In this document: positions 1 to 64,000 of the stretch, one piece after another
Numbering within the stretch: the stretch's first letter is position 1
Layout of the letters: every line of letters starts with the position of its first letter
Position numbers and translations under genes: made by a program
Virus record (IMG/VR): IMGVR_UViG_3300047561_001970
Location: 21,100 to 85,099 of that record
Source: a virus
Lineage: Duplodnaviria; Caudoviricetes
Length of the DNA stretch: 64,000 nucleotides
Direction: 5' to 3' (one strand)
The notes under the pieces: model-generated
The model's input: only the letters and a program-made list of their open reading frames with translations
What the model was told of the DNA's origin: nothing
Database searches by the model: none

Positions 1-1
1 G

Positions 2-538
2 GGCAATACTGATGCCAATTTTCAGCCTTGGTTTGCACCAGCAGGATTCACCAGAGGTGTTCTTCTAGGTGTCAATGACCTGGGCATATATCCTAAGATG
101 AAGCAACGTGACCAGCTCTATAAATTTGGTTTGAATCCAGTTGCTTTCTTCCCTGTTGAAGGATTTGTAATCTTTGGTCAGAAGACACTATTGAAGAAAC
201 CCAGTGCATTTGATCGCATCAATGTGCGCAGATTGTTCCTCAATCTTGAAATAGCAACCCGGGACACAGTCAAGTTTTTCATATTTGAGCCCAACACATT
301 GTTCACACGCACTCAAGTTGTTAACACAATCACCCCAATCTTTGAGAATGCCAAGAACACAGAAGGTGTTTATGACTATCTCATTATTTGTGATGAACGA
401 AACAACACACCGGATGTCATCGATAATAACGAGATGAAGGTGGACATTTATCTCAAGCCAGTACGTGCTGCAGAGTTTATTTTGGTAAGCTTCTATGCAA
501 CTCGCACCAGTCAAAACTTCCAGGAGTTATTAGCCTAA
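2..538 (+). CDS. Tail sheath protein, C-terminal part (T4 gp18-like); 5' end outside the window
   Basis: The frame is open from base 2 (GNTDANFQPWFAPAGFTRG...). It carries sheath signatures PWFAPAG.RG, FGQKTL, DRINVRRLF, FEPN and IYLKPVRAAEFI. Confidence 0.95.
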   Translation, partial: GNTDANFQPWFAPAGFTRGVLLGVNDLGIYPKMKQRDQLYKFGLNPVAFFPVEGFVIFGQKTLLKKPSAFDRINVRRLFLNLEIATRDTVKFFIFEPNTLFTRTQVVNTITPIFENAKNTEGVYDYLIICDERNNTPDVIDNNEMKVDIYLKPVRAAEFILVSFYATRTSQNFQELLA

Positions 539-551
539 AATAAAAAAGGAG

Positions 552-559
552 AATAAATA
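552..559 (+). promoter_or_regulatory. T4-like late promoter box (AATAAATA)
   Basis: Matches TATAAATA consensus at 7/8; 8 nt before the tail tube ATG. Confidence 0.6.
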
Positions 560-567
560 ATAATACT

Positions 568-1113
568 ATGCCAGCCGTCAAACAACTCATCTCGGATTTT
601 TATAGAGTAGCTTCTGCGCGTGATTTTCAGCGCGATATTCAATTCAGAGTATTGAGTATTGCCCCTGGTGGCACCACAACCACATTTGATGAGAATGATT
701 TAGTTTACGCAAGATCTGCTTCACTACCTGCCAGATCAATCAACAATGTAACAACAAGTTACATGGGATTAAATTTCAATTTACCTGGTGTTGCTTCATA
801 TCCCGATAGTGCTGCCTACTCTCTAACATTCTACAATGATGCAAAAAATAACATCAGACAAAAGTTTGAAGATTGGACACGTGATACCTTCAATGATACC
901 AACAGTACTGGAAACTATTTTACACCAACACAATCAAGCGTTATTGACCTTGTTCAACTTGATACTAAGATGGAGAAGGTTGCCCAGTATCAATTAATTG
1001 GTGTGAGTATCAGAGAAGTTGGCGGTATTAAATATGATTTCTCAGCTGGTAAAGGTGATATTGTTTCTTTTGACGTAAAATTAGCTTATCATTATTTCAC
1101 TCGTCAGTCCTAA
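568..1113 (+). CDS. Tail tube protein (T4 gp19-like)
   Basis: 181 aa, directly after the sheath. Pattern RSASLP..., YMG...LPG...Y...LTF.ND...IRQKFEDW, V.QLD, Y.L.G...VG.I.Y, V.F.V.LAY.YF is typical of the gp19 fold. Confidence 0.85.
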   Translation: MPAVKQLISDFYRVASARDFQRDIQFRVLSIAPGGTTTTFDENDLVYARSASLPARSINNVTTSYMGLNFNLPGVASYPDSAAYSLTFYNDAKNNIRQKFEDWTRDTFNDTNSTGNYFTPTQSSVIDLVQLDTKMEKVAQYQLIGVSIREVGGIKYDFSAGKGDIVSFDVKLAYHYFTRQS

Positions 1114-1119
1114 AATAAC

Positions 1120-1147
1120 ATTACTCCGATAAATATATTGGAGTAAT
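1120..1147 (+). promoter_or_regulatory. Hairpin ATTACTCC/GGAGTAAT sequestering the Shine-Dalgarno, with late promoter GATAAATA (1128-1135) in its loop
   Basis: Perfect 8-bp inverted repeat at 1120-1127 and 1140-1147; GGAG at 1140-1143 lies 9 nt before ATG 1153. Confidence 0.7.
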
Positions 1148-1152
1148 TGTTG

Positions 1153-2091
1153 ATGAATAATCCGCTAACTAATGCCCTGGAAGGGTTAACCAATAATGCC
1201 ATTGGCATTGGACGAGGAACTAATCCCCTCAGTCAACCACAAATAACAAATGTACTTGGGTTCAATATCCCAGGCGTTCCATTGATTAGTACACGGGACT
1301 ACTTCTTATTACAACTACAAAGCTGGTTAACGTCAATACCTCTTCAATCGCAATGGATTGCTGTAATAGACTCTTTCCCTCGCCTTCTCAACACAAATAT
1401 TATGCAGCAATTGGAACGTGTTGACGGCTCCAAGAAAGGTTATGATATAGACCAAGCAAAAACATTGTTAACTAGCTTTCCCTTTCAAAAGGTAATTGGG
1501 TGTGTATTTGCGCAAACTGCTCAAATACCATCTGAATCTTATGCTGTTAATGATATTACTATTGGTTCCAGTGGTAAAAGTCGGGGATTCATACCTGGTA
1601 TCATGACTGAAAACAGAACAGGGTACGCAAATAATCCGCTCCGCTTAGGTTTTCTGGAAACAAATACTAGTATTGTGGATAATGTATTTCGTCCTTGGGT
1701 TATGCTAGCCAATCATTTAGGGTTGGTGGCTTACCCAGGTGATCTGCCTGGACAGAAAGACATACGCAATGTGAAGAGCAACATAACACTGCTTTGCTAC
1801 ACAAGGAGCTACCAAAACATAAGTCAAATACCAAGGAAAGTGTTTAGATTTTACAATTGTGTACCGACCATTGTTAACAACATAAATCTTAGTTACGATG
1901 AACCTAATACTGCAACAATATATGATGTTAATTTCTCTTATACAAATTACACAGTTGAAAATAGCATGTATTTCCCGTTAGCAGATATTATCAATACAGT
2001 AAGCGGCATTACAAACGGTAACTACACACCGCAAGTATCTCCTCTGCAGGACGCTGCTTCACGAACATTGGATCTTGCAGGATTCTTCTAA
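1153..2091 (+). CDS. Second tube-fold protein, probable baseplate tail-tube initiator (gp54-like)
   Basis: C-terminal half resembles the tube fold (LGFLETN..IVD.VFRPW, FRFYNCVPT.V..I.LSY, YDVNFSYTNY); position after the tube gene. Start moved from TTG 1147 to ATG 1153 because of the SD. Confidence 0.55.
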   Translation: MNNPLTNALEGLTNNAIGIGRGTNPLSQPQITNVLGFNIPGVPLISTRDYFLLQLQSWLTSIPLQSQWIAVIDSFPRLLNTNIMQQLERVDGSKKGYDIDQAKTLLTSFPFQKVIGCVFAQTAQIPSESYAVNDITIGSSGKSRGFIPGIMTENRTGYANNPLRLGFLETNTSIVDNVFRPWVMLANHLGLVAYPGDLPGQKDIRNVKSNITLLCYTRSYQNISQIPRKVFRFYNCVPTIVNNINLSYDEPNTATIYDVNFSYTNYTVENSMYFPLADIINTVSGITNGNYTPQVSPLQDAASRTLDLAGFF

Positions 2092-2936
2092 TGCGCTCCT
2101 TTCACCTCAATTGCTGGGCACCAAGTTTAAAGCAATATCTTAAAATTGCTGAGTTAAAGATGTATCAATTAGAGATAATTAGTAAATACATACTTAATGA
2201 AGATGATGAAAGTTTGAATCAAACATTTAACGATATTCTTCAGGAAAATCTGGAGCAAAAAGAACTTTTTTTTAGACTAACTCGCTATGATAAATGGTTT
2301 TTATTACTATTTTTAAGAGCTTCATCTGTGTCTGGTCAATTATTTTATCGAGCCAAAAATACAGACGAAAGCACATGTGCTCTCACATTTGATCTTTTTG
2401 ATATACTTACAGATCTATCGGAACTCACAATTCCCACTATTGAAAATTTACAATTAGATGATATTGAAATTACATTTACACCTGTTAAAGATTTGTATTC
2501 AGTTAATTATCTGCATGAAAGTATCTTTAAAATTCATATTAATAATAAAGATTTTTACCCTGGTGCGTTTGACCAGAATACTAAAGAAAGATTTTTTAGT
2601 ACTATTGATAAAACAGCCATTACGGAAATATACAATCACCTTCGTAAATATGATCAAGCATTTGAGTCTGTTTATATCATTAATAACGACAAGCAGCTAA
2701 AAGATTTTTACTCAGTTAAGTTTAATCTTCTCGGAAATACATTGTTTGGATTTTTAAAATCGACTTTTATACCTCAAGCACAAGGTCTTTACAAGAAAAA
2801 ATATGCACTACTTACAAAATTAAATTTGGACAGTAATACTATCAATGGGTTGACACCTTCAGAGTGTGATATTTATCTTAACATTTTTAACACAGACAAG
2901 GAGTTCACTACTACAGATAACTCTGTAAGCCTGTAA
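2091..2936 (+). CDS. Baseplate hub assembly protein (gp26/gp51-like)
   Basis: 281 aa in the baseplate block; D..FL.LFLRASSV motif and C-terminal L.P.E..IYL pattern recall gp26/gp51. Assignment is partly positional. Confidence 0.45.
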   Translation: MRSFHLNCWAPSLKQYLKIAELKMYQLEIISKYILNEDDESLNQTFNDILQENLEQKELFFRLTRYDKWFLLLFLRASSVSGQLFYRAKNTDESTCALTFDLFDILTDLSELTIPTIENLQLDDIEITFTPVKDLYSVNYLHESIFKIHINNKDFYPGAFDQNTKERFFSTIDKTAITEIYNHLRKYDQAFESVYIINNDKQLKDFYSVKFNLLGNTLFGFLKSTFIPQAQGLYKKKYALLTKLNLDSNTINGLTPSECDIYLNIFNTDKEFTTTDNSVSL

Positions 2937-2947
2937 GATAATTTTGT

Positions 2948-2955
2948 TATAAGTA
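2948..2955 (+). promoter_or_regulatory. Late promoter variant TATAAGTA
   Basis: 7/8 match; 4 nt before ATG 2960, the same spacing as the other late genes. Confidence 0.5.
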
Positions 2956-2959
2956 TATT

Positions 2960-4396
2960 ATGGACTATGATGTTAATAGCGATGCTTTAGATAAAGCACA
3001 GAACTCCTATAAAGATCTGTACGCAAAAACATATAGTGTACCCAGAGAGCAGCTCAATAATATGGGTCAAGAAGACTTGGACGCGTTAGAAAAGACACTT
3101 GCTAATCGTGCTAGCAAGGTCGCTTTTACAGATATTAAACCAGCAAATCGTCCTAAGCCCGCAACCGCAATTACAACAAAAGATGTGACTCTGCCCAAAG
3201 TAGAAGAGACAGAGCCACCTATTAGCATGAGCAGTGAAGCCTCCTCACTTGTTGCTCCTTCTCCAGAAACACAACAAATTCAACCCTCATCTTCTCCCAA
3301 CATGGGCACGTTGCCTGTTACACAGCTGTCTAATGCAACAAACACGGATAATTCTCAAGAGATCAAGCCTCCTGTAGTGCAAAACATTACCGTGCAGCAG
3401 GAACTTCAACTGCGCAAAGAATACCCATTTTTTGACTTTGACAAATTACCACAAGATGGGGAGCAAGCAAAACGCTTTGAAATGTTTAAAAAGGACTTGA
3501 TGTCACAGTTGAGCAGCAAGCAAAATACTAATCCTAGTAATATACCTGTAATTGCTCCAAATAATGAAGCAGAGGTACCTAGTACCATAAAAACTCCTGT
3601 AGACACAAACGATATACTGAGTGTAGGTGATAAAAATACATCCATTACTGTGGATCAAGAGCGTCAGTTACGTGAAGAGTATCCATTTTTTGACTTTGAT
3701 AAGTTGCCAGAAAATGTAGATGAAGCAAACACTTTACAGGCACTGAAAAAGAATCTTGTAACACAGCTGGATGAAAAGAAAGTACAACAAGCTGCTCCAC
3801 TTGCTACACTGCCTGAACCTATTCTACCTGTTGAAGTTCCAGTTTCGCAAAACAATAGCATAGAACCATTACAGACTATACCTGAAACTGTAAACCCATC
3901 ACCAGTTAACAATACGCCGCCCACACCAATTGCTAAACCTACTGAAGAACCAATGTCGCCTGTTAATGAAGCAGAAAAGTACCCGGCTGCGGAAGAGAAT
4001 ATAAACGAAATAATTGCCAATATAGCCAAGCAGTATCCTCAACAGAATGCCCCAGTACAAGAGCCAGCTACACCTGTAACTAGTCTTTCTGAAAGTGCAT
4101 TAAAATCAATCAATGAAAATATTACAAATATGGTCAAAACAACGACAACGTCTTCTAAGGAATTAAAAGGCTCAATAGATGAGTTAAAGTCTATTGCTGG
4201 GCAGATTCTAGCCTATTTGCCTAGCATACAGCCATCAACCAATGTAGCAGTATCACAAAATGGAGAGCAACAAAAATCTCAACCAATTAATTCACGGTTA
4301 ATTGAGAGTGTTAGAGATGAGTACAGAAAACAGACTAGCAAAGGTATCATAGACATCAATAATAGTCGCACTTCATTACCAGGATTCACAATCTAA
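2960..4396 (+). CDS. Pro/Gln/Glu-rich low-complexity protein, possible tape-measure/hub (gp29 position)
   Basis: 478 aa, mostly predicted disordered, with a duplicated motif QLR.EYPFFDFDKLP. It lies between the gp26-like and gp48-like genes. Function is inferred from synteny only. Confidence 0.35.
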   Translation: MDYDVNSDALDKAQNSYKDLYAKTYSVPREQLNNMGQEDLDALEKTLANRASKVAFTDIKPANRPKPATAITTKDVTLPKVEETEPPISMSSEASSLVAPSPETQQIQPSSSPNMGTLPVTQLSNATNTDNSQEIKPPVVQNITVQQELQLRKEYPFFDFDKLPQDGEQAKRFEMFKKDLMSQLSSKQNTNPSNIPVIAPNNEAEVPSTIKTPVDTNDILSVGDKNTSITVDQERQLREEYPFFDFDKLPENVDEANTLQALKKNLVTQLDEKKVQQAAPLATLPEPILPVEVPVSQNNSIEPLQTIPETVNPSPVNNTPPTPIAKPTEEPMSPVNEAEKYPAAEENINEIIANIAKQYPQQNAPVQEPATPVTSLSESALKSINENITNMVKTTTTSSKELKGSIDELKSIAGQILAYLPSIQPSTNVAVSQNGEQQKSQPINSRLIESVRDEYRKQTSKGIIDINNSRTSLPGFTI

Positions 4397-5775
4397 TGAA
4401 TTTATCTAATACACTATATTCTTTTAAAGAACAAGAAAAGCGATTTGGCGCACCAAAAGCGGTTCCTGTGCAAGGTGGATCATCCACAGGCGGTGCAAAT
4501 TGCATAGGCGACACTGCAACAGGATTTTCTCTATATGATGTTATCAATGATTTTCAATGGACAACCTCTCCTGCTGAAAGTAAAGTTGGCGTTCCCGAGA
4601 TTTTCTTAAAAGAAAAAAGATTGATTACTAATTCCTTTGTTGCACAGGCTGCCTACTATACATACGCGTTGCAAGAATCTACTGCAGATGCAACCACCTT
4701 TGTTGCAAATTTTAAGGCAAAATTTGGTACCCTCGCTGGCACAGCTCTAGATGCAGCATTAGGCGCTGCCATAACAAATCAACTTGGTGGTAGGCAAATA
4801 TCACAAGCAGTGGGCAAGGGCGCTAGTCTATCGCCACAGCTAGCTGCATATTCTAGTATTATTCAGGCAGGCACTCAGGCTGCAGGAGGGGCTGTTGGTG
4901 CAAGTATAGGTGGCGCAGGAGTTCTTAATAATCTAAGTCGACTGGCGGGGGGTGCTTTGGATATTGCGCAAACTGCTGGAGCAAACCTAAATGTTGAGAG
5001 TTTAAATAGCAAATACTTGCTACCATATGAGGGGCTATATTTAACGGAGGATACACAATTTTATTATAGATTTCCATACTTTGTTAACAACTTGAATGAC
5101 ATTAGTAACAAATTTAGTAACACACCAAATCTCAATCCTGCAGAAATAGGTGGCCCAGCTGGATCATTCTATGGCTTATCTGAAGGTCTGGGAGCTGCTG
5201 CAATGACTGTAGCTGCTAATGCAAACTTAAATGCACCTGGGGTATATATAGAAAAACCAAAATTTTATAATTTTAGTGAAGATGGTGAAGCTTTAGTATT
5301 TAAATTCCCTCTTGTTAACACTGGATGGGCAACTTACACAGACGTATTACGCAATTGGCAATTGCTGTATTTACTAGCCTATCAAAATAGACCCAATCGA
5401 CGAAGCAGAGATTTAATTGATCCACCTGTAATTTATGAGGTTAGTATTCCGGGTTCTCGTTATTATCCCTACGCTTACATCGAGACTATGAAAGTTGCGT
5501 TTGTTGGGTCTGTAAGGAAGATGTTGATTGATGTTCCATATGGCACCAGCACAATAAAGATTGAATCCATCATACCAGATGCTTATGATGTGACGATAAC
5601 TCTGAGAGCCTTGGTGAGAGAATCGCAGAATTTCCTGTATTCTATGCTATACGACAAATATAACATTATTTCAACTTCATCAACTAGAACTTTGCAAGAA
5701 ACACAAGATATAATTGGGGTGCCTAAAGAATTTACTGGTGTTGGTGGTGTATTTAGACAGGGAGCAGCACAATGA
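4396..5775 (+). CDS. Baseplate tail-tube junction protein (gp48-like) with Gly/Ala-rich insert
   Basis: C-terminal FKFPL.NT, NRP.R..R.LIDPPVIYEVSIPG...P.AYI..M.V.F, IP.AY.VTITL pattern of the gp48 family. Confidence 0.6.
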   Translation: MNLSNTLYSFKEQEKRFGAPKAVPVQGGSSTGGANCIGDTATGFSLYDVINDFQWTTSPAESKVGVPEIFLKEKRLITNSFVAQAAYYTYALQESTADATTFVANFKAKFGTLAGTALDAALGAAITNQLGGRQISQAVGKGASLSPQLAAYSSIIQAGTQAAGGAVGASIGGAGVLNNLSRLAGGALDIAQTAGANLNVESLNSKYLLPYEGLYLTEDTQFYYRFPYFVNNLNDISNKFSNTPNLNPAEIGGPAGSFYGLSEGLGAAAMTVAANANLNAPGVYIEKPKFYNFSEDGEALVFKFPLVNTGWATYTDVLRNWQLLYLLAYQNRPNRRSRDLIDPPVIYEVSIPGSRYYPYAYIETMKVAFVGSVRKMLIDVPYGTSTIKIESIIPDAYDVTITLRALVRESQNFLYSMLYDKYNIISTSSTRTLQETQDIIGVPKEFTGVGGVFRQGAAQ

Positions 5776-6164
5776 TTGGGTTATCTGCATTGGGTAGTTT
5801 TAGGGAAGACATAGCATCTTTGGCGCAACTATCACAGAATAGCTATGAGAATATTTTTAGAATGTATCCCACAGAGGACACACAAACAAAGACATTTCTT
5901 TATTATAATCTTCTCAATAGTATATATATACCCACACCGTTGCAGTCAGATACTTACTACACCATTACCTTGAATAGGATCATGCCATGGACTGTTATTA
6001 GTTACGATGAATACAAGACAATGAATCTGTGGTGGTTAATTGTATTGGCAAATAACATCTATAACCCCATAATGTACCCACCTGCAGGTACCCGTCTCAA
6101 TATCATAAAGCCTAGTTTCGTCCCGGCAATTATTAACAACATCAATGTTCAATTAAAACAATAA
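5772..6164 (+). CDS. Baseplate wedge protein (gp53-like, LysM-like)
   Basis: ISY..Y.T.NLWWLI.LANNI.NP...G..L.I motif typical of gp53. Confidence 0.8.
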   Translation: MIGLSALGSFREDIASLAQLSQNSYENIFRMYPTEDTQTKTFLYYNLLNSIYIPTPLQSDTYYTITLNRIMPWTVISYDEYKTMNLWWLIVLANNIYNPIMYPPAGTRLNIIKPSFVPAIINNINVQLKQ

Positions 6165-7708
6165 TGCACCCTGTACTACAAAATCTTGGTTTTAACTCTT
6201 TTGATGATGATATTGTAACGATATCAGATAATAAGTACCACTTCAACGTCATACTGTTGAATACTAGTGGAAATTTTGCTAAAATAAATTATTCTGCTAT
6301 TGTCGATTTTAAGATGGTAGACAGAATTTCTTCTTTTTACACTAATGGTTATATTGTTTTTAATAATCAGTTAGACACTCTAGAGAGCTTTGATAGCATT
6401 GGAAGTAATACAGATGGTGAAATAAACAAATCATTTAAACCATATGCCTTTCGTGGAGATGGTAGAGATTTATTACTGGTTCAAATAGAACCATTTTTTG
6501 ATCGTGATGATATGGGCGTTCTTAATAATTCTAAAACTAAAAATCCTGATTTATCCATAAATTATCTTTTTTCGGTATACGATTCGGAAGATCTTATTTT
6601 TGAAGATAAAACCATGAAGCAAAAAAAGCTTTTTCTATATGACTACACCTATCAACTTTTAAAAGAAAAAAATTCTTATTTTAGTACAGGAAGATATAGC
6701 AAAGGTACAGGAAATGAAGAGCGTAGTATATATACAGGTGATGCAATAAAAAAGCTCTTAGAAGAAGTCTACAAAGAATACAACCTCACATTACAAATAG
6801 GAGAATGGGACCAGGGTGGTACAAAGATTTTCTACAGCAGTCCATCTCATTATAAGGCTATTGATGATTTACAATATTTGCTTGATAACCATGTGAGCGA
6901 TTCTGCCAATCAAAATTGTCCCGCTATACTAATGAAACATAATGAGGTTTGGTCGTTGACTCCAATTACAAAATTATTTACTAATGCATACTATCGTGGA
7001 AATAATTCGTTTGGTGATTTAGGGGGCTCAGGTCTAGTAGAAAACTTTATTCTCGGAAAACAACAAACGGACAGCGGCGCAGCCAATGATCAACCTAAAC
7101 GAAATCCCTCATCCCTATTTTCGTATGATTTAACTGATTATTCCTTAGTTGATAATTTTCAAATATCAAACCCTGCATCAGTTGATGTGACTAATAACCT
7201 AGTTTCTCATATGGTGCATAACTACGATGTAAACAAGAAAGTGTTCAGCATTGATATAACAGAGAATAATATCAACAAAAGTGTGGAAACATATAAGAAG
7301 AACTTTGTTAATACCTTGAAGGGTAGCAGAGGTCTCAACCCTACATCCAACCTGCCTCTAAATCAAACAAGACTCCAGCAAAAAAATATTCTGAACAAAT
7401 ACAATCCCAACCCAGACCAGATATCACGGTTAAACTCAGGTCGAAACAGATTCTTACTCTCAAGTATTTTTCTCAATACTTCTATATCATTTAGATGTCG
7501 CGGCAATGTGGTGAGAAACCCTGGCAAATTCATTACTATTTCACGTTCTGATAGCCAGACTAATAACGAATTTGATAATAAATCTTTAGGTATGTACATG
7601 GTAACTGCAATTGAGCATGTGTTTGGCACTGGCACATATTTTAACAATATAGTTGCTGTTAAAACTTACAATTTCAATAAAGGTAACAACAGTGATGCAT
7701 CCATATGA
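6164..7708 (+). CDS. Baseplate hub protein (gp27/Mu gp44-like)
   Basis: 514 aa; C-terminal G...R.PGKFI.I...SLGMYMVTAIEHVF..G.Y.N.I.AVK is the hub C-terminal barrel signature. Confidence 0.6.
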   Translation: MHPVLQNLGFNSFDDDIVTISDNKYHFNVILLNTSGNFAKINYSAIVDFKMVDRISSFYTNGYIVFNNQLDTLESFDSIGSNTDGEINKSFKPYAFRGDGRDLLLVQIEPFFDRDDMGVLNNSKTKNPDLSINYLFSVYDSEDLIFEDKTMKQKKLFLYDYTYQLLKEKNSYFSTGRYSKGTGNEERSIYTGDAIKKLLEEVYKEYNLTLQIGEWDQGGTKIFYSSPSHYKAIDDLQYLLDNHVSDSANQNCPAILMKHNEVWSLTPITKLFTNAYYRGNNSFGDLGGSGLVENFILGKQQTDSGAANDQPKRNPSSLFSYDLTDYSLVDNFQISNPASVDVTNNLVSHMVHNYDVNKKVFSIDITENNINKSVETYKKNFVNTLKGSRGLNPTSNLPLNQTRLQQKNILNKYNPNPDQISRLNSGRNRFLLSSIFLNTSISFRCRGNVVRNPGKFITISRSDSQTNNEFDNKSLGMYMVTAIEHVFGTGTYFNNIVAVKTYNFNKGNNSDASI

Positions 7709-8550
7709 ACTCTAAAACTATAGACCCTCAGTTAACACAAATTAATCTCTTCTATAAGAAAGAGTTCTATAACAAAGCATCAAATTTTTTATCTACTATT
7801 AATAGCTACTCCACTGAACTGCAGACTTCCATTGATTACAGTCTGACAAAGGTACAGAATGATGTTATTACATCACAGAGAGATTTCTTTATTAAACTAG
7901 ATAATCAAATGAAGACCATGCAACCACAATTTGCTGCAGATTGGATTTCTAAATTTAATACTGCTCTTAATGAAGTAAAAAACCAAGTAAGAGTAAAAAT
8001 TAATGAAGGGACTTTCTATAAACAATTTAGCGATAGCATAGGTAGTTTGGCGCGACTAGAGAACTATTTGGATGACTCCTTGCAGCTTGTAAGTGATGTC
8101 ACAGGTAGCAAGATGATGACACCATTACGGTATGGTGCAAGTTTGACCAATAAAATGAGTCCATCGACACAACTGCTACATGCAGAACTCAGTAAGAAAA
8201 CAAATATGGTATTTCGCAAAAATATTCAAAATATACAGAGCACAGTGCAGAGTGGCAATGTTTCTCAAGGAAGCAATTTAACACCTGATACCCAGCATTT
8301 TGTTCGCATGAAAAACGCCATACCTGGGTTAAATCAAAAAATACAATCAGAATTTAAGGAACTATACAACGTTATACAGCTGTACTGCAACTACAACCCA
8401 CGTGCCGCCACTAACAACATACAATTTGTGCCCAATACTAATATTTCTGTTAATGTTGAAGGCAATACTTTGAATCAAGACCTCTTATTTAATCAACTAA
8501 AAGAAGTTACAAGCTCGGTGACGACTCGGAAAGTTCTGGGGGTTTCGTAA
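7705..8550 (+). CDS. Hypothetical protein (helical; baseplate operon)
   Basis: 281-aa ORF coupled to the previous gene by an ATGA overlap; no family recognised; overlaps the convergent gene by 44 nt. Confidence 0.6.
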   Translation: MNSKTIDPQLTQINLFYKKEFYNKASNFLSTINSYSTELQTSIDYSLTKVQNDVITSQRDFFIKLDNQMKTMQPQFAADWISKFNTALNEVKNQVRVKINEGTFYKQFSDSIGSLARLENYLDDSLQLVSDVTGSKMMTPLRYGASLTNKMSPSTQLLHAELSKKTNMVFRKNIQNIQSTVQSGNVSQGSNLTPDTQHFVRMKNAIPGLNQKIQSEFKELYNVIQLYCNYNPRAATNNIQFVPNTNISVNVEGNTLNQDLLFNQLKEVTSSVTTRKVLGVS

Positions 8551-9001
8551 TTATCGAAGCTTCTGCCTCTATCACCTTAGCATCTTCCATTATCTTCTTA
8601 AAGAGTTCGTCTCGGGTAATAAAAAGACCTACTCTGTTCTCTTCTTGCTTAATATTTTTCCTTGCCTCAATCTCCATGGTCTTAAGATCCTTGGCACTGT
8701 CACGCTTTATCTGGGACACATGAATATCCTTGACCACAGAGAGTGCACTTGCTACTGCTTTTAGTGCATCAGATAGAGCCAGTACTTCTCTGCTTTCCGG
8801 ATTATTCATAACATACTCTTTCACCCCTTCCACAATTTCAAGCCCCTGAGTTACCAATCTACCTGTACTGTTCAATACAAATTCTTCCAATTTATCCTTG
8901 GGCAAATTAAACTCTTCATTCTTTAGGAGAGCTTTATTTTCCTTGGTATTAATGTTCAGTTCATTAATAAGATCATTGACACTGAATTCTTTTTCGTCCA
9001 C
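8507..9001 (-). CDS. Terminase small subunit (T4 gp16-like)
   Basis: L...GLE.VE......NNPESREVLALSDALKAVASA...V.DIH....K and C-terminal LFITRDELFKKI parallel the gp16 HPRAYEV...LIK / VFVGST.EL.K pattern. GTG start at 9001 chosen because GATAAATA (9013-9006) lies 4 nt upstream. Confidence 0.55.
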   Translation of the reverse strand: MDEKEFSVNDLINELNINTKENKALLKNEEFNLPKDKLEEFVLNSTGRLVTQGLEIVEGVKEYVMNNPESREVLALSDALKAVASALSVVKDIHVSQIKRDSAKDLKTMEIEARKNIKQEENRVGLFITRDELFKKIMEDAKVIEAEASIITKPPELSESSPSL

Positions 9002-9015
9002 ATTATATTTATCCA

Positions 9016-9043
9016 TTGAATTCGATATACCATACGTTATATT
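9016..9043 (+). promoter_or_regulatory. Sigma70-like promoter TTGAAT-N16-TATATT upstream of dut
   Basis: -35-like TTGAAT 9016-9021; -10-like TATATT 9038-9043; ATG 6 nt downstream. Confidence 0.4.
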
Positions 9044-9049
9044 AGGTTT

Positions 9050-9493
9050 ATGGAGCTACCCACCTATAATCCTTTCATGAAGTTCGAAAAAACACACCCA
9101 GGAGCTGTGTTACCACAGAAGAATTACCCGTCTGATTCAGGTTGGGATCTCTCAGCTGTGGAAAACACAGTCATTCCAGCCAATGGCCGAGTTGTAGTGC
9201 CAGTAGGCTTAAAATTAGCTTACATTGAACCGGGGTATTGGATAAGTGTGGAATCAAGATCAGGATTAAGTTTCAAAAGTGGTGTTCTGGCACATCCTGG
9301 TGTCATTGATCAGAACTACAGAGGGGACTTGGGAGTGCTACTGTACAATCATTGTGATCAAGCATATCAGGTTAATAGAGGTGATAGGATTGCACAGTTG
9401 GTAGTACACTTTAACATTCAAATGTCTGTTGATTGGGGTGCAGTACAGATAGCTGATCGTGGTGAAAAGGGTTTTGGCAGCAGCGGTAAATAA
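9050..9493 (+). CDS. dut: Trimeric dUTPase
   Basis: All five motifs: SGWDL, RSGL, GVIDQNYRGDL, GDRIAQLV, RGEKGFGSSG. Confidence 0.97.
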   Translation: MELPTYNPFMKFEKTHPGAVLPQKNYPSDSGWDLSAVENTVIPANGRVVVPVGLKLAYIEPGYWISVESRSGLSFKSGVLAHPGVIDQNYRGDLGVLLYNHCDQAYQVNRGDRIAQLVVHFNIQMSVDWGAVQIADRGEKGFGSSGK

Positions 9494-9494
9494 T

Positions 9495-10430
9495 ATGGAT
9501 GTAGATAAACTTTGGGTGGAAAAATATCGACCCAAGAACGTTGATGATATTGTGTTATCTGATAACACCAGAAAAATAGTTAATTCTTTCATACAGAACG
9601 AGGAAATTCCTAATCTAATGTTCTGTGGTCATCAAGGCATAGGTAAGACAACCACATCGAAAGTCTTGATTGCAGCTCTAGATGCAGAGCACATTTATCA
9701 AAATTGTTCTGAAGTTGGAATTGATGCAGTAAGAAATGACATAACTGGTTTCAGCAGAACAAAGAGTTTTAACGGAAAAAAGAAGATTGTGTTGCTAGAT
9801 GAAGTGGATGGAATGGCTTCCATGGAAGCCCAGAGATCGCTGCGCAATGTACTGGAAGAATATGCTGCACATTGCAGGTTCATTTTAACTTGCAACTATA
9901 AACACAGAGTCATTGGACCTTTGCAAAGCCGGTGTCAATTTATAGATATAGAACCAAGCTTGCCAGCTGTGCTCAAGAGATGTTACACTATTCTTAAGAT
10001 GGAGAATATTGTTGTTGATGAAAGCAATAAGAAGAAGTTGGTGGGATTAATTCGAAAATATTTCCCTGACATACGCAAATGTATTAATGAAATGCAAAAA
10101 TATAGTAGTACTGGCGTTTTATCAATTCCTGAATTAAACATTCAAGATGAATTTACTGATAAAATAATTACTTTAATTACTAGCAAGAAAGCTCAAGCTG
10201 TACGAAAGTTAATCATTGAAAATGAGGCAGCATTTCAAGGTGATTATTCCCTACTAATGAAATCACTTTTTGACTCTACTTGCAATGGAAATTACTCTCT
10301 AGGAGAGCAACAAAAAAAGCTATGGCTGATTACTATTGGTGAATATATGTATAGATCAGCGTTTGTAGTTGATCAAGAAATTAACTTCTATTGTCTGGTG
10401 TTAGCTTTGTCAGATATTAATGTGTCTTAG
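9495..10430 (+). CDS. Sliding-clamp loader AAA+ subunit (T4 gp44/RFC small subunit)
   Basis: WVEKYRP, GHQGIGKTT (Walker A), LLDEVD (Walker B), LQSRC (SRC motif), FPDIRKCINE. Start set at ATG 9495, immediately after the dut stop. Confidence 0.95.
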   Translation: MDVDKLWVEKYRPKNVDDIVLSDNTRKIVNSFIQNEEIPNLMFCGHQGIGKTTTSKVLIAALDAEHIYQNCSEVGIDAVRNDITGFSRTKSFNGKKKIVLLDEVDGMASMEAQRSLRNVLEEYAAHCRFILTCNYKHRVIGPLQSRCQFIDIEPSLPAVLKRCYTILKMENIVVDESNKKKLVGLIRKYFPDIRKCINEMQKYSSTGVLSIPELNIQDEFTDKIITLITSKKAQAVRKLIIENEAAFQGDYSLLMKSLFDSTCNGNYSLGEQQKKLWLITIGEYMYRSAFVVDQEINFYCLVLALSDINVS

Positions 10431-11038
10431 GTGTAGCGTTTCTTGGGTAGATATCTGTGTGTGCCTGACGCAACACTTGGATTTGGAGCATCTTTAACTG
10501 GGACGCTAGGAATTTTTGTATTAAAATTATTTAATTTTCTGTCACCTTCAGAATCCTTCTTGTCACCCACATCACTAGTGAGGGTTTGACGTTGCGGAGA
10601 TAACATCAACTCTTCTTCATCCTTAATATCAACCTCTTGAGGTTTGACTATGGTGTGATTATGTCTCTTCAAGCTGTCTGGTACAGGTAATAAATTTGGA
10701 TAAACATCAATAGGTGTGAGTAGATGAGCTGGGATTGTCAGGAATTCTTTATAACAGCCGGGTGCTAGCTCTTGCACAACATCAATTAGAAATTCATCTG
10801 CTTCATTCTGTACGTCGCCTGCGTGGATCGTGGGTCTTACAGCTTTCACAGCACTAACTCTTAGGTTTAATCCGCCTTCATGGAAAGCTCTAGCCTTCTG
10901 AACGTAATTTGGTGCTTGTTTCTTGAAGAAATCGTCTTTAAATGCATTATCTATAAATTTTACCAAATCTCCCGTTAAAAATCCACCACGTGTGTACCGT
11001 TGAATTGCGGACTCATACATCTTGACAAACTTATTCAT
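10427..11038 (-). CDS. Hypothetical late protein
   Basis: 203-aa ORF; CATAAATA (11052-11045) lies 6 nt upstream; no family recognised. Confidence 0.7.
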   Translation of the reverse strand: MNKFVKMYESAIQRYTRGGFLTGDLVKFIDNAFKDDFFKKQAPNYVQKARAFHEGGLNLRVSAVKAVRPTIHAGDVQNEADEFLIDVVQELAPGCYKEFLTIPAHLLTPIDVYPNLLPVPDSLKRHNHTIVKPQEVDIKDEEELMLSPQRQTLTSDVGDKKDSEGDRKLNNFNTKIPSVPVKDAPNPSVASGTHRYLPKKRYT

Positions 11039-11044
11039 ATATAG

Positions 11045-11083
11045 TATTTATGTTCTTATAGAACAATTATCCTTATATAAATA
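11045..11083. promoter_or_regulatory. Back-to-back divergent late promoters (minus CATAAATA 11052-11045; plus TATAAATA 11076-11083)
   Basis: The boxes are 6 and 5 nt from their start codons; a small palindrome TGTTCT-TAT-AGAACA (11051-11065) lies between them. Confidence 0.7.
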
Positions 11084-11088
11084 ATGCT

Positions 11089-11556
11089 ATGGCAGCAATA
11101 GTAGTCAACTCTGTAACTTCAACAGTTTCTGGCTCTCTCTATAAAGACTTGTTACTGGACGTGAAAATAGACTATACACGAAATACTCAGCTTCTCAAGC
11201 GAAGAGAAGTAAAAGACATTCAAATTTCAGAAAATATCAATGCAATAAAAAACAGTCTATTTAACCTATTTACAACTATGCCAGGACAAAAAATTCTTAA
11301 CCCAGTTTATGGTTTGAATCTTACTCAATATCTATTCGTCCAAGCCACTCGACAGCAAGGTAGAATTATAGGCGAGACCATACTCAAGGGTGTGAGCAAG
11401 TATGAGCCTCGTGTAACCATGAGAAAGCTCAACGTTGAAGTTGATGAAGATAATAATCAATACAACATCTTTATGCTAATCGATGTGCCGACGTTAAATA
11501 TTACAGGGGTTAGCCTAAAAGGTGTTTTAGGTGACTCCGGATATTATTTTAATTAA
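11089..11556 (+). CDS. Baseplate wedge subunit gp25-like
   Basis: AIKNSL.NLFTT.PGQK.LNP.YG.NL..YLF and I...V..YEPRV are GPW/gp25 signatures. Confidence 0.93.
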   Translation: MAAIVVNSVTSTVSGSLYKDLLLDVKIDYTRNTQLLKRREVKDIQISENINAIKNSLFNLFTTMPGQKILNPVYGLNLTQYLFVQATRQQGRIIGETILKGVSKYEPRVTMRKLNVEVDEDNNQYNIFMLIDVPTLNITGVSLKGVLGDSGYYFN

Positions 11557-13427
11557 TGAAAACCATAACCAGCAATCAATTTGACTTGCCGTTTAATGCC
11601 TATGCGGCGTTTGATGCTACCTCTCTAAAATCACTCATGCAGCAACGCCTCACACAGGGTGGAGTATTTACAGATCAAATTTTTGAAGGAAGCAATTTCA
11701 ATAGCGTTCTCGACATTATTGCATATAGTTACCATGTTTTGTTATTTTATCTTAACAAGACAGCAAGTGAAAGCATGTATAATCAAGCACAGTTATATGA
11801 GAACATGAATAAAATCGTTAAGGCATTGAATTACAATCCAATTGGGTTCCAAACAAGTATTCTCAATTTCAACGCTATTGCACCCTCTACGCTACCAACT
11901 GGCATATATACAATTCCTAGGTATTCATACTTCACAGTTAACGGTCTCAATTATTCCTTCACAGAGGATACATCCTTTATTAAGACAGAAACTGGAACAG
12001 AGCCATTGACACAACTTGGACAGACAGCTTTGCTCTATCAAGGATTATTCCAGGAATATCCAATATATATTGCCACTGGATCACCCTTTGAACAGTTCTC
12101 GCTTGCTGCTACAGGCCCTGATAATAATAATGAATTGGTTGACCATACAAATATTCATGTGTATGTACTTGATGAATCAGGTGTATGGACACAATGGAAC
12201 CGAGTGGATAGCCTGTACCTGGAGGGGCCTACGAGTAAGAGCTTTGAATGTAGATTGAATGAAAATCAACGGTATGTTATTAAGTTTGGTAACAATGTGA
12301 GCGGTCAGCAATTGCTGCCCAATTACTTGGTTGCTGTATATTATCTCAAAAGTGATGGGGCACCAGGTCAAGTTGGTTCAGGCGTCCTGGATGGTAACAC
12401 TTTGTTTATCTACAACACAACACAATTTACTAATATTTTTAATAATGTAAAAAATATTAATCAATCGTATTTAACTTCTCCGCAAGCAGCCTCACTCACG
12501 TTTTCAAATACAAACGCTTCAACAGACTTTGCACAACTTGAAACAGCAGAGAGTATGAGAAACAACGCTGCAAATACATTTAAAACACAGTACAGGCTCA
12601 TTACAACATCTGATTTCAAGCTTTTTATTAAAAACAAATATGATAATTTTATTAATGATGTTGCTGTTGTGAATAACTGGGATTATGTTGCTGATCATAT
12701 GCGATATTATTATAATATTGGGTTAAAATCGCCCAATAATGATAGTAGGGTGCTATTAAACCAGGTTAATTTTTCTGATAGTTGCGATTTTAATAATATA
12801 TACGTTTACATTGTACCCAAGCTACAAAAAACTAACAGCGTTCAAATCAATAATAACTTTCTGTCCACCGGCTTGAAGGATTACATTATTAGAGGACTTC
12901 AGAATGTGAAGATGGCCACCTCGGAGGTCGTTATGATGGACCCTGTTTACACAGCATTCGGGTTGGGTGTCGCTACAGGTACAGAAATTAACGATAAACA
13001 GCTTACACCTGATATCATAGCAGATACTAAGCTGATTGTTACAAGAAATCCGAATTCACGATTCAGTGAAAATGAGCTTCGGCGTCAAATCTTTAAAATA
13101 ATTAAAGATTATTTTGATCCACAGAATGCCACTCTAGGTCAATTGGTGAGTCTGGACCAACTAACAACAACTATCTTAGATATTGATGGCACAGTGTCTA
13201 TGTATTGTACCAGAACAGTGAATGGTGTAGAGGTTGTTAGAAATGGGTTGAGCTTTTTGGTGTTTAACCCTGTGTATAGCAACCCAGGTGAAGATATTCA
13301 AGTTATCACACAGAGTCTGCCTTTGCCCTACTTTAAGGTGCCGTACCTGTATAATGTAGATAATCTTTTAAATCAAATCAAGATTGTTACACCAGATCTA
13401 CAAGCTGCAAGTGTAAGGGAGTACTAA
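11556..13427 (+). CDS. Baseplate wedge subunit gp6-like
   Basis: FDA.SLK.L, FTD..FEGSN....LDI.AY, A...L.Y.P, TIPRY..F, Y.I.FG....G, E..ESMR..A......R.IT..D. Confidence 0.93.
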   Translation: MKTITSNQFDLPFNAYAAFDATSLKSLMQQRLTQGGVFTDQIFEGSNFNSVLDIIAYSYHVLLFYLNKTASESMYNQAQLYENMNKIVKALNYNPIGFQTSILNFNAIAPSTLPTGIYTIPRYSYFTVNGLNYSFTEDTSFIKTETGTEPLTQLGQTALLYQGLFQEYPIYIATGSPFEQFSLAATGPDNNNELVDHTNIHVYVLDESGVWTQWNRVDSLYLEGPTSKSFECRLNENQRYVIKFGNNVSGQQLLPNYLVAVYYLKSDGAPGQVGSGVLDGNTLFIYNTTQFTNIFNNVKNINQSYLTSPQAASLTFSNTNASTDFAQLETAESMRNNAANTFKTQYRLITTSDFKLFIKNKYDNFINDVAVVNNWDYVADHMRYYYNIGLKSPNNDSRVLLNQVNFSDSCDFNNIYVYIVPKLQKTNSVQINNNFLSTGLKDYIIRGLQNVKMATSEVVMMDPVYTAFGLGVATGTEINDKQLTPDIIADTKLIVTRNPNSRFSENELRRQIFKIIKDYFDPQNATLGQLVSLDQLTTTILDIDGTVSMYCTRTVNGVEVVRNGLSFLVFNPVYSNPGEDIQVITQSLPLPYFKVPYLYNVDNLLNQIKIVTPDLQAASVREY

Positions 13428-13428
13428 T

Positions 13429-16400
13429 ATGTTGCCGTTGACGGCCGTGAGAATACAAATCACTACAGCTGACTCCGATGCAGTTCCATTAACGTATACA
13501 AGTTACACACTACCGAGCACCCCCTTTTACATTAAACCTATTTTATTTGATGATACCTATAATCGGTTTAATATTCTGTGGAATTTTGGGGATGGTACCA
13601 CGTATACTGGTCCTAGTGCAACTCACTTCTACAAGTACCCAGGTACATATTTAATAACTGCGGTTGTTTATGATAATCTAGGAAATGCACAAACCGCTAG
13701 CATAACACCAGATTTGCAAGCTGCATCAGTTACTGTTCAAAATGCACTGCCTGATTTGGTTATATTTAATAACCTGCAACCAGCAGGTACTCTTGGTGTA
13801 TATACGCTGCCTGCTGGCAAGAGAAGCGAATCACTTGAGATATGGCGCTATAATTCCTGGCAAAATGATGATCTATTAAAAAGTAACGATTATACAGTTA
13901 TGTTGTATGCAAGTGGAAGTCATAGTGACTTTATGTCTGTTTCATCTTATTATACAAATAAATGGAGCCATTTAAAGAGTTATTTTGGGTTTATAGAGAC
14001 GTATACTACCCCTGAAGGTATCAGTAGCTCAAGACTTATTGATAGTACACGAACAACTAGTACTAGTGTATTTGCTGAATGGTCGGATGATTATAACGCA
14101 CTACAATTTTATAATTATAAAAAACCAGGAACTTCATTTGCAGGCACAACCGGTACATCTATAGACTATAATGTGTCGTACGTTGATCAACGACCATCAT
14201 CAAATGATGAAACATTAGTATTTTTATATGCAAACTTTAATACAAGAGGATTTTTAGAGCTAGATTCTACAATTAATGATCGGCAATTTAATAATATTAA
14301 TCATCCATATGGGTATATAAACTATCCTACACAGGTAAGTTATTTAAAATCTATTTTTAACCCCGCAGAGAGCCTCGCTATTACAAGCAATGGCATATCT
14401 ACTGAAGGCACATTACAGAATATAGGTCCGCTCTCAAGCCAATTATTACATTCGTTTAGTATATATCCAGTTAAATGGTGTAATACTGATATACCTTTTG
14501 TGGTTACATTTAAAGATATAGATCAATTTACAACAAAATGTTACCCACCAATAACTGGGTTCAAGTTCGATGGAAGCGATCCAACAGATGTTAATACTGT
14601 TAGCTTGGGATTATATAGAATTGTTGAGCAAGACCCAACAGCAACTTTCACACCCCTCAGTACATATAGACTCGATGATGTTGTGTTTAGACAAAACAAT
14701 AATGTTCCTCAATACCAGCGTAGTGGTGCTTATTTTTGTGGTGTTTTAAATACACCATCACCGGCATCAACTGTGGCAATAAGTGCAGCAGTGTTGATAC
14801 AAGATAGCCCTGTTATAAATGTAGCAGCTGCTTACGGGTTTGCGGGACAACCTGGCTTCAAAAATATAAAACGTTTCAGCAAGGAGCCTATCTTTACGCA
14901 TGCACACTATGAAGATCTACACTTTGATTTGACAGGCAATTATCAGACCTACTTCACAACATCCAGCTCAACCATGCCAGTTAGTATATCTCCACTCAAA
15001 ACGTATAGCAGGGGTAATATTGATAAAGTGTGGGTAGCAGATTCAGACGAAGACATAATATATGTATATACGCTGTCTGGAACAATATTAAACACATTTA
15101 AGCTCTCAGCTATTCCAACGTTTATAGATAATTTTACAGCCCCAGAATCAAGATCGTATTTAGGGGATCTCAACAGTGCGAGTCCATCAAATATTGCTAT
15201 TGATAGTAAAGGCAACGCTTGGATAACTTTATATGATGCCATTTCAACAATTCGCATTAATACTAGCACAGATGTAGTTGACGCAATTGCAGTTCCATCC
15301 TATGATAATACTGTATTAATAGACCCTACGGTGTATATTTCATCTAAAGATACATTGAGTGGATTTGCGGGTGAAAATTTAATTCTTCCTTCATGCATTG
15401 ATACTGATACAGCTGATAATGTGTGGGTAGGTTATAGTCATCCAGTTAAAAGCTTTTTAATCAAATATAGTAGTTCAGGAAAACAACTCAGTGCTATTGA
15501 TCTTGAAGCTCCTCTTTCAATACAAGAGATTATTGTAGATAAGAACAACTATTTAATTGCTTTTGCTAAGAATTTAAATGAAAACGACCCTTATGCTTTT
15601 GCAAATTATGATAGTATATACAAGTGGGATTCTGATTTAAATCTAGTACCAGGTTACCCACTACAATTCAATAGCATTGGCAATATTACCATAGACTTGT
15701 ATCAAAATATCTGGGTACATCATGCATTCTCTAAACTCTCCCGTATCAATCCTGTAACTAATGATGTGCAAGAATATTTCATTGGTAGCTCTAATTTTGA
15801 CTCCCGATATTACCAAGGTATAGACGGCGTGGCTGCTGATAATGAAGGGTATGTCTGGATTCTCCATAACTATGAGGGAAAGATTTACTTTTTTCCTCAA
15901 AATACTACTGCCCAACCTTCACTTTCATCATTATATAATTTAAATTTACCAGACATTCAGCGAACTGCCCCTGATGGAATGCAGGCCTTTTATAGTGTAT
16001 TTGGGGATTGGACAGGTATTCGTTGGATCAACAAATACGTTTCTGCAATAAATCCACTTCCAAGAATCATACGGGGCAAGAGCAATCTTTTCAATATAAT
16101 ACAAGATACTCCTATTATTAATAAAATAAATGAAAATTTTGATCAAGCTGCAAGCTATAAGAGCTATATTCTGCAGGAATCTCTGTTTGATAAGAATATA
16201 TTGTTGGACGATTTTATTGGACAAATAGTTGGTGATTACAATAGTCCACCAGAGGTTCTAGGCAAGACTATTTACGAGAGGATAGCTAATTTTAATGCAA
16301 ACACATCTGACCCAGAGACATGCACAACAGAATCTTTAAAGAGCTTAGCTCAACAGTATGGGCTGCAGTATTATGATTTCACCTCAGGTTACCCCTCCAA

Positions 16401-17133
16401 ATTAAGACGAAGTGTAGATCTGCTCAGTATAAATCACTCGAAATTATTTGGCAGCACAAATCAATACAATCAGAATTTCGGGCTAAGTACTTTTCGCTAT
16501 GATCTAGGGAGTAATCTTGGCGGAGAGATATCAATTGATACAGGCACATTCATTGTGGGCCAGCCTGTTGTGGCTTTTGAGAAATTTAGTGAAAAATACA
16601 AACTCATAAGCAATACTATAATACCAGAGACAAACGGAGTACCTGTTGTGGTGGGCCAGCAATACCCATTGAGTGGTGTAAATTATTACTGGGGATGGGG
16701 ATTAGTTACTGGAAATAGGGCACAATCGGGCATAGATATTACACCGTACTATATGTTTTATCAATACAACCCCCATGCTGCCAGCAATGTGGTTGACAAT
16801 GTGATTGATTTCAATAATCCGCTCACTACTATTTTGCCAACACAGAACAATTACCAGGATTGGAAGAAATTTGGCGGAACCATGGAGGCAATACTTGGTC
16901 GTGCCTTATATGAGGGGTTAGAACTTTTCAAGGCACCAATAAAGATCAATATCCCGATTCCACCAACACCCACCCCTTCACCTGCAGATGTACTACAATA
17001 CCTGCTTCAACTCTTAAGTTATAACTCGCAAAGCTTAACCTATGGGGCTTCTGCCTATATACCGGCAACAGCATTAACGTACATGCAGGAACTTTTAAAG
17101 TATAGAACACAGGATTTAACTTATGGAGCATAA
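13429..17133 (+). CDS. Large baseplate/appendage protein: PKD domain, NHL-like beta-propeller, C-terminal wedge (gp7-like) region
   Basis: WNFGDGTTYTGPSATHFYKYPGTY (PKD); IAIDSKGNAWIT and IDTDTADNVWV (propeller repeats); position after gp6. Confidence 0.6.
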   Translation: MLPLTAVRIQITTADSDAVPLTYTSYTLPSTPFYIKPILFDDTYNRFNILWNFGDGTTYTGPSATHFYKYPGTYLITAVVYDNLGNAQTASITPDLQAASVTVQNALPDLVIFNNLQPAGTLGVYTLPAGKRSESLEIWRYNSWQNDDLLKSNDYTVMLYASGSHSDFMSVSSYYTNKWSHLKSYFGFIETYTTPEGISSSRLIDSTRTTSTSVFAEWSDDYNALQFYNYKKPGTSFAGTTGTSIDYNVSYVDQRPSSNDETLVFLYANFNTRGFLELDSTINDRQFNNINHPYGYINYPTQVSYLKSIFNPAESLAITSNGISTEGTLQNIGPLSSQLLHSFSIYPVKWCNTDIPFVVTFKDIDQFTTKCYPPITGFKFDGSDPTDVNTVSLGLYRIVEQDPTATFTPLSTYRLDDVVFRQNNNVPQYQRSGAYFCGVLNTPSPASTVAISAAVLIQDSPVINVAAAYGFAGQPGFKNIKRFSKEPIFTHAHYEDLHFDLTGNYQTYFTTSSSTMPVSISPLKTYSRGNIDKVWVADSDEDIIYVYTLSGTILNTFKLSAIPTFIDNFTAPESRSYLGDLNSASPSNIAIDSKGNAWITLYDAISTIRINTSTDVVDAIAVPSYDNTVLIDPTVYISSKDTLSGFAGENLILPSCIDTDTADNVWVGYSHPVKSFLIKYSSSGKQLSAIDLEAPLSIQEIIVDKNNYLIAFAKNLNENDPYAFANYDSIYKWDSDLNLVPGYPLQFNSIGNITIDLYQNIWVHHAFSKLSRINPVTNDVQEYFIGSSNFDSRYYQGIDGVAADNEGYVWILHNYEGKIYFFPQNTTAQPSLSSLYNLNLPDIQRTAPDGMQAFYSVFGDWTGIRWINKYVSAINPLPRIIRGKSNLFNIIQDTPIINKINENFDQAASYKSYILQESLFDKNILLDDFIGQIVGDYNSPPEVLGKTIYERIANFNANTSDPETCTTESLKSLAQQYGLQYYDFTSGYPSKLRRSVDLLSINHSKLFGSTNQYNQNFGLSTFRYDLGSNLGGEISIDTGTFIVGQPVVAFEKFSEKYKLISNTIIPETNGVPVVVGQQYPLSGVNYYWGWGLVTGNRAQSGIDITPYYMFYQYNPHAASNVVDNVIDFNNPLTTILPTQNNYQDWKKFGGTMEAILGRALYEGLELFKAPIKINIPIPPTPTPSPADVLQYLLQLLSYNSQSLTYGASAYIPATALTYMQELLKYRTQDLTYGA

Positions 17134-17136
17134 TAA

Positions 17137-20100
17137 ATGAGTACAAATGCATTTAAATATAGCATTCTAGATGAATCCCAAGAACCTCTAGATTATTACG
17201 CACCAGTTACATTCTTGGAATGGTTTAATCAACAAAACCTAATTAACTTCGATATCAATGTAACTTTTCAAAGCTATAAAAATTATATTTTAGAATGGAG
17301 TGCATATAAGGGTAAGAATAATACTGAAGCACAAAATATTATTCGAGATTCCTATATACAGATCTTACGAGAAATTGTTATAAACTTTAGCACAGAAGAA
17401 GAAAAACGCTTTATTAATAATGCTAATTTCTCTGATCCACTCGATCTTGATGTAATCTTACCTTTCTTTATTCAAAAAATAAAGAGTATTTGTTTATTTT
17501 ATGCAAATACAAGAGAAGAGATAAAAACAGCGCCTATTCAACACAATTTACGTGGCAGCAATCTAGGTGTTGAGAATCTTATCAAAAAGCTAATTTTTGA
17601 TGCCGCAAGAACTAATCAAATCGATTATACTCAATACACCTGCAGCTTTCCTCCTGTATCAGCCATCGCAAGAGGTCTTAGTGTGTATGTCGAAGAGTTA
17701 TATGATACAACAGACACATATTATAACATTAGCCCGTTAAGCGCAACTGGAATTTTTGAGCAATATAGTTCAAGTAGACAGTCATTAAGTACAGCTAATA
17801 TAAATTCTATTTACCCCAATCTGTATATAAGCTTTAAAAATGCAATTATAGATGCTATCAAACAATATCCTTTCTTCCTAAGAACGCTTGGCACAAATAA
17901 TTTTACAATTAACCCCATTCTATCAGGCGATGAATTGTACTATTTAAAAAATAGAGATTTTATTTCCTACTTAAGTGGTGGCACAGAAGAATTAAAATTG
18001 AACGTGTTGAAAATGCTAGCACCAAAGTATGTAGGCACAGATTTTTACTATCTCAGCACTGGTAATACTACTACAGATATAGTAAGTGGTATACTGTTCA
18101 CAACAAGATCCACAACAAGCTCACCTACATTAAATTTTCTTAATAAGCAGTATCCTACCACAGCCTCTGTACCTAATTTAAATTCACTATATACTCAATA
18201 TCAGTTAGGAAGATTTTTCTTACCCCAATATACAGGCTTACTCATACATAACACTCCAGAAAAAACTTTTGATATTGATACTACCAGAATAACACCCAAC
18301 ACAATTTATGCTTTTCCTGACCCAGCAGTAGTAGGCAACGTATCATACAACAGTAATACCGATACAACACATGTACCGTTAGCATACACTATAAATGTGG
18401 AGTGGAATAAAATCAATAGATCAAATCAATTTGCATTTGGTGATGTTTTATCCAACAGTTATAATCAACTATACTATGGGTACCAAAGCCAGGCACAGGA
18501 TTTGCAGAAAGATATCTCTGGTATGTCCAAGGCTGTGGACAATATTCAGTTTTGGACTGGTGATAGACAAGGAACATGGGCTAATCCAGATATTTGGACT
18601 GGTTTGGATCAGTTTGATAGTCTGCCTCTACAAGAAAGACAAAACTCTTTATTAACTGGTTCTCTCACCCCCACATATTGGGGTAGTGACATATTTGGCA
18701 ATGAGTATGGTGTTCTTAAGAACATATTTCCATTGCGAGCTCTTTCAGCCATAGACTATGATGATACAAGCATAATGCCTGGCAGTAATACAGTAATACT
18801 ATCAAGTCAATCCATATCGTTGAAAAGTACTTACGATAGAAAATATACGATACCGGGAATATTTTATTTTCGTGGTATAGACTCCCTAGTTGCGCCTGCT
18901 AGTGCTGCATTGAGTGCAATATTCATTAAGTATCCAGAGCAAGTTAGAGAAGAGATGTCTAGTGCAGTGCTTTATTTTAACATGTATTATGATACATTTG
19001 TTCTAGAAACCGCTAATTATGTTATAATAGACTCATTGTCTTATAATTTTGATACAAGTAAGATTATTACCAACAACACAACTGGGTTCTACATACCAAA
19101 GTACTTTACAAATAGTAAGCTCGAGCGGTTTGCAGGTGAATGGTACTCAGAAAGAGAGAATACATTATATGTAGCATTCTTAAATTTATTACCTTATCTG
19201 TCAGGTTCAAACTATAAAGTATTATACCCTTCCATATACAAAACACCACTCACAAATATTAATGTGGAGAAAATATACCCCTCGACAATTACTTCAAATT
19301 TTTCAATTAACTCATACTCATTGAGTGCAGGGTTTGCTGAACCACCGCAGATTAATATAGTGGAAGTAGATGGTGTAAGTTTTACTAAGTCAGAAAAGAA
19401 AAGCTTATTTAACTTTACGTACTTAGCTAAAAACCTCAATGGTATGCCTTTGTTTGTTAATGAGCAGCTTAAAGATGGTGATTGGGATCGATTTCTCGAG
19501 ACATTTAACCCCCGAATGTTCAGACCATATTATTTTGTATATGATAACAATTACTATAACCCATCAATGCCTTATCTTGTTAAGTATGTCGGGGCAGTTG
19601 GCGGCACAATGGGTGGTCAATCCTTAAAATCTGGCTATCTTGATGTTGGGTTTAAAGGTGAACCCAAAGAATTAACATATTTGTTTGCTGATGGCATTAA
19701 ACCAGTGCAGATTAATAATATTGGAACTTACATAGTACAATTTGATTGGGAATCTTATAATGAAGTGACTGTGTTTGTAGGTTGCTCAGGGTTCCTTATC
19801 AAGAATATTGGCAAGAATTTAATCTTCAACAGCAATGCCTTGGATGCTGTGGTACTAGATACCTATGGAGAGACAATAAGTGAAGCTATTGCGTTTTCTA
19901 CCACATACGCCACTGTGACTAGCCTATCTGTTATTTCATATTACCCTGCATTAACTGCGTTAGCAACTATTCTGTCCATTAATACAATCAGTGGACAGCA
20001 GCTTGATTCGCTTCCAGGTCAACCCAACTATGGACTTATTCCTAGTCTTTATGGCGATTATAATAAATGGGTAATATCTACCTTGCCAAACTTAACTTTA

Positions 20101-21933
20101 GAGACTTTCAACGCAACTATTCAAACATATTCATATATGCTAACAGTTACAGCTGTGTCAGGTGATACCTTTGCAGGGATTGTAGACCCACCATTCACAT
20201 CATTGGATTATACTCTTTCAGCGGCAATATATCTTTATCCATATGCAGATTACAAAAATTTTACTGCTCCTATTAATTGTGATATCATACGTCCAACTTA
20301 CCCTGATCCAAGTGTTCTTAAATTTGTATTTAATTCACCTGTGTCAGCTGTTGAAAGTGTGCCCTTTTGTAGCAATCCTCAAAGTATATATAGAGATGTA
20401 TATATTACTAAAACAGGATCTGGTAGTGGTGTAGTAATAACAGATCCATATTGTATAGATTGTGGAAATATTTGCTTCAACCAATTTCCTTATAGTAGCA
20501 CTGTCTCCATTATAGCCTCTGCTGATACTGTTAGCGAATTTGGCGGTTGGGTTGGTGGACCATGTGATGGGTCGATATTTGCTGATTGTTCATTTAACAT
20601 TACAACTAATCAAATCATAACAGCTGTGTTTAATGCTATTCCGTTTTATACTATTGGAGCATATTCACTGGGATATTATGTAACTCCAGATTACCTTATT
20701 AACGTGGGCAGAGTAACATCAACTGATGGTATCATAAGCACACCTACTGCTTTCTCTCATTCTTATAGACGCAATACTAATGTATCCTTATCATGCCAAC
20801 CTGCAATATCAGGATGGTGGTTCATAGGTTGGGATGGCGGTCCCTGTGCAGGTATATCCGATAGATATATTTGCTCGTTTTCTGTAACAGAGCCGAATAG
20901 TGTGTCTGCGTTTTATGTACGGTATTATGATTACAATGTAACTGTGAATACAGTTACAACAGCAAGCGATCTAATAGATTATGGTCGTGTTATTTCAAGA
21001 ACTAACTTTGATAATACATATAATATCAATTGTTCGGGAAGAACAATTGGAGGACAAACTGGCACCTGTACGTATCCATTCACAGGCACAGGACAAATCA
21101 ATGGAATCGGCACGTCAGTGACGCTGAGTGCCATACCTGCAAGAGGTTATCAATTCAAAAGATGGACAAATGCCCCATCATATGCAACTACCAACGAAGA
21201 TGCTACATCATTTGTTATAGCCTCTGATGTTTCTTTATCTGCAATATTTGATATTGGATTTTACACCTTGTCCATTATCTTTAGCGGTGGTGGCATTGGT
21301 TATGTGAAGAACGATAACCTGGGCATATATGCTCAAGCTGGTAATCCTAATTTTGCCACTCAGTACAACATACTAAGTGGCACAGTTTTAACATTGTATG
21401 CCTCTGCATTTGCCGGTAATAGTATAATGGGATTATCGAGCAGAAATACAGTATTAGGGTTTGGCATTAGTGCCATACCTATTACAATGAACACAGATGT
21501 TACCATGGTGGCAATATTCAGCGCCGGCTACTTCTACACATTACAAATACAAAGATTTGGTACTAATTGCGGGGTAATATCTAGTGTGCCAGTTAAGATC
21601 AACTGCGGACCAGCCAGTGGCCCTGTTTGCACAGGGGTATTTGCAGCAGGTACACTTGCCTCTGTACAGGCCACTCTTACCAATACATGCCAGGTCAGTG
21701 CTTACTTTGGTGATAGCGTCATATACCCATATGCTGCAGGTGCAGGTATTACATTTACACCGTCAATTACTGCAGAACTAATTGAAACTCAGACTCTTCT
21801 GCTTGGAGATGCTAGCTTGAGCTTAGACACCACAGGTGCGCCATATGCCTCCAGTGGTAGTATAAGAATATCTAACGGAGAAGTACGCATACCAATAACT
21901 ACAAATAGAGTTATTTCCGCGTATCTTTATTAA
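17137..21933 (+). CDS. 1598-aa virion structural protein with several divergent InlB-B-type (bacterial repeat) Ig-like domains
   Basis: Repeated units such as I.KTGSGSG.V...P..IDCG..C...F...S.V...A.A......F.GW.GG.C.G...C.F.....Q.ITA.F from about 20400 to 21900. Confidence 0.65.
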   Translation: MSTNAFKYSILDESQEPLDYYAPVTFLEWFNQQNLINFDINVTFQSYKNYILEWSAYKGKNNTEAQNIIRDSYIQILREIVINFSTEEEKRFINNANFSDPLDLDVILPFFIQKIKSICLFYANTREEIKTAPIQHNLRGSNLGVENLIKKLIFDAARTNQIDYTQYTCSFPPVSAIARGLSVYVEELYDTTDTYYNISPLSATGIFEQYSSSRQSLSTANINSIYPNLYISFKNAIIDAIKQYPFFLRTLGTNNFTINPILSGDELYYLKNRDFISYLSGGTEELKLNVLKMLAPKYVGTDFYYLSTGNTTTDIVSGILFTTRSTTSSPTLNFLNKQYPTTASVPNLNSLYTQYQLGRFFLPQYTGLLIHNTPEKTFDIDTTRITPNTIYAFPDPAVVGNVSYNSNTDTTHVPLAYTINVEWNKINRSNQFAFGDVLSNSYNQLYYGYQSQAQDLQKDISGMSKAVDNIQFWTGDRQGTWANPDIWTGLDQFDSLPLQERQNSLLTGSLTPTYWGSDIFGNEYGVLKNIFPLRALSAIDYDDTSIMPGSNTVILSSQSISLKSTYDRKYTIPGIFYFRGIDSLVAPASAALSAIFIKYPEQVREEMSSAVLYFNMYYDTFVLETANYVIIDSLSYNFDTSKIITNNTTGFYIPKYFTNSKLERFAGEWYSERENTLYVAFLNLLPYLSGSNYKVLYPSIYKTPLTNINVEKIYPSTITSNFSINSYSLSAGFAEPPQINIVEVDGVSFTKSEKKSLFNFTYLAKNLNGMPLFVNEQLKDGDWDRFLETFNPRMFRPYYFVYDNNYYNPSMPYLVKYVGAVGGTMGGQSLKSGYLDVGFKGEPKELTYLFADGIKPVQINNIGTYIVQFDWESYNEVTVFVGCSGFLIKNIGKNLIFNSNALDAVVLDTYGETISEAIAFSTTYATVTSLSVISYYPALTALATILSINTISGQQLDSLPGQPNYGLIPSLYGDYNKWVISTLPNLTLETFNATIQTYSYMLTVTAVSGDTFAGIVDPPFTSLDYTLSAAIYLYPYADYKNFTAPINCDIIRPTYPDPSVLKFVFNSPVSAVESVPFCSNPQSIYRDVYITKTGSGSGVVITDPYCIDCGNICFNQFPYSSTVSIIASADTVSEFGGWVGGPCDGSIFADCSFNITTNQIITAVFNAIPFYTIGAYSLGYYVTPDYLINVGRVTSTDGIISTPTAFSHSYRRNTNVSLSCQPAISGWWFIGWDGGPCAGISDRYICSFSVTEPNSVSAFYVRYYDYNVTVNTVTTASDLIDYGRVISRTNFDNTYNINCSGRTIGGQTGTCTYPFTGTGQINGIGTSVTLSAIPARGYQFKRWTNAPSYATTNEDATSFVIASDVSLSAIFDIGFYTLSIIFSGGGIGYVKNDNLGIYAQAGNPNFATQYNILSGTVLTLYASAFAGNSIMGLSSRNTVLGFGISAIPITMNTDVTMVAIFSAGYFYTLQIQRFGTNCGVISSVPVKINCGPASGPVCTGVFAAGTLASVQATLTNTCQVSAYFGDSVIYPYAAGAGITFTPSITAELIETQTLLLGDASLSLDTTGAPYASSGSIRISNGEVRIPITTNRVISAYLY

Positions 21934-21935
21934 TG

Positions 21936-21943
21936 ATTAAATA
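21936..21943 (+). promoter_or_regulatory. Late promoter variant ATTAAATA
   Basis: 4 nt before ATG 21948. Confidence 0.55.
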
Positions 21944-21947
21944 ATAT

Positions 21948-23909
21948 ATGAATACCCCAGAAACTGATAAAAATATAGCGATTTATAATAATCAGCCTCT
22001 GGATAGTTTTTCTGATACTATTATTTCCTTCGAATATGCAAGATACAACCCACAACAGTCACCAACTGGTGGATTCGCTGTGGTTTTTTTTGATAGCATC
22101 ATAGATATGCCTCGGGACGGGGGACCGGGACAAAGTCTTGGATACACATCTTCAAGCAGATCATCTGATTCTTGCAGGTTAAACGGTTATAGCGGAATAC
22201 AAGGCGCAATTCTGGGTATTGGTTTTGATTCTTCAGGTAGATTTGCACTTGCCACAGACATGGTTGATGGTATAGCCCTATCTGCCCTCAAACCACAACC
22301 TAGCATCATTGTACGCGATGGCATTCAAAACAATTTTAATCTTCTCTATAATTTAGCAGATTCTAAAAATATTGTTGATGTGCCTGGTCTTGAGACTTTT
22401 ACCATTGATCAACAAGTAAGTGCCGTGGATGATGACAATTACAGATCTGTTCGTGTAATTGTCAGCAAGCAATTTGAAGATGTGAGAGTCCAGCTTAAAC
22501 AGAATCCTAGAGAAAAAGATTTTATTGATGTCTTAAGAATTACTAGACCAAGTATGAAAAGAAAGACGTTCAAGGTGGCATTAACAAACACGACTGACGA
22601 TAACACAACAAAATTCTTGATAAGAAATTTTAATATTGCAGGATTCCCGGGAGTCGAGCGGCCATTAGATCTCATATCATCTTGTGATCAGATAATAGAG
22701 CTAGACAATCACAGTCCTTCAAGCAAGCTTGGCATGGGTCAAGAATTTATTGCAGTACCTGTGGGTCGAAAGCTGGAAAACTTTACAACAGATTTAAATA
22801 GCTACAGACTTCAGAATACCATATATACAGGCGCTGGTATTACTCTGCTGGGACAAGATGACACAACAATTGTTGGTAGGCTCAATGGCACAAGTAATGC
22901 TGTGTTACTAGAATACCTGGGGCAAAAGCTTGTTAGAGTCAATACCATACCTACTCCAGATAACTCAACACCTGTGTCTGCAGATATTGATGGAAATACA
23001 TTGGTAATATGCACACAAGCTGATGAAGATCTTGGTACAGTTGGTGGTATTTTTATCTATACCTACATTGAGACTAGTGATAATCCAACAATTATTGGCA
23101 CCTGGGGGCTATATCAAACCATACTCCCATCCTTTGTGCTATCTGGCACAGGTTTAGGCATAAGTACTCAACTCTACGGTGACAATTTAATAGTTGGAAA
23201 TTCAAATCAATATGTGCATGCGTTTCAGCGTGATCCAACAAGCACTTGGGGGTATTTACAAACTATTGTCTCGCCAGTATCTGGTGTAAGTCGATTTGGG
23301 TACACCACAAGTCTTTATGGCAGAGATTTAATGATAGGTGCTTCAGTTGCTCAAAAACCATCATTTTCCAATGTAGGTCAAGGCGAAGTGTATCATTATT
23401 ATCTCTCTACAACCACAAATAATTGGAATAAAATCATGGGATTGGGTGAGTTTTATGCTATTAATAGTGTGGCAGGAAATTTTGGTACAGATATTTGCCT
23501 CAATAACAATGTATGCGTGGTGGGTGCACCTGGAGAGGCTTACCTGGCTCCTGATGATACATATGAAGCAGTTAATGTGGGGCGGGTATATGTATTTCGA
23601 AAATCTGATGACGGTATTTTTACTCAAGCAACTACTATTGCACCAGCTTCTAGTTTTAGGGAAAAATATATGTTTTTTGGACAATCCGTTAATGCATACG
23701 GTAGCTTCATTTCTGTAGTTGCCCCATATACTCAGAAGTATACCAAATCGTATCTATGCGTTTATAACACAGACTGCTTATTTAACGCACCACCAGCTCA
23801 TTTGACAATTCCTGACTGCGCCATATCTATTATAGATCAGAGTGGATATGTTATTGACCTGGAAAACAACACATATATGCTTAATTTAAGCTGCTTACTT
23901 AGCCCATGA
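21948..23909 (+). CDS. L-type (legume) lectin-like domain plus FG-GAP-like beta-propeller; putative receptor-binding appendage
   Basis: GGFAVVFFD...GGPGQSLGY...AILGIGFD (L-lectin); FGYTTSL...LMIGA, FGTDI...VVGAPGE, VGRVYVF, FFGQSV (FG-GAP). Confidence 0.65.
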   Translation: MNTPETDKNIAIYNNQPLDSFSDTIISFEYARYNPQQSPTGGFAVVFFDSIIDMPRDGGPGQSLGYTSSSRSSDSCRLNGYSGIQGAILGIGFDSSGRFALATDMVDGIALSALKPQPSIIVRDGIQNNFNLLYNLADSKNIVDVPGLETFTIDQQVSAVDDDNYRSVRVIVSKQFEDVRVQLKQNPREKDFIDVLRITRPSMKRKTFKVALTNTTDDNTTKFLIRNFNIAGFPGVERPLDLISSCDQIIELDNHSPSSKLGMGQEFIAVPVGRKLENFTTDLNSYRLQNTIYTGAGITLLGQDDTTIVGRLNGTSNAVLLEYLGQKLVRVNTIPTPDNSTPVSADIDGNTLVICTQADEDLGTVGGIFIYTYIETSDNPTIIGTWGLYQTILPSFVLSGTGLGISTQLYGDNLIVGNSNQYVHAFQRDPTSTWGYLQTIVSPVSGVSRFGYTTSLYGRDLMIGASVAQKPSFSNVGQGEVYHYYLSTTTNNWNKIMGLGEFYAINSVAGNFGTDICLNNNVCVVGAPGEAYLAPDDTYEAVNVGRVYVFRKSDDGIFTQATTIAPASSFREKYMFFGQSVNAYGSFISVVAPYTQKYTKSYLCVYNTDCLFNAPPAHLTIPDCAISIIDQSGYVIDLENNTYMLNLSCLLSP

Positions 23910-24880
23910 ATACCGAAGCTAACATATACATAACGTCGGCGTCAATATCTGCTCTGGGATACTGTAATTATCTAGATCATTATATTTTTAAAGATCCAAT
24001 AAGTGGTGTAAATATTTTTTATCCATTAACTGCCTATGGTGGTCCATTATCTGCATCCGGTGGTGTTACTTTTGACAGCGTCACATCTGGTGGCCCAATG
24101 TATGATGTATGCTTCCAGGACTACTGCTATAAAACTTACCAGGTTGGTACATTTAAATTATTTTGCAATACTACAGTTAATTTCAGATTAAGCGGCATCG
24201 ATGAAACTGATTCCCGTGTTATTAAAGTAATATACAATTTTGGTGATGGTAGTGACATGTATGAAGTTGATCTTTCAACAATTAATGGGGTAGTGTATTC
24301 TCCAATTAATACAGTTGTTAGCAGGACCTATTACCCAACAAACACACTGGTTACAACATACACACCAACAATAAGTGTCATACGAAATGATTGCTGTATT
24401 AATACATATACCCTAACATTGAGCACATTCCGGTGTGGTATTTTAGATATATATGAGGATGTTGTGTTGCTTAATGCGCAACAGACTGCTGGGTTTGATA
24501 TAATTCTTACATTAGAGAAGAAGAATGATAGGCAGATCTTTAAAAACGCACTCAATATTAATGATCTTGAATTTGTTGTACCAGCATTATCTACACTGCC
24601 TAATTTAGTGGAACCAGTACCACCCACGCGAAACAAACCACGCGTAGATGCGCTAGTTCCAAAGCAATTCGATCAACCTGTGCAAGAGAACCCAGTAATA
24701 GCTCCAGAAATAGGATACAATTATATTGAAGGTGAGGGCATTGACCTGGTGCCAAATTATATTCAATTAGTTCCATCTGAAGATCTAATACCGTTAAATG
24801 ATATTACATCAGGAGTAACTATCAGTGGAGATGGTCCACCATACTTTGCTGCTGAAGGCATTGATATTCGGTATACCTAA
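23906..24880 (+). CDS. PKD-like domain virion protein
   Basis: VIKVIYNFGDGS...RTYYP; ATGA-coupled to the previous gene. Confidence 0.55.
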   Translation: MNTEANIYITSASISALGYCNYLDHYIFKDPISGVNIFYPLTAYGGPLSASGGVTFDSVTSGGPMYDVCFQDYCYKTYQVGTFKLFCNTTVNFRLSGIDETDSRVIKVIYNFGDGSDMYEVDLSTINGVVYSPINTVVSRTYYPTNTLVTTYTPTISVIRNDCCINTYTLTLSTFRCGILDIYEDVVLLNAQQTAGFDIILTLEKKNDRQIFKNALNINDLEFVVPALSTLPNLVEPVPPTRNKPRVDALVPKQFDQPVQENPVIAPEIGYNYIEGEGIDLVPNYIQLVPSEDLIPLNDITSGVTISGDGPPYFAAEGIDIRYT

Positions 24881-24886
24881 TAACTG

Positions 24887-24894
24887 GATAAATA
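24887..24894 (+). promoter_or_regulatory. Late promoter GATAAATA
   Basis: 4 nt before ATG 24899. Confidence 0.65.
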
Positions 24895-24898
24895 ATAT

Positions 24899-27800
24899 AT
24901 GCTCACCAGTTTTGTAACACCAAGTAATTATAAAGGATTGAGTGCATCCTATATATATGATAATCAAATAGATTTCACTAATAAGAGTATAGGCATCGAT
25001 GGTAATCTATCTACTTTTTTTTCTCCTATTTTCTTAGAAACACATGACTTTAATAACAACAATTATAGCTTTCTACATTTGACAAAGCCTTTGAATTTAG
25101 CTTCAATTACAGATTTTAAGACGCCAGAGAAACTCAATAATGTGTTATTTGGTACCATATACAACCCTGTTAACGGTGTAAACAGGTATTTAAATCTTAC
25201 AAACATACCCACAGTTACACCTACAGGGTTGTCACAACTATCCTACACACAATCCATGGTTGTGACGCTATCCGGTATTGTAAACAATTGTATTTTTGAA
25301 ATAGATATGGTTAGCCCATACTCTGCTACTATATCTCACCTTACAACTAGAAACCATCTTTACTACTTGTCGTTTAACCCCAGCTCATTAAGTTTAGATT
25401 TTCTGGTGTTGAGTGCGTTTAGCGCCTCTAACGATTATACAAGAAAGTTTGTGTACACTTTTGATAAAGACACAGGACAACTTACTCTGCAGGTAAGAAT
25501 CAGAGGATTTGCATACTATGTTATATATGATGATAACAATCAAAAATTATCTCTATCCAGTACAAGCGATATTGCATTTAATAGTGCAAAAAAAGTCTTT
25601 TATGTGGATTTTTTTGATGTGCCTACTGCCCCAGAGATTACTAATGATTGGGGTACATATAAAACTGGATTTAATCAAAATAATTTAAATATAAATGTTG
25701 CAGATAGTTTTTTTGGTATAGATAATAACTTCTTAATACATAGTGAGTATGAAAATCTTCAAGGATCTACATTAAAAACTAATATCCTAACCTTAAAGAA
25801 TCAACTTAATATAAAGAATCAGCAAGGCAGAGGCAATGTGTTTATTAATGAAAATTCAACTTTTTACAGAAATTATAATACCATTTTTTCAGGAAGACGA
25901 CAGGAGCAAGGATATGAAAAACTTCACTTCCAGTATGATTGTTATTCAACACCGCTTATCTTTAATCAAGGCAAAACAACATGGTTTCATACACCACAAA
26001 ATATGTATCCTTATAAAAGACTTAATATTAAATCATCAAAATTAGTGGAGGCAGGTGCAGTTGCAGGTAACCACCCATTAAAAAGTGATAAAGTTTTTAA
26101 AAAGCAAGCCAATTACAAGTATACAAGTAATCAAGGTGATGCTACAGGCGAGCAAACTGGTCAATGGCTCTGCAGCTGGCTTTCTGGTGGTAATGATAAA
26201 AATGTAAGGCCTGTGTGGGTGGATAGATACTACACACCAACAAAAAATACAGCATTTCAAGCGTTATGTGCTATTGATGGCAATGTAACTTATATTACAT
26301 CTTTTGATGGGTATAATTTAAAGACTGGTATTGTTGATACACCATCAAGTTTAACTCTAGAACCAGGATGCTGGTATGCTTACTCTCGCTTTGGAAAAAT
26401 CGATGCTATCAATAATATTAATAGTATATCAAAGACGTTGAAACAGAAAAATTTCACATATTACTCAATATGGAATGGAACTAATGTTGATCCTGATATA
26501 GATGACAATCTTACTTCATACACTTTTGATGGTCGTCGCTATAGTTACTTTGATGTTAACAATATTGCGTTAGATACTAATACGTTTACAATGACGTTAT
26601 GGGCAAATAGTTCTGACTGGACTAAGCCTCTTGGTTATGAAATTTTTGGTAATTATAATGACTATGGTCTTGGAATTTTCAACTACTCTCAAGTGACCCC
26701 GTTGCTATTTTACGGTCAAAATGGCGCTCTTGCCGCGTATAATGCTGACCTGGATCTAGTGGATACATATGATACTGCTCTATCCACTTTTGGCAATATT
26801 GATTTTGTTCTTCGTCGTGATGCTCTTAACTCCTTTCACGTTATTACTGATAAAATGCAGGTCGTAGAATATGATATACGTGAAACTATTATTGATGCAA
26901 CCCCTGCCCTTTCAAGCTCCAGGTATTCTATAATACATGCTTCCAATGATGAAGCTCGTGGCTATGTTTTATATTCTGATAAGAGTCTAAGCGCAATAGA
27001 TTTAACATCAAATCTTGTGTACCCGACATCTGCAGATCTAATTATAGGCAAACCTATTGACGCGCTGCAGGTGTCCAGGTTGTTGGATGGTAGAATTATT
27101 TTAGTAGACGGTACAAACAGTGTTGTTAGAAGTGATGGTTTGTTCTTCCTTAGTTCAGGCATTATATGCAAGTACAACACAACAACAAGCCAGCTCTGCA
27201 CAGTTGCTGGTACCAGAGGTACCTTTTCGTTTTTTAATATAGATAGAGATAATAACCTATGGGCTGGGGATAGTAATTTTATAGCAGTCTACGGCCCATA
27301 TCAAAATCTTACCTTCACTACTACACTCACGACAGCTTCAGCTTTTTCTACAAAACCTATTTACATACAAAACCTCACTTTTATAGAAAATTTTTATAAC
27401 GGTGAACTGGAGAAGTCGGTACTGGTGACAGCGAGCGGTTCAGATATTACTAAAGCAGTAGGGTTAAAGCTAGACTATAACGGCAACGTGATAGATACTA
27501 GTTTTATTAACGTCAACGGCAATTATAACCCAAAATTTGAGCCCTGTAATCATAATTTTAATTATTCTTATTTGAAGTACCGGTATGGTACAGGAGTCTT
27601 AACGTTTAAGACTAGATTATACAATCAATTCAACACAGAAGATATAACAATTCCTTCTATAACTGTTGAAGGTCGTGATTTAGATAGCGGCTACCATCAC
27701 TTTGCTATTGCTCTAAACCCTCCTGCAGGTACATTAAAGCTTTATCTAGATGGAGAATTATATGGTACATCGTTATTTGAACCAAACAAATATAATTTTA

Positions 27801-28312
27801 CACCTCTCTTGACAGATAGAATATTTGCTGGTGCAACTCCTTATTACAATGGCTTACTCTTGAGCGATTATCTTGATAGAGCAAAAAACATAAAAACAAG
27901 CTACTACGTAAAAGATTTTGAAATACAGAATTTTTACTTATATAATAAAGAGCTTGATTATTTTGATATTGGTATGCATTATAAAGAGCGTGTTGTACCT
28001 GGTGATCTGACGTTCGACATGCCTTCAGGTCGACGTAATTTCTTCGATGTAGCATCTCGCTATTTCAAGCAAGGTGTTCCTGGAGCTAAGAGTACTCTTT
28101 ATAATATCTTTATAAATGACAACGTACTCGATAGCACTTGCCGTGATAGATTGAATGTTGCTATTATCAATAAAATAAAAGATATAACACCTGCATACTC
28201 AAGGCTTAATGATCTTAAATGGATAACAACACTTCCAAGTCAAAGTGCAACATATTTACAGCCATATTTTCCAGGTAACACACTAACTAATGCAGGGAGA
28301 CGAAATGAATAG
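24899..28312 (+). CDS. 1137-aa virion protein with LamG/concanavalin-A-like domains and propeller segment
   Basis: FTMTLWANSSDW and GYHHFAIALN...GTLKLYLDGELY are LamG-like strands. Confidence 0.6.
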   Translation: MLTSFVTPSNYKGLSASYIYDNQIDFTNKSIGIDGNLSTFFSPIFLETHDFNNNNYSFLHLTKPLNLASITDFKTPEKLNNVLFGTIYNPVNGVNRYLNLTNIPTVTPTGLSQLSYTQSMVVTLSGIVNNCIFEIDMVSPYSATISHLTTRNHLYYLSFNPSSLSLDFLVLSAFSASNDYTRKFVYTFDKDTGQLTLQVRIRGFAYYVIYDDNNQKLSLSSTSDIAFNSAKKVFYVDFFDVPTAPEITNDWGTYKTGFNQNNLNINVADSFFGIDNNFLIHSEYENLQGSTLKTNILTLKNQLNIKNQQGRGNVFINENSTFYRNYNTIFSGRRQEQGYEKLHFQYDCYSTPLIFNQGKTTWFHTPQNMYPYKRLNIKSSKLVEAGAVAGNHPLKSDKVFKKQANYKYTSNQGDATGEQTGQWLCSWLSGGNDKNVRPVWVDRYYTPTKNTAFQALCAIDGNVTYITSFDGYNLKTGIVDTPSSLTLEPGCWYAYSRFGKIDAINNINSISKTLKQKNFTYYSIWNGTNVDPDIDDNLTSYTFDGRRYSYFDVNNIALDTNTFTMTLWANSSDWTKPLGYEIFGNYNDYGLGIFNYSQVTPLLFYGQNGALAAYNADLDLVDTYDTALSTFGNIDFVLRRDALNSFHVITDKMQVVEYDIRETIIDATPALSSSRYSIIHASNDEARGYVLYSDKSLSAIDLTSNLVYPTSADLIIGKPIDALQVSRLLDGRIILVDGTNSVVRSDGLFFLSSGIICKYNTTTSQLCTVAGTRGTFSFFNIDRDNNLWAGDSNFIAVYGPYQNLTFTTTLTTASAFSTKPIYIQNLTFIENFYNGELEKSVLVTASGSDITKAVGLKLDYNGNVIDTSFINVNGNYNPKFEPCNHNFNYSYLKYRYGTGVLTFKTRLYNQFNTEDITIPSITVEGRDLDSGYHHFAIALNPPAGTLKLYLDGELYGTSLFEPNKYNFTPLLTDRIFAGATPYYNGLLLSDYLDRAKNIKTSYYVKDFEIQNFYLYNKELDYFDIGMHYKERVVPGDLTFDMPSGRRNFFDVASRYFKQGVPGAKSTLYNIFINDNVLDSTCRDRLNVAIINKIKDITPAYSRLNDLKWITTLPSQSATYLQPYFPGNTLTNAGRRNE

Positions 28313-30122
28313 CATTACAAATGAATTTGCAAAATATGGCTTGGCGTTTGATCGTTCGGTTGATGATGTTATTAGCTTACCGTTTACCTATGAACAGATA
28401 GAGCTTCAACCAAATGAATTGGCTGTAGCAAACACTTTAAACATTAAGCTTGAGAAATTATATTTTAATCTCTTATACCTTTACAAGTTATGTAATGTGG
28501 CAGGGTATAGTATACCAAGAATTTATTCTGGTTGGTTTGGACTTACTGGTACTAACGCCATGAGAACTTCTGCTTTTGAGTTTAAATTATTCTCACCTGC
28601 GGTATCTCTATCTAGCGCTGTGAGTTTTGTCAGTGGTGGAAATAGGTACGCTTCTGTTAATGACAGTGTTTTAGCTTTGTCCTATATTGCACCTACATTT
28701 AATTCCCCTATACTAATTACTGCTAGCCCTACCACTCTATCAATCCTGCCTTTTTACGGTCAATATTCTAACCCTGTATTTGTGGACGGCAGTTCTTTTG
28801 TAGTTACACAGCGTAACATAGATCCACTCTCTGGTAGTCTTCAATTTAATAATATTACCGGTATAGCTATAGATGCAGCTGAGGATATTCTCTTTGTAGC
28901 TGATCAAAATCTCAATAATATTTACACTTACGATATAAGTGATACAATTTTTAGACAAACACAAAAATTTTATTTAACGAATTACATTGGTGGTAAAGGA
29001 TCATCAATTGATCATACCAAATTTAACTCTTTAAATAAAATCGCCTATACTGGAGAAATTCTATTTGCAGAAGATACTGGTAATAAATGTATCAAGGCAT
29101 ATGATAAGAATTTAAATTGGCTCAATACCACAGTACTAAGAACCCTTTTTGAGAGTGCAGGTCAATTCAATACAATGACATATAATAGCCGCGATAATCA
29201 GCTATTTGCCTGCAATAACAAAGCGTTATATGTGATGAATATAACTTCAGATTATACTGTTTTATCTGCAGTATCTTATGATTTTTCAGGTATCGTCCTA
29301 GGCAGCGACAGGATTATTGATTTGAAGTTCGCTAGTTATGATTCACGAATTTTTTATATACTGACAGCAAACGGTAGCATGATTAAGAAGTGGACAACTA
29401 AGCCAAATTCCACAATTGGTATATCTAATCAATCTGGAACCAGCAAATGGCTTACAACTGTTCCAAACCTATCAACAGATCAGATTCTTTGGTACGCTAA
29501 TACTGCTATGCTATCAAGCGGTAGAATTCTGCTGTATGAGGATGGCTTGAATCTTCTATCTCTGCAACGAGATGAAGATTTTTCCATTTATACATTAGAA
29601 GATATTTCTATTAATAAAAATGAATACAATCAAGCATGGGTATATAATAAAGCGTTCAAAAAGCTTCTGTATAACACTATATTATTAAATAGCAATACAG
29701 GTTATAGATTTTTTGAAGGAAAAACCACTACCGGCCTTACAACCTATGTTTCCAAGCAGTATAATACATTTTTTCTAACAGATACTGTTCTGGATGTTAA
29801 TACGTTTGCAAACGTTTGCATAAATGAAAATTTTCAAGGAGCCACAATCAATAGAAGTCTGCAAAGAATATATGACTATCAAGCCCAAATTCTCTCTTCA
29901 ATCATTAATCAGGGTAACGTTGCAGCAAATTTACTACCGAAATCAGTCACTAGTAATAATATTATGTTTGACTTTACAATATATTACCAAGGTGATGGTA
30001 TAAAAATAAATCCATCAGTGTTTAAGGCTTATAGTAATACTGATGGTTTTGTTAATAATAGCGGCATATCAATCTCTAATCTTGCACCTTATACCAGTGG
30101 GTCGGGCATAATTATTATATAA
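28305..30122 (+). CDS. Beta-propeller (NHL-like) virion protein
   Basis: GIAIDAAEDILFVADQN, ILFAEDTGNKCIKAYD repeats. Start at ATG 28305 with GGAG at 28296-28299. Confidence 0.6.
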   Translation: MNSITNEFAKYGLAFDRSVDDVISLPFTYEQIELQPNELAVANTLNIKLEKLYFNLLYLYKLCNVAGYSIPRIYSGWFGLTGTNAMRTSAFEFKLFSPAVSLSSAVSFVSGGNRYASVNDSVLALSYIAPTFNSPILITASPTTLSILPFYGQYSNPVFVDGSSFVVTQRNIDPLSGSLQFNNITGIAIDAAEDILFVADQNLNNIYTYDISDTIFRQTQKFYLTNYIGGKGSSIDHTKFNSLNKIAYTGEILFAEDTGNKCIKAYDKNLNWLNTTVLRTLFESAGQFNTMTYNSRDNQLFACNNKALYVMNITSDYTVLSAVSYDFSGIVLGSDRIIDLKFASYDSRIFYILTANGSMIKKWTTKPNSTIGISNQSGTSKWLTTVPNLSTDQILWYANTAMLSSGRILLYEDGLNLLSLQRDEDFSIYTLEDISINKNEYNQAWVYNKAFKKLLYNTILLNSNTGYRFFEGKTTTGLTTYVSKQYNTFFLTDTVLDVNTFANVCINENFQGATINRSLQRIYDYQAQILSSIINQGNVAANLLPKSVTSNNIMFDFTIYYQGDGIKINPSVFKAYSNTDGFVNNSGISISNLAPYTSGSGIIII

Positions 30123-30128
30123 GGCTTT

Positions 30129-30884
30129 ATGGCAGGAACATTCAAATTTCATAGTAAGCTGCACCGTGCAAGTCACCACAGCTCTCCATCCATAACTATA
30201 CCTGATTCTAACACTGATCCCATTGCTTCACAACAACTACCATTCAACGGTATTTTTTATACTATATTAACAGATAATGCTGGTTCCTTCAGTATACCCA
30301 CCAATAGTTTTGAATGGTGGTCCACATACAGTACTGTGAATACTCTTTCTGGCAATTGGGCAAATACCCGCTCCATGTACACAACAATCAACACACTCTC
30401 CAACAATTGGAATAGCGCTTATGTGGCTTCCACGGTGTTCCGGGCAAATAGTGCAGAGTACGAATCTGTTTATACCACTGTTAGTGCATTTAGTGCACAA
30501 TGGAATTTTCCAGGTGTCATGTACCTGGGTGTTGCACAAGAATATACTGCTTCCAAGACATTTAGTGGCACAAATCTGGCCAATAACGATTCCCCTCTCA
30601 CGCTATCTTGGGATTTGGATACAAATCAATGCACTTTTTTGACTATGACAAACAGCTTTGTTGTATCAAATCCTCTCAACATGAAAAAAGGTGGCACATA
30701 CGTTTTAACATGCTTACAGACCAGTGTAGGTGGCAATGACGCCATTTTTGATACATCGTACCGTTTTAATGATACGCCACTTCAATCTGGTATAATAGAT
30801 TTGACACCAAACCGTAGAACCGTCATAACTTTTGTCAGTGATGGAGTCTTAATGTATGGAGATGTAACCAAATACCTTGAATGA
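30129..30884 (+). CDS. Short fibre-type virion protein (His-rich N-motif, W/Y coiled stalk, small C-terminal beta domain)
   Basis: FHSKLHRASHHS...DPIA; repeated W.S.Y.TV..LS..W; WDL...Q...L......V.NP.N.K.GG.Y.L...Q...GG. Confidence 0.6.
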   Translation: MAGTFKFHSKLHRASHHSSPSITIPDSNTDPIASQQLPFNGIFYTILTDNAGSFSIPTNSFEWWSTYSTVNTLSGNWANTRSMYTTINTLSNNWNSAYVASTVFRANSAEYESVYTTVSAFSAQWNFPGVMYLGVAQEYTASKTFSGTNLANNDSPLTLSWDLDTNQCTFLTMTNSFVVSNPLNMKKGGTYVLTCLQTSVGGNDAIFDTSYRFNDTPLQSGIIDLTPNRRTVITFVSDGVLMYGDVTKYLE

Positions 30885-33800
30885 GCAATACAACATTTCA
30901 CAACAAATTTCACAGTACCAATCATCACTCGGTATCAACATACGGTTATATCGACAGTGGTATTGACCCCATAGCAGGCATAGATGATCCTTTCATAGGA
31001 ACTTTCTATAATGTAATTCCCTCCTATGTACCTGCCATATCATCAAATAGTAAATTATGGCAATCAACCTTTACCACCTTGTGTGGTAACAGTGCAGATT
31101 ATTTTTTGTTTCGAACAACGTATAGCACAGTAACAGCTCTAAGCTCCAACTGGCAGAATGGTGCAAGTTTTGCCTCCACCTACAGCCAGGTGTCATCTAA
31201 CTATGAAAACACTTACACCATCACAAATACATATAGTGCCAATTGGCCATTCTTAGACACAACATATCGATTGACCTTGCCACAACAGGCCACACAGGCA
31301 CATACTTTCAAAGGCACCACATTGGCACCTCAAATAATCTCAGCAACATTTTATGGAGATTTTATGAACGGTGACACAACATCCAACATACTCACTGGCA
31401 ATGTTTTTAATTATGTTCGAAATTCCTCTGCAAGTTTTGTAGATAGAGATGGTCAAATAAGATTTGTTGGGGAAAATGTGGCTCGCTCCAATTATGAATA
31501 CAACAATGCACGTGGTGCATGGCAGTGTGAAGGTGCACTGTTGGAGCGGTCCAATACAAATGTTGTGCCATATGGTGCAGATATTGTGAATTGGGATGTG
31601 CTGCCAAACAACGGAATGAATTGGGTGTCCAGGACTATAGATGCTAACAACTGGACCAGTGTCATTCAAGGGTTAACAGGAGGCACAACACCAGTGTATG
31701 TTGCATGCAGTAGTGGTGGCACAGCTGCAAGATTGGCCACATCACAAGATGGCATCAACTGGACTACCCAAACATCAACAAATAACTATAACTGGGGTGG
31801 TGTTGCGTTTGGTGCAAATGTATTTGCAATTGTTGGTAGCACTGGTGGTGGCAATCGAATAATAACATCAAACACTGGCTCCAATTGGGTTGGACGTGCA
31901 GCACCTGAACAAGCTTCTTGGACATCTGTGGCCTATGGTGGTGGTATTTTTGTTGCAGTGGCTGATGCTATTGCAGTTGGTGGCACAACATTATGTCAAG
32001 TCATGCGATCTGATACTGGTGTCACATGGGTGTCAGCTGCAGCTGCAGAAGGTAATGCATGGACATCTGTGGCCTATGGCAATGGTATTTTTGTTGCTGT
32101 GGCTTCCAGTGGTGCGAATCCTGTGATGGTGTCCAGCAATCAAGGTGCAACTTGGACTGCATACCCATTGCCTCAGAGCAATGTCTGGCGTTCAGTAACC
32201 TATGGCAATGGTATTTTTGTTGCTGTTGCTTCCACTGGCACCAACCGGGTGATAATTTCATCTGATGGTGTGAATTGGAGCACAAGTGATGCCATAGAGC
32301 CAAACAGCTGGTATTCAGTAACCTATGGCAATGGTATTTTTGTTGCTGTTGCCCAAGATGGTGCAACACGCACCATGTACTCCCGCAATGGCAAAATTTG
32401 GCGTGGCTACCCAGCAGCTGCTGCACTTGGATGGCGAGCTGTCACATGTGGGCAGGATGGATTGTTTGTTGCACTTTCAAAAGATGGTGCACCCCGTGCC
32501 ATGACAACATACTTCACTGAAACATCACTTGCTGTTGATGGTGCCTCCCCTGCTTACAATTTACCCAGTACCGTTATCACCCCCATCACATCCAACACAG
32601 TATACTCCTACACAATGCCCATCAATGCAAGCACCAATTACATCCTGTCATTGTATGTGAAACTTGGCACTCTGCCTGCAGCAGACTATGGCATAAAAAT
32701 TGTGGACAGTGCATCCCTTGTTACATTGTCCAGTTACACAAACATATTATCGTCATTTTCATATGCGTTTCCTCAAACACAGTGGTATCGAATTGCTGTG
32801 CCTTACTTTTCAGCCACCAACACTTCCATTCGCGTGGCTCCTGCATACAAGTTCAAGAATTTTAACACTGAAAAAACTGTGTATGTGTGGGGTGCACAAT
32901 TGGAAAGGAATCTAGATGTTCCCAATATCGCCCCGTCATCTTATATACCCACCATTGGCCCCTCATACCACACAAGAGACACTGAATATGGTTATCTGTC
33001 TGGTGATTTTCTTAGTAATACTGAAGGAACATTTTTATTTGAGACCAGATTAATTCCCAACACAACAGCGGCGTCGGCAAGTGGATTTTCTTTGTACAGA
33101 TTCACTAATGTCGATGCAAGCAACGCTGCATCATTGAGATACAAGAGTGATTACACTGTGAATGCCAGGGGCATGATTAACAATTCAACAGCGCTTGGGT
33201 ATGACATCAATTCACCCAACAACAGGATTGATTATCCTCGTGCTGTTGCACTGAGTTATACTGTTAACAAAGTTACATTGGCAGATTCAGGTAACATTGT
33301 GGCAACTGATATTGTGTCCTTGGTACCAGGCAATTTGAGCAGTGGGTTCATTGCAGCGTCAGCTGCAGGTGGTCAGGATGGGTTCACTGGTTATATCAGA
33401 CGCATTGGTTATTATCCTAGGAGACTATCAAACAATGTGCTGAAGTTTTTGACGCTCTCTGCACAAGAATACATCAATGTGAATCAGATTGAATTGTACA
33501 ATTGGGATCTGTCTGCCAATCAAGTTGCCTTTATTAATCTATCAGCAAATGCTTTTGTAACAAATGTTGCACCAGCGGAAACAAAGGACAAAGGTGGGGA
33601 ATATGCTTTGGTGGTACAGCAAGACAGTACTGGTGGTCGTACACTTGTATTTGATACAGATTATGTCTTTTCATCCAAAGTATATGAATTATCAAGTAAC
33701 ACCACATCCATCATTGCACCATCCTCTCTGAGCGTAACTGTGATTCGATTCACAAGCAACAGTGACAAGTTGTTTGGTAAACCTACCAAATATTATTACA

Positions 33801-33958
33801 ATTTAAATGCAGGTTATACATATTTCGATGGGCCTGGCATAAACTTGGTTCCAGCACCAGCTGGTGCAAACACAGGAGATGCAATAACACCTGCAGGTGG
33901 GTTAACTGTTGGCGGAAGTGTGCCTTATTCTGATGGAGATGGAATAACTATTATATGA
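30881..33958 (+). CDS. Long paralog of the previous gene carrying BNR-like WxSVxYGNGIFVAV propeller repeats and a LamG-like region
   Basis: Same N- and C-terminal modules as 30129-30884; about 7 W..V..G...F.AV repeats between 31620 and 32500. Confidence 0.7.
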   Translation: MSNTTFHNKFHSTNHHSVSTYGYIDSGIDPIAGIDDPFIGTFYNVIPSYVPAISSNSKLWQSTFTTLCGNSADYFLFRTTYSTVTALSSNWQNGASFASTYSQVSSNYENTYTITNTYSANWPFLDTTYRLTLPQQATQAHTFKGTTLAPQIISATFYGDFMNGDTTSNILTGNVFNYVRNSSASFVDRDGQIRFVGENVARSNYEYNNARGAWQCEGALLERSNTNVVPYGADIVNWDVLPNNGMNWVSRTIDANNWTSVIQGLTGGTTPVYVACSSGGTAARLATSQDGINWTTQTSTNNYNWGGVAFGANVFAIVGSTGGGNRIITSNTGSNWVGRAAPEQASWTSVAYGGGIFVAVADAIAVGGTTLCQVMRSDTGVTWVSAAAAEGNAWTSVAYGNGIFVAVASSGANPVMVSSNQGATWTAYPLPQSNVWRSVTYGNGIFVAVASTGTNRVIISSDGVNWSTSDAIEPNSWYSVTYGNGIFVAVAQDGATRTMYSRNGKIWRGYPAAAALGWRAVTCGQDGLFVALSKDGAPRAMTTYFTETSLAVDGASPAYNLPSTVITPITSNTVYSYTMPINASTNYILSLYVKLGTLPAADYGIKIVDSASLVTLSSYTNILSSFSYAFPQTQWYRIAVPYFSATNTSIRVAPAYKFKNFNTEKTVYVWGAQLERNLDVPNIAPSSYIPTIGPSYHTRDTEYGYLSGDFLSNTEGTFLFETRLIPNTTAASASGFSLYRFTNVDASNAASLRYKSDYTVNARGMINNSTALGYDINSPNNRIDYPRAVALSYTVNKVTLADSGNIVATDIVSLVPGNLSSGFIAASAAGGQDGFTGYIRRIGYYPRRLSNNVLKFLTLSAQEYINVNQIELYNWDLSANQVAFINLSANAFVTNVAPAETKDKGGEYALVVQQDSTGGRTLVFDTDYVFSSKVYELSSNTTSIIAPSSLSVTVIRFTSNSDKLFGKPTKYYYNLNAGYTYFDGPGINLVPAPAGANTGDAITPAGGLTVGGSVPYSDGDGITII
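31915..32355 (+). repeat. Dispersed in-frame direct repeats encoding W(T/R/Y)SV(A/T)YG(N/G)GIFVAVA
   Basis: Four near-identical about 45-nt blocks, e.g. GGACATCTGTGGCCTATGG...GGTATTTTTGTTGC near 31920 and 32061, and TCAGTAACCTATGGCAATGGTATTTTTGTTGCTGTTGC near 32192 and 32315. Confidence 0.85.
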
Positions 33959-34947
33959 TGATTTGCAGTGATGTGGAGCCGGTGAGTTCTTTCTATAGTA
34001 CCAACCTGCAATCCAAGATTCAAAGCTATGAACGGCTTGGACAACGCATTTGCCGTGCATTGGGTGCGCCACTCATAAACATAGAGATTCATGCAGATCA
34101 ATTGAATGAGTTCATCAGCATGGCAAGTGAGATGTTCACCAAATTTGCAGGATACACACAAGAATATTTGGTGTTTGATAGCAAGCTGTATGAAGAGCTC
34201 AAAGGTCTGCGATTGGATGTGTTGTTTAGTTTGACCAAAGACTTTAACTTCAGAGCTCAATTCAAAGATGTTTCTCCAGAGATTAAATCCATGTACACAA
34301 TTGGTAAGATGGTCATTGGTGACCCAGCAGATCCATATCTATACCAGGTGGTGGATCAAAATCGTCCCAAAGAATTAGAATTGTTGAACAGTTATGATTA
34401 CTTGCTGGATGATTACCGCCGTGTCATTGATGTCACAGAATTTGAAGAAGGCAGTAGCAATGGCATAAACACTTTGTTCACCATTGAGCAAACATTGGCA
34501 CAGCAAACTTATTTCAGCTATGCTTTGGGCAACTATGGGTTTGATTTGATCAGTTGGAATGTTTTGAAGAATTGGTTGGATACTCGTGAAAAAGTTTTAG
34601 CTCTGAGACGGGATTTTCACTTTGACAGTCGCACACAATACATGCAATTGTATCCACCACCTCGCAACACACATTTTTATGGCATTGTCACAGCATATGT
34701 GGAACGCCCGCTGGTGGATATCATTAAGGAGCCATGGGTGTATCAATATGCTCTGGCCCTTACAAAGATAGCCATTGGATCTGTGCGTGGAAAATACCAG
34801 AACACTCAATTGTTTGGTGGAGGGTCCATCAATTATAATGATATGTTGAACAATGGGCGAGAGGAAAAAGCTGATTTAGAAAAGAAATTATATGAGCGTG
34901 CAGCAGGATTTGGTGATGCACCTCCACCTGAATTCTTTGTCGGATGA
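33955..34947 (+). CDS. Neck protein (T4 gp13-like)
   Basis: I.R.LGAPLINIEI..DQL.E.I..A.E.F; EPWVYQYALALTK..IG.VRGKY..TQL.GG..IN...M..G..EK..LE; PP.F.VG. Confidence 0.9.
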   Translation: MMICSDVEPVSSFYSTNLQSKIQSYERLGQRICRALGAPLINIEIHADQLNEFISMASEMFTKFAGYTQEYLVFDSKLYEELKGLRLDVLFSLTKDFNFRAQFKDVSPEIKSMYTIGKMVIGDPADPYLYQVVDQNRPKELELLNSYDYLLDDYRRVIDVTEFEEGSSNGINTLFTIEQTLAQQTYFSYALGNYGFDLISWNVLKNWLDTREKVLALRRDFHFDSRTQYMQLYPPPRNTHFYGIVTAYVERPLVDIIKEPWVYQYALALTKIAIGSVRGKYQNTQLFGGGSINYNDMLNNGREEKADLEKKLYERAAGFGDAPPPEFFVG

Positions 34948-35399
34948 AGTTTACACCAAAAAATAACAAGTACATACAGGGCATTTTTAAGCCCACGCAT
35001 GCACAAAAATACAAAGGACATGATTTGCCACGCTATCTTAGCAGCTGGGAATTAAAATTGTTTCGCTGGTGTGATAATAATCCTAATGTGATTGAGTGGG
35101 GGAGTGAAAGCATTGTTATTCCATATGAAAGTCCCATAGATCACAAAATGCATCGTTATATTGTTGACGCAATAATAAAATTAAAAACAGCTGGTGGCAT
35201 AAAGAAATTTCTGGTGGAAGTCAAACCACACAAACAAACTGTAAAGCCTGAAGAAACACCTGGTAAGCATAAAAAAACTCTTTTATATGAACAGTTAACG
35301 TACATACAGAATCAGGCCAAATGGCAAGCTGCAAAAAAATGGTGCACAGAGAGAGGATACGAATTTACTATTTTAACAGAAAAAGAGTTGAGAAAATAG
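34944..35399 (+). CDS. Head completion nuclease (T4 gp4-like, TnsA-type PD-(D/E)XK)
   Basis: QG.FKP....KYKG, Y.SSWEL....WCD.NPNV..W.SE...IPY.SPID...HRY.VD, EVKP, NQAKW.AA..WC...G..F.ILTE. Confidence 0.95.
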   Translation: MKFTPKNNKYIQGIFKPTHAQKYKGHDLPRYLSSWELKLFRWCDNNPNVIEWGSESIVIPYESPIDHKMHRYIVDAIIKLKTAGGIKKFLVEVKPHKQTVKPEETPGKHKKTLLYEQLTYIQNQAKWQAAKKWCTERGYEFTILTEKELRK

Positions 35400-35410
35400 A
35401 GTAAACCATT

Positions 35411-35418
35411 AATAAATA
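35411..35418 (+). promoter_or_regulatory. Late promoter AATAAATA
   Basis: 4 nt before ATG 35423. Confidence 0.65.
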
Positions 35419-35422
35419 ACAT

Positions 35423-36097
35423 ATGGCTTTAAGACTATTAGTTGAAACACCTGCTCCTGAAGATCAATACGAATACGTGGTTGAAGAGAAGAATGGTAGC
35501 CAATCAAGCACCATGTACATCAAAGGCCCTTACATGCAGTGTGAAGAAGTTAATAAGAATAAAAGAGTTTATGATTCAGGGGAAATGGATCGCGAAGTCA
35601 ATCGTTATATTCATGAAATGATCAAAACAAACAGAAGCATGGGTGAATTGAACCATCCAACTGCTGCTGAAGTCAATCTGGAGCGTGCCTGCCATTTGGT
35701 AACAGAAATGAATCGCTCTGGTAATGTGTATTATGGTAAGTCCAAAGTACTAACCACCCCCATGGGTCAAATTGTTCGCAGTTTGATCAATGATGGTGTG
35801 CGTGTTGGTGTAAGTTCTCGTGCTCTAGGATCATTGCAAGAGATGGGCAATGGTGTTAACCGGGTGAAAGATTTTCGTCTTGTGGCTGTGGATTGTGTTG
35901 CAGATCCAAGCTTTCCAAAAGCATTTGTAAATGGCATTCTGGAATCCAAACAGTTTGTTGCAACTGGTGATGGTCATTTTGAAGAATATTATGATTCTTT
36001 CAGTGACAAGTTGCGCAACTTGCCAAGAAAAGATGTGGAAGGTTATCTCAAAGAACAGATTGTGGAGTTCTTTTCGAAGATTAGCAAAGTTCTATGA
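35423..36097 (+). CDS. Prohead core protease (T4 gp21-like)
   Basis: YIKGP.MQ.E..N.N.R.Y, GELNHP (catalytic His), GVSSRA.GSL (catalytic Ser), D.VADPS...AFV.GI.ES. Confidence 0.96.
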   Translation: MALRLLVETPAPEDQYEYVVEEKNGSQSSTMYIKGPYMQCEEVNKNKRVYDSGEMDREVNRYIHEMIKTNRSMGELNHPTAAEVNLERACHLVTEMNRSGNVYYGKSKVLTTPMGQIVRSLINDGVRVGVSSRALGSLQEMGNGVNRVKDFRLVAVDCVADPSFPKAFVNGILESKQFVATGDGHFEEYYDSFSDKLRNLPRKDVEGYLKEQIVEFFSKISKVL

Positions 36098-36495
36098 ACC
36101 AACCAATTGAAGAAATTGCCCCAATAATTGCAGGTGCACTTGCAGGTGCAGCTGCTGAAGAGCTGGGTGCAGGTCTTGCTGGTAGATTGATTGCCACCAC
36201 CCTTGCAAAAACAGCTGCAGACAAAATGTCTGCACAATCTGAAGATGAATCAGAGGAGTGCGAGTGTGGTGAAAATGAAGAATGCGGATGCAAGAAAGTT
36301 GTCCAAAACCCAGCAGATTATATGCCTGCTGGGAATAAATATAATACAGTTATGAAAGAGCGCACACATATTGCACAACTTTTAAAGAATTTAAACGAAA
36401 AAAATTACGCCGAGGCCCATAAATATTTAAAGAAGATTATGGAGTCCAAATTACAAAACCGTATTGCCTCTGTGAAAGGTGTGAAATTATTCTAA
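36094..36495 (+). CDS. Small prohead core protein (gp67/gp68 position); possible internal start at 36352
   Basis: Located between protease and scaffold; acidic and Ala/Gly-rich N-part; AATAAATA at 36334-36341 precedes in-frame ATG 36352. Confidence 0.55.
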   Translation: MNQPIEEIAPIIAGALAGAAAEELGAGLAGRLIATTLAKTAADKMSAQSEDESEECECGENEECGCKKVVQNPADYMPAGNKYNTVMKERTHIAQLLKNLNEKNYAEAHKYLKKIMESKLQNRIASVKGVKLF

Positions 36496-36499
36496 TTTT

Positions 36500-37375
36500 A
36501 TGAGTACAAAAACTATCAAATCCATCCTAAAAGAAGCAACCCAAGATCTCCTGTCTGAAGAAGTTCTTAATGACATAGAAGCAGTATTCAATGCCAAGGT
36601 AAACGAGAAGGTTGAACTGCATGTTACCAAAGCACTCACAGAACAAGATGAAGATTATAGCAAGAAACTAGAACATCTTTTGGATGCTGTGGATGCTGAT
36701 CACACTCTCAAATTGCAAAAAGTTGTTGAAGCTCTTGATGCAACCCATGCAGACAAACTCAAAGCCATTGTAGAGAAGTACACCAATGTTATCCGTGCTG
36801 AAGCCAAGAGCTTCAAGACAGAGACCATCAACAATGTTAGCACATATCTAGAAACTTATCTGGATGAAACCATCCCCACTGAAGAAATTCAAACGGCCGT
36901 CAAGAACAAACGTGCTCTTGAAATACTTGGACAGTTAAGAACAATTTTGGGCGTTGATGCTGCCCTTGCGAAAGAAAGTATTCGCAACGCCGTCGTTGAC
37001 GGAAAGAATCAACTAAATGAAGCTTCCACGAAGCTTGAAGCCGTTACAAAAGAGCTAGCAGCTGCCAAAGCGCAACTGGCTGCTCGTGATGCAGAACTTA
37101 CTCTCGAAAAGAAGACAGTAGGTCTCACATCACGTAAGCGTGATTATGTTAACAAAGTAATGCATGGTAAAAATGCCACGTTCATTACTGAGAACATTGA
37201 TTATGCTTTGAGCTTGTTTGACAAGACAGAAAAAGAACGGCTTCACAACATCAAGGAAGAGGCTGTAACTGAAGCCGCTGCCTCACAAGTTGATCGCCCT
37301 GTAGAAGAGGGTGTTCAAACTGTTGAGGAAAGCGCTCAAGTCAATCCTTACCTTGCTGAATTATCCAAATACTAA
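36500..37375 (+). CDS. Prohead core scaffolding protein (T4 gp22-like)
   Basis: Coiled-coil, Glu/Lys-rich; IE.VF.AKV.E.V and terminal VNPYL..LSKY; directly upstream of the capsid gene. Confidence 0.88.
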   Translation: MSTKTIKSILKEATQDLLSEEVLNDIEAVFNAKVNEKVELHVTKALTEQDEDYSKKLEHLLDAVDADHTLKLQKVVEALDATHADKLKAIVEKYTNVIRAEAKSFKTETINNVSTYLETYLDETIPTEEIQTAVKNKRALEILGQLRTILGVDAALAKESIRNAVVDGKNQLNEASTKLEAVTKELAAAKAQLAARDAELTLEKKTVGLTSRKRDYVNKVMHGKNATFITENIDYALSLFDKTEKERLHNIKEEAVTEAAASQVDRPVEEGVQTVEESAQVNPYLAELSKY

Positions 37376-37457
37376 TTTTGGTTGAGGCAATTGCCTGAAT
37401 AATGTTGTAGAATTTACATATTCTACAGGTCGAAAATTAAGGAGAACAAAATCTATT

Positions 37458-38930
37458 ATGAAATCAATCAGACCGACAACGGCCTATATTGATGAGTCTC
37501 GCGCCAAAGCGTTGCTCGAAAAGTGGAAGCCAGTTTTGGATTACACTTCAGACAACGTCAGGCCCATTGAAGACGATCACACTCGCTTAAATACAGCTAT
37601 GCTCTTGGAAAACCAAGAGTCCTGGTGTATTGGCGAAGCGAACGTTGCCGGTGGAACAGGCTCGGTATTCGGTGGTTCATACAGTGGTACAGGTGGAATG
37701 GGTGGCCAAGGCGGTGCTTTTGGCAACGCGTCCCCCCAAGGCGACTGGTATGCAACTGGCGATTCCCGCTTGCCCAAGATACTCATCCCAATGATTCGTA
37801 GAACGTTCCCCGAGCTAATCACCAATGAAATTGTAGGCGTACAGCCCATGGGCGGACCAGTAGGTCTTGCCTTTGCTTTACGTTATAAGTATTCCGCTAA
37901 CCAGCTAGGTAATGATGGCGTCGACGGTTCCGGCACAAATGCCGGTGCCGCTCTCGGCAGCCCTCAATCCGCCGCTGCAGGCAAAGAACTTGGCTACCAG
38001 TATCTCGATACCCGTTACACGGGCACATCGAGCTCTAAACTCTCCGGTGGCGATGCCTTGGCAGCCTCTCTCTTCCCCTCAATCGGGGCAGATCAGGGCG
38101 TTGCTCAGGTCCTCGCTAACTTCGAATTGACGGGTAAAATCCCTCAGATCGAAGTTTCGTTTGAAAAAACGGCCGTCGAAGCTGGTACTCGTAGACTTGC
38201 TGCACGCTGGTCTGTGGAACTCGAACAGGATCTTAAGAACATGAATGGCATCGATATCGATACCGAACTCACCAACGCTATGTCGTATGAGTTGCAGGCC
38301 GAAATCGATCGCGAAATGATTGTTCGTATGATCCAAGTTTCGCTGAATGCTGGAGCCGGTACAGGTTATTCTGTATGGTCCCCCGCTTCCGCGGATGGTC
38401 GCTGGTTAGTAGAGCGCAATCGCGACTTCTACCAACGTTTGATCATCGAGGCTAACAGAATCGCAGTTCGTAACCGTCGTGGTGCTGCCAACTTTATAGT
38501 TGCAACACCTCGCGTTTGCGCGATTCTCGAGATGCTTCCTGAGTTTCAATGGGTGCCCGTCCAAGGCAATGTCAACACTCAACCTGTTGGCGTAGCCAAG
38601 GTAGGCAACCTAGGTGGTCGTTTCAACGTATACCGTGATACACGCACAGAAGCCCAATATGAGGGTGGATTGCGTGGTACGCGCGTAGAGTACGCCCTAT
38701 TGGGCTACAAAGGACCAGAGTTTTATGACACTGGTATCATCTACTGCCCGTACATCCCGGTTATGGTACAACGTACAATTGGCCCCAATGACTTCAGCCC
38801 CCGTGTTGGTCTTCTGACCCGCTACGGTGTTGTTGATAACATCTTTGGCGCTAACTTGTATTATCATACCATCTTGTTGAGCGGTCTCGGTCAAGCGTTC
38901 ACGCCCGGTACACAATCTGTGTACTTCTAA
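37458..38930 (+). CDS. Major capsid protein (T4 gp23-like)
   Basis: L.EKW.PVL, TA.LLENQE, ILIP.IRR..P.LI..EIVGVQPM.GP.GL.FALR..Y, R.L.A.WS.EL.QDLK..GID...EL.N.MS.E...EI.RE, G.L.GR..VY.D, YCPY.P. Confidence 0.98.
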   Translation: MKSIRPTTAYIDESRAKALLEKWKPVLDYTSDNVRPIEDDHTRLNTAMLLENQESWCIGEANVAGGTGSVFGGSYSGTGGMGGQGGAFGNASPQGDWYATGDSRLPKILIPMIRRTFPELITNEIVGVQPMGGPVGLAFALRYKYSANQLGNDGVDGSGTNAGAALGSPQSAAAGKELGYQYLDTRYTGTSSSKLSGGDALAASLFPSIGADQGVAQVLANFELTGKIPQIEVSFEKTAVEAGTRRLAARWSVELEQDLKNMNGIDIDTELTNAMSYELQAEIDREMIVRMIQVSLNAGAGTGYSVWSPASADGRWLVERNRDFYQRLIIEANRIAVRNRRGAANFIVATPRVCAILEMLPEFQWVPVQGNVNTQPVGVAKVGNLGGRFNVYRDTRTEAQYEGGLRGTRVEYALLGYKGPEFYDTGIIYCPYIPVMVQRTIGPNDFSPRVGLLTRYGVVDNIFGANLYYHTILLSGLGQAFTPGTQSVYF

Positions 38931-38972
38931 GCCGAACTCAACGGTAGTACTAAATTTCCAGTATGTCCTGGT

Positions 38973-39002
38973 AAAAAAAGAGGCCTTCGGGCCTCTTTTT
39001 TT
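38973..39002. terminator. Rho-independent terminator after the capsid gene (cUUCGg tetraloop), potentially bidirectional
   Basis: AAAAAAAGAGGCC-TTCG-GGCCTCTTTTTTT: perfect 13-bp inverted repeat with a 7-nt T tract. Confidence 0.95.
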
Positions 39003-39022
39003 GTTTAAAGGTATGCATAAAA

Positions 39023-39030
39023 TATAAATA
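39023..39030 (+). promoter_or_regulatory. Late promoter TATAAATA
   Basis: Perfect consensus, 4 nt before ATG 39035. Confidence 0.8.
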
Positions 39031-39034
39031 ACAT

Positions 39035-40120
39035 ATGGCCATAGTACCACTTTCTGACTTAAAAACTTCATTCTCATCTGGCCACATTCCAAGCTCCAAT
39101 GATTTTGCAAACTTAATTGACACCACCAGCGCTCTACCCTCAGGTGGTATCATTGGTTCAGTATACACAACAAACTTGACGCTAGTGCAAGGCGCGACCG
39201 GGATCCCCGTGATTATAGGTGGTAATACCTATTATCTGCCTGTGTTCACCACAGTCACTGCACCTTCACCAAACCAAACAGCATACACCACCACAGTGAG
39301 ACAAACATATCCAAATGCAATGCTGGCAGAAACTGTGGGTGCAAGATGTGCCACAGTCATACAGAGTCTGTGTGGTTATGCACCAGGTGATGTGATTGCA
39401 GCAGCTTGCATATGCTCAGATGATAAAAATGCTCCCATTTTCCCCAACAACACATTTGGTCAATACCCCACATCTTTGCAACAATTTTCTGGGCCATTCT
39501 TCGCAGGTGGCATTGGTGGTTATCCTTTCCCAGGCATTGTGGGGCTGTTTGCATGGATGAGCCATGTGACCACACCTGGTGCATTGTTCATATATGTGCA
39601 CCCACACATTGGCATCACTCAGAGTGGTCAGGTGGGGTTCATGAAGCGCCGAGGTCAACAAGGCAATCTGGATCGAACATGTGGTGCTGTGAATGCAGCA
39701 CAAGCCAGAATTGTGGGTACACTGAGTGCAACAGCACCTGTATTCCCAAGTGCAGAATTTACTGTTAATGATTTTCAACAATATACTCTGGTGAATGCAC
39801 TGTATTCCAACAAAACCACACGCAATGCACTCACAGCAGCTGCACCAGTGCAAGGTGGCACATATGCCCAGAGAATGAAGATAGCTACTGATGCTATTCT
39901 GGTTGCAGCATTGAGTGCAGTGGAAACAATTTTGCCCATATCTTATGGTGCCTTCTTCCAGGGTGAAAACACAGTGGATGTGTTTGTGCATGCAGGCACA
40001 TTCATCAATGTGGATGATGGTTACAGTGCTTACATAGACACCATTGCATTCAAGAAATACAATCCAGTCACACAGACATTCACCACCCTCACCAATGCTT
40101 TCACAGCAGCTTTTGTTTGA
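39035..40120 (+). CDS. LCIB-family (theta-class) carbonic anhydrase-like domain fused to an N-terminal virion-anchor-like segment
   Basis: CICSDD...GPFFAGGIGGYPFPG..GL.A...H...GALFIY..PHIGIT..G.VG...R.GQ.....TCGAV gives the Cys/His/Cys Zn-ligand arrangement of the LCIB/theta-CA family. Confidence 0.8.
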   Translation: MAIVPLSDLKTSFSSGHIPSSNDFANLIDTTSALPSGGIIGSVYTTNLTLVQGATGIPVIIGGNTYYLPVFTTVTAPSPNQTAYTTTVRQTYPNAMLAETVGARCATVIQSLCGYAPGDVIAAACICSDDKNAPIFPNNTFGQYPTSLQQFSGPFFAGGIGGYPFPGIVGLFAWMSHVTTPGALFIYVHPHIGITQSGQVGFMKRRGQQGNLDRTCGAVNAAQARIVGTLSATAPVFPSAEFTVNDFQQYTLVNALYSNKTTRNALTAAAPVQGGTYAQRMKIATDAILVAALSAVETILPISYGAFFQGENTVDVFVHAGTFINVDDGYSAYIDTIAFKKYNPVTQTFTTLTNAFTAAFV

Positions 40121-40135
40121 TACAGTTCAAACAAA
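40112..40135. other. AT-rich hairpin TTTGTTTGA-TACAGT-TCAAACAAA covering the stop codon, between convergent units
   Basis: Perfect 9-bp inverted repeat; possible terminator or RNA end-protecting stem. Confidence 0.5.
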
Positions 40136-40178
40136 TAAACTTATTTAATGCTTCACCCTCGCACCGTATACGGCGCAG

Positions 40179-40379
40179 CATTTTGCACCTGATGTCACCA
40201 CCAGGATTGGACTATATCTTCACATGTTTGTGCTGCTTGTTCGTGCTGGTTATTAAGGATTCCTGTTCCTCCAGTAGTCTCTACACCTTCCAGAGAAGCG
40301 TCTCTGGCTTGGCTCGGGATTGTCTCCACAGGAGAGTTTCCCCGAATTAAAGCAGTAGGGGCCATTGTTTCAAAGATCT
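40179..40379 (-). ncRNA. Group I ribozyme/intron core (P3-P9, IA-like with P7.1 insertion); no host gene or homing endonuclease evident
   Basis: Minus strand: P3 CUGCUU(40355-50)/AAGCAG(40238-33); P4 UUCGGGG/UCCCGAG; J4/5 AAA and J5/4 CAA; P5 UCUCC-UGU-GGAGA; P6a CCAGAGA-CGCU-UCUCUGG; R element GAAGGUGUAGAGACUA; P7 G(A)GACUA(40281-75)/UAGUCC(40214-09); P7.1 CUGG/CCAG with inner AGGA/UCCU; P8 CACA/UGUG; S element AAGAUAUAGUCC; P9 CCUGGUG-GUGA-CAUCAGG (GNRA loop). Ends are approximate. Confidence 0.88.
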
Positions 40380-40384
40380 GATAA

Positions 40385-40392
40385 TATTTATA
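40385..40392 (-). promoter_or_regulatory. Late promoter TATAAATA immediately upstream of the group I RNA
   Basis: Perfect consensus on the minus strand, overlapping the TAA stop of 40388-41410. Confidence 0.65.
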
Positions 40393-41410
40393 CATAAACA
40401 TACAAAGAATGTAAGTACCCTAAACCTAATCCGTCACCAGACACATGCACAGGTCCTGCACTCTTATATCTACCATGGTACTTAGCTGGTTTAAAATATT
40501 GTCCATCAGGGTATGTTACTGGATTAAAAGTCCAGCGATAAGCAGGCATAATGCTTGCATCTTGCAGTTTGTTGCTGTTGGTTTCAAAGGTTTCTGCCCC
40601 CCACATTATTCCTGTTCCTGAAGCTGGAATAGTAAAAAACCCTACTTGCCATTTATTAATGGCCATGTTGAACAATATGGTACCATCAAATGCCAGTACC
40701 CCACCTGTACTAGTTAACTGATATACTGGACCAAAATTATTACCATTGGCATCTGTATAGGAATCAGCTTTTTTAAAATATTCACCTTCAAATGTGCCAC
40801 CATCAGGCCCACCAGTTGTTAAGAAACCTTCTTGTGTAACAGTTTGTCTTCCTTGTTGTGGTCTCAATTGCCTGGATCCCCACATGCACCAGCTTATGAT
40901 CAACCTAGCAGAACATGTCAAAGGCCGTGTAGAGCCTGTGCGATTTTTAATCCAAGCAGTTAAACTGGATTTGAATGCTGCACTGTTGTATTTGCTGTCA
41001 TTGATAATTTTTGTGAATTTAAAATTAGGGTATGAATAAAAAAGAGCTGCATCTGGCACATCTCTTATTCTTTTGATATTGTATGCTTGATGTCCGCTCA
41101 TAACATAATCTGTTGATGCATTAGCTGCCGATAAAGAAAAGCTGTGCATGGTTATGTATCTTTGAACCAGTCCTACTTTGCCACTTGTGGAGTATTTGGC
41201 ATCTAAATCACTATTTGCCTCACCACCATATCCATCATGTATCACATAACTATTGTTATAATATTCACTAATTTTTCCGCTATCTCTTGCTTGACCATCA
41301 TATGTTATGAGAAGTGGTCGGCTTCGAGGGTAATTTTGAGGAGTACTCACACCATCTACTACCGAAATGGAAGTCTTCACAAACTGACTGGGCTGAGTTG
41401 CAATCATCAT
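40388..41410 (-). CDS. Hypothetical virion-associated protein
   Basis: Last gene of the minus-strand fibre operon; start placed at ATG 41410 (ATGA overlap with the upstream stop); Gly/Thr/aromatic-rich beta composition. Confidence 0.6.
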   Translation of the reverse strand: MMIATQPSQFVKTSISVVDGVSTPQNYPRSRPLLITYDGQARDSGKISEYYNNSYVIHDGYGGEANSDLDAKYSTSGKVGLVQRYITMHSFSLSAANASTDYVMSGHQAYNIKRIRDVPDAALFYSYPNFKFTKIINDSKYNSAAFKSSLTAWIKNRTGSTRPLTCSARLIISWCMWGSRQLRPQQGRQTVTQEGFLTTGGPDGGTFEGEYFKKADSYTDANGNNFGPVYQLTSTGGVLAFDGTILFNMAINKWQVGFFTIPASGTGIMWGAETFETNSNKLQDASIMPAYRWTFNPVTYPDGQYFKPAKYHGRYKSAGPVHVSGDGLGLGYLHSLYVYV

Positions 41411-42252
41411 ATGTACCGTCCTATGAGATAAACTTTCAAACCCACACCAGGCATGGTACTGCCCACTTGTGTCACATTGATGCACATTCTGTCATTCTCT
41501 ACACATGCATAGCTAACTGCTGTATCAGCTACTACTGCCCCTGCAGTCATGGTCACTGTGCCTGCAGTGTTGTTGTTGGTTTGAGAGCTCAAAGAGAATA
41601 TGAGACTGGATCCAGTAGCAGCAGTATTCAGACCACCTTTGATTTTGGTCAGAGTGAAGCTTTGAGGCACAGTGAAAATTATTTTGGCATCACCTGTGGT
41701 GATGTTGGCTTGTTCATCACTGGCTGCAAAAGCTAAGCTGGTCAATGACCAGGCAGCACTGTTGGTATTTGTAGTAGTGTATGTGCTGTTCCATGCATTG
41801 CTGTTGCCCCCAAGTGCAGTGATAATATTATTGGTACTCAAGACACCTGATACAGTAGTATTGCCAGATATGGCCACCTTGGCAGTGCTGTCAATTGTTC
41901 TTCCTATGGCAATTCTGGTACCAGATACAATGAAAGTGCTGGTATTGTAGGCACCAGCTACAACTGTGTCTGTGTCCAATACCTCCAATATGGGCAATCC
42001 GGTAATATCATTAACAGACATTAAGGATCCAGTCAGGGCATCAGAAACAGAAAACAATCTGCCCTGTGCACCATCCACGGTGAATCTATTCAATGCTGTT
42101 AGTGCTGTGGTATAGCTTGTAATGTTTAACCCACCACCATTATCGTAATTTAAACGAACAGCGCTGTTTAATGCAGCTACTGTAGAGGCTCCCGCTGCAT
42201 TTCTATCAAAGAATATGGCGCCAGAAACAGGTACAACTAACACATTAGGCAT
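41407..42252 (-). CDS. Tail-fibre-type protein
   Basis: F.VDG.QGRLFSV.D.LTGSL.SVNDI.GLPILEV and GGNSNAWNSTYTT...SA.W motifs seen in phage fibre proteins; TATAAATA at 42266-42259 lies 6 nt upstream. Confidence 0.6.
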   Translation of the reverse strand: MPNVLVVPVSGAIFFDRNAAGASTVAALNSAVRLNYDNGGGLNITSYTTALTALNRFTVDGAQGRLFSVSDALTGSLMSVNDITGLPILEVLDTDTVVAGAYNTSTFIVSGTRIAIGRTIDSTAKVAISGNTTVSGVLSTNNIITALGGNSNAWNSTYTTTNTNSAAWSLTSLAFAASDEQANITTGDAKIIFTVPQSFTLTKIKGGLNTAATGSSLIFSLSSQTNNNTAGTVTMTAGAVVADTAVSYACVENDRMCINVTQVGSTMPGVGLKVYLIGRYI

Positions 42253-42261
42253 ACATTATAT

Positions 42262-42963
42262 TTATAGGAAAAACCTGCTCTTTGTAGCGTTATAGTTCTG
42301 CAGGATTTCTGTTTGGGATAATGCTCGGTTGTATATGGTTACATTATGCAAATTTGAGTTTGTATCAGAGGGTCTCCCTTGTGCGTTTCCTATTGTCAAC
42401 GTATCAGAATTAGTCAAATTACCTAAAGTGAAACTATTATTTGTAACAGATGATATGAGCTGCCCATTTCTATATTGTCTTAATGTATTGTTTAAGCCAT
42501 TATTAGATCTTTCGGCTACAAAGCTATAAAAACAAATAGAACTCAATATGTGTATTTGTGTAGAAGAGGTTATTAGATTTGGAGTAATATCATAGTAAAA
42601 TCCTGTGCTGTATCTAAAAGTAAATCCATTAAGTGAACCGGGGCTGGTTGTTGTACCTCTTTTAGTTAGATAACCACCATAGGTAGCTTCAATATTGAAT
42701 ATGTTACATATTAAATTTATACTAAAAGAACTTGTTCCAAAATTTCCTAAAGTATTGTTTGAGCATTGTATTGAACTGCCATTGAGATTTATACTTCCAC
42801 CGTATTCGTTTAAAAATGTAAAACTTCCAAGATTGAAATCATTGTTATTATTACTTAAATCTCTCCAAACACTTCCACTTCTTGGATAACTCTTATTATT
42901 AGCAGCATCCAAAGCAAGGATCAATCCATCAGTAACTATTCTGGGTGAATGGTGAAAGCTCAT
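42262..42963 (-). CDS. LamG/concanavalin-A-like domain virion protein
   Basis: PRIVTDGLILALDAAN.KSYP.SG..W.DLS; IYNRALS..EILQNYNATK.RF. Start 42963 via ATGA overlap. Confidence 0.85.
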   Translation of the reverse strand: MSFHHSPRIVTDGLILALDAANNKSYPRSGSVWRDLSNNNNDFNLGSFTFLNEYGGSINLNGSSIQCSNNTLGNFGTSSFSINLICNIFNIEATYGGYLTKRGTTTSPGSLNGFTFRYSTGFYYDITPNLITSSTQIHILSSICFYSFVAERSNNGLNNTLRQYRNGQLISSVTNNSFTLGNLTNSDTLTIGNAQGRPSDTNSNLHNVTIYNRALSQTEILQNYNATKSRFFL

Positions 42964-44231
42964 GTTTCGCCCCATGTCACCCAGTGTGACCAAGTTCCTG
43001 ATCGGTTGGTATAATTGGGATTACCAGAAACACCTGTTCCCCATTTTAAACCATTAGGAAATGATCCACAAGACGTTCCGTCGTAACCAGCACCTATGGC
43101 ACCAATGGAATCACTCCAACTGCATGGAGATTGTACATTATTATAAATGCCATGGCCTCCAGCGGACCCAAGATGAACTCTTCTGTAAGCATACCCACTG
43201 TCTGCAGCTAAAAAAGAAATTGTATTGTATTGTTTAAAGGTGTTGAAATAAACAGCAGCACGTTGATCCAGGGTATCTCTTTGAACTAGCAAGCCTTGCA
43301 TAGGGACATTCTGATCTATTTCATTCACAGTTGCAGCAGACTCATATGCGGATCGAAATGTGCAACAAAATGGTTTACTATCATAATAATTAGATCTGTA
43401 TTCCATTTGACGAACAGCTGTCATTCTGCCTGCTCTGAAATAGTATGTATTGCCAGATGTTGCACCTGACTCTTGAGCTTGATAAGGACTAATAAAAGGT
43501 GAAGATGCACTACCATCAGCAAAGCGTCCAAAAACAGAAGCTGCTTGAGTTTTATAGTTGGTATAAATTTCTCCAGGAGATAGGGGTCTGTTATAAACTC
43601 GGATGGTCATTATGTTGCCATTGAGATAATAACCTCGACCTCCACTAACATTACCATTGAATCCACCAAATGCACCTATGGAACACCCATTAGCATTTGT
43701 TTGAATTGTTCCTGCTTGAGTATCTGACCCTACAAGAATACTATTGACATAAACACGCCTGTTGCCACTAGTAAAAGTGCCCACTATATGATTCCATGCA
43801 TTTGTAGATATGGCGCTATATGGTACATCCACTAATTGATTATAGCTACCACCAAAATTTTGTCTAAATACTATGAAGCCACCTTCAAAGAACAAACTAT
43901 ATTGTGTGTTTACATTGCCTTTCTCAAAAATAAATCCATTCTGATTTGTAGTTGCAGATTTAACCCAAGATTCAATGGTGAGTGTCTGTGTGTTGAGTCT
44001 GGATGGCTCGGGAATAATTATTACAGTATCGCTGCCGTTGAAAGCAAATCCGCTTGATGAATTAAAAACAGGGTTGTTGACCAATTGTGCTGCATCAGTA
44101 GAAGTGCGTGTTGAAATATCTTTCCACGTGGTTTTACCTGCATTGAACGAATTAGGGTTGCTAGCATCCAGATATAACTGCAACCCATCTCTTACTATTC
44201 TAGGGCCAGCGAAACCATAACTGGTAGCCAT
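42960..44231 (-). CDS. LamG domain plus additional C-terminal domain, virion protein
   Basis: PRIV.DGL.LYLDA.N..S, T..SWVK, WNHIVGTF....R.VYVN, IRVYNRPLS..EI..NY; Cys-containing C-terminal domain unassigned. Confidence 0.8.
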   Translation of the reverse strand: MATSYGFAGPRIVRDGLQLYLDASNPNSFNAGKTTWKDISTRTSTDAAQLVNNPVFNSSSGFAFNGSDTVIIIPEPSRLNTQTLTIESWVKSATTNQNGFIFEKGNVNTQYSLFFEGGFIVFRQNFGGSYNQLVDVPYSAISTNAWNHIVGTFTSGNRRVYVNSILVGSDTQAGTIQTNANGCSIGAFGGFNGNVSGGRGYYLNGNIMTIRVYNRPLSPGEIYTNYKTQAASVFGRFADGSASSPFISPYQAQESGATSGNTYYFRAGRMTAVRQMEYRSNYYDSKPFCCTFRSAYESAATVNEIDQNVPMQGLLVQRDTLDQRAAVYFNTFKQYNTISFLAADSGYAYRRVHLGSAGGHGIYNNVQSPCSWSDSIGAIGAGYDGTSCGSFPNGLKWGTGVSGNPNYTNRSGTWSHWVTWGET

Positions 44232-44232
44232 A

Positions 44233-47200
44233 TCAGCACTCCACAGTCAAATGGGGTATGTCTTTTCTTATGGCAGTAAATGTCCAATAAAATTCATACT
44301 CCTGTCTATCCAGCCAATTTCTTTTTACACCTACAGAAAAGGTATTGCTGGGTACATCCACTCTTTTTACAAATAATACCTTATCGTGGTTTATGTTGGT
44401 CAGTTGTATGTTTGCATTGTCTGCATGCACCAGTGCGCTAATATAATCAGGCAATTGTATAATTACTTCATCCTGCTTGATGCATGATTTGCCAGTTAAG
44501 CGCACACCGTGGTATGGGGATTCTAGACTACCATATTGAAGCTTTTTGTCTGTGTGCAAGGGGTGATCAATTAAGAATGACTTGGTGCTTGCAGTAATGT
44601 GATTAAAGTATCCAATGCCTGATGCGCTGATATTACCCACCACTGTGAGTTTTTCGTTGGGTGTTATGGTGCCCATGCCAATGTTGCCATTGTCAATGAT
44701 GCGCATCACATTGCTGGTGCTAAATGTACCAAAATTGATATACCCTGTGAGTCCACTGCCCCCAGCTTTGATGCTAACGGAGTTTATGTTGTTTGAGAAT
44801 GTGCCAACATCAATGTTGCCAGTTGAGTCTTGATAATTAAAAATGGATCTCTGTTGACCATTGGATCTTCTCACATACATGCCTCCTGATGTGGCACCCC
44901 GGGTGAAGTCCATTATCAATGCTGCATCAGTAACTGTGTCAAATGCTGTGAAGGTGGATGGTGCACACACAATGCCCTGAGTGGTGCTCAGACTGCCAGT
45001 TACAGTTAAGTTGTTGTTGTTTGCCTCCAAAACATTGACCCGGCTTGTGTTGTTCGTTCCTGCGCCCACCACAAACAATGCATTATTGTTTGGGTTGTTG
45101 TATTTGCCTACAACAGCCTGGTATGGTGTGCTGCTTAATGAGATTAAACCTTCGCCACCTAATGCTACAGAATTATCACTGTAAACGGCATTGTAATCAC
45201 CAGCAAATGTACCGGATTTGTTCCCTAACACTGCTCCACGGAAGCCTAGACCATAAGAATAATTGCCATAAGATTCTGAATTTCCTAAAGAAACATTCTT
45301 GATCATTCCACCGCTCAGATAATTTGTGCCGTCAAAATACCAAGGCTCCCGTTCAAAGTAAAATCCTGTGGTACCGAAAGTGGGGCGATGCACTGTGTCT
45401 TGTGTGCCACCATACAATACCCAGCCGGCAGTGCCAGTAGCCTCTATGGGCCAGAACCTGTTTTCAAAGCTGTATGAATCCATCAAATTGCACAAAGCAA
45501 ATTCCATGTCTGTGCCGCTCACACTGATCACAAATGCATCAAAGTATCCAGTGCGCACACCACTGGGGAATGTGCCTTGTGCAAATGTAGCAATTTTATC
45601 GGATGTGATGAAGCCAGTGCCTATGGGAGATGTGGAAGGCATGGCAGTGGGTATCCACAGTGTCAAAGGAGAGCCAGGTTTGTATGCTGTGAGAATGTTG
45701 GCAGTAGTAAAACGAGCCAGTGCATGTTTGTTCATGCCCCTGTAACTGCCTGTGAGGCCCACATACTGTGTGCTGGGATTGGTACCAATTTGACTGGCAA
45801 TCAGACTCACACCTGGATTGCCTCCATTGGCACGAGATTTCAAATTGATGGCTTGTGTGCCACGTGAAGCTGGTACCCAATTGGTGCCAGAGCCAATGAA
45901 GAAATCAAATTTGTAAGCTGTTAATGTGCCAGTGGCATTGGAAGACACTTGGGTACATTGTGAATTGAAAGTGACTGCATTTAATCCTACCAGCCCAGGA
46001 TTCACCACAATGCCTACCACAGATCCAGGGGTGATGAGATTGTAATTAACTGGTGCAGAATATGCATCTAGCAGGATAACAACACCAGACAGTCTGTCTG
46101 TGCTGGTGATCAGGGTGGCATTTGTGGTGTCAATGATGCCACTGGTGGCTGTGATGGTGGTGCTGTCTTGATATTGTGGCAAGGTGTGCACCATGAATCG
46201 TTGTGTGTATGTGTTGGCACCATAACCATACACATTCAATGAACCACCATTGGTCATTTGCCATGATTGTGTGGGGTTGAAGGGTGCACCTTGCCATTGC
46301 ACGTGATTGTGATCTGCTCCCCCTGTGAAATTGTTGATGCCAGCACGAAATGCCATGGCATGGGTAACTGCTGCACGGCCATCACTGATGAGTGTACTGC
46401 CTGGATCCATGTCATTCACATTTTGCAGCCATAGACCATATGTACCATAACCAGGTAAATTTTGAATACTAGTGCTATAATCCGGGGAATGGCCTTTTAT
46501 AATAAAGCCACCGGGAGATGCAAATGTACCTTGAGAATTAAAATAACCAGAATTATTAGTGAGTGTAGAACTTAGTGTTGGGTAGGATGCATTTTTTACA
46601 AATGTAGCAAAGCTAGGAGAGAAGAGATTACCAGCAGTAGAAATGGTACCATAGAACGTGGCACTATTATTGACTGTTAGAGTTCCATTAATTGAGCTAT
46701 CACCAAGTGAGCTATAGCCTCGAGCAAAATATGCATCACTCAAAACACCCAAGTTACCTGCTATCGTAGCATTATTATCAACCAGTATAGATGTGGTCTC
46801 TATACTACCTGCTCTTAGATTCTGTACATATGCTCCCCCCAAATCATAGACGTTTATGGCATCCACTCCATTACTCAAATACATGTACCGGCCTTTAATT
46901 TGTGCAGATACCATCATATTGTATGACCCACCACCGGCAGATGTGATATACCTTATAACTTTAGGAGCATATGGATTACTGATGTCCATCACACACATAA
47001 CTTGAATGAATGGGCCGGCGCCAATCTGACATGGTATGTACAAATAATCTCCATCAATAATTGGCTCTGAGTATGCTGCTATGGAAGGTAGGCCTGCAAT
47101 TGTTGTTACCAATACTGGTGCACCTACCACACTGTACACTCTCAATGCATTTGAGTCACATACATAAGCAAAATTATTTTTAACAGCTAGGCCGTTCATT

Positions 47201-50200
47201 GAGCCAGAATACGAGGCAGTCCCTTTGCTTGTTGGTGTTCTAGGATCAGTTATATTCCACTTTTGCAGAACAGCTGTACCAAATGTATTGTATGCATAGT
47301 AGAGGTTTTGACCTTGCACAATGAGATTTCGTGGTGCAAGAGATCCATCAACTACACCAAACACTCGGACTGGAGCAACTGGGTTGCTGATGTCGTAAAC
47401 AGTTAATCTGCCTGGGCCGGGGTAGGAAGTCCCATAGGCAAGAGCGAACAAATAATTGCCCTGTATCTGTATGCTGCTGCCATTATCTGGGTGAGCTATG
47501 TAACCTGCTGATGCTATGGAATTGCTTGTTGTGTTGTATACACGTATGCCCTGACTTTCAGATACATACACATATGCACCACGCACTGCTAATGCATTTG
47601 TGCCACCATAGACACTTGATCCTATGGCTGCACTAGCCACAAGAGCAAGGGTGGTATCAGAGCCAGACAATACATATTGTTGGACAGAAAAAGGAGTATA
47701 CAAATACAAATAATTGTCTTGCATCCTTAGAGTAGTTGCGTATGATGTTACCGGTGTAGAGCTAATTTTTTTAATATTGCCTCTGACATCTAGAGGCGCA
47801 ATAGGTGTATTGGTATAAAATCCTGCGTATCCAGATATCGGCTCAACATACATACCAGACATGGCAGATACAGGTGTTGCAGTGGAAATACTATTTGCAT
47901 TGGGGCCTGCATACACCCCGCCAAGGTAAATAAAATTAGATGACAGGTAATCTAATGTGGTGTACCTCCCGCTAATGCTGTTATATGAATTGTACACACT
48001 GTTCCATTGATTGCTGTTGCCACCTGATGCTGTTATTTGCTTGTTTGCACTTATGGCACCATTGACTGTCAATTCCACAGCAGGGTAGCTTTCATTGATG
48101 CCAACCTTGCCACCCTGACCGGCATTGGCATTGCCTACATGCAGCACTTCCACACCGTCACCATCATAAAAACTGGCCACATCAGATGTACCAGCAGCTT
48201 GAAACACATACAAAGCAGGTCCTGGACCTGCGTTCACCACACTCAAAGCGCTGGTGGTAGTGAAGATGGTATTTTTAAATGTGCTGGTGCCGAGGGCAGT
48301 TAAGTTGCCATTAATGGTGACATTTTTACTGAATGTAGTGTTTTGATTGGTGTAAGCAATGTAGGCACTGCTCAATAGAAGAGTGCCAGAATCGTCAGGC
48401 AAACAAACTACCCTGCTTTGTGTTGCTGTTCCTAAGAGAGTGGTACGCGTGGTGTAATTGCCAAATTGTATTGTACCGCGTCCTCTTGTGTCAATGTAAC
48501 CACCACCATTTGATGTGTCAATAAACCCCCCATCACCCAAGTAAGCAGCGGCTGTGTTAATGTACCCACCTGCACCATCATCATTTCCCACTGTGTTAAT
48601 AAACCCACCAGCATGTATGCCATCGCTATGTGTATCAATGAAACCACCATTTTTTGAAGTGTCAATGTATCCGCCCGGTCCTTCAATTGTCCCATGAGTA
48701 TCAATATACCCCCCTGTATAATCAATATTATAACCTGTTGTTTGAATATACCCACCATATCCAGAGGTATCTATGTACCCGCCAACACTTGAAGTATTAA
48801 TATATCCTCCTTGGCCAGCAGCGCCAGAAGTATTGATTGAACCCCCGGCTCCTTCACCTTCCACCCCCCGGGTATCAATATAACCACCAGTTTCCGTCTC
48901 ACCATCTGCAGATGTGTTTATGAAACCACCTGGTAGGAGACCACCATTGCCACCAAATGTGTCAATAGAGCCACCACCATTAGATGTATTGATGTGTCCT
49001 CCGTTAGCACCACCAGCAGAGGTGTTTATATAACCTGCAACCAAGCCACTTCCAGCAGGTGCACTCACATTTATATCTGCCCCACCGTATGAGGTATTTA
49101 ACGATCCAGCTGATCCTTCATCGCCACCATACATGTTTATTGATCCAGCCCCACCAGTACCATCTGAACCTAAGTTTATACTGCCACCAATATTCGAAGT
49201 ATTAATATATCCACCCTCATTCGAAGTATTAATAGATCCACCCTCAGTCGAAGTATTAATAGATCCACCCACATTCGAAGTATTAATACTTCCACCAGCA
49301 TTTGACATATTCAAAGTTCCGCCTGGACTACTGCCACCCCCACCACCTGTAGATATTATAGACCCACCAGGACTTCCATCCGCAGCACCAGCACTCAAAT
49401 CAATAGACCCACCGCCAGCTAAATTACCAGAATCATCAACTAAAGACCCTTGAAGATTGATTGAGCCACCATTGCCAAAATGACTACTTGTATTAATAGA
49501 TCCGCCTGTACCAAATGCCCCACCAGAGGTGTTTATTGAACCGCCATTATAGCCACCCCCACCACCTTGCGTATTGATTGACCCGCCATAAGTGCTGGTA
49601 TCGATCGCGCCACCCATATCTGAAGTGTTAATTGAACCGCCAGTACCATTATTACCAGCAGAAGTGTTTATTGACCCGCCAGCACCATTTGCGTTACCCG
49701 AAAGATTTAGCAAACCACCACCATTAGAGGTGTTTATTGACCCACCAGGTCCATCACCTCCACCAGATGTATCTATAGAACCACCATACCAAGCATCGCC
49801 AATACTAGCTAGGCCAGAAGTGTTGATTGAGCCTCCATAAGCTCCAAACGCACCCCCGCCTTTCATAGTCAATGAACCACCATTGCTCAAGGCACCGGAT
49901 AAATCTATGCTACCTCCATGACCTCCATCTGGCGCGCCAGCACTTGTGTTGATGTTGCCTGCGTTTGCAACATTATCACCATCTGTAGAACCAGTCATAG
50001 TAATAGATCCACCTTTAGCCCCACCAGAGTCAAGTGTGTTTAAAGAATAACCATTTGGATTAGTATTATTTGGAAGAACAAGGGGGTTAGTTAGCCCACC
50101 GCCACCACCTGTACCAAAGTAATTGGATATGTCTCTGCCACCAGATAATATGTGACCATTTATATTCAGATCACCATTCATGACTCCACCATTGGCATAT

Positions 50201-50820
50201 TGCACAGCCACTGAACCACCCCCACCTCCCAGGTCCAGAATCTTGCGTGAATAATCATACACTGCTTTGTCAATGTATTCCTTGAGCTCTTCCAGTGTGG
50301 TTTTGGCTTCTTTCTGCTGCTTGACAGTTCCTGTGTCTTTAATTTTTTCCAATTCATCAATATATGAAGTTATTTGCTTGTCTGCAGGCTCCTCCAGCTC
50401 AGAAGCTGTTGATATGTTGGTGACTTCTTCCTGCTCCATTGCACTGGAATGTTGTGCTTTGAGTTTTGCCTTTTCAATTGCATCTTTTATTTTCTGTGCC
50501 AAATCTTTCACAGGTTGGTCTGTCTCCACTGTGGTGATTGGCTCAGATTGTGTGATGATGGGGCTTATTTCCTGTATTATAGTTTGGTTGACTATAACCT
50601 GCTCTGTGGACACGACAGGTTCCTTGAATGGTAGTTTTGCAGATATGGTATTACCAATTTTATTCAAAAAGCTAGCAAACGGATCCTCTTGTTCCTTAAC
50701 TATTTCCGTAGCGGAAGCAGAAGCATACACAGCCTCCATTATATGTTTATGATCTTTAGCAACTTGAATTTTTTTTGCTAAATTACCAATAAAGTTTGAT
50801 AAAGGGTCTTCGGCGGGCAC
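44233..50820 (-). CDS. 2195-aa long tail fibre/adhesin: acidic N-terminus, about 40 GG(S/Y/F)I(N/D)T repeats, LVIVD-type propeller, YadA-head-like segment, C-terminal chaperone-like domain
   Basis: GTG start 4 nt after ATTAAATA (50832-50825). LTVYDISNP..P, ..GNYL.., VMDISNPY.P (LVIVD); NSVALGG; IG.GT..P..KL.V.GNISASG; C-terminal KSFLIDHP....K.L.YGSLESPYHGVRL.G. Confidence 0.8.
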   Translation of the reverse strand: MPAEDPLSNFIGNLAKKIQVAKDHKHIMEAVYASASATEIVKEQEDPFASFLNKIGNTISAKLPFKEPVVSTEQVIVNQTIIQEISPIITQSEPITTVETDQPVKDLAQKIKDAIEKAKLKAQHSSAMEQEEVTNISTASELEEPADKQITSYIDELEKIKDTGTVKQQKEAKTTLEELKEYIDKAVYDYSRKILDLGGGGGSVAVQYANGGVMNGDLNINGHILSGGRDISNYFGTGGGGGLTNPLVLPNNTNPNGYSLNTLDSGGAKGGSITMTGSTDGDNVANAGNINTSAGAPDGGHGGSIDLSGALSNGGSLTMKGGGAFGAYGGSINTSGLASIGDAWYGGSIDTSGGGDGPGGSINTSNGGGLLNLSGNANGAGGSINTSAGNNGTGGSINTSDMGGAIDTSTYGGSINTQGGGGGYNGGSINTSGGAFGTGGSINTSSHFGNGGSINLQGSLVDDSGNLAGGGSIDLSAGAADGSPGGSIISTGGGGGSSPGGTLNMSNAGGSINTSNVGGSINTSTEGGSINTSNEGGYINTSNIGGSINLGSDGTGGAGSINMYGGDEGSAGSLNTSYGGADINVSAPAGSGLVAGYINTSAGGANGGHINTSNGGGSIDTFGGNGGLLPGGFINTSADGETETGGYIDTRGVEGEGAGGSINTSGAAGQGGYINTSSVGGYIDTSGYGGYIQTTGYNIDYTGGYIDTHGTIEGPGGYIDTSKNGGFIDTHSDGIHAGGFINTVGNDDGAGGYINTAAAYLGDGGFIDTSNGGGYIDTRGRGTIQFGNYTTRTTLLGTATQSRVVCLPDDSGTLLLSSAYIAYTNQNTTFSKNVTINGNLTALGTSTFKNTIFTTTSALSVVNAGPGPALYVFQAAGTSDVASFYDGDGVEVLHVGNANAGQGGKVGINESYPAVELTVNGAISANKQITASGGNSNQWNSVYNSYNSISGRYTTLDYLSSNFIYLGGVYAGPNANSISTATPVSAMSGMYVEPISGYAGFYTNTPIAPLDVRGNIKKISSTPVTSYATTLRMQDNYLYLYTPFSVQQYVLSGSDTTLALVASAAIGSSVYGGTNALAVRGAYVYVSESQGIRVYNTTSNSIASAGYIAHPDNGSSIQIQGNYLFALAYGTSYPGPGRLTVYDISNPVAPVRVFGVVDGSLAPRNLIVQGQNLYYAYNTFGTAVLQKWNITDPRTPTSKGTASYSGSMNGLAVKNNFAYVCDSNALRVYSVVGAPVLVTTIAGLPSIAAYSEPIIDGDYLYIPCQIGAGPFIQVMCVMDISNPYAPKVIRYITSAGGGSYNMMVSAQIKGRYMYLSNGVDAINVYDLGGAYVQNLRAGSIETTSILVDNNATIAGNLGVLSDAYFARGYSSLGDSSINGTLTVNNSATFYGTISTAGNLFSPSFATFVKNASYPTLSSTLTNNSGYFNSQGTFASPGGFIIKGHSPDYSTSIQNLPGYGTYGLWLQNVNDMDPGSTLISDGRAAVTHAMAFRAGINNFTGGADHNHVQWQGAPFNPTQSWQMTNGGSLNVYGYGANTYTQRFMVHTLPQYQDSTTITATSGIIDTTNATLITSTDRLSGVVILLDAYSAPVNYNLITPGSVVGIVVNPGLVGLNAVTFNSQCTQVSSNATGTLTAYKFDFFIGSGTNWVPASRGTQAINLKSRANGGNPGVSLIASQIGTNPSTQYVGLTGSYRGMNKHALARFTTANILTAYKPGSPLTLWIPTAMPSTSPIGTGFITSDKIATFAQGTFPSGVRTGYFDAFVISVSGTDMEFALCNLMDSYSFENRFWPIEATGTAGWVLYGGTQDTVHRPTFGTTGFYFEREPWYFDGTNYLSGGMIKNVSLGNSESYGNYSYGLGFRGAVLGNKSGTFAGDYNAVYSDNSVALGGEGLISLSSTPYQAVVGKYNNPNNNALFVVGAGTNNTSRVNVLEANNNNLTVTGSLSTTQGIVCAPSTFTAFDTVTDAALIMDFTRGATSGGMYVRRSNGQQRSIFNYQDSTGNIDVGTFSNNINSVSIKAGGSGLTGYINFGTFSTSNVMRIIDNGNIGMGTITPNEKLTVVGNISASGIGYFNHITASTKSFLIDHPLHTDKKLQYGSLESPYHGVRLTGKSCIKQDEVIIQLPDYISALVHADNANIQLTNINHDKVLFVKRVDVPSNTFSVGVKRNWLDRQEYEFYWTFTAIRKDIPHLTVEC
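48480..50030 (-). repeat. In-frame array of about 40 degenerate GG(S/Y/F)I(N/D)T(S/x) repeats, including a 4 x 27-bp tandem at 49193-49300
   Basis: Counted by eye in the translation; DNA unit TTCGAAGTATTAATA(T/G)ATCCACCCTCA is repeated four times. Confidence 0.9.
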
Positions 50821-50824
50821 CAGT

Positions 50825-50848
50825 TATTTAATGCTCATACTATAAATA
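50825..50848. promoter_or_regulatory. Divergent late promoters (minus ATTAAATA 50832-50825; plus TATAAATA 50841-50848)
   Basis: 4 and 5 nt from their start codons. Confidence 0.7.
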
Positions 50849-50853
50849 ACAAT

Positions 50854-51219
50854 ATGCATGATGTAATTAGAGACCTTCTGCAAATGCAGAATCAATTGCG
50901 CATATTTCATTGGCAGACCAAAAGCTATGCAGCACACAAAGCGCTAGGCAAAGCTTATGAAAGTCTTGACGAACTCATTGATACTTTTGTGGAAACAGCG
51001 CTGGGCCGCAAGGAAGCCAGCTTCATCAACGGCAGCATGACCATCAATTTGTTTGATAGTCATAAATTAACTCATGCAGATGCTCTTGAGACATACAAAA
51101 CATTTCTATGTGAATTCAGTCAAAAATTAAGCCCAGACAACGACACAGACCTCACCAACATAAGAGATGAAATGCTAGGTGTGCTCAATCACACAAGTTA
51201 CCTGCTGACATTAAAATAA
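50854..51219 (+). CDS. Ferritin/Dps-like four-helix protein (DUF5856-like)
   Basis: Q.Q.RIFHWQT.SYA.HKALG..YE.L.EL.D.FVE...G; L.NI.DEM.......YLLTL. Confidence 0.8.
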   Translation: MHDVIRDLLQMQNQLRIFHWQTKSYAAHKALGKAYESLDELIDTFVETALGRKEASFINGSMTINLFDSHKLTHADALETYKTFLCEFSQKLSPDNDTDLTNIRDEMLGVLNHTSYLLTLK

Positions 51220-52140
51220 TTACTGTCTGACAGTCTTAGGAAAGTATTTAAACTTGTCCCACATGGCATGATTCTGCTGCAATAGTTCTTGGCTATTTGA
51301 TCTGATTGGATTGATGTCTATGCCACCTCGTCTCACATACAAACAGGATACCATCAATTCTTCTGGCTTGGTCAGATCATGTAGCCGCTTGTAAATGGTT
51401 TCACATATCTCTTCATGAAAATGACATTCGTCCCTGAATGACACAATGTATTGCAACAGAGAGGTCTGATTGAGTTCACAAGATCCTTTATAATGAATAT
51501 ACACATCCCCCCAATCCGGTTGAGATGTGACCCTGCAATTGCTCTTTAATAAGGCTGAATGAAAGCGCTGCACTTTGCTGCTATCACCTTTCACCCACCC
51601 CAGCAATGCAGGGTCTTCTTTGTAACCTCTAGATTTAATAGCAGTAACATCAATGTGGTTCTCAAGTGTAGGATATGTTGCACGAGGGAACAAGGGAGGA
51701 TAATACATTGCATCATCAATTGCTTGTGTGAGGCGGGTGTACACCTGTACATCTGTTTCCAGCAATGCAGAGAGATCACCAGATATTTTTGCTTCCAGCT
51801 GTTGCAACACGCTAACGATACTGCCACTGAACTTCTCCATGTTAAAGGAGTTCATGTAAAGTTTGATGGACTTTGACTCTACAATATATTTGTTTGTGGC
51901 AGGATACACAATCTTGGCAATGGCAGCAATGGGCATGCCTTCATTTGTCAAGCAAGATACTTCATAGGCATTCCAAATATCATAACCACAAAATGGAGGG
52001 TTGTCATCGCTAATATCCAAATGCTTGCGATTATTGGCTCTGGGTTCACGTACCAACAGTGAGGGGTCATAAGTTGATATGTAACCGGTTATTTTACCAA
52101 GATGCTTTGATATGTTACTATTATCTAATTCCGTATTCAT
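51220..52140 (-). CDS. queF: NADPH-dependent 7-cyano-7-deazaguanine (preQ0) reductase, bimodular E. coli-type
   Basis: Y...YDPSLL, G.D.W.AYE.S.L, VESKS.KLY.NSFN, SNC.VT.QPDWG (catalytic Cys/Asp), SFR....FHE..CE.I, Y.RRGGIDINP.R. Confidence 0.95.
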   Translation of the reverse strand: MNTELDNSNISKHLGKITGYISTYDPSLLVREPRANNRKHLDISDDNPPFCGYDIWNAYEVSCLTNEGMPIAAIAKIVYPATNKYIVESKSIKLYMNSFNMEKFSGSIVSVLQQLEAKISGDLSALLETDVQVYTRLTQAIDDAMYYPPLFPRATYPTLENHIDVTAIKSRGYKEDPALLGWVKGDSSKVQRFHSALLKSNCRVTSQPDWGDVYIHYKGSCELNQTSLLQYIVSFRDECHFHEEICETIYKRLHDLTKPEELMVSCLYVRRGGIDINPIRSNSQELLQQNHAMWDKFKYFPKTVRQ

Positions 52141-52699
52141 TGAGTTTTATTTTAATCGCTTCCATGCGTTCTTCCACTGTTCCTCTTAAGATAGTTATCT
52201 TTTTTTTCAGTCTCTCATCTTTTAACCAAAAATTTTCATACAAATCAATAATTGCATTTCTAAATTCTTTATTACCACTTCTCTCCCCATCATCCACCAG
52301 TGGCACATCATGAGGACTTGGGTAAAAAATATGATCATATTTGTGAATATAGTTCACATAATACATTACCCCTAAGCTACTAGATACTAGAAAATATTTT
52401 AGCTTATCTCTTGCAAAATAACTTGTATACACCATGCCATCCATCAAACAACGATCATGCAATATGCCCTGAAATCCAAATCCTTTATAGTTATAAAATA
52501 AGTTTTCAAACTCTTTGTTTAGAATCAAGGTCTGCGTCACATCATTGGCACCAGTTTCATTGATATCTACCCCATGCTCACGCTTAATTAACCGCGTAAC
52601 CTCATCAATGTAGCAAAGCTTGGAACCATAATACTCCCTGCACTTCTTCAAGAGAGTAGTCTTACCTGAACACTGTGGACCTGTGAAAGTGAATATCAT
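52121..52699 (-). CDS. P-loop nucleotide kinase (AAA_28/NadR-like, dNMP-kinase-like)
   Basis: TGPQCSGKTTL (Walker A), DE..R, HDRC..D...Y, DDG.R, LRGTVEER. Confidence 0.8.
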   Translation of the reverse strand: MIFTFTGPQCSGKTTLLKKCREYYGSKLCYIDEVTRLIKREHGVDINETGANDVTQTLILNKEFENLFYNYKGFGFQGILHDRCLMDGMVYTSYFARDKLKYFLVSSSLGVMYYVNYIHKYDHIFYPSPHDVPLVDDGERSGNKEFRNAIIDLYENFWLKDERLKKKITILRGTVEERMEAIKIKLNEYGIR

Positions 52700-52866
52700 T
52701 TGCGTCTTAACAAGGCAGTATACTCTATTTCCAGGTCGAACACAAGCTTTTTAAGCATCTTTATCTCTTGCCAGAGAATTTTATTCTCCTGCAGGATGAT
52801 ATCATAATCCTTTTCAAGTTGTTTGACCTTGCCATTCCATGTCCGCCATGCATTCATTAATGACAT
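52696..52866 (-). CDS. 56-aa coiled-coil protein (absent from the ORF track)
   Basis: MSLMNAWRTWNGKVKQLEKDYDIILQENKILWQEIKMLKKLVFDLEIEYTALLRRK; fills the gap exactly, with ATGA coupling to the kinase gene. Confidence 0.65.
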   Translation of the reverse strand: MSLMNAWRTWNGKVKQLEKDYDIILQENKILWQEIKMLKKLVFDLEIEYTALLRRK

Positions 52867-52871
52867 ACTTG

Positions 52872-53069
52872 TTACTTTATGATGCCGAACACTTTTAATG
52901 CAATGAGCATGGATATCCAGAAGCCTGTAAACGAAGACAGTGTGCGCAGCAGCTCCATTTTATGATTATGAAAATCAAGCCAAACCTCAAAATCACTTCT
53001 CAATTTGTTTTTTTTCATTAATCTGTGCAATTGTTTTTTTGGAAGTTTATTAATATTAATAAGTCTCAT
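52872..53069 (-). CDS. 65-aa basic protein with one C-terminal transmembrane helix
   Basis: Lys-rich N-terminus then TLSSFTGFWISMLIALKVFGII; abuts both neighbours. Confidence 0.6.
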   Translation of the reverse strand: MRLININKLPKKQLHRLMKKNKLRSDFEVWLDFHNHKMELLRTLSSFTGFWISMLIALKVFGIIK

Positions 53070-53417
53070 TCACTTGCCCCATTTACCATTATATACTATT
53101 TCAGCAATAATGCCATACACTGCAGAATCTCTGAATGCATCCATGACTGGTTCATTTGCGGAATTCATGGCCTTTTTCTTCAGAACCAAATTAATTAGCC
53201 GCTGTATTTTGTCATTCAGACGCACCACAATGGCAGATATTGCAGCAAATATATCTTCCTGCTTTACTAAATCAGATCCAAGAGAGATATTGCCTGGCCC
53301 ATAATCAAATTGTTTCTTGCAAAACGTTTCATATAATTCTGCCTGTATTTTCTGAAATTCTTTGCATGTTTCTGGAAAATTCTTCTCAACGTATTTAACA
53401 ATATCTTCTTTGTTCAT
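53070..53417 (-). CDS. Nucleotide modification-associated domain 1 (Nmad1/DUF1599, MazG-like all-alpha fold)
   Basis: F..KQ.DYG..NI, I.VRL.DKI.RL.NL, EP..D.F.D..VYGII. Confidence 0.8.
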   Translation of the reverse strand: MNKEDIVKYVEKNFPETCKEFQKIQAELYETFCKKQFDYGPGNISLGSDLVKQEDIFAAISAIVVRLNDKIQRLINLVLKKKAMNSANEPVMDAFRDSAVYGIIAEIVYNGKWGK

Positions 53418-54373
53418 AATCTTACCCCGTACACAACGTTATTTAAATTTAAAGCACCAAGATTGCAACCACCAGCATAGCTAATTGCACTTTGCAGGTC
53501 TTGTTTAATTTCCTCAAGCTTTTCAAGATATGTAAAGGTATCAGTCTCCATTAATTTCATAGTGCCTTCAATATTTTTCTTCTCAATTTTGTTGTGTACA
53601 CTTGCTGAACCAAAATATTGCTTGAATTTTCTACCGCTTGCATCCTTGACAAGTGGGGCTGGGCTGTCAGAGCAAGCTGCAAATATAGATCCACACATCA
53701 CCATGCTGGCACCAGCCACTAGTGCTTTGGCAATATCACCGTTGCAACGCACCCCACCATCTGCAATAATGGGGATGCTCTTGTCCTTGGCACATTCTAA
53801 TACACAACTGAACATGGGATACGTGAATCCAGTCTTATCCTTTGTTGTGCAGGCATAACCTCCCCCAATACCAACCTTGACAGCATCTGCACCAACCATG
53901 TGCAAGTATTCCACACCTTGCAGTGTGGCAACATTGCCTGCAATGACCTTTGTACCAGGTAAAACTTGTTTGATATGACTAATTTGTTCTGCAACCTTTG
54001 CATGGTGACCATGGGCAACATCTATAGTAACAAAATCTACTCTCATCATGCTTTGTGCAATGGATGTTAGCAAATTTTTATCTTTTTGTTGTATTCCTAC
54101 ACTTATTGAAACCACATTAAACTTTTGTACATTAGCAAAGCGTACAAAATTATGAACATCCTCACCAAACCTATGCATAATATAAAAATATCCATGTTTA
54201 TCAAGAAGTGCACATGTGTCTGTATCGACACAGCACTTCATGTTGGCGGGTATCACTGGTAGTTTGAATGTATGACCACAAAACGATGTGTCTGTATCAA
54301 TTTCCGTTCTAGACTGTACTGAACTATAGCTAGGCTTGAGAAAAACGTCTTGGTATTGTAGTGATATATCCAT
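53414..54373 (-). CDS. guaC: GMP reductase (Bacillus-type)
   Basis: LPVIPANM, VSISVG, IDVAHGH, IAGNVAT, KVGIGGG.ACTT (catalytic Cys), PIIADGG.R..GDIAKAL.AGA.MVM.GS, YFGSAS..NK...NIEG. Start set at ATG 54373. Confidence 0.92.
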   Translation of the reverse strand: MDISLQYQDVFLKPSYSSVQSRTEIDTDTSFCGHTFKLPVIPANMKCCVDTDTCALLDKHGYFYIMHRFGEDVHNFVRFANVQKFNVVSISVGIQQKDKNLLTSIAQSMMRVDFVTIDVAHGHHAKVAEQISHIKQVLPGTKVIAGNVATLQGVEYLHMVGADAVKVGIGGGYACTTKDKTGFTYPMFSCVLECAKDKSIPIIADGGVRCNGDIAKALVAGASMVMCGSIFAACSDSPAPLVKDASGRKFKQYFGSASVHNKIEKKNIEGTMKLMETDTFTYLEKLEEIKQDLQSAISYAGGCNLGALNLNNVVYGVRL

Positions 54374-54374
54374 A

Positions 54375-54944
54375 TCAGCGGTGTAAAATTTTATATGTGG
54401 TGAAAAAACTTTTCCAAAGATCAAGTGCAGTGTGTCGCAAGGCACCATACACTCCATTCAAATCCATGCCCTCAATACCTATCCCTTGACTCATCAACAC
54501 ATCACCTTCATCTACACCTGGTGTAACCCGATGTATCACGCAACCTGCTAGCTTATACCCCTCTGTAAACGCTCTTTCTTGGGGGTTGAATCCTTTGAGT
54601 GCAGGGAACTTATCAATAAGACCTGGGTGTAAATTGTATATTTCATATTTTTCACAAATCTCTTTTGGAATAATTCTTAAAAACCCATGCAATGTAATAA
54701 CTGGATTTTTAAAGCTCTGCAGAGCATTCTCATAATCTTTTACTATAGGCTTTTGCGGCAGCTGTATCCATATATTCTCATTAAGCTTTTGAGATCTAAA
54801 CTTAGTTGTTTCAACTAGTCCGATATTAGTAGCTTTATGGTCTTGCTTATTTGTTATGACAGCATCAGGATATATGCCAAGTGCATTACTAAGATCATAT
54901 ATCTCAGTACCAGTTTGCGAAAAAAATGTTACCCAAGGTCTCAT
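54375..54944 (-). CDS. PurN-like formyltransferase, probable preQ1 formyltransferase (DpdN-type)
   Basis: FFSQTG, L.GFLRIIP, YNLHPGL...FP.LKG, GCVIHRVT.GVDEG: formyl-THF binding motifs. Context with QueF and the DpdA-like gene. Confidence 0.8.
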   Translation of the reverse strand: MRPWVTFFSQTGTEIYDLSNALGIYPDAVITNKQDHKATNIGLVETTKFRSQKLNENIWIQLPQKPIVKDYENALQSFKNPVITLHGFLRIIPKEICEKYEIYNLHPGLIDKFPALKGFNPQERAFTEGYKLAGCVIHRVTPGVDEGDVLMSQGIGIEGMDLNGVYGALRHTALDLWKSFFTTYKILHR

Positions 54945-55747
54945 CTACGAATAATCCTCTTAAACATTGTAGTATTGTAATTTACAAGTTCAAGCTGATC
55001 ATCTGTGAAATTATGTGTAATGAGGTCCGCCAATTTAGTTGACGGTTTATTATCTAAACCATAATCAGCATCATACTTCAATCCATGGATAGCAGCAACA
55101 ATGGGATTGCTGGTGTCACAACTAACAATATTGTGAATATTTTTATCAACATAATATCTAAACTCTTTAGCTAAGGAACAACCAAGCAAGTGATGAGGTT
55201 TGTTCCAATTCCATACACCTGCATTTATTAGCTCAGCAATGAAGCGCTGTCGACCGGAACACCATTTCTCCAGATGTGTTTTGCCTTCACCTGTAATTTG
55301 ATAATAACTAAAATCAAAACTAATGGCAATCATGTCAGCATTATCAGACATGAACTTGTAACATTCCTTGAGTTCGTGCCAGTTTTTACCTTGCACAGCA
55401 CCTATAGCCTTTGTAAGAAAACTACTCTTAATATCATTTGTATGATGTTCAAACGCTTTGAAGCTCTGCATTGTACTTGCAGCATCTTCAAGTACATCTG
55501 GAACAATGAACATATTAGGCTTAATTTCCATTGTTTTTACCCAAAATTCACGACTATCAAAAGCTTTGCCCAGTTCAAAGATGGAATTGTCAAGTAACAC
55601 TTCTCTGTTGTATGCAATTCTACCAAATTTAAAGAAGTCACAGTATGCAGGGTATTGATCCAGGAGATGCACCAAACAATAGTCAAAATCATTGTATTCT
55701 CTGGAATAATCAAGTATGGATAGAGGAGACTCATGTGATACTTTCAT
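54941..55747 (-). CDS. Divergent TGT/DpdA-like TIM-barrel protein (7-deazaguanine insertion, DpdA3-like)
   Basis: LLDNS.FELG, PDV, AVQG, HHLLG, SCDTSNP match the TGT-fold motif order; first gene of an operon with QueF and the PurN paralog. Start set at ATG 55747. Confidence 0.6.
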   Translation of the reverse strand: MKVSHESPLSILDYSREYNDFDYCLVHLLDQYPAYCDFFKFGRIAYNREVLLDNSIFELGKAFDSREFWVKTMEIKPNMFIVPDVLEDAASTMQSFKAFEHHTNDIKSSFLTKAIGAVQGKNWHELKECYKFMSDNADMIAISFDFSYYQITGEGKTHLEKWCSGRQRFIAELINAGVWNWNKPHHLLGCSLAKEFRYYVDKNIHNIVSCDTSNPIVAAIHGLKYDADYGLDNKPSTKLADLITHNFTDDQLELVNYNTTMFKRIIRR

Positions 55748-55760
55748 GATCCCATTGTAA

Positions 55761-55789
55761 AGTATACACACTATAAATCAATTCATCAA
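55761..55789 (-). promoter_or_regulatory. Sigma70-type early promoter TTGATG-N17-TATACT for the modification operon
   Basis: -35 at 55789-55784, -10 at 55766-55761, exact 17-nt spacer; back-to-back with late box ATTAAATA (55789-55796) of the opposite gene. Confidence 0.65.
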
Positions 55790-55800
55790 TTAAATAATAT

Positions 55801-56877
55801 GTGTATTATGCAGCTCCCGACATAGCCAATGCAGTATCAATGCTGCAAAGCAAGCTATCCCCAGACAGTCTATCATTTTTAACTGATATGACCAATATAC
55901 CCAGTTTTGATCAATTCAGCAGTCAACTGTCCAATTTGCTGCCAGAAAATATTCTTTCTTTAGGAGGTGGGGGTGCACTTGAGTTGCCAAATACAACCAA
56001 CCTACTCAATCAACTCAATAGTGTTGCATCTAGCGTTGCTCCTCAAATACAACAAAATGCAACATCAATGTTCAATTCATTGGCGGGAAAATTGCCAATA
56101 AACACAGCTGGCGTAACCTCCATACAAGACCTTGATAGTGCCGCAAAACAAATAGCATCCATTTCACAGGAATTCTCAAAACAAACATCCAAGCAAATGT
56201 TGGATGTGTTTAAAAATAATACACAGGGGGTACAGCTGGGCAGCTTGAACAATTCAATCAACACTACAATTGATGGTGCAGGTACTCTCTCGCCAAAAGG
56301 TGTGAGGGATCTTGGCAATTCAATAAACCTGCAGGGAAAGGTGAACACAGCAGTAACTGACACCACAAGCAGTCTCAAGAGCACATCATACAACCTGGCT
56401 GCAGAGCAAGCACAGAACATACCGTTCACAAGTTCAGCACAGGGCAATCTGCAGCAACTCAGCTCTCCAAAATTTAGTGGAAATAACTCTCAAGGCTTTG
56501 ACCTCTACGTGAGACGCACTGTGTATTGGGCATATGGATCTGGCACAGATTCAGATTCTGCAGCATTGAAGAGTTCCACAGGCAGGCAATTGCAACAAGG
56601 TGCAAGTGTTGCTGTTGACCCAAGCATTATTCCCTATCTGAGCCGTATTGATTTTCCAGATATTGGCACCCGGTATGCCACAGATACAGGTGGCGCTGTC
56701 AAAGCAAGAACAGCCAGCTCTGGCACAGTGCCAATCATTGATTTGTTTTTTCTTAACAAAGATGATGCATTGAAATTTGCCAACTCCTCACCTGCTTTTG
56801 TGACTGTGAAAGTGTATCCTCCCACAAGCAAGTATAAATACGTAGCAAATGCTTCTCCAACATACGGTATTGCATGA
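55801..56877 (+). CDS. 3D-domain (MltA-like) putative lytic transglycosylase with long Ser/Gln/Asn-rich N-terminus
   Basis: TVYW...STG..L..G.SVAVDP.IIPY.S.I.F......A.DTGGAVK...IIDLFF contains the three Asp residues; GTG start 4 nt after ATTAAATA. Confidence 0.8.
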   Translation: MYYAAPDIANAVSMLQSKLSPDSLSFLTDMTNIPSFDQFSSQLSNLLPENILSLGGGGALELPNTTNLLNQLNSVASSVAPQIQQNATSMFNSLAGKLPINTAGVTSIQDLDSAAKQIASISQEFSKQTSKQMLDVFKNNTQGVQLGSLNNSINTTIDGAGTLSPKGVRDLGNSINLQGKVNTAVTDTTSSLKSTSYNLAAEQAQNIPFTSSAQGNLQQLSSPKFSGNNSQGFDLYVRRTVYWAYGSGTDSDSAALKSSTGRQLQQGASVAVDPSIIPYLSRIDFPDIGTRYATDTGGAVKARTASSGTVPIIDLFFLNKDDALKFANSSPAFVTVKVYPPTSKYKYVANASPTYGIA

Positions 56878-59144
56878 ACTCTGACAACGGAAAATTATAT
56901 GGCAATTATCTTGGCATAGTCATTGCCAATAATGACCCTTCAAAAGGTGGTCGAGTGAAGATATTTGTACCAAGCATATCACCCTCGGCTTATAACAATT
57001 GGAACAAGGAACTAACTGATAGAAAATTTAAGTTTCTTGGTAAAAATATCGATAGTGATTTGACCAGTATTACTGATGAGTTGAAAGACATCTTACCCTG
57101 GGCACAATGTGCATCTCCTCTTGTTGGCGAGGTGTCATCTGGACGTTACAACAGCTACAATCAATCAGCCACTGTGAGTGACAGTAACGACTATACTAGC
57201 TCCACTCCGGTGGAAAAGTTCAAACCTACTGAATACAGTCAAAATCCAGATGGTACAGGTGAAAAGCCTGCAAATATTTTTGAAAAATATAACTTTTCTC
57301 CAACAGATGCATTTGTAAGTCCAGGTGCATCTGGCACTAACAAGGCAAATCTGTATGGTCACAACTACAGACCTGCATCTTATTCAAACAAAGCAAAAGG
57401 TTCATTTTCAATTCCACCTGTTGGTTCACATTTGTGGGTGTTCTTTATTGATGGCAATCCCATGTATCCAGTATATTTTGCAGCTAGCCATGGTACTGAG
57501 GAGTGGCAGGGGGTTTACGATTTTACTGATTACCCTGATTCGTATGAGAATAAAACGCCAAATACAAAAGAAACAGATCATAATGTGGAGATATACCGCA
57601 ACAAGTATCTGGTGAATCAGAAAGGTGGTACTCTTGAATTTGTTAACACAGATAACAGAGAGGCCATAAATCTTACTCACTACAGTGGCAGCTTCATTAG
57701 CCTCACAAATCCAACCACCATATATCTTGCCACTGCCAATGAGCAACATTTAGTAATGGGTGATAAGTTTGAAACTGTACGAGGCACAGATAATTATTAT
57801 GCAGAAGGAGACAAGGATGTCACAGTGCGTGGTGATGTGTATAGAAAAGTAGGCAGTCTGGATTCTAGCTCAACACAAAGATGGAAAGATTTGATGCAAG
57901 GTGTTGCTGATATAAAGCAAAGATTTGAAACACAGCGTGTAAAGGACAAACAGCTGTTTAATAGTATTCAACAAAGTCAAGCTGGCTCCTATGGGCCATG
58001 TCCTGTGTGTCAGCAAGGCCGAGCATATAATACCTTGCAAAATAATCCCTTTGGTTCAGTGTCTACCTCCACTATAACTACACCAACAGATCAAGTTACA
58101 TTGTACACACAAGTGGATGCAAAGGGTGCACAGCCACCAGGCAATGCACAAAATCTGGCCATCCCACCCACAGGTAAATGCCCAAGTTGTGGGGGGACAG
58201 GCAAGAGCATCAGCAGCATGGGAGGCAAATGGACTCCAGATCCTGCTAAACAACAATTGCAATCATTGATTGCATCGAAAATTATTGATTTGAGTAAAGC
58301 CGAAGCCAGTTTGGGGTTAGGTGGTCATGAGATTGTGGATGTTACTAAACATAAGATTGAAACCATTGGCACCATAATGAATGATTTTGGTAGCATCAGA
58401 GTGGACAGTGCAGGTAAGATATACAATGCAGGTGTCTATGTAGGAGACAGTGGTGTATTTGAGAATCAAGCATCAAGCCCTCTCATAGAGTATGTGCATG
58501 TGGATGATTTACCAGGTGGTAACTACACACTCAATGTGTGTAACCGCTACACGCTGCAAGTTGGTGCAGGTGGCATTAGCATGAAATCATTTGGACCCAT
58601 TCAAATAGGTGGCACTGTGATCAATATGAGTGGTGAACAAGTTAATATAGCAAGTGGTAATGAAGTCAATTTGGATGGTGGTAAGAGAATGACTATTACA
58701 GCAGATATCATGGTGTTCAAACAAAGACAGATGGGTCAGGTGTTGGTAGATAGCAGCCTGGGTGTAAGTAGAAATCTGATTGTTGGTGGGGGCGCACACA
58801 TTGAAGGGGAATTAACTGTGAATCATGTTACAGCACCAGTTGAAATTCAGCAAACAGAAAATACTGTTGTGTATGGCACAACCAACACAGGGGTTGATCA
58901 AATCATAGGATATGTAAGGGGTGTGCAGGGTGGTACTAGCACTGTTGCTGTGTATAATAGTAATGGCGCAGGTGCTTTTGGTTCAGATGATTGCATCAAG
59001 ACACTGCCACATTCACATCATTTTAGAAACCTGCCTCTCAACTTAGTTGCTAGTAACACAGATCTGCGAAAAGCTGCTGCAGCAAACAATAATGTTGATA
59101 GAACAGATGCAGCACCACAGAATAATGCTAAGAAAGGTCCTTAG
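56874..59144 (+). CDS. Baseplate central spike (gp5/VgrG-like) without a T4 lysozyme domain, with CxxC...CxxCxGxG insertion
   Basis: Y.GIV..N.DP...GRVK.FVP, LPWA, FS.PP.G..LWV.F.DG.P..PVY (gp5 OB fold); V.G....T repeats; CPVC and CPSCGGTG; terminal HSHHF. Confidence 0.85.
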   Translation: MNSDNGKLYGNYLGIVIANNDPSKGGRVKIFVPSISPSAYNNWNKELTDRKFKFLGKNIDSDLTSITDELKDILPWAQCASPLVGEVSSGRYNSYNQSATVSDSNDYTSSTPVEKFKPTEYSQNPDGTGEKPANIFEKYNFSPTDAFVSPGASGTNKANLYGHNYRPASYSNKAKGSFSIPPVGSHLWVFFIDGNPMYPVYFAASHGTEEWQGVYDFTDYPDSYENKTPNTKETDHNVEIYRNKYLVNQKGGTLEFVNTDNREAINLTHYSGSFISLTNPTTIYLATANEQHLVMGDKFETVRGTDNYYAEGDKDVTVRGDVYRKVGSLDSSSTQRWKDLMQGVADIKQRFETQRVKDKQLFNSIQQSQAGSYGPCPVCQQGRAYNTLQNNPFGSVSTSTITTPTDQVTLYTQVDAKGAQPPGNAQNLAIPPTGKCPSCGGTGKSISSMGGKWTPDPAKQQLQSLIASKIIDLSKAEASLGLGGHEIVDVTKHKIETIGTIMNDFGSIRVDSAGKIYNAGVYVGDSGVFENQASSPLIEYVHVDDLPGGNYTLNVCNRYTLQVGAGGISMKSFGPIQIGGTVINMSGEQVNIASGNEVNLDGGKRMTITADIMVFKQRQMGQVLVDSSLGVSRNLIVGGGAHIEGELTVNHVTAPVEIQQTENTVVYGTTNTGVDQIIGYVRGVQGGTSTVAVYNSNGAGAFGSDDCIKTLPHSHHFRNLPLNLVASNTDLRKAAAANNNVDRTDAAPQNNAKKGP

Positions 59145-59322
59145 TCTTCTTGTCCCAAGCTTGTTTAAATTTGAACACCCAATCCATCAAGGCATATTCA
59201 AAACCAACATCTTTTCCAGCTCTCTCACTCTCAAACCATTTATGTTTCAAGATCTCTTCTCTCATTAGAGAGAAGTGCTTATAGAGACTGGTAGCTGAAA
59301 GTATCGGTGCACTACTACTCAC
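59128..59322 (-). CDS. Small DUF4032-like protein
   Basis: SLYKHF...REEILKHKW.ESE.AG.DVGFE.AL.DW; GTG start 5 nt after perfect TATAAATA (59335-59328). Confidence 0.75.
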   Translation of the reverse strand: MSSSAPILSATSLYKHFSLMREEILKHKWFESERAGKDVGFEYALMDWVFKFKQAWDKKTKDLS

Positions 59323-59422
59323 ATCTTTATTTATACAAATAGTCCCGTACATTTACGAGCCCACCTCCCACCCCTATTTGTATGCACCTTCATACTTACT
59401 TATTTTTCGCAGAGGTAGTTTT

Positions 59423-60655
59423 TTAAGAATTATGGTGAGGATGATCCAGGTAATGATAGCCTGGGGCAGTAATCTTTGGCTCTTCTTTTTCAGATGCAAA
59501 TAATTTCGCTGCAGCCACTTCTTTATCAGTACTAGCAGAGTATATTTTAGAAAAAATCTTTGTCTTCTTTTCTTCTTCCACAACTGGCTCAACACGCCTT
59601 GTGCCACGAATCATGTACACAATCACTATGTCAATCATTTCAAGCAAGAATGCTAATAAGCAACAAATTAGCGCGGTTATTTCTCCACGCATTAAAGCGC
59701 CAAAAGAAAGCTGTATAACATCTTCTGTCTTGAAGGAAACAAATTGTGGTTCTATGTTCATTTTGGAGCTAATAGTAGAGATGCTGTTGTTCACTTGTAT
59801 GGTAACTCTTGTCAAATCATTAAAATTATCCACATTATTAATCTGATACAGAATACCTTTATTCTTTGTATCTGATGCCACCAGGCTCTCAATCTCCTGT
59901 AACCCCTCTTTACTTTTATTGATTTGCACCTGATAAGTATTTTCAATTTTCTGTACTTCAGCTTCCTTTTCGTCAATAAACTTCCTTGATTCTAGATCAT
60001 TCTTAGCTTTGATCTTGCGCACTTCAGCATCAATCTCTTTGGCACGGGGACCATCACCAGGCTTACCAGTGGTACTTGAACCTCTGACACCTTCACGTTC
60101 ATCAATGGCTGTTTGCTTTGCATCTAACAAGCTGCTATCAAGACCATTGACTCTGCCATTAAATTTTGCCGTAATATCAGCAATCTGTTTGTCCTTTGAT
60201 TTCTGTAAAGTAATTTTTTCTTCTTCAATCTTACTGCGAGCAATGGTGTTGAAATAGTTTACTTTCTCTACTAATTCAAATTTAGTAGCTATTAAAGCCT
60301 GTCTGATGCTTGTCTCACTGTAGAAACCAACAAAGTCAAATATGGCAGGCAATATGCTTATGGCCAGACAAAGAATTGCATGCTTTGGTTCAAAGTGCTC
60401 ATTGCCAAACAGCACAATTTTAATGCAGTAGGGTAAACCAACAACAGACAGACTGGCAATGAATATGAACAGCTTGTTCCAATCAGGTAGAATCAAGCTC
60501 AACGCGTGAAAAGCAAACACAGTAGCCACAACCATCACAATGCCATAAACATAGTTAAGTAATTGACTGGCAAGCTTATTCCTTGTGTAGAACCCAAAAA
60601 GGGTAGGAAACATGTGATTATTGGCCAGTTTTTTAGTGTCGAGAATGGGAATCAT
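59423..60655 (-). CDS. DUF4407-like membrane protein (3 N-terminal TM helices, long coiled coil, C-terminal TM)
   Basis: Hydrophobic segments in aa 30-120 and about 320-350; E..G..GS.T.GK.G.GP.A motif in the coiled region. Confidence 0.7.
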   Translation of the reverse strand: MIPILDTKKLANNHMFPTLFGFYTRNKLASQLLNYVYGIVMVVATVFAFHALSLILPDWNKLFIFIASLSVVGLPYCIKIVLFGNEHFEPKHAILCLAISILPAIFDFVGFYSETSIRQALIATKFELVEKVNYFNTIARSKIEEEKITLQKSKDKQIADITAKFNGRVNGLDSSLLDAKQTAIDEREGVRGSSTTGKPGDGPRAKEIDAEVRKIKAKNDLESRKFIDEKEAEVQKIENTYQVQINKSKEGLQEIESLVASDTKNKGILYQINNVDNFNDLTRVTIQVNNSISTISSKMNIEPQFVSFKTEDVIQLSFGALMRGEITALICCLLAFLLEMIDIVIVYMIRGTRRVEPVVEEEKKTKIFSKIYSASTDKEVAAAKLFASEKEEPKITAPGYHYLDHPHHNS

Positions 60656-60658
60656 GCG

Positions 60659-60683
60659 TGTAGTATTTATGGAGAATACTACA
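60659..60683 (-). promoter_or_regulatory. Hairpin TGTAGTATT-N7-AATACTACA overlapping late box CATAAATA (60671-60664), 3 nt before the start codon
   Basis: Perfect 9-bp inverted repeat filling the nrdB to DUF4407 spacer. Confidence 0.7.
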
Positions 60684-60687
60684 GTAA

Positions 60688-61752
60688 TCAGAGCTTAATA
60701 TCATCAAAAACGTCTTCGGAAATGTTTGTATCACGTGCTGCAACTTTGTATGCACCAATCTCAGCTTCTTGTGGCGCCACCTGTACTTTGCTGCTGTCCA
60801 GGTAACTATCCAGCCAACCACTGATGGGGTTGGTTTTCTGATTGAAAATTTTCTTGTAACCAAGTGATCTCAATCTAACATCACACAGCCACTTGGAGTA
60901 ACCACCAAGTACTTCTGCATTTAACCCAAGCAAAGATCCTTTGCTAAAGAGATATTCTGCCCATTCAATTTCATTTTTTGCAGCTTGTTCATAGATAGCA
61001 TAAATTTTATCTTCATTCTTCTTGACAATGCTGGAAAATCCCTCTCTATCTTCATCACGTAAGATCTTTAATAAGTTTTGTGTTATTGCAAAATGCTGTG
61101 ATTCATCCCTTTGAATAAATTTTATAATCTTGGCATTGCCTTCCATCTTGCCTCTGTAACCAAAGTAAAATGAACAAGCAAAACTAATATAAAACACAAG
61201 TCCTTCCATCACATTCACTGCCAGAATGCAGTCAAATATGCGCTCTTTAATGTCCTTCTTATTCTCACTGCCTAAAATTTTATCATAATTATTTCGGATT
61301 AATTCTGCTCGCGACAGAATATCTTTATCCTCAATGATGCTATCAAAAAACGCTGTTGGATCTGGATGCACATTGTTCAACAAATATGAATAGCTGTAGC
61401 TATGAATGCCCTCAAAGCGTGCCCATGTGTTCATGCATATTTCTAGTTCAGGGTTAGACACATACTCTTTTAGCGAATGTATGGACCTAGATAACATGCT
61501 ATCCCCAAGTGTCTGGAAGCGCAGATTAGTATCAAATACAAATCTTTCTTCTGTGGTCAATTCACGATAATCACTTCGGTCTTTTTGCAGGCTAATTTCA
61601 TGAGGCCACCAGAAAAACTCCTCTTGTTTCTTGAACAATTCAAAGAATATAGGATATTTAAATCTATCATATCGCTGCAAATTAAGATCTTCACCAAGAA
61701 ATAATGGCTGCTTGGTATAGTCTATATTTTTGAAATTTAAAACAGTCTTCAT
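60688..61752 (-). CDS. nrdB: Ribonucleotide reductase class Ia beta subunit
   Basis: FW.P.EI.L.KD, QTL.DS, E.IHS.SY (radical Tyr), EG..FY.SF, I.RDE..H, VAPQE.E. Confidence 0.97.
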   Translation of the reverse strand: MKTVLNFKNIDYTKQPLFLGEDLNLQRYDRFKYPIFFELFKKQEEFFWWPHEISLQKDRSDYRELTTEERFVFDTNLRFQTLGDSMLSRSIHSLKEYVSNPELEICMNTWARFEGIHSYSYSYLLNNVHPDPTAFFDSIIEDKDILSRAELIRNNYDKILGSENKKDIKERIFDCILAVNVMEGLVFYISFACSFYFGYRGKMEGNAKIIKFIQRDESQHFAITQNLLKILRDEDREGFSSIVKKNEDKIYAIYEQAAKNEIEWAEYLFSKGSLLGLNAEVLGGYSKWLCDVRLRSLGYKKIFNQKTNPISGWLDSYLDSSKVQVAPQEAEIGAYKVAARDTNISEDVFDDIKL

Positions 61753-61765
61753 GGCCAGTCTTTAT

Positions 61766-64000
61766 TTATAGCTTACAAGCGCCACTGGCACAATCTGTTT
61801 CCCGAGAAGTACTCTGTTCTTTATCTCCATCATCTGTGTTGTTGTAATACAAGCTAATCAATCCCATGCTGTATGCATACATTATTTCCTTCATAACTTT
61901 ACCATCAGGAAGAACATGTTTGTCATAATGACTGTAATTATAGTATATGTTAGTAGAAATAGCCATATCAATATACTTTTGAATCACAGCATTAACATTA
62001 ATTAGCCCAATGTTATCAGGCAAGTTGTAAGCCAATTGATAGTTGTCATGATATTTTCCAATTCCTGGAGCAAGCACAGGCAGCTTGCCCATTTTGGACA
62101 TTTTGTAAGTGATGAGCGAGCGAATGGGCTCCACACCATTGGTGGAGCTCTGAATTACTGAACTTGATTCACAAGGCATGACTGCAGACACTGTGCTATG
62201 CCGCAATCCTACTTCCTTCACTTCTTTTTTTAAGGCATCCCAGTCAAGCGCTAATTTATGCTTGGAGATGTCATTCACTTTTTTCTTGTATGTATCAATG
62301 GGGAAGATGCCCTTTGCGTATTTGGTTCTATCAAACTTCTCGCATTTGCCTTTTTCTCTAGCCAGCTGTGCACTAGCTTTGAGAAGATAATATTGAAAAT
62401 GCTCCATCCATTCATCAATTAATGCAGGGGCTTTAGGTGAGGTGTAGCTCACCTCATTTTTAGCCAGAAATGCTGCAAGGTTTGTAATTCCAACACCGAT
62501 GCTTCTGCGCTTTTTTGCAAAGTTCTCTGCAGCTTTGTTAAAATAATCTTGAATGTCAATTATTTCATCAAGAAATCTAACAATGAGCTCACATATTTTC
62601 TCCAGATCAGCCCAGCTTTTGATTTCCAGCATATTAACTGCAGACAGAATGCACATGCCAATCTCTGCATCAGGGTCATGGAAATCTTTTAGCGGTATAT
62701 AAGGATGAATGATCTCAGTGCACAGATTGGACATAGTAACTTTATCCAGCCATGCACCATGTTCATTGGCAGTATCCACATTGAGAACATAGATGCGACC
62801 TGTCTCCACCCGTTCTTTGACCAGCAAAGAAAACAACTTGCGTGCAGACAGCTTCTTTTTAATTTTAATCTTCTTATCATGCTCACATTCCTCATAAACC
62901 TTATTAAATGCCGGTGTACCCCATGCTTCCCACAATTGAGGCACCTCATGGGGTGAGAAAAGTGTAATGTTTTCGTTTTTTATGACCCTATCATAAAATA
63001 ATTTGGAAAGTCCTATGGTATAATCAAGCTTGCGCACACGATTATCATCTGTGCCAGCATTATTCTTTAACACAATAATATCTTCAATTTCATGATGCCA
63101 CCACTGCACGTTAACAGTTGCGGAACCACCACGAATGGAGTTTTGTTGCCACGCCTTAACAGACGCTTCATATATTTTTAGAAATGGTATCAATCCAGTG
63201 TGCACAACAGACCCTCCATTGACAGGACTGCCCATGGCACGTATGCGTGACACATCGATGCCTATGCCACAACGACTGGCTGTTGCGAGTGAAATTGCTG
63301 TACCAGAGGCAGTAATTGACTCCTTGGTATCATCCACTCCAATCAAACAGCAACTTGCATACCCTCTTGAAATGGTTCGCACACCAGCCATGATGGGTGT
63401 AGGCAAGCTAATTTTATGTTTAGAAATTGCATCGTAAAACTTTCTCACATAATTTAACCGGCTCTCTTTGGGGTAGTTTATGAAGGAATATGCTGCAATT
63501 AAAATATAAGCAAATTGTGGTGTTTCGTATATTACATCTGTAATTCTATTTTTAATAAGATATTTGTCGCATAGCTGCTTAACACCTGCATATGTAAATA
63601 GAAAATCTCTATCATGGTCAATGAATTCACCAATTTTTCCCAGTTCTTCATCTGTATATTTGTCGCAAATTTGTGAATCATATATCTTTGATTTGAGACC
63701 ATTCTTTACAGTATCAATTAGTCGGGGTGCATGGCGACCACCCCACACATCTTTTCTTAGTTGATAATTCAATAAACGCGCTGCTGCAAACTGGTAGTCA
63801 GGCTTTTCCACAGAAATTAAATTTGCTGCAGCTTCAATTAGACTTTGATGTATGTCCCGTGTACTGATGTTGTCAGTCATGTTGAGCTTGGAGTTGATTT
63901 CAATATCGGACAGACTCACACCCTCTAGCCCTTCGATTGCCCAGGTAATGACCTTGTGTATCTTGTCTATGTTGAATTTCTCAGTATCCCTGCTGCGTTT
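61766..64000 (-). CDS. nrdA: Ribonucleotide reductase class Ia alpha subunit with ATP-cone; 5' end outside the window
   Basis: Frame open to base 64000 (KRSRDTEKFNIDKI...). YETPQ, SLPTP...GVRT, SCCLI, SNLCTEI, CILSAVN, P.ESSS.I...TNG.EP, LYY, C-terminal CASGACKL. Confidence 0.97.
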   Translation of the reverse strand, partial: KRSRDTEKFNIDKIHKVITWAIEGLEGVSLSDIEINSKLNMTDNISTRDIHQSLIEAAANLISVEKPDYQFAAARLLNYQLRKDVWGGRHAPRLIDTVKNGLKSKIYDSQICDKYTDEELGKIGEFIDHDRDFLFTYAGVKQLCDKYLIKNRITDVIYETPQFAYILIAAYSFINYPKESRLNYVRKFYDAISKHKISLPTPIMAGVRTISRGYASCCLIGVDDTKESITASGTAISLATASRCGIGIDVSRIRAMGSPVNGGSVVHTGLIPFLKIYEASVKAWQQNSIRGGSATVNVQWWHHEIEDIIVLKNNAGTDDNRVRKLDYTIGLSKLFYDRVIKNENITLFSPHEVPQLWEAWGTPAFNKVYEECEHDKKIKIKKKLSARKLFSLLVKERVETGRIYVLNVDTANEHGAWLDKVTMSNLCTEIIHPYIPLKDFHDPDAEIGMCILSAVNMLEIKSWADLEKICELIVRFLDEIIDIQDYFNKAAENFAKKRRSIGVGITNLAAFLAKNEVSYTSPKAPALIDEWMEHFQYYLLKASAQLAREKGKCEKFDRTKYAKGIFPIDTYKKKVNDISKHKLALDWDALKKEVKEVGLRHSTVSAVMPCESSSVIQSSTNGVEPIRSLITYKMSKMGKLPVLAPGIGKYHDNYQLAYNLPDNIGLINVNAVIQKYIDMAISTNIYYNYSHYDKHVLPDGKVMKEIMYAYSMGLISLYYNNTDDGDKEQSTSRETDCASGACKL

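Follow-up and report, generated by a model that had tools for sequence, protein, structure and literature searches.

The final gene of the structural block of an uncultured T4-like phage encodes a 361-aa protein that, by its sequence and predicted structure, is a member of the LCIB/theta-carbonic anhydrase (CA) family with a Cys/His/Cys site, and that begins with a tag otherwise seen on tail-fiber-like proteins. On balance, we favor the reading that it is a late-made, catalytically competent zinc CA docked on the phage particle via this N-terminal tag. The source is IMG/VR record IMGVR_UViG_3300047561_001970 (85,099 bp, ~40% complete); the window, that is the whole 64,000-nucleotide stretch analyzed here, spans its positions 21,100-85,099, and the coordinates below count from the first letter of the window:

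38972-39003, plus strand: terminator-like hairpin GAGGCC-TTCG-GGCCTC with A-run/T-run flanks, after the gp23 stop (38930)
39023-39030, plus strand: TATAAATA box, matching the T4 late-promoter consensus exactly and separated by 4 nt from the start codon of the CA gene
39035-40120, plus strand: tagged LCIB-type CA, an open reading frame of 361 aa
39035-39139, plus strand: fiber-type N-terminal tag, residues 1-35, MAIVPLSDLKTSFSSGHIPSSNDFANLIDTTSALP, as recognized by profile search
39140-39259, plus strand: short beta-hairpin module ending in YYLPVF, residues 36-75, a low-confidence AF2 prediction
39260-39274, plus strand: Ala/Pro/Ser/Asn-rich linker APSPN (within TTVTAPSPNQ), residues 76-80
39275-40117, plus strand: complete LCIB-fold CA domain, residues 81-361, as predicted by AF2 and Foldseek
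39413-39424, plus strand: codons of Cys127-Ser128-Asp129-Asp130, with Cys127 aligned to Cys46 and Asp129 to Asp48 of PtLCIB4
39605-39607, plus strand: codon of His191, aligned to PtLCIB4 His102; invariant
39680-39682, plus strand: codon of Cys216, aligned to PtLCIB4 Cys126; invariant
40188-40406: group I ribozyme, ahead of the converging minus-strand genes

Between 33.9 and 38.9 kb, the plus-strand block encodes head-tail adaptor and head closure proteins, a prohead protease of the gp21 type, two small ORFs and a major capsid protein of the gp23 type, and the CA gene is the last of this structural series (adaptor, head closure, protease, scaffold, gp23). The gp23-type protein is only 33-36% identical to the gp23 of cyanomyoviruses. 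Downstream of the CA gene, minus-strand genes converge on it, namely two unknown ORFs, two genes with virion-structural PHROG matches and a 2195-aa ORF; a Pfam search with its two minus-strand neighbors returned no match. As the first-pass annotation had it, the gene lies behind a gp23 terminator, with the hairpin at 38972-39003 occupying the gap between the gp23 stop and the CA ORF. When folded as RNA, this element has a dG of -19.4 kcal/mol and a z of -4.5, none of 200 shuffles being equally stable, and it is kept in the close relatives L002-L007; it was direct folding that showed the hairpin, which is missing from the output of a simple terminator scan.

Knowledge of T4 leads us to take the TATAAATA box, which follows this hairpin, for a late promoter. 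Both its geometry and its 'acat' spacer are identical to those ahead of the gp21 prohead protease gene, most NATAAATA boxes of the contig end 4-11 nt ahead of a start codon, and the portal-adjacent and tandem lineages described below likewise have a box of this type ahead of their CA genes. Such very short spacing between box and ATG would yield leaderless or nearly leaderless mRNAs. The earlier description of the element as a perfect late promoter agrees with its exact sequence. However, TATAAATA is not enriched in the window (8 observed against 6.6 expected), and some non-virion genes, among them the Dps-like gene at 50854, also have a NATAAATA box ahead of them, so that 'late' is a meaning assumed from T4 only. 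By that analogy, the CA gene is probably expressed late.

The assignment of the C-terminal part to the LCIB family draws on profile, motif and fold comparisons that agree with one another. The Pfam profile PF18599 (LCIB_C_CA), which the first-pass annotation had singled out as a check, matches residues 111-275 with an E-value of 4.2e-24 and 85.5 bits, well over its cut-off of 25, and scores 86.4 bits in a six-frame search of the contig; Pfam finds nothing else on the 361-aa ORF, the classical beta-CA profile PF00484 being unmatched. In phmmer searches of PDB sequences, the best matches are 6kfs (1.6e-15) and PtLCIB4 (3e-13); two more LCIB_C_CA entries also match, as do LCIC and LCIB with less significance. 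The motifs that had been read from the letters alone are found where they were claimed, with CSDD at residues 127-130, the GPFF-type motif GPFFAGGIGGYPFPG at 153-167, PHIGI at 190-194 and CGA at 216-218. Structure prediction likewise recovers the LCIB fold: an AF2 model built with 74 homologs reaches a pLDDT of ~90 across residues 81-358, and Foldseek aligns this model to 6kfs (TM 0.86), PtLCIB4 (TM 0.78) and CrLCIB/LCIC (TM 0.69-0.76) at a probability of 1.00, with classical beta-CAs appearing only at E ~1e-2 and TM 0.4-0.48. The LCIB family (represented by PtLCIB4 and PtLCIB3 of Phaeodactylum tricornutum, and by 6kfs) also goes by the name of theta-CA and is structurally a subgroup of the beta-CAs. 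Beyond the shared PF18599 domain and predicted fold (TM 0.78-0.86 to 6kfs and PtLCIB4), identity to PtLCIB and 6kfs is only ~20%.

In the alignment with PtLCIB4, whose numbering we anchored on the S47R entry 5b60 (where an Arg comes straight after the first Cys), C127 falls on Cys46, H191 on His102, C216 on Cys126, D129 on Asp48 and H177 on His88, the last being the residue altered in entry 5b5z. The zinc ligands of PtLCIB4 are reportedly Cys46, His102 and Cys126 (Jin et al. 2016), and in the alignment these three positions do prove to be Cys, His and Cys, respectively. The phage protein therefore shares with PtLCIB4 the Cys-His-Cys ligands, the Asp at Cys+2, the His88 equivalent and the Ser after the ligand Cys, and the Cys/His/Cys site proposed for it from the sequence aligns with the PtLCIB4 ligands. 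All 121 homologs, which range down to ~36% identity, share seven invariant residues, namely C127, D129, D130, H177, H191, R205 and C216, and residue 128 is Ser in 113 of these homologs and Ala in 8. Ser128 matches the residue that follows the ligand Cys in PtLCIB4; in view of the S47R mutant entry, we presume that a Ser rather than an Arg at this position is a feature of the active form. The invariance of the ligands and active-site residues across 121 sequences argues for a working metal site, and the CA domain is probably catalytic. Membership in the LCIB family is in itself no guarantee of activity, as PtLCIB3/4 are constitutively active while the CA activity of the Chlamydomonas LCIB (CrLCIB) is not measurable in vitro (PMC9614477).

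The protein further differs from PtLCIB and 6kfs in being encoded by a phage, in possessing a 75-aa fiber-type module at its N-terminus and in lacking a transit peptide. AF2 models residues 1-75 with low confidence as two short helices and a hairpin, the latter within residues 36-75 (pLDDT 41-59; the two strands span 56-61 and 64-69), and the N-terminal stretch is kept in 15 full-length relatives. A profile built from 8 N-termini and searched against 1.84 billion proteins retrieved 35 matches, in which a motif of ~35 aa, M-A-I-V-x4-L-K-x2-F-x2-G-D-x-P-x3-D-[FY]-x-N-L-I-D-[ST], lies nearly always at residue 1. The carriers are otherwise unrelated proteins, including proteins with collagen repeats and with tail-fiber repeats: one of the longer ones (P0145) has collagen triple-helix repeats, and another (P0151) has matches in cultured phages to genes annotated as 'minor tail protein' and 'chaperone of endosialidase'. 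A tblastn search of the deposited phages with the first 80 residues found a single protein to match, at its N-terminus: a 'structural protein' of 635 aa in the Flavobacterium phages lotta8-1 and pippi8-1. In lotta8-1, this protein (gp46) is 37% identical to the tag region over residues 5-71, as far as LPVF (pairwise E 2e-10, database-wide E 0.01), and its gene is directly behind the baseplate genes, the annotation as 'structural' being by similarity. The tail-fiber-like carriers continue C-terminally into collagen repeats, fiber repeats or unknown domains, whereas the phage CA continues into an enzyme. The presence of the motif at residue 1 of collagen-like and tail-fiber-like proteins supports its reading as a structural anchor, as first proposed from its resemblance to N-termini of phage structural proteins, and residues 1-35 are, on this sequence evidence, best regarded as a fiber-type N-terminal tag. 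The PHROGs search gave merely a marginal match of the N-terminus to an unnamed family. The proposed search for the motif in other virion proteins was productive for fiber-like proteins elsewhere, but not for the contig itself: there, as in four fragments related to it, a regular expression and the profile picked out no carrier besides the CA gene, the 85-kb contig and these fragments being 20-40% complete.

That the protein is a fusion of two modules, as the first-pass annotation suspected, is borne out on grounds other than the one then offered, namely a drop in CpG frequency within the gene. The drop is numerically real, with 6 CpG in 206 nt (observed/expected 0.60) against 5 in 880 nt (0.11; Fisher p 0.008, on small counts), but no such step was seen in the homologous genes of relatives, and we reject it as a mark of fusion. 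Instead, the same CA domain occurs in relatives behind quite different N-termini: the fiber-type tag, a tag of the form 'MPNVPNFxDLxRxQR', a coiled-coil-like 'MRSSRQYIDGLKQ...LLEER' leader, a 120-aa extra domain, or none at all. In relatives with other N-termini, the alignment to the phage protein begins only at about residue 70-84; the linker at residues 76-80 thus marks the point at which N-termini are exchanged. Further, the fiber-tag clade is nested within the 'MPNVPNF' clade in the tree, and between the two fiber-tag lineages the tag is 57% identical and the CA domain 87%. The exchangeable N-termini, the nested clade and the unequal identities together argue for modular fusion.

The protein has relatives at 40 IMG/VR loci and among metagenome proteins, where they number 166 clusters. 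On a quick maximum-likelihood tree, 74 phage-type sequences, of which the metagenome proteins are called 'phage' on an assumption from their likeness to the IMG/VR loci, are separated from 37 cellular homologs by a long branch (SH-aLRT 99); they apparently form a large, phage-only branch of the LCIB family, distinct from the PtLCIB proteins and with no link to photosynthesis or the pyrenoid. The remark in the first-pass annotation that no phage theta-CA was known agrees with what we found: tblastn against 50,697 GenBank phage records gave no match to the CA protein, Foldseek against BFVD recovered no LCIB fold, and a literature search turned up no paper describing a phage LCIB/theta-CA. In BFVD, CAs of Pandoravirus and Harvfovirus matched at E ~0.03. 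CAs of the alpha-, beta- and gamma-classes on viral contigs and in giant viruses catalyze the same reaction as that expected for the phage CA; however, they belong to other classes, lack a virion tag and are read as metabolic. The genomic settings of the phage CA genes fall into several types:

Window lineage (L002-L007): CA gene straight after gp23, in 6 of the 6 loci with upstream sequence
Second fiber-tag lineage (13 loci): CA gene straight after the portal gene
Non-T4 lineage (7 loci): CA gene 2-4 genes past the major head protein gene, before a virion structural protein gene
Loci L020 and L021: a 45-aa tag of the CA shared with 2-3 neighboring non-CA proteins, with a subtilase gene alongside
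Jumbo T4-like relatives: tagged and untagged paralogs in tandem, with HNH endonuclease, RNA ligase and endolysin genes, distant from the capsid gene

A structural neighborhood and a tag common to fiber-like proteins are hence recurrent in the family. One of the tag-sharing partners in L020/L021 has a baseplate/fiber-connector-like C-terminus, and Pfam searches with these partner proteins found no match. As the neighborhoods vary by lineage, the position next to gp23 is lineage-specific; the proposal that the gene sits in the slot where T4-like phages keep capsid-decoration genes fails beyond the window lineage, the CA gene lying elsewhere after the portal gene, among fiber-like genes or far from the capsid. 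We accordingly rejected a family-wide decoration slot beside gp23, the capsid gene being 23-70 kb away in other T4-like relatives. T4 Hoc and other head-decoration or fiber proteins are non-essential late proteins whose genes lie near gp23/gp24. Hoc and the phage CA are alike in that the gene is near the major capsid gene, but they show no similarity in sequence or fold: Hoc consists of Ig-like domains and is no enzyme, whereas the phage CA is a predicted enzyme with, at most, a putative attachment to the head.

The nearest cellular relatives are cytoplasmic proteins of Bacteroidota of ~245 aa, without a leader and 27-41% identical to the phage protein; nearly all of the 37 cellular homologs come from Bacteroidota and Balneolota, a taxonomic spread that may be biased by the pattern-based scan that retrieved them. 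The Bacteroidota homologs resemble the phage CA in their CSDD/CCDD and GGxxGYPFxG motifs, and differ from it in being shorter, in lacking the N-terminal module, in standing across a branch with 99% support from the phage clade and in belonging to a conserved operon that also encodes a bestrophin-type channel plus an Ion_trans_2 protein. The LCIB gene is directly behind a bestrophin-family channel gene in 4 of the 5 genomes examined, and in 3 of these 4 operons an Ion_trans_2 gene comes first. Bestrophins conduct bicarbonate, and this operon context therefore supports a role in inorganic-carbon handling for the bacterial branch. The pairing of an LCIB-type CA with a bicarbonate-permeable channel is known from the algal CO2-concentrating mechanism; the bestrophin-CA operons suggest that it also exists in heterotrophic bacteria. 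The host of the phage is probably a member of the Bacteroidota, to judge from the match of the tag to Flavobacterium phages, the match at the DNA level of the neighboring ribozyme to the Flavobacterium phage immuto, and the Bacteroidota provenance of the cellular homologs. A cyanobacterium as host, or a connection with a CO2-concentrating mechanism, is unlikely, given the mere 33-36% identity of gp23 to its cyanophage counterparts and the matches of the tag, the cellular relatives and the ribozyme, which indicate Bacteroidota and Flavobacterium phages.

On the reading of a particle-docked enzyme, the CA gene would be transcribed late, along with those of the head proteins, from its own TATAAATA box past the gp23 terminator. 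In its product, residues 81-361 would form the CA domain, holding zinc by Cys127, His191 and Cys216 with Asp129 beside them and catalyzing the expected reaction CO2 + H2O <-> HCO3- + H+, while residues 1-75 would serve as a fiber-type docking module coupled to the enzyme by the short linker. The tag would most likely anchor the enzyme on the particle as a minor virion component, and the particle would thus bring a ready-made CA to the newly infected, probably Bacteroidota, cell or to its surface. There, in what is the least certain step, the enzyme may speed up the interconversion of CO2 and bicarbonate for bicarbonate-dependent biosynthesis, for instance by carboxylases; outside the cell, where bulk CO2/HCO3- is already equilibrated, the enzyme would seem to be of less use. 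Attachment to the virion is what we infer from two kinds of observation, the tag shared with fiber-like proteins and the location of the gene in structural modules in at least three lineages, both of which support mounting on the particle. Counting against it are the jumbo T4-like relatives, where the CA genes lie among non-structural genes, the lack of a second tag carrier in the 85-kb contig and four related partial fragments, the low confidence with which the N-terminal module is predicted, the modest database-wide E (0.01) of the gp46 match, and the differing symmetries of the parts: fiber anchors are usually trimeric, and the LCIB/beta-CA folds are built on dimers.

Some of these very observations would sit well with an auxiliary metabolic enzyme that stays in the cytoplasm, outside the particle, and acts late within the infected cell, furnishing bicarbonate for the carboxylases of nucleotide or lipid synthesis or buffering pH, with the N-terminal module effecting oligomerization or intracellular localization. 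Such a role is compatible with the intact, invariant active site, the leaderless cellular relatives beside bestrophin channel genes, the jumbo relatives with their CA genes amid non-structural genes, and the existence of paralogs that lack the extension. However, it leaves unexplained why the enzyme bears tags otherwise seen at the N-termini of fiber-like proteins and why three lineages keep the gene within a head or structural module; moreover, a role in nucleotide supply would be expected early and not from a late-type box. We consider it rather unlikely, if a serious contender.

The adjacency of the gene to head-morphogenesis genes (gp21, gp22 and gp23 here, the portal gene in the second fiber-tag lineage) could also be taken to mean that the N-terminus is a capsid-targeting sequence by which the CA is packed with the scaffold into the head and then injected with the DNA, as are the internal proteins IPI-III and Alt of T4. 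Exchangeable N-termini on a constant cargo would fit this, as would the coiled-coil-like, Glu-rich leaders of some relatives (...FEQQLLEER...). Yet, the tag is of the type borne by external collagen-like and tail-fiber-like proteins, and residues 1-98 contain no Glu, the earliest being E99, which already lies within the CA domain, in its first long helix. The gp21 prohead protease of T4 cuts after Glu, so a gp21-type cut could not free the tag without entering the CA fold, and a capsid-targeting leader is unlikely on this count; the internal location as a whole strikes us as distinctly improbable. Alternatively, the CA fold might have been turned to a structural or binding role without catalysis. 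There is precedent for this in the vaccinia D8 protein, an alpha-CA-like virion adhesin that has lost its zinc ligands, and the fiber-type tag places the CA where a receptor-binding part would be usual. Nevertheless, the ligands and neighboring active-site residues are invariant in 121 diverged homologs, which is unexpected if catalysis were lost, and we deem this reading very improbable, even with the example of the Chlamydomonas LCIB and its lack of measurable activity in vitro (PMC9614477).

Returning to the particle-docked CA that we favor, the family as a whole admits a broader proposal, which we advance as tentative: that freshwater phages, probably infecting Bacteroidota, bear on their particles an entire undescribed branch of LCIB-type CAs, mounted by way of interchangeable fiber-type tags, with some phages possessing a pair of tagged and untagged versions. 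To our knowledge, the known enzymes of phage particles target cell envelopes, as do depolymerases and lysins, or, once injected, macromolecules of the host. If the proposal is true, no virion-borne enzyme of inorganic-carbon chemistry would have been known before these proteins, which would be active at or just after adsorption. A CA on the particle would then represent a new kind of cargo and tie phage infection to CO2/bicarbonate chemistry. Wherever the protein acts, the family constitutes a large, previously unrecognized theta/LCIB branch outside photosynthetic organisms.

Among the loci holding relatives of the LCIB/theta-type carbonic anhydrase (CA) encoded behind gp23, five from large phages carry two such genes in tandem, a long paralog with an N-terminal extension being followed 4-10 nt on by a short one that lacks it. 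Both retain the CxDD motif, and the layout, found within L026-L031, is reminiscent of the LCIB/LCIC hetero-complex:

L027, 7818-9856: long and short LCIB paralogs in tandem
L030, 6859-8921: the same arrangement

A different partnership is seen in four Bacteroidota loci, where the LCIB-type CA gene lies directly 3' of a gene for a bestrophin-family anion channel, itself preceded in three of the four by an Ion_trans_2 channel-like gene:

L046, L049, L057 and L069, about 3300-5750 in each: bestrophin-family (PF25539) and LCIB-type CA gene pair

Here, a bestrophin-family channel that may conduct bicarbonate is paired with an LCIB-type CA in heterotrophic bacteria.

In two further phage loci, the CA is one of three or four proteins per phage that carry a common tag, about 45 residues long, at the N-terminus (MPNVPDFRDLxRxxR...FSxKNVI) and have C-terminal parts unrelated to each other; a Peptidase_S8 subtilase gene lies inside the cluster:

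L020, 5141-10594: cluster of tagged proteins
L021, 7884-13151 and from 16555: cluster of tagged proteins

As for the fibre-type tag (residues 1-35 of the CA protein in the window), the metagenome protein P0122 (544 aa), an RHS-repeat protein, ends C-terminally in seven tandem copies of a motif of about 30 residues (TILKSFFQTGDKPTQAQFADTIDS). The tag consists of this same motif, so internal repeats are another setting in which the motif can be found.

The window displays a sharp CpG mosaic across 37458-42252, with an observed/expected ratio of 1.11 in gp23 as against 0.11-0.26 in the CA domain and the minus-strand genes after it; the corresponding gap in GC content is far smaller (0.52 versus 0.40-0.46). 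Two further features of the window are:

36094-36495, (+): 133-aa ORF between the protease and scaffold genes
40188-40406, (-): group I intron-type ribozyme (Rfam RF00028, 62.5 bits), directly 3' of the CA gene

The ORF has an acidic middle part containing Cys (SEDESEECECGENEECGC), and a search for a family match to it found none. Judging by where it lies, it may encode a protein of the prohead core. Within the ribozyme, an 82-nt segment (40241-40322) matches two phage sequences at 78-88% identity: DNA from Flavobacterium phage immuto, and the psbA intron region of Synechococcus phage S-CBWM1.

Finally, across the whole contig, many genes have their start codon only 4-11 nt past the end of a NATAAATA box, the T4 late-promoter consensus, for example, at these positions of the window:

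11076, 24887, 35411, 39023 and 50841: NATAAATA boxes
42266, (-): NATAAATA box

This spacing leaves no room for a Shine-Dalgarno sequence. If the boxes are T4-type late promoters, the resulting transcripts would have no leader or almost none.

Follow-up and report, generated by a model that had tools for sequence, protein, structure and literature searches.

To our knowledge, group I ribozymes of bacteria and their phages occur almost exclusively as introns that restore the gene they interrupt. Guanosine attack at the 5' splice site is the ordinary first step of their splicing. Clostridioides difficile carries a c-di-GMP-controlled group I ribozyme in a 5' leader, and in the lariat-capping ribozyme GIR1 the segment preceding P3 is said to pair with the segment following P9 (work attributed to Nielsen in 2005 and Meyer in 2014). 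Permuted intron-exon group I constructs were reportedly engineered by Puttaraju and Been in 1992.

The element described here lies on the minus strand of a 64,000-nt stretch of phage DNA (hereafter the window). It resembles the engineered constructs in that its predicted 3' splice site lies upstream of its predicted 5' splice site within an otherwise intact core, and the products expected are the same, i.e. a circle of the enclosed segment and two linear pieces. A helix joining the splice-site regions aids the second step in those constructs, and the natural closing stem of the phage element could do likewise; its predicted mode of action is also similar to the one-sided engineered "cis-splicing" design. 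Unlike these constructs, the phage element is natural, phage-encoded and conserved. Its break lies in the P1 loop (P2 loop in one type, see below) instead of P5, P6, P8 or P9.0, its enclosed segment is tiny (18-24 nt in four types) and non-coding, and the downstream piece is often a real mRNA. With GIR1 and the C. difficile ribozyme it shares the character of a group I-derived RNA that would act on an mRNA leader and restores no gene, but it displayed neither a branching signature nor a riboswitch, and its Rfam likeness was to RF00028 only.

Two natural systems come close. Permuted group II introns were reported in bacteria in 2021 (PMC8637638) and yielded circles in vitro. They have in common with the phage element naturally permuted domains, a location outside genes and RNA circles (predicted ones here) of unknown function; they belong to another ribozyme class with another chemistry. 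A permuted phage ribozyme would be the group I counterpart of these introns. The same source also describes, after Chi et al. (2019), a back-spliced giant group I intron in mushroom-coral mitochondria, likewise a group I ribozyme of natural origin whose splice sites come in permuted order. Back-splicing in the coral restores a coding message from misordered exons, whereas the phage element joins no coding exon and sits in a late operon. A full-text search of the literature found no natural permuted group I ribozyme for phages or bacteria.

Catalytic core and genomic setting

The window was taken from an 85-kb IMG/VR virus record. We place the source phage among deep-branching T4-like phages; its gp23-type major capsid gene (37458-38930, Pfam Gp23) displayed only about 35% identity to any cultured phage. 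A minus-strand block of tail-fibre type, comprising a 2195-aa protein, two Laminin_G_3 proteins, a 281-aa ORF and the 340-aa product of gene A, ends at the ribozyme. The gene-B-like tail-fibre domains of the window were located in the 2195-aa protein (44233-50820, minus strand), one region of which was 38% identical to residues 245-666 of the tail-fibre-like gene B found downstream of the ribozyme in relatives, a similarity that points to module shuffling around the ribozyme. The convergent gene on the plus strand (39035-40120, stop codon at 40118-40120) ends 27 nt from the ribozyme. It encodes a 361-aa protein with an LCIB-type beta-carbonic-anhydrase domain (PF18599, E = 4e-24), adjoins the capsid gene and has a TATAAATA box (39023-39030) 5 nt ahead of its start; such an enzyme is unusual cargo within a phage structural region.

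The initial annotation had proposed a complete group I core on the minus strand between these convergent genes, and this was borne out at that very position. Rfam family RF00028 matched positions 40188-40406 (minus strand) over model positions 1-253, i.e. the full length of the model, with 62.5 bits (E = 1.8e-13) against a gathering score of 50 bits. It was the sole gathering-level Rfam match in the 64-kb window, and a search at E values up to 1 found no weak match to families besides RF00028. All helices named in the annotation were located and their letters checked, namely P3 (40355-50/40238-33), P4 (40345-40/40319-14), P5 (40335-31/40327-23), P6a (40307-01/40296-90), P7 (40279-75/40214-10), P7.1 (40274-71/40249-46), P8 (40232-29/40224-21) and P9 (40205-199/40194-188), the last capped by a GUGA loop of the GNRA type. 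The core thus runs on the minus strand from P3 to P9 (40188-40355) in canonical order with a P7.1 insert, as RF00028, the coordinates and covariation concur.

An alignment of 17 sequences revealed that 29 of the 46 RNAalifold pairs kept pairing through double changes, with covariation in P3, P4, P6a, P7.1, P8 and P9. J8/7, the 3' strand of P7, J3/4 and the stretch from the 3' strand of P4 through P6 were invariant or nearly so among the same sequences; the invariant active-site segments lay outside the motifs used for searching. Relatives reached RF00028 scores of 55-78 bits. We regard the core as shown by these comparisons to be real and under selection. As the annotation had stated, no tRNA halves accompany it (the tRNA search of the window returned none), nor was there an endonuclease ORF at the element.

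Gene A (40388-41410, minus strand) is complete and uninterrupted, its stop codon occupying 40390-40388, where the upstream ORF had been annotated to end. A family search yielded no Pfam or PHROG match. Homologs of equal length were recorded in five metagenome clusters (45-69% identity), all of them sharing one 14-residue C-terminal peptide, and across the family (window and P0004-P0008) both the N- and the C-terminal peptides were almost invariant. Among the last nine codons, all five variable ones differed synonymously, including TTA/CTG leucine switches, and the stop was invariant. This synonymous-only variation indicates selection on the translated protein tail and not on RNA pairing. The same ribozyme followed a gene A homolog in five other contig families and was present on every gene A contig reaching far enough (62.7 and 67.2 bits for the ribozymes of L002, L004 and L005). 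At the DNA level, the coding sequence was divergent until about 45 nt before the gene A stop, after which very high conservation extended through the ribozyme, whose DNA was far better conserved than the flanking genes (45-69% protein identity). Gene A showed no homology to the upstream genes of the other contexts (hhalign probability 0.2%). The ORF upstream of one of these ribozymes (L061, type vi) displayed a related C-terminal peptide that overlaps a TATAAATA box.

A TATAAATA box of late-promoter type, perfect as annotated, lies at 40385-40392 (minus strand) and overlaps the gene A stop TAA (40390-40388). It was invariant in 6/6 type-i loci (those of the gene A family), including its non-coding last three bases. 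The total number of such boxes in the window was not above chance (8 versus 6.6 expected), but 6 or 7 of the 8 sit 5-35 nt upstream of same-strand start codons; placement and orientation, not count, therefore make it a plausible late promoter, from which transcription would start near 40379. An equally spaced box precedes the ribozymes of types v and vi. No minus-strand terminator was found after the element in the window. Several boxes elsewhere in the window (at 11076, 39023, 42259, 50841 and 61763) lie just 4-10 nt before a start codon, so that many late messages would be leaderless or nearly so, which matches the very short leaders that follow the predicted ribozyme cut in related phages.

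Guide, substrate strand and closing stem

Two invariant core motifs, used to scan contigs from viruses and metagenomes, retrieved 72 non-redundant loci. About 27 were ordinary introns in tRNA or ribonucleotide-reductase genes, with P1 and P2 upstream, and about 30 shared the layout of the window in six unrelated gene contexts. Type i corresponds to the gene A family of the window, type ii lies between a gene for a 385-aa protein and a phrog_5838 virion protein, and types iii, iv and vi, together with a type from a cultured phage (see below), are other contexts with the window layout; in type v the split is in the P2 loop. Small canonical phage introns of the same sequence family (L010, L016 and L033 in tRNA genes, L017 and L035 in ribonucleotide-reductase genes and the 3'-terminal L015) were near-identical to these elements in J6/7-P7-P7.1 and J8/7 and shared the A-rich linker before the terminal G; some (L015, L062) even displayed the same P1 letters, GGGU with GCCC, located upstream and accompanied by P2. 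The difference lies in the order of the parts: canonical introns interrupt a gene and carry the P1 substrate strand and P2 upstream of the guide, whereas in the window neither is upstream and the substrate strand is found 3' of P9.

Folds and pair counts place the internal guide GCCCC at 40358-40362 (minus strand), its wobble G at 40362 and its other end two bases before P3, with no P2 between. Upstream of the guide, the window displayed no P1 hairpin and no P2, and the type-i alignment held no conserved upstream partner. A mini hairpin of 4 bp (40370-40381, minus strand) is dispensable, as L006 is devoid of its 12 nt and keeps the remainder. The motif CAG(A/U)UCUUU was observed there (40380-40372) and after a promoter-like box in four types altogether (window, L004, L058, L061, L053, L056); it is the 5' strand of the split P2 in type v and merely a 4-bp mini hairpin in the window. 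The "P1" drawn by Rfam (40402-40385) was rejected, being an A-U hairpin with a reversed G-U pair and a 2-nt loop.

Past P9, an A-rich linker leads to a closing stem formed by AAUGCU (40177-40182) and AGCAUU (40147-40152, minus strand), i.e. 40182-77 with 40152-47, the 3' strand beginning two bases past the predicted cut. This stem occurred in all permuted loci and covaried freely, for instance by a C-G to U-A change among type-i loci. The candidate 3' and 5' splice sites enclose 24 nt (40155-40178), a length kept in all five type-i loci, and this segment contains a covarying 6-bp hairpin with a UAUA loop (40176-71/40166-61). A bulge on the 3' side of the closing stem exposes GGGU (40158-40155), the putative P1 substrate strand, which pairs with the guide.

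The initial annotation had seen no convincing P1 or P2, and for P1 this no longer holds since a cis partner is present 3' of the core. Pair counts over 26 non-redundant phage loci from the six gene contexts revealed an invariant U-G wobble (26/26; U40155-G40362 in the window). The second pair was formed in all 26 loci (24 G-C, 2 A-U), as was the third (always G-C), the fourth in 24 (22 G-C, 2 A-U) and the fifth in 17, with five pair types. Beyond the cut, the first base could pair with the base before the wobble G in 23/26 loci (14 C-G, 6 A-U, 1 G-C, 2 U-G). When partners were shuffled among loci, 0 of 20000 trials reached the observed P1 score, a test that overstates significance, given the relatedness of the loci and the part that complementarity played in choosing the substrate site. 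The RNAalifold consensus of the 17 sequences predicted the guide/GGGU helix unaided (columns 9-11 with 234-236; first pair 14 C-G and 2 U-A), and the same helix was the outermost one in the single-sequence minimum-energy fold of the window RNA. P1 of the window is itself short, consisting of only 4 bp followed by an A-C mismatch, with G-G past the cut, where relatives displayed 6-7 bp.

Type v offered a second arrangement. In L053 (minus orientation, ~4870-5170) and L056 (8800-9100), the whole P1 hairpin lies 3' of the core and the RNA ends form a terminal helix of 16-22 bp that corresponds to the split P2 (z = -5.2). A TATAAATA or AATAAATA box is found 5 nt before this helix and a U-rich run after it; the enclosed segment measures 75-85 nt. 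Type v looks like a stand-alone, self-contained RNA gene and provides independent evidence that permutation recurs in this ribozyme lineage.

The element thus comprises what defines a group I P1, i.e. a guide and a U-ended substrate with a U-G wobble, except that the substrate strand is 3' of the core. What defines a circular permutation, namely the same helices with the ends moved to a loop and the former ends joined, was observed for both the L1-type and the L2-type. What defines a group I intron was absent: gene A is complete, there is no tRNA, and instead of an upstream 5' splice site and a downstream omega-G, the sole conserved partner of the guide lies 3' of both P9 and the candidate omega-G. 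Read in this manner, the window element is not an intron. We estimate at roughly 60% the probability that it is a naturally circularly permuted group I ribozyme, broken in the P1 loop and cleaving in cis after U40155.

Predicted reaction and competing readings

Read-through of gene A transcription, or initiation at the TATAAATA box (40392-40385), would supply the RNA. Guide GCCCC and the bulged GGGU would then form P1 with the U40155-G40362 wobble, and exogenous guanosine or GTP bound in P7 would attack after U40155, cutting the transcript and adding a G to the downstream piece. A P1 with such a U-G wobble is where guanosine attack is expected, and we infer guanosine-dependent cleavage at this position.

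For a second step, the downstream piece would leave, the closing stem would open and G40179 would enter the G site; U40155 would then attack after G40179, closing 40178-40155 into a 24-nt circle. The odds of this back-splicing, in our estimate, fall somewhat short of even. The initial annotation had proposed a circularising RNA among other options, and G40179 as one of three omega-G candidates. Both ideas fit the permuted layout, with the candidate 3' splice site between 40179 and 40178. In favour of the second step, every permuted locus keeps a G after the A-rich linker, much as canonical relatives do at their 3' ends, and the closing stem places the two splice sites opposite each other, at a distance fixed within types. 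The choice of G40179 is less secure, given that it is base-paired in the closing stem and that G40186 and G40188 are alternatives, the Rfam alignment ending at G40188. As to P10, comparison by eye of the first bases after G40179 with the bases 5' of the guide found no consistent pairing (3 bp in one of two type-v loci). A segment of 18-24 nt is also sterically tight for the second step, and its sequence was not conserved, which argues against a sequence-specific function of the circle.

The initial annotation had favoured an exon-less ribozyme acting in trans in the manner of the L-21 form, i.e. a promoter-driven RNA that cleaves or trans-splices other RNAs ending in GGGU-like sequences. The position of the guide near the predicted 5' end of such an RNA agrees with this, as does the lack of a gene to process downstream of the element in the window and in L004. 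However, every locus carries a cis partner that co-varies with the guide (GCCC/GGGU, GUCC/GGAU, GCCU/AGGU, plus the pair past the cut), which would not be expected were the target elsewhere, and 4-5 nt of guide would confer almost no specificity in trans. Since a cis partner exists, no trans substrate is needed, and we consider trans action improbable. Still harder to credit is the other option considered in the annotation, an ordinary cis intron at the end of gene A that would swap the last residues for a short 3' exon. Its 5' exon was to end at 40417, and GGGU at 40420-40417 could indeed pair imperfectly with the guide, but this sequence was peculiar to the window: relatives have GGAU or GCUU there with an unchanged guide. 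The gene A codons and stop are moreover conserved in the manner described above, and the flanks proved not to be exonic across homologous phage loci, a same-strand ORF stopping 14-38 nt before the guide in 25/25 permuted loci with data, from all six contexts. Downstream of P9, no conserved reading frame was found; the region covaries as a hairpin and L006 displays a 1-nt indel in it, so that no 3' exon frame is kept. Such an intron is therefore scarcely credible, and the view that the ribozyme is free-standing and interrupts no gene was upheld by the protein-level conservation of the gene A C-terminus and stop. A related candidate, in which splicing would join gene A to the tail-fibre gene that follows it, was rejected on account of the conserved stop and C-terminal peptide and of two lineages that lack gene B.

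An RNA that folds but has no catalytic activity is the alternative we take most seriously, although it too seems unlikely. It could provide a nuclease-resistant 3' end for the gene A message, serve as a highly conserved stretch at which tail-fibre modules recombine, or be a selfish remnant that still spreads among phages. The conservation of ribozyme DNA far above that of the flanking genes is compatible with such roles, and so are the break in homology between the window and its relatives just past the element (~40134) and the weak P1 of the window. Yet the active-site segments are invariant or nearly so across contexts, and the U-G wobble, which is needed for chemistry and not for helix stability, was kept in 26/26 loci; the drift of helices by compensatory change further speaks for long-term selection, not recent spread. 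A lariat-capping (GIR1-like) or purely hydrolytic derivative would need no exogenous G to cleave 3' of the core, and would cap or trim the message downstream. The topology is the same, with a segment 5' of P3 paired 3' of P9 and a cut ahead of an mRNA, but the hallmarks of lariat capping (its own covariance model, an omega-G and a three-base lariat fold after a P10-type helix) were missing: besides RF00028, Rfam returned nothing at E values up to 1, and the base after the helix was not a conserved G (C in 14, A in 7, G in 3 and U in 2 of the 26 loci). The invariant U-G wobble, for its part, marks a 5' splice site attacked by guanosine and not a branching site. We hold this derivative to be very improbable.

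Gene contexts and possible role

If the window element is a permuted, cis-cleaving ribozyme, its relatives suggest what the cut may serve. In these, a large tail-fibre or virion gene begins 3-19 nt past the predicted cut: the distance is 19 nt for the tail-fibre-like gene B of type-i relatives and 3-13 nt for the virion gene of type ii. In several type-ii loci (L018 2460-2475, L087, L067, L083 and L071), the start codon or the first codons of the virion gene overlap with the 3' strand of the closing stem, which covaries with its partner strand, so that the folded ribozyme should block translation initiation for as long as the transcript is uncut. Cleavage would process or unmask a late message, and ribozyme-driven release or unmasking is the likely role in relatives. 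As a general explanation, the idea that GGGU is the Shine-Dalgarno sequence of the next gene, masked by the guide, was discarded, its spacing to the ATG being 3-19 nt or more and many loci having no gene there.

The window differs in that its homology to L002 and L007 ends at ~40134, exactly at the ATG of their gene B, leaving a putative leader remnant of a lost gene B at 40134-40146 (minus strand, alignment columns ~335-352). In the window and in L004/L005, no same-strand gene follows the element, which means that the processing of a message cannot account for its role entirely. With its downstream gene lost, the window element would do no more than set an RNA end and, possibly, yield a small circle.

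A conserved, gene-free family with reversed splice sites would, if real, mean that phages use group I chemistry to cut messages and perhaps to make circles. Whether the family performs both transesterifications in vivo, giving circles of 18-85 nt and messages that begin, 3-19 nt ahead of the start codon, with the guanosine used in the attack, is a more tentative proposition, and we lean against it. Should it hold, the new message 5' end would carry a triphosphate when GTP is used, the output of tail-fibre or virion protein would depend on ribozyme activity and on the pool of guanosine nucleotides, and the window copy would stand alone, its late promoter driving an RNA that yields a 24-nt circle. 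A family of this kind would also represent, in natural form, the layout on which the manufacture of circular RNA relies, and its permutation points in the P1 and P2 loops and its closing-stem arrangement could be copied by engineers for very small circles.

One of the contexts was found in a cultured virus, Flavobacterium phage immuto (MW353175 ~145,034-145,272, RF00028 76.9 bits), which makes the prediction directly testable. The ribozyme is followed there by a terminator-like stem-loop and U run. An annotated 44-aa hypothetical protein, immuto26A_226 (MW353175 145086-145220; L041 2497-2631), lies wholly within the ribozyme core and is probably not a gene. Gene callers also proposed ORFs of 72-86 aa from an ATG overlapping the guide, which were dismissed since L004 has lost 2 nt in L5 and gained 2 nt in P8; more generally, a coding ORF inside the ribozyme was rejected as substitutions track base pairing and not codons.

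Two type-ii ribozymes, L018 and L071, occurred in one phage genome (IMG/VR contig 3300007214_000017, 148,804 bp), each preceding a different virion-type gene of 900-1100 aa. In L023 and L026, the 3' end of one group I ribozyme (J8/7, P7, P9) immediately precedes a second one, some 120-170 nt upstream of the core motif; the second ribozyme contains an ORF in its P8 region, and the arrangement may reflect tandem or nested group I elements.

Follow-up and report, generated by a model that had tools for sequence, protein, structure and literature searches.

The described systems closest to this locus are phages with transglycosylases of the DpdA3 subfamily. The three DpdA3 phages that have been tested were 100% substituted, as opposed to at most 30% in other DpdA subfamilies, and the definers of DpdA3 proposed that the modified base is inserted post-replicatively (PMC10516641). 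Phage immuto_2-6A is the sole phage with measured fdPreQ1; fdPreQ1 amounted to 345,000 per 10^6 nucleotides of its DNA, dG was absent (PMC10516641), and the substitution by formyl-preQ1 was complete (Hutinet 2023). In Campylobacter phage CP220 and Cellulophaga phage phiST, which encode homologous DpdA3 proteins, 100% of G is replaced by dADG and dDG, respectively; unlike the locus described here, neither system has QueF or DpdN, and CDG-derived bases are their end products.

In the 64,000-nucleotide window analyzed here, which is part of a 40%-complete viral contig, we found eight tightly coupled ORFs on the minus strand at 51220-55747, with successive junctions of -4, +1, -4, 0, +5, -4 and -20 nt. 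The initial annotation had described this eight-gene operon, and all of its ORFs were present where it had placed them. From the first gene to the last, the products are a DpdA3-type transglycosylase, the formyltransferase DpdN, a GMP reductase, Nmad1 (a DUF1599 protein), those of two small ORFs that are not conserved, a kinase of the AAA_28 family and a QueF with two modules. The order DpdA3, DpdN, AAA_28 kinase and QueF was the same in immuto_2-6A, with identities of 44% for DpdA3 (3e-68, to the annotated DpdA YP_010114477), 42% for DpdN (8e-54, to the DpdN prototype YP_010114479), 27% for the kinase (3e-13, to gp203) and 45% for QueF (1e-85). Because these four genes have orthologs in the same arrangement in a phage whose DNA is fully fdPreQ1-substituted, the operon is a further example of an already known system, and the earlier assignment of a formyl-preQ1-type DpdA3/DpdN/QueF module was borne out.

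The two systems are nevertheless not identical. In the operon, DpdN and the kinase are separated by the GMP reductase, Nmad1 and the two small ORFs, whereas immuto_2-6A carries, upstream, a PRTase and a pyrophosphohydrolase of the PRA-PH type. Phages of both lineages encode preQ0 genes, but these are scattered in the lineage of the operon's phage and adjacent in immuto_2-6A. The operon's phage belongs to an uncultured T4-like lineage, whose capsid protein shares no more than 36% identity with its counterpart in any cultured phage. Given the TGT fold of DpdA3, the retained catalytic residues of DpdN, QueC on the contig and FolE, QueD and QueE in a relative, we consider that the operon encodes the late half of a DpdA3-type formyl-preQ1 (fdPreQ1) guanine-replacement pathway, with a probability of roughly 85% and whichever mechanism applies. 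What was established directly is which genes are present, their orthology, their linkage and the TGT fold; every substrate is inferred.

The DpdA3 gene (54941..55747, minus strand) encodes 268 residues. The longest ORF would begin at GTG 55771; this codon was rejected and ATG 55747, the start given by the initial annotation, was retained because homology begins only there. The ORF at 54941-55771 had no match in Pfam or NCBIfam, and the protein matched phrog_19058 (2.3e-55). It was 47% identical to proteins of the Campylobacter CP220 group and 29% identical to CGPG_00065 of phiST, and 8 of the 18 DpdA3 family members weakly matched DUF6610. The top fold match of the AlphaFold2 model (pLDDT 92) was TGT (Foldseek 1.3e-8), and the superposition gave a VIA Z of 18.2 and an rmsd of 2.8-3.0 over about 232 residues. 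The (beta/alpha)8 fold is common to DpdA3 and the tRNA TGTs (Tgt of Z. mobilis and E. coli; archaeosine TGT, 1iq8), and hhalign paired GAVQGK with GIIQGS, KPHHLLGCS with KPRYLMGVG and CDTSNP with FDCVMPTRN. In contrast, identity to the tRNA TGTs was 12-13%, DpdA3 is about 100 residues shorter, it contains no conserved Cys/His set for a Zn cluster, and its phage context is that of DNA modification. The modeled structure clearly has the TGT fold, reduced to a minimal barrel that lacks the Zn cluster; the pI is 6.0. A search of the whole contig for PF01702, the tRNA-type TGT family, yielded no match, and the protein grouped with DpdA3, in agreement with the earlier view that it is not of the tRNA-acting type. 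The characterized proteins nearest to it all come from phages with fully substituted DNA.

DpdN (54375..54944, minus strand; 189 aa) is a PurN-like formyltransferase that matched Formyl_trans_N (2.2e-16), and the PurN residues N106, H108 and D144 are kept as N104, H106 and D145. An N-terminal SxxG(S/T) loop is also kept and aligns with 9-SGNGS-13 of PurN, the loop that binds the GAR phosphate. DpdN is proposed to be a preQ1/dPreQ1 N-formylase; its activity lacks biochemical demonstration, and attempts in E. coli failed (PMC10516641). QueF (51220..52140, minus strand; 306 aa) is assigned as a bimodular NADPH-dependent reductase that converts preQ0 to preQ1, with matches to QueF_N (1.8e-33) and QueF (9.5e-23), an ESKSIKLY motif and the Cys in SNCRVTSQPDWG; it scored 261 bits against TIGR03138, for which the cut-off is 293. 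The initial annotation had expected the preQ0 genes to lie elsewhere or to be supplied by the host, and a location elsewhere was supported: QueC was located on the contig beyond the limits of the window, and FolE, QueD and a QueE-like gene were located in the complete 217-kb relative G001, but a search of the 40%-complete contig itself found none of FolE, QueD and QueE.

The AAA_28 protein (52121..52699, minus strand; 192 aa; AAA_28 3.3e-13) is a P-loop nucleotide or nucleoside kinase with invariant Walker A and DRC motifs and an invariant DGxRS lid. It matched phrog_2107 'thymidylate kinase' (2.3e-20) and showed faint similarity to guanylate kinases (phrog_1815, 4.6e-4; PDB guanylate kinases, E ~0.5). 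Of 54 related loci, in which DpdA3 is 40-87% identical, 52 have the kinase downstream of DpdA3, although these loci are not independent samples; the pairing extends to five loci that contain neither QueF nor DpdN. DpdA3 is flanked by orthologous kinases in immuto_2-6A and CP220 (gp057; 31%, 1e-15), while the P-loop kinase-type gene adjoining DpdA3 in phiST has no detectable homology to the operon kinase. A second AAA_28 paralog adjoins QueE in G001.

The GuaC-type GMP reductase (53414..54373, minus strand; 319 aa) contains an IMPDH/GMP reductase domain (9e-57) and scored 333.8 bits against NF003966, just under the cut-off of 344. Judging from relatives of 319-321 aa and the junction sequence, its start is most likely ATG 54373, one base past the DpdN stop; the 347-aa ORF that starts at 54457 was rejected on the same lengths. 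Nmad1 (53070..53417, minus strand; 115 aa) had no Pfam match of its own but matched phrog_1485 (7.8e-12), and 8 of its 11 orthologs matched PF07659 (DUF1599, i.e. Nmad1; best E 1.8e-4). Its AlphaFold2 model (pLDDT 90) comprises four helices, and K35, Q36, D38, Y39, G40, R66, D69, K70, R73, N88, E89, D93 and D97 are invariant; a fold search did not establish the MazG-like character that the initial annotation had given this protein, which is therefore treated as putative. Both proteins are optional parts of the operon: Nmad1 is present in 41 of the 54 loci and absent from 13, and GMP reductase lies inside the operon in 14 and elsewhere in 6 more. Mini-ORF 1 (52872..53069, minus strand; 65 aa) is basic with a hydrophobic C-terminus, had no family match and no homologs in 74 related loci, and is probably outside the pathway. 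The stretch between the Nmad1 and kinase genes is variable and here holds Mini-ORF 2 (52696..52866, minus strand; 56 aa); this ORF had no family match and weakly matched (37-51% identity) small ORFs of the same slot in about 9 of the 74 loci searched.

A sigma70-type promoter-like element, TTGATG-17-TATACT (55761..55789, minus strand), precedes the ATG of DpdA3 by 13 nt and matches the consensus at 9 of 12 positions, and a second match, TTGATT-16-TACAAT (55781-55754, minus strand), overlaps it. The consensus scan alone was not above chance, with 27 sites against 19.5 +/- 3.9 expected. However, when the upstream regions of 14 related loci were aligned, 13 shared a conserved TTGA-N17-TATAAT at the corresponding position, some 13 nt ahead of the ATG; this conservation makes the promoter of the initial annotation plausible. 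The genes nrdA and nrdB are located 5-8 kb from the operon.

In the pathway that we propose, FolE, QueD, QueE and QueC, encoded elsewhere in the phage genome, would supply preQ0, QueF would reduce it to preQ1, DpdA3 would swap guanine for the 7-deazaguanine, and DpdN would place a formyl group onto the aminomethyl. The evidence suggests that DpdA3 may exchange the base on free guanine (deoxy)nucleotides, in line with the nucleotide-level route of the initial annotation, a reading that we prefer to a post-replicative one while giving it slightly less than an even chance. The AAA_28 kinase would then phosphorylate the product towards the triphosphate for incorporation by the phage polymerase, and the optional Nmad1 and GMP reductase may shrink the competing guanine nucleotide pool. 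This route is supported, short of proof, by the kinase-DpdA3 linkage and by an NTP phosphohydrolase-type gene within three genes of DpdA3 in four of four lineages (PRA-PH in immuto_2-6A, HD in CP220, MazG in phiST and, as a candidate, Nmad1 in the operon's lineage). Further support comes from the second AAA_28 paralog beside QueE, the phosphate-binding-type loop of DpdN and a DpdA3 of pI 6.0 without the Zn cluster, and ADG nucleoside has been seen in the cytoplasm of CP220-infected cells (PMC10516641). On the other side, the kinase might just as well act on GMP and return the guanine that is set free to GTP for FolE, Nmad1 and GMP reductase are missing from many loci, a search for DpdA3-kinase fusions found none, and the related loci are not independent.

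It is also quite conceivable that replication uses ordinary dGTP and that DpdA3 acts afterwards, cutting guanine out of the completed DNA and putting preQ1 or formyl-preQ1 in its place, with DpdN adding the formyl group to the free base or to dPreQ1 within DNA. Guanine, released in stoichiometric amounts, would be processed by the kinase, the PRTase of relatives and GMP reductase to GMP and GTP for FolE, or to IMP, and Nmad1 would be a general nucleotide-metabolism helper. To our knowledge, every characterized enzyme of the TGT superfamily acts on a polynucleotide (tRNA or DNA), and the fold of DpdA3 accordingly favors this published proposal, as do the faint guanylate-kinase similarity of the kinase and a small PRTase, present in relatives G001-G004 and L076 and in immuto_2-6A, that fits guanine salvage. 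However, we are aware of no purely post-replicative enzyme that achieves 100% substitution. Since hosts have a Gmk of their own, a DpdA3-linked phage GMP kinase in nearly all loci is not obviously needed; salvaged GMP would be wasted by GMP reductase; and no role is given to the phosphohydrolase genes of the four lineages. The DpdA3-QueF fusions (P0121, P0122) imply only that DpdA3 uses a free base, which both models need.

A combined scheme appears unlikely, in which the phage PRTase and PRPP make a 7-deazaguanine ribonucleotide, AAA_28 kinases and the phage class I ribonucleotide reductase convert it to the dNTP for bulk incorporation, and DpdA3 only mops up residual G in DNA. Conservation of the PRTase, the two AAA_28 paralogs and the proximity of nrdA and nrdB would fit, but the PRTase is unlinked to the operon (10-22 kb away in G001-G003), none was found on the contig, and the signature gene of these systems is DpdA3. 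It is very improbable that the operon leaves DNA unmodified and instead serves, during infection, to raise the supply of preQ1 or tRNA modification of the queuosine type, or that the final DNA base is unformylated, as plain dPreQ1: QueF and QueC are also tRNA-queuosine enzymes and DpdN activity is undemonstrated, but a tRNA-type TGT is absent from the contig, the nearest characterized DpdA3 relatives come from fully substituted phages, DpdN is syntenic with its ortholog in the sole fdPreQ1 phage, and DpdN-less loci form a separate architecture.

The preferred exchange on free nucleotides resembles the T4 scheme of dCTPase (gp56), dCMP hydroxymethylase (gp42) and dNMP kinase (gp1). The analogy is a functional one: in a T4-like phage whose base is completely replaced, the base-modifying enzyme would act together with a phosphohydrolase and with a kinase dedicated to the pathway. 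The proteins are unrelated, and the base is derivatized in T4 but would be exchanged by DpdA3. Such a nucleotide-level route, together with a lowered guanine nucleotide pool, would explain the complete substitution.

The DpdA3 gene of the window (54941-55747) is the first of eight minus-strand ORFs that span positions 55747 down to 51220 and end with the QueF gene (51220-52140). The successive junctions along this operon measured -4, +1, -4, 0, +5, -4 and -20 nt. Homology of DpdA3 began at the ATG at 55747, and relatives together with the junction sequence placed the start of the GMP reductase at 54373, giving a product of 319 residues; the longest-ORF starts of both genes were rejected on these grounds. 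The initial annotation had placed a sigma70 promoter ahead of the operon. A promoter scan taken alone did not rise above chance. Despite this, the claim proved plausible because of positional conservation: a TTGA-N17-TATAAT element located approximately 13 nt ahead of the DpdA3 start was kept in 13 of 14 related loci, and the window carried TTGATG-17-TATACT at the matching position.

Some parts of the operon were more variable. Mini-ORF 1 had no homolog anywhere among the related loci compared. The gap between Nmad1 and the kinase, which holds two small ORFs in the window (52696-53069), was filled by a 330-residue reverse-strand ORF in another locus (L014:10682-11674), and a radical-SAM/SPASM gene was located between the kinase and QueF in G001, a complete 217-kb relative (L009:13446-14765). 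Both flanks of the kinase are variable and look like insertion hot spots. At the far end of the operon (50854-51222), a convergent DUF5856 gene on the plus strand stopped at 51219, directly against the stop codon of QueF at 51220-51222; neither a spacer nor a terminator-like hairpin separated the two genes. Beyond this point, a minus-strand ORF of 2195 residues without a Pfam match (44233-50820) adjoined Laminin_G_3 and sialidase-N-like proteins (42262-44231) and probably encodes a giant tail fibre or adhesin.

The window covers bases 21,100-85,099 of an IMG/VR viral contig that was linear, 85,099 bp long and approximately 40% complete by CheckV. Its relatives encoded Gp23, T4_CASP and an S77 prohead protease, and the capsid protein of the window shared at most 36% identity with that of any cultured phage, which indicated an uncultured, deep-branching T4-like phage. 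Megablast of the whole operon against phage records returned no match.

To the 268-residue TGT-like protein, tblastn retrieved only phages of the Flavobacterium immuto, Campylobacter CP220 and Cellulophaga phiST groups, with the immuto matches annotated as DNA guanine transglycosylase DpdA. These three groups are exactly those that define DpdA3 (Hutinet 2023, PMC10516641). The protein shared 44% identity with immuto DpdA (3e-68), 47% with CP220-group proteins and 29% with phiST CGPG_00065, and it matched phrog_19058 at 2.3e-55. Comparison of 54941-55747 with family models was less uniform. No match was found in Pfam, NCBIfam or PADLOC, including the PADLOC DpdA models; the Pfam TGT family PF01702 was unmatched even at E-values up to 10, and a profile search of PDB sequences returned nothing. 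DUF6610, a DpdA4-type family, was weakly matched by 8 of 18 family members. For the phiST homolog, an HHpred match of 98.8% to PF01702 has been reported (Hutinet 2023, PMC10516641).

An AlphaFold2 model built on the 18 family members (pLDDT 92, pTM 0.89) revealed a TGT-type (beta/alpha)8 barrel. The best 50 PDB matches in Foldseek were all tRNA-guanine transglycosylases, with a best E-value of 1.3e-8, and upon superposition by VIA-align on archaeosine TGT and Z. mobilis TGT the model gave a Z-score of 18.2 and rmsd values of 2.8-3.0 over approximately 232 of 268 residues. In the alignment and the model, the invariant residues D53, D84, D138 and D211 mapped to the ends of strands 50-53, 79-81, 139-143 and 207-212 or to positions next to them. 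Aligning the family profile with E. coli Tgt in hhalign gave the expected motif pairing at a probability of only 2.3%, and from this pairing comes the tentative residue equivalence to D102 and D280 of TGT. No invariant Cys or His cluster corresponding to the CxCxxC...H zinc site was present in the 18-sequence alignment, and the C-terminal 60 residues were devoid of Cys, which indicated that the TGT zinc site is absent from DpdA3. With homology to the DpdA3 group, a TGT fold and no zinc site, the protein was identified as DpdA3 and not as a tRNA-acting TGT.

The remaining enzymes, all on the minus strand, were recognized through Pfam, NCBIfam and PHROGs as a PurN-like formyltransferase (DpdN), a probable GuaC-type GMP reductase, an AAA_28 kinase and a bimodular QueF. 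The gene order in Flavobacterium phage immuto_2-6A is DpdA3, a small ORF, DpdN, a gene annotated as thymidylate kinase, and QueF. The DpdN of the window shared this synteny, was 42% identical (8e-54) to the prototype YP_010114479 and retained the equivalents of the PurN catalytic residues N106, H108 and D144. The kinases of the two phages were 27% identical (3e-13) and the QueF proteins 45% identical (1e-85). Both the QueF_N and QueF domains exceeded their Pfam cut-offs, the TIGR03138 score of 261 bits lay below the cut-off of 293, and the QueF motif and catalytic Cys were present. In immuto DNA, fdPreQ1 stands in for all dG (PMC10516641). The operon is very likely an fdPreQ1-type module, as the initial annotation had proposed, made up of DpdA3, DpdN and QueF, and we regard this identity as secure. 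The gene set was already known, and the window is one more diverged, enlarged example.

The kinase scored 50.6 bits against AAA_28 (cut-off 27). Invariant across 14 orthologs were G12-K13, D82-R83, D137-G138-x-R140 and R147, corresponding to a Walker A motif, a DR motif and lid arginines; from these features we predict a P-loop nucleoside or nucleotide kinase of the NadR/dNK-like AAA_28 type. The GMP reductase scored 333.8 bits with NF003966 (cut-off 344) and 295.8 with TIGR01306 (cut-off 465.65), and its IMPDH domain was continuous (9e-57). For the putative Nmad1 protein, tblastn reached, at 31-34% identity, RefSeq genes that carry the annotation DUF1599 or 'nucleotide modification associated domain'; the window copy did not match PF07659 (DUF1599), which was matched by 8 of 11 orthologs with a best E-value of 1.8e-4. 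The initial annotation had described Nmad1 as MazG-like. Its model was a four-helix protein to which Foldseek found nothing at E <= 0.001, and in VIA the MazG chains 3cra and 1vmg reached a Z-score of 6.1, equal to that of many unrelated helical chains. Neither hhalign against the immuto PRA-PH and phiST MazG proteins nor phmmer against the PDB gave a decisive match; the former returned nothing. Since the fold searches failed to separate MazG from unrelated helical proteins, the role of a MazG-like dGTPase is a guess. A homolog of Nmad1 and a GMP-reductase-like gene were also found, at most 3-4 kb apart, in Microcystis phage Mel-JY01 (L007) and the crAss-like cr108_1 (L008), two unrelated phages without deazaguanine genes, where both lay inside replication and nucleotide-metabolism modules. 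This joint occurrence indicates that Nmad1 and the GMP reductase are general nucleotide-pool genes.

The genes for preQ0 synthesis had been expected elsewhere in the genome or in the host. QueC was found on the same contig outside the window (G000:C1:2208-2951), followed directly by a class-II glutamine amidotransferase (pair at G000:C1:2208-3641), and this part of the expectation was borne out. No FolE, QueD or radical-SAM gene was detected on the 85-kb, approximately 40%-complete contig. The complete relative G001, with a DpdA3 86% identical to that of the window, encoded FolE, QueD, a QueE-like gene (E-value of 7e-10 to immuto QueE) and QueC with the amidotransferase. On the source contig, approximately 17.5 kb before the window start, a cytidylyltransferase-like gene, QueC and the stand-alone amidotransferase abutted just after a RecA/UvsX-like gene (G000:C1:1730-3641, equivalent to L004:1730-3641). 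The QueC-amidotransferase pair was kept in G001 and may represent a glutamine-fed QueC rather than the Gat-QueC of dG+ phages. G001 also encoded a second kinase paralog of the AAA_28/dNK-like type (L088:3352-4849), 248 residues long and related to the operon kinase at an E-value of 5e-7; it adjoined the QueE-like gene, with PhoH, QueD and FolE close by.

We collected 74 IMG/VR loci and counted the 54 that extended 4.5 kb or more beyond DpdA3 on its downstream side. In this downstream region the kinase was present in 52 of 54 loci, QueF in 45, DpdN in 43 and Nmad1 in 41; GMP reductase was there in 14 and elsewhere on the locus in six more. The six-gene architecture of the window occurred in 14 loci, GMP reductase alone was missing from 24, and five contained only DpdA3 and the kinase. 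In the loci L076-L079 and L087, the kinase directly followed DpdA3 without QueF, DpdN or Nmad1, and L076 had a GMP reductase at a distance of 4 kb on the upstream side and a PRTase at 2 kb on the downstream side. The base installed by these phages is probably another 7-deazaguanine.

Companions of DpdA3 were also traced in cultured phages. In CP220, an HD + AAA_33 protein is encoded immediately upstream of DpdA3 and an orthologous AAA_28 kinase immediately downstream. The immuto cluster includes a PRTase, and a PRA-PH pyrophosphohydrolase is encoded two genes upstream of DpdA3; a small PRTase also occurred in relatives of the window phage, and no homolog of the immuto PRTase was detectable beside FolE in G001. 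In phiST, MazG lies three genes upstream, and the adjacent P-loop protein is not orthologous to the window kinase. The main text of Hutinet 2023 (PMC10516641) never mentions a kinase and does not discuss this pattern of kinases and phosphohydrolases. Among longer DpdA3 homologs, two metagenome proteins of 531-566 residues (P0121 and P0122) were natural fusions of an N-terminal DpdA3 to a C-terminal bimodular QueF, which establish no more than that DpdA3 accepts a free base. In P0124, a NUMOD3 homing-endonuclease motif came after DpdA3, and P0123 carried an N-terminal half of 300 residues of unrecognised kind. No DpdA3-kinase fusion was present among these longer homologs; fusions of approximately 450 residues would be hidden among the 5520 matches of the 'near' length class. 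No longer homologs of the kinase were found.

Where the base is exchanged can be read in two ways. In the first, DpdA3 acts on DNA and the released guanine is salvaged; this accords with the published conclusion that 7-deazaguanine insertion is post-replicative (Hutinet 2023, PMC10516641), and we consider it a serious contender that falls short of an even chance. Several observations weigh towards exchange on nucleotides, the route put forward in the initial annotation: the kinase is linked to DpdA3 almost universally, phosphohydrolase genes lie nearby, and every DpdA3 phage tested is completely substituted. We slightly prefer this candidate nucleotide-level route, at a probability of roughly 0.45. 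Other phage bases with complete substitution are, as far as is known, likewise made pre-replicatively. More specifically, and somewhat more tentatively, DpdA3 could be, instead of a DNA transglycosylase, the first TGT-fold enzyme that swaps the base on free guanine (deoxy)nucleotides, forming a pre-replicative pathway with a dedicated kinase and a pool-clearing phosphohydrolase. Such a combination would account for the 100% replacement of G in immuto, CP220 and phiST.

If nucleotide-level exchange is true, the published statement that every 7-deazaguanine modification of DNA is post-replicative would be incorrect for the most efficient subfamily. This subfamily is very abundant in metagenomes, with 5520 protein clusters in the metagenome protein collection, and is very common in uncultured T4-like phages. 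The value of the window lies in the comparison that it permits: DpdA3 hardly ever lacks a small kinase, irrespective of which 7-deazaguanine is the end product, and repeatedly stands beside genes of the NTP phosphohydrolase type. This pattern bears on whether guanine is completely replaced before replication, at the nucleotide level, or in DNA that is already made, a question directly testable in immuto, CP220 and phiST, since these phages are cultured. How such genomes escape restriction and how to produce them in vitro both hinge on the answer, and so does the question of whether mononucleotides can serve as substrates for the TGT fold.
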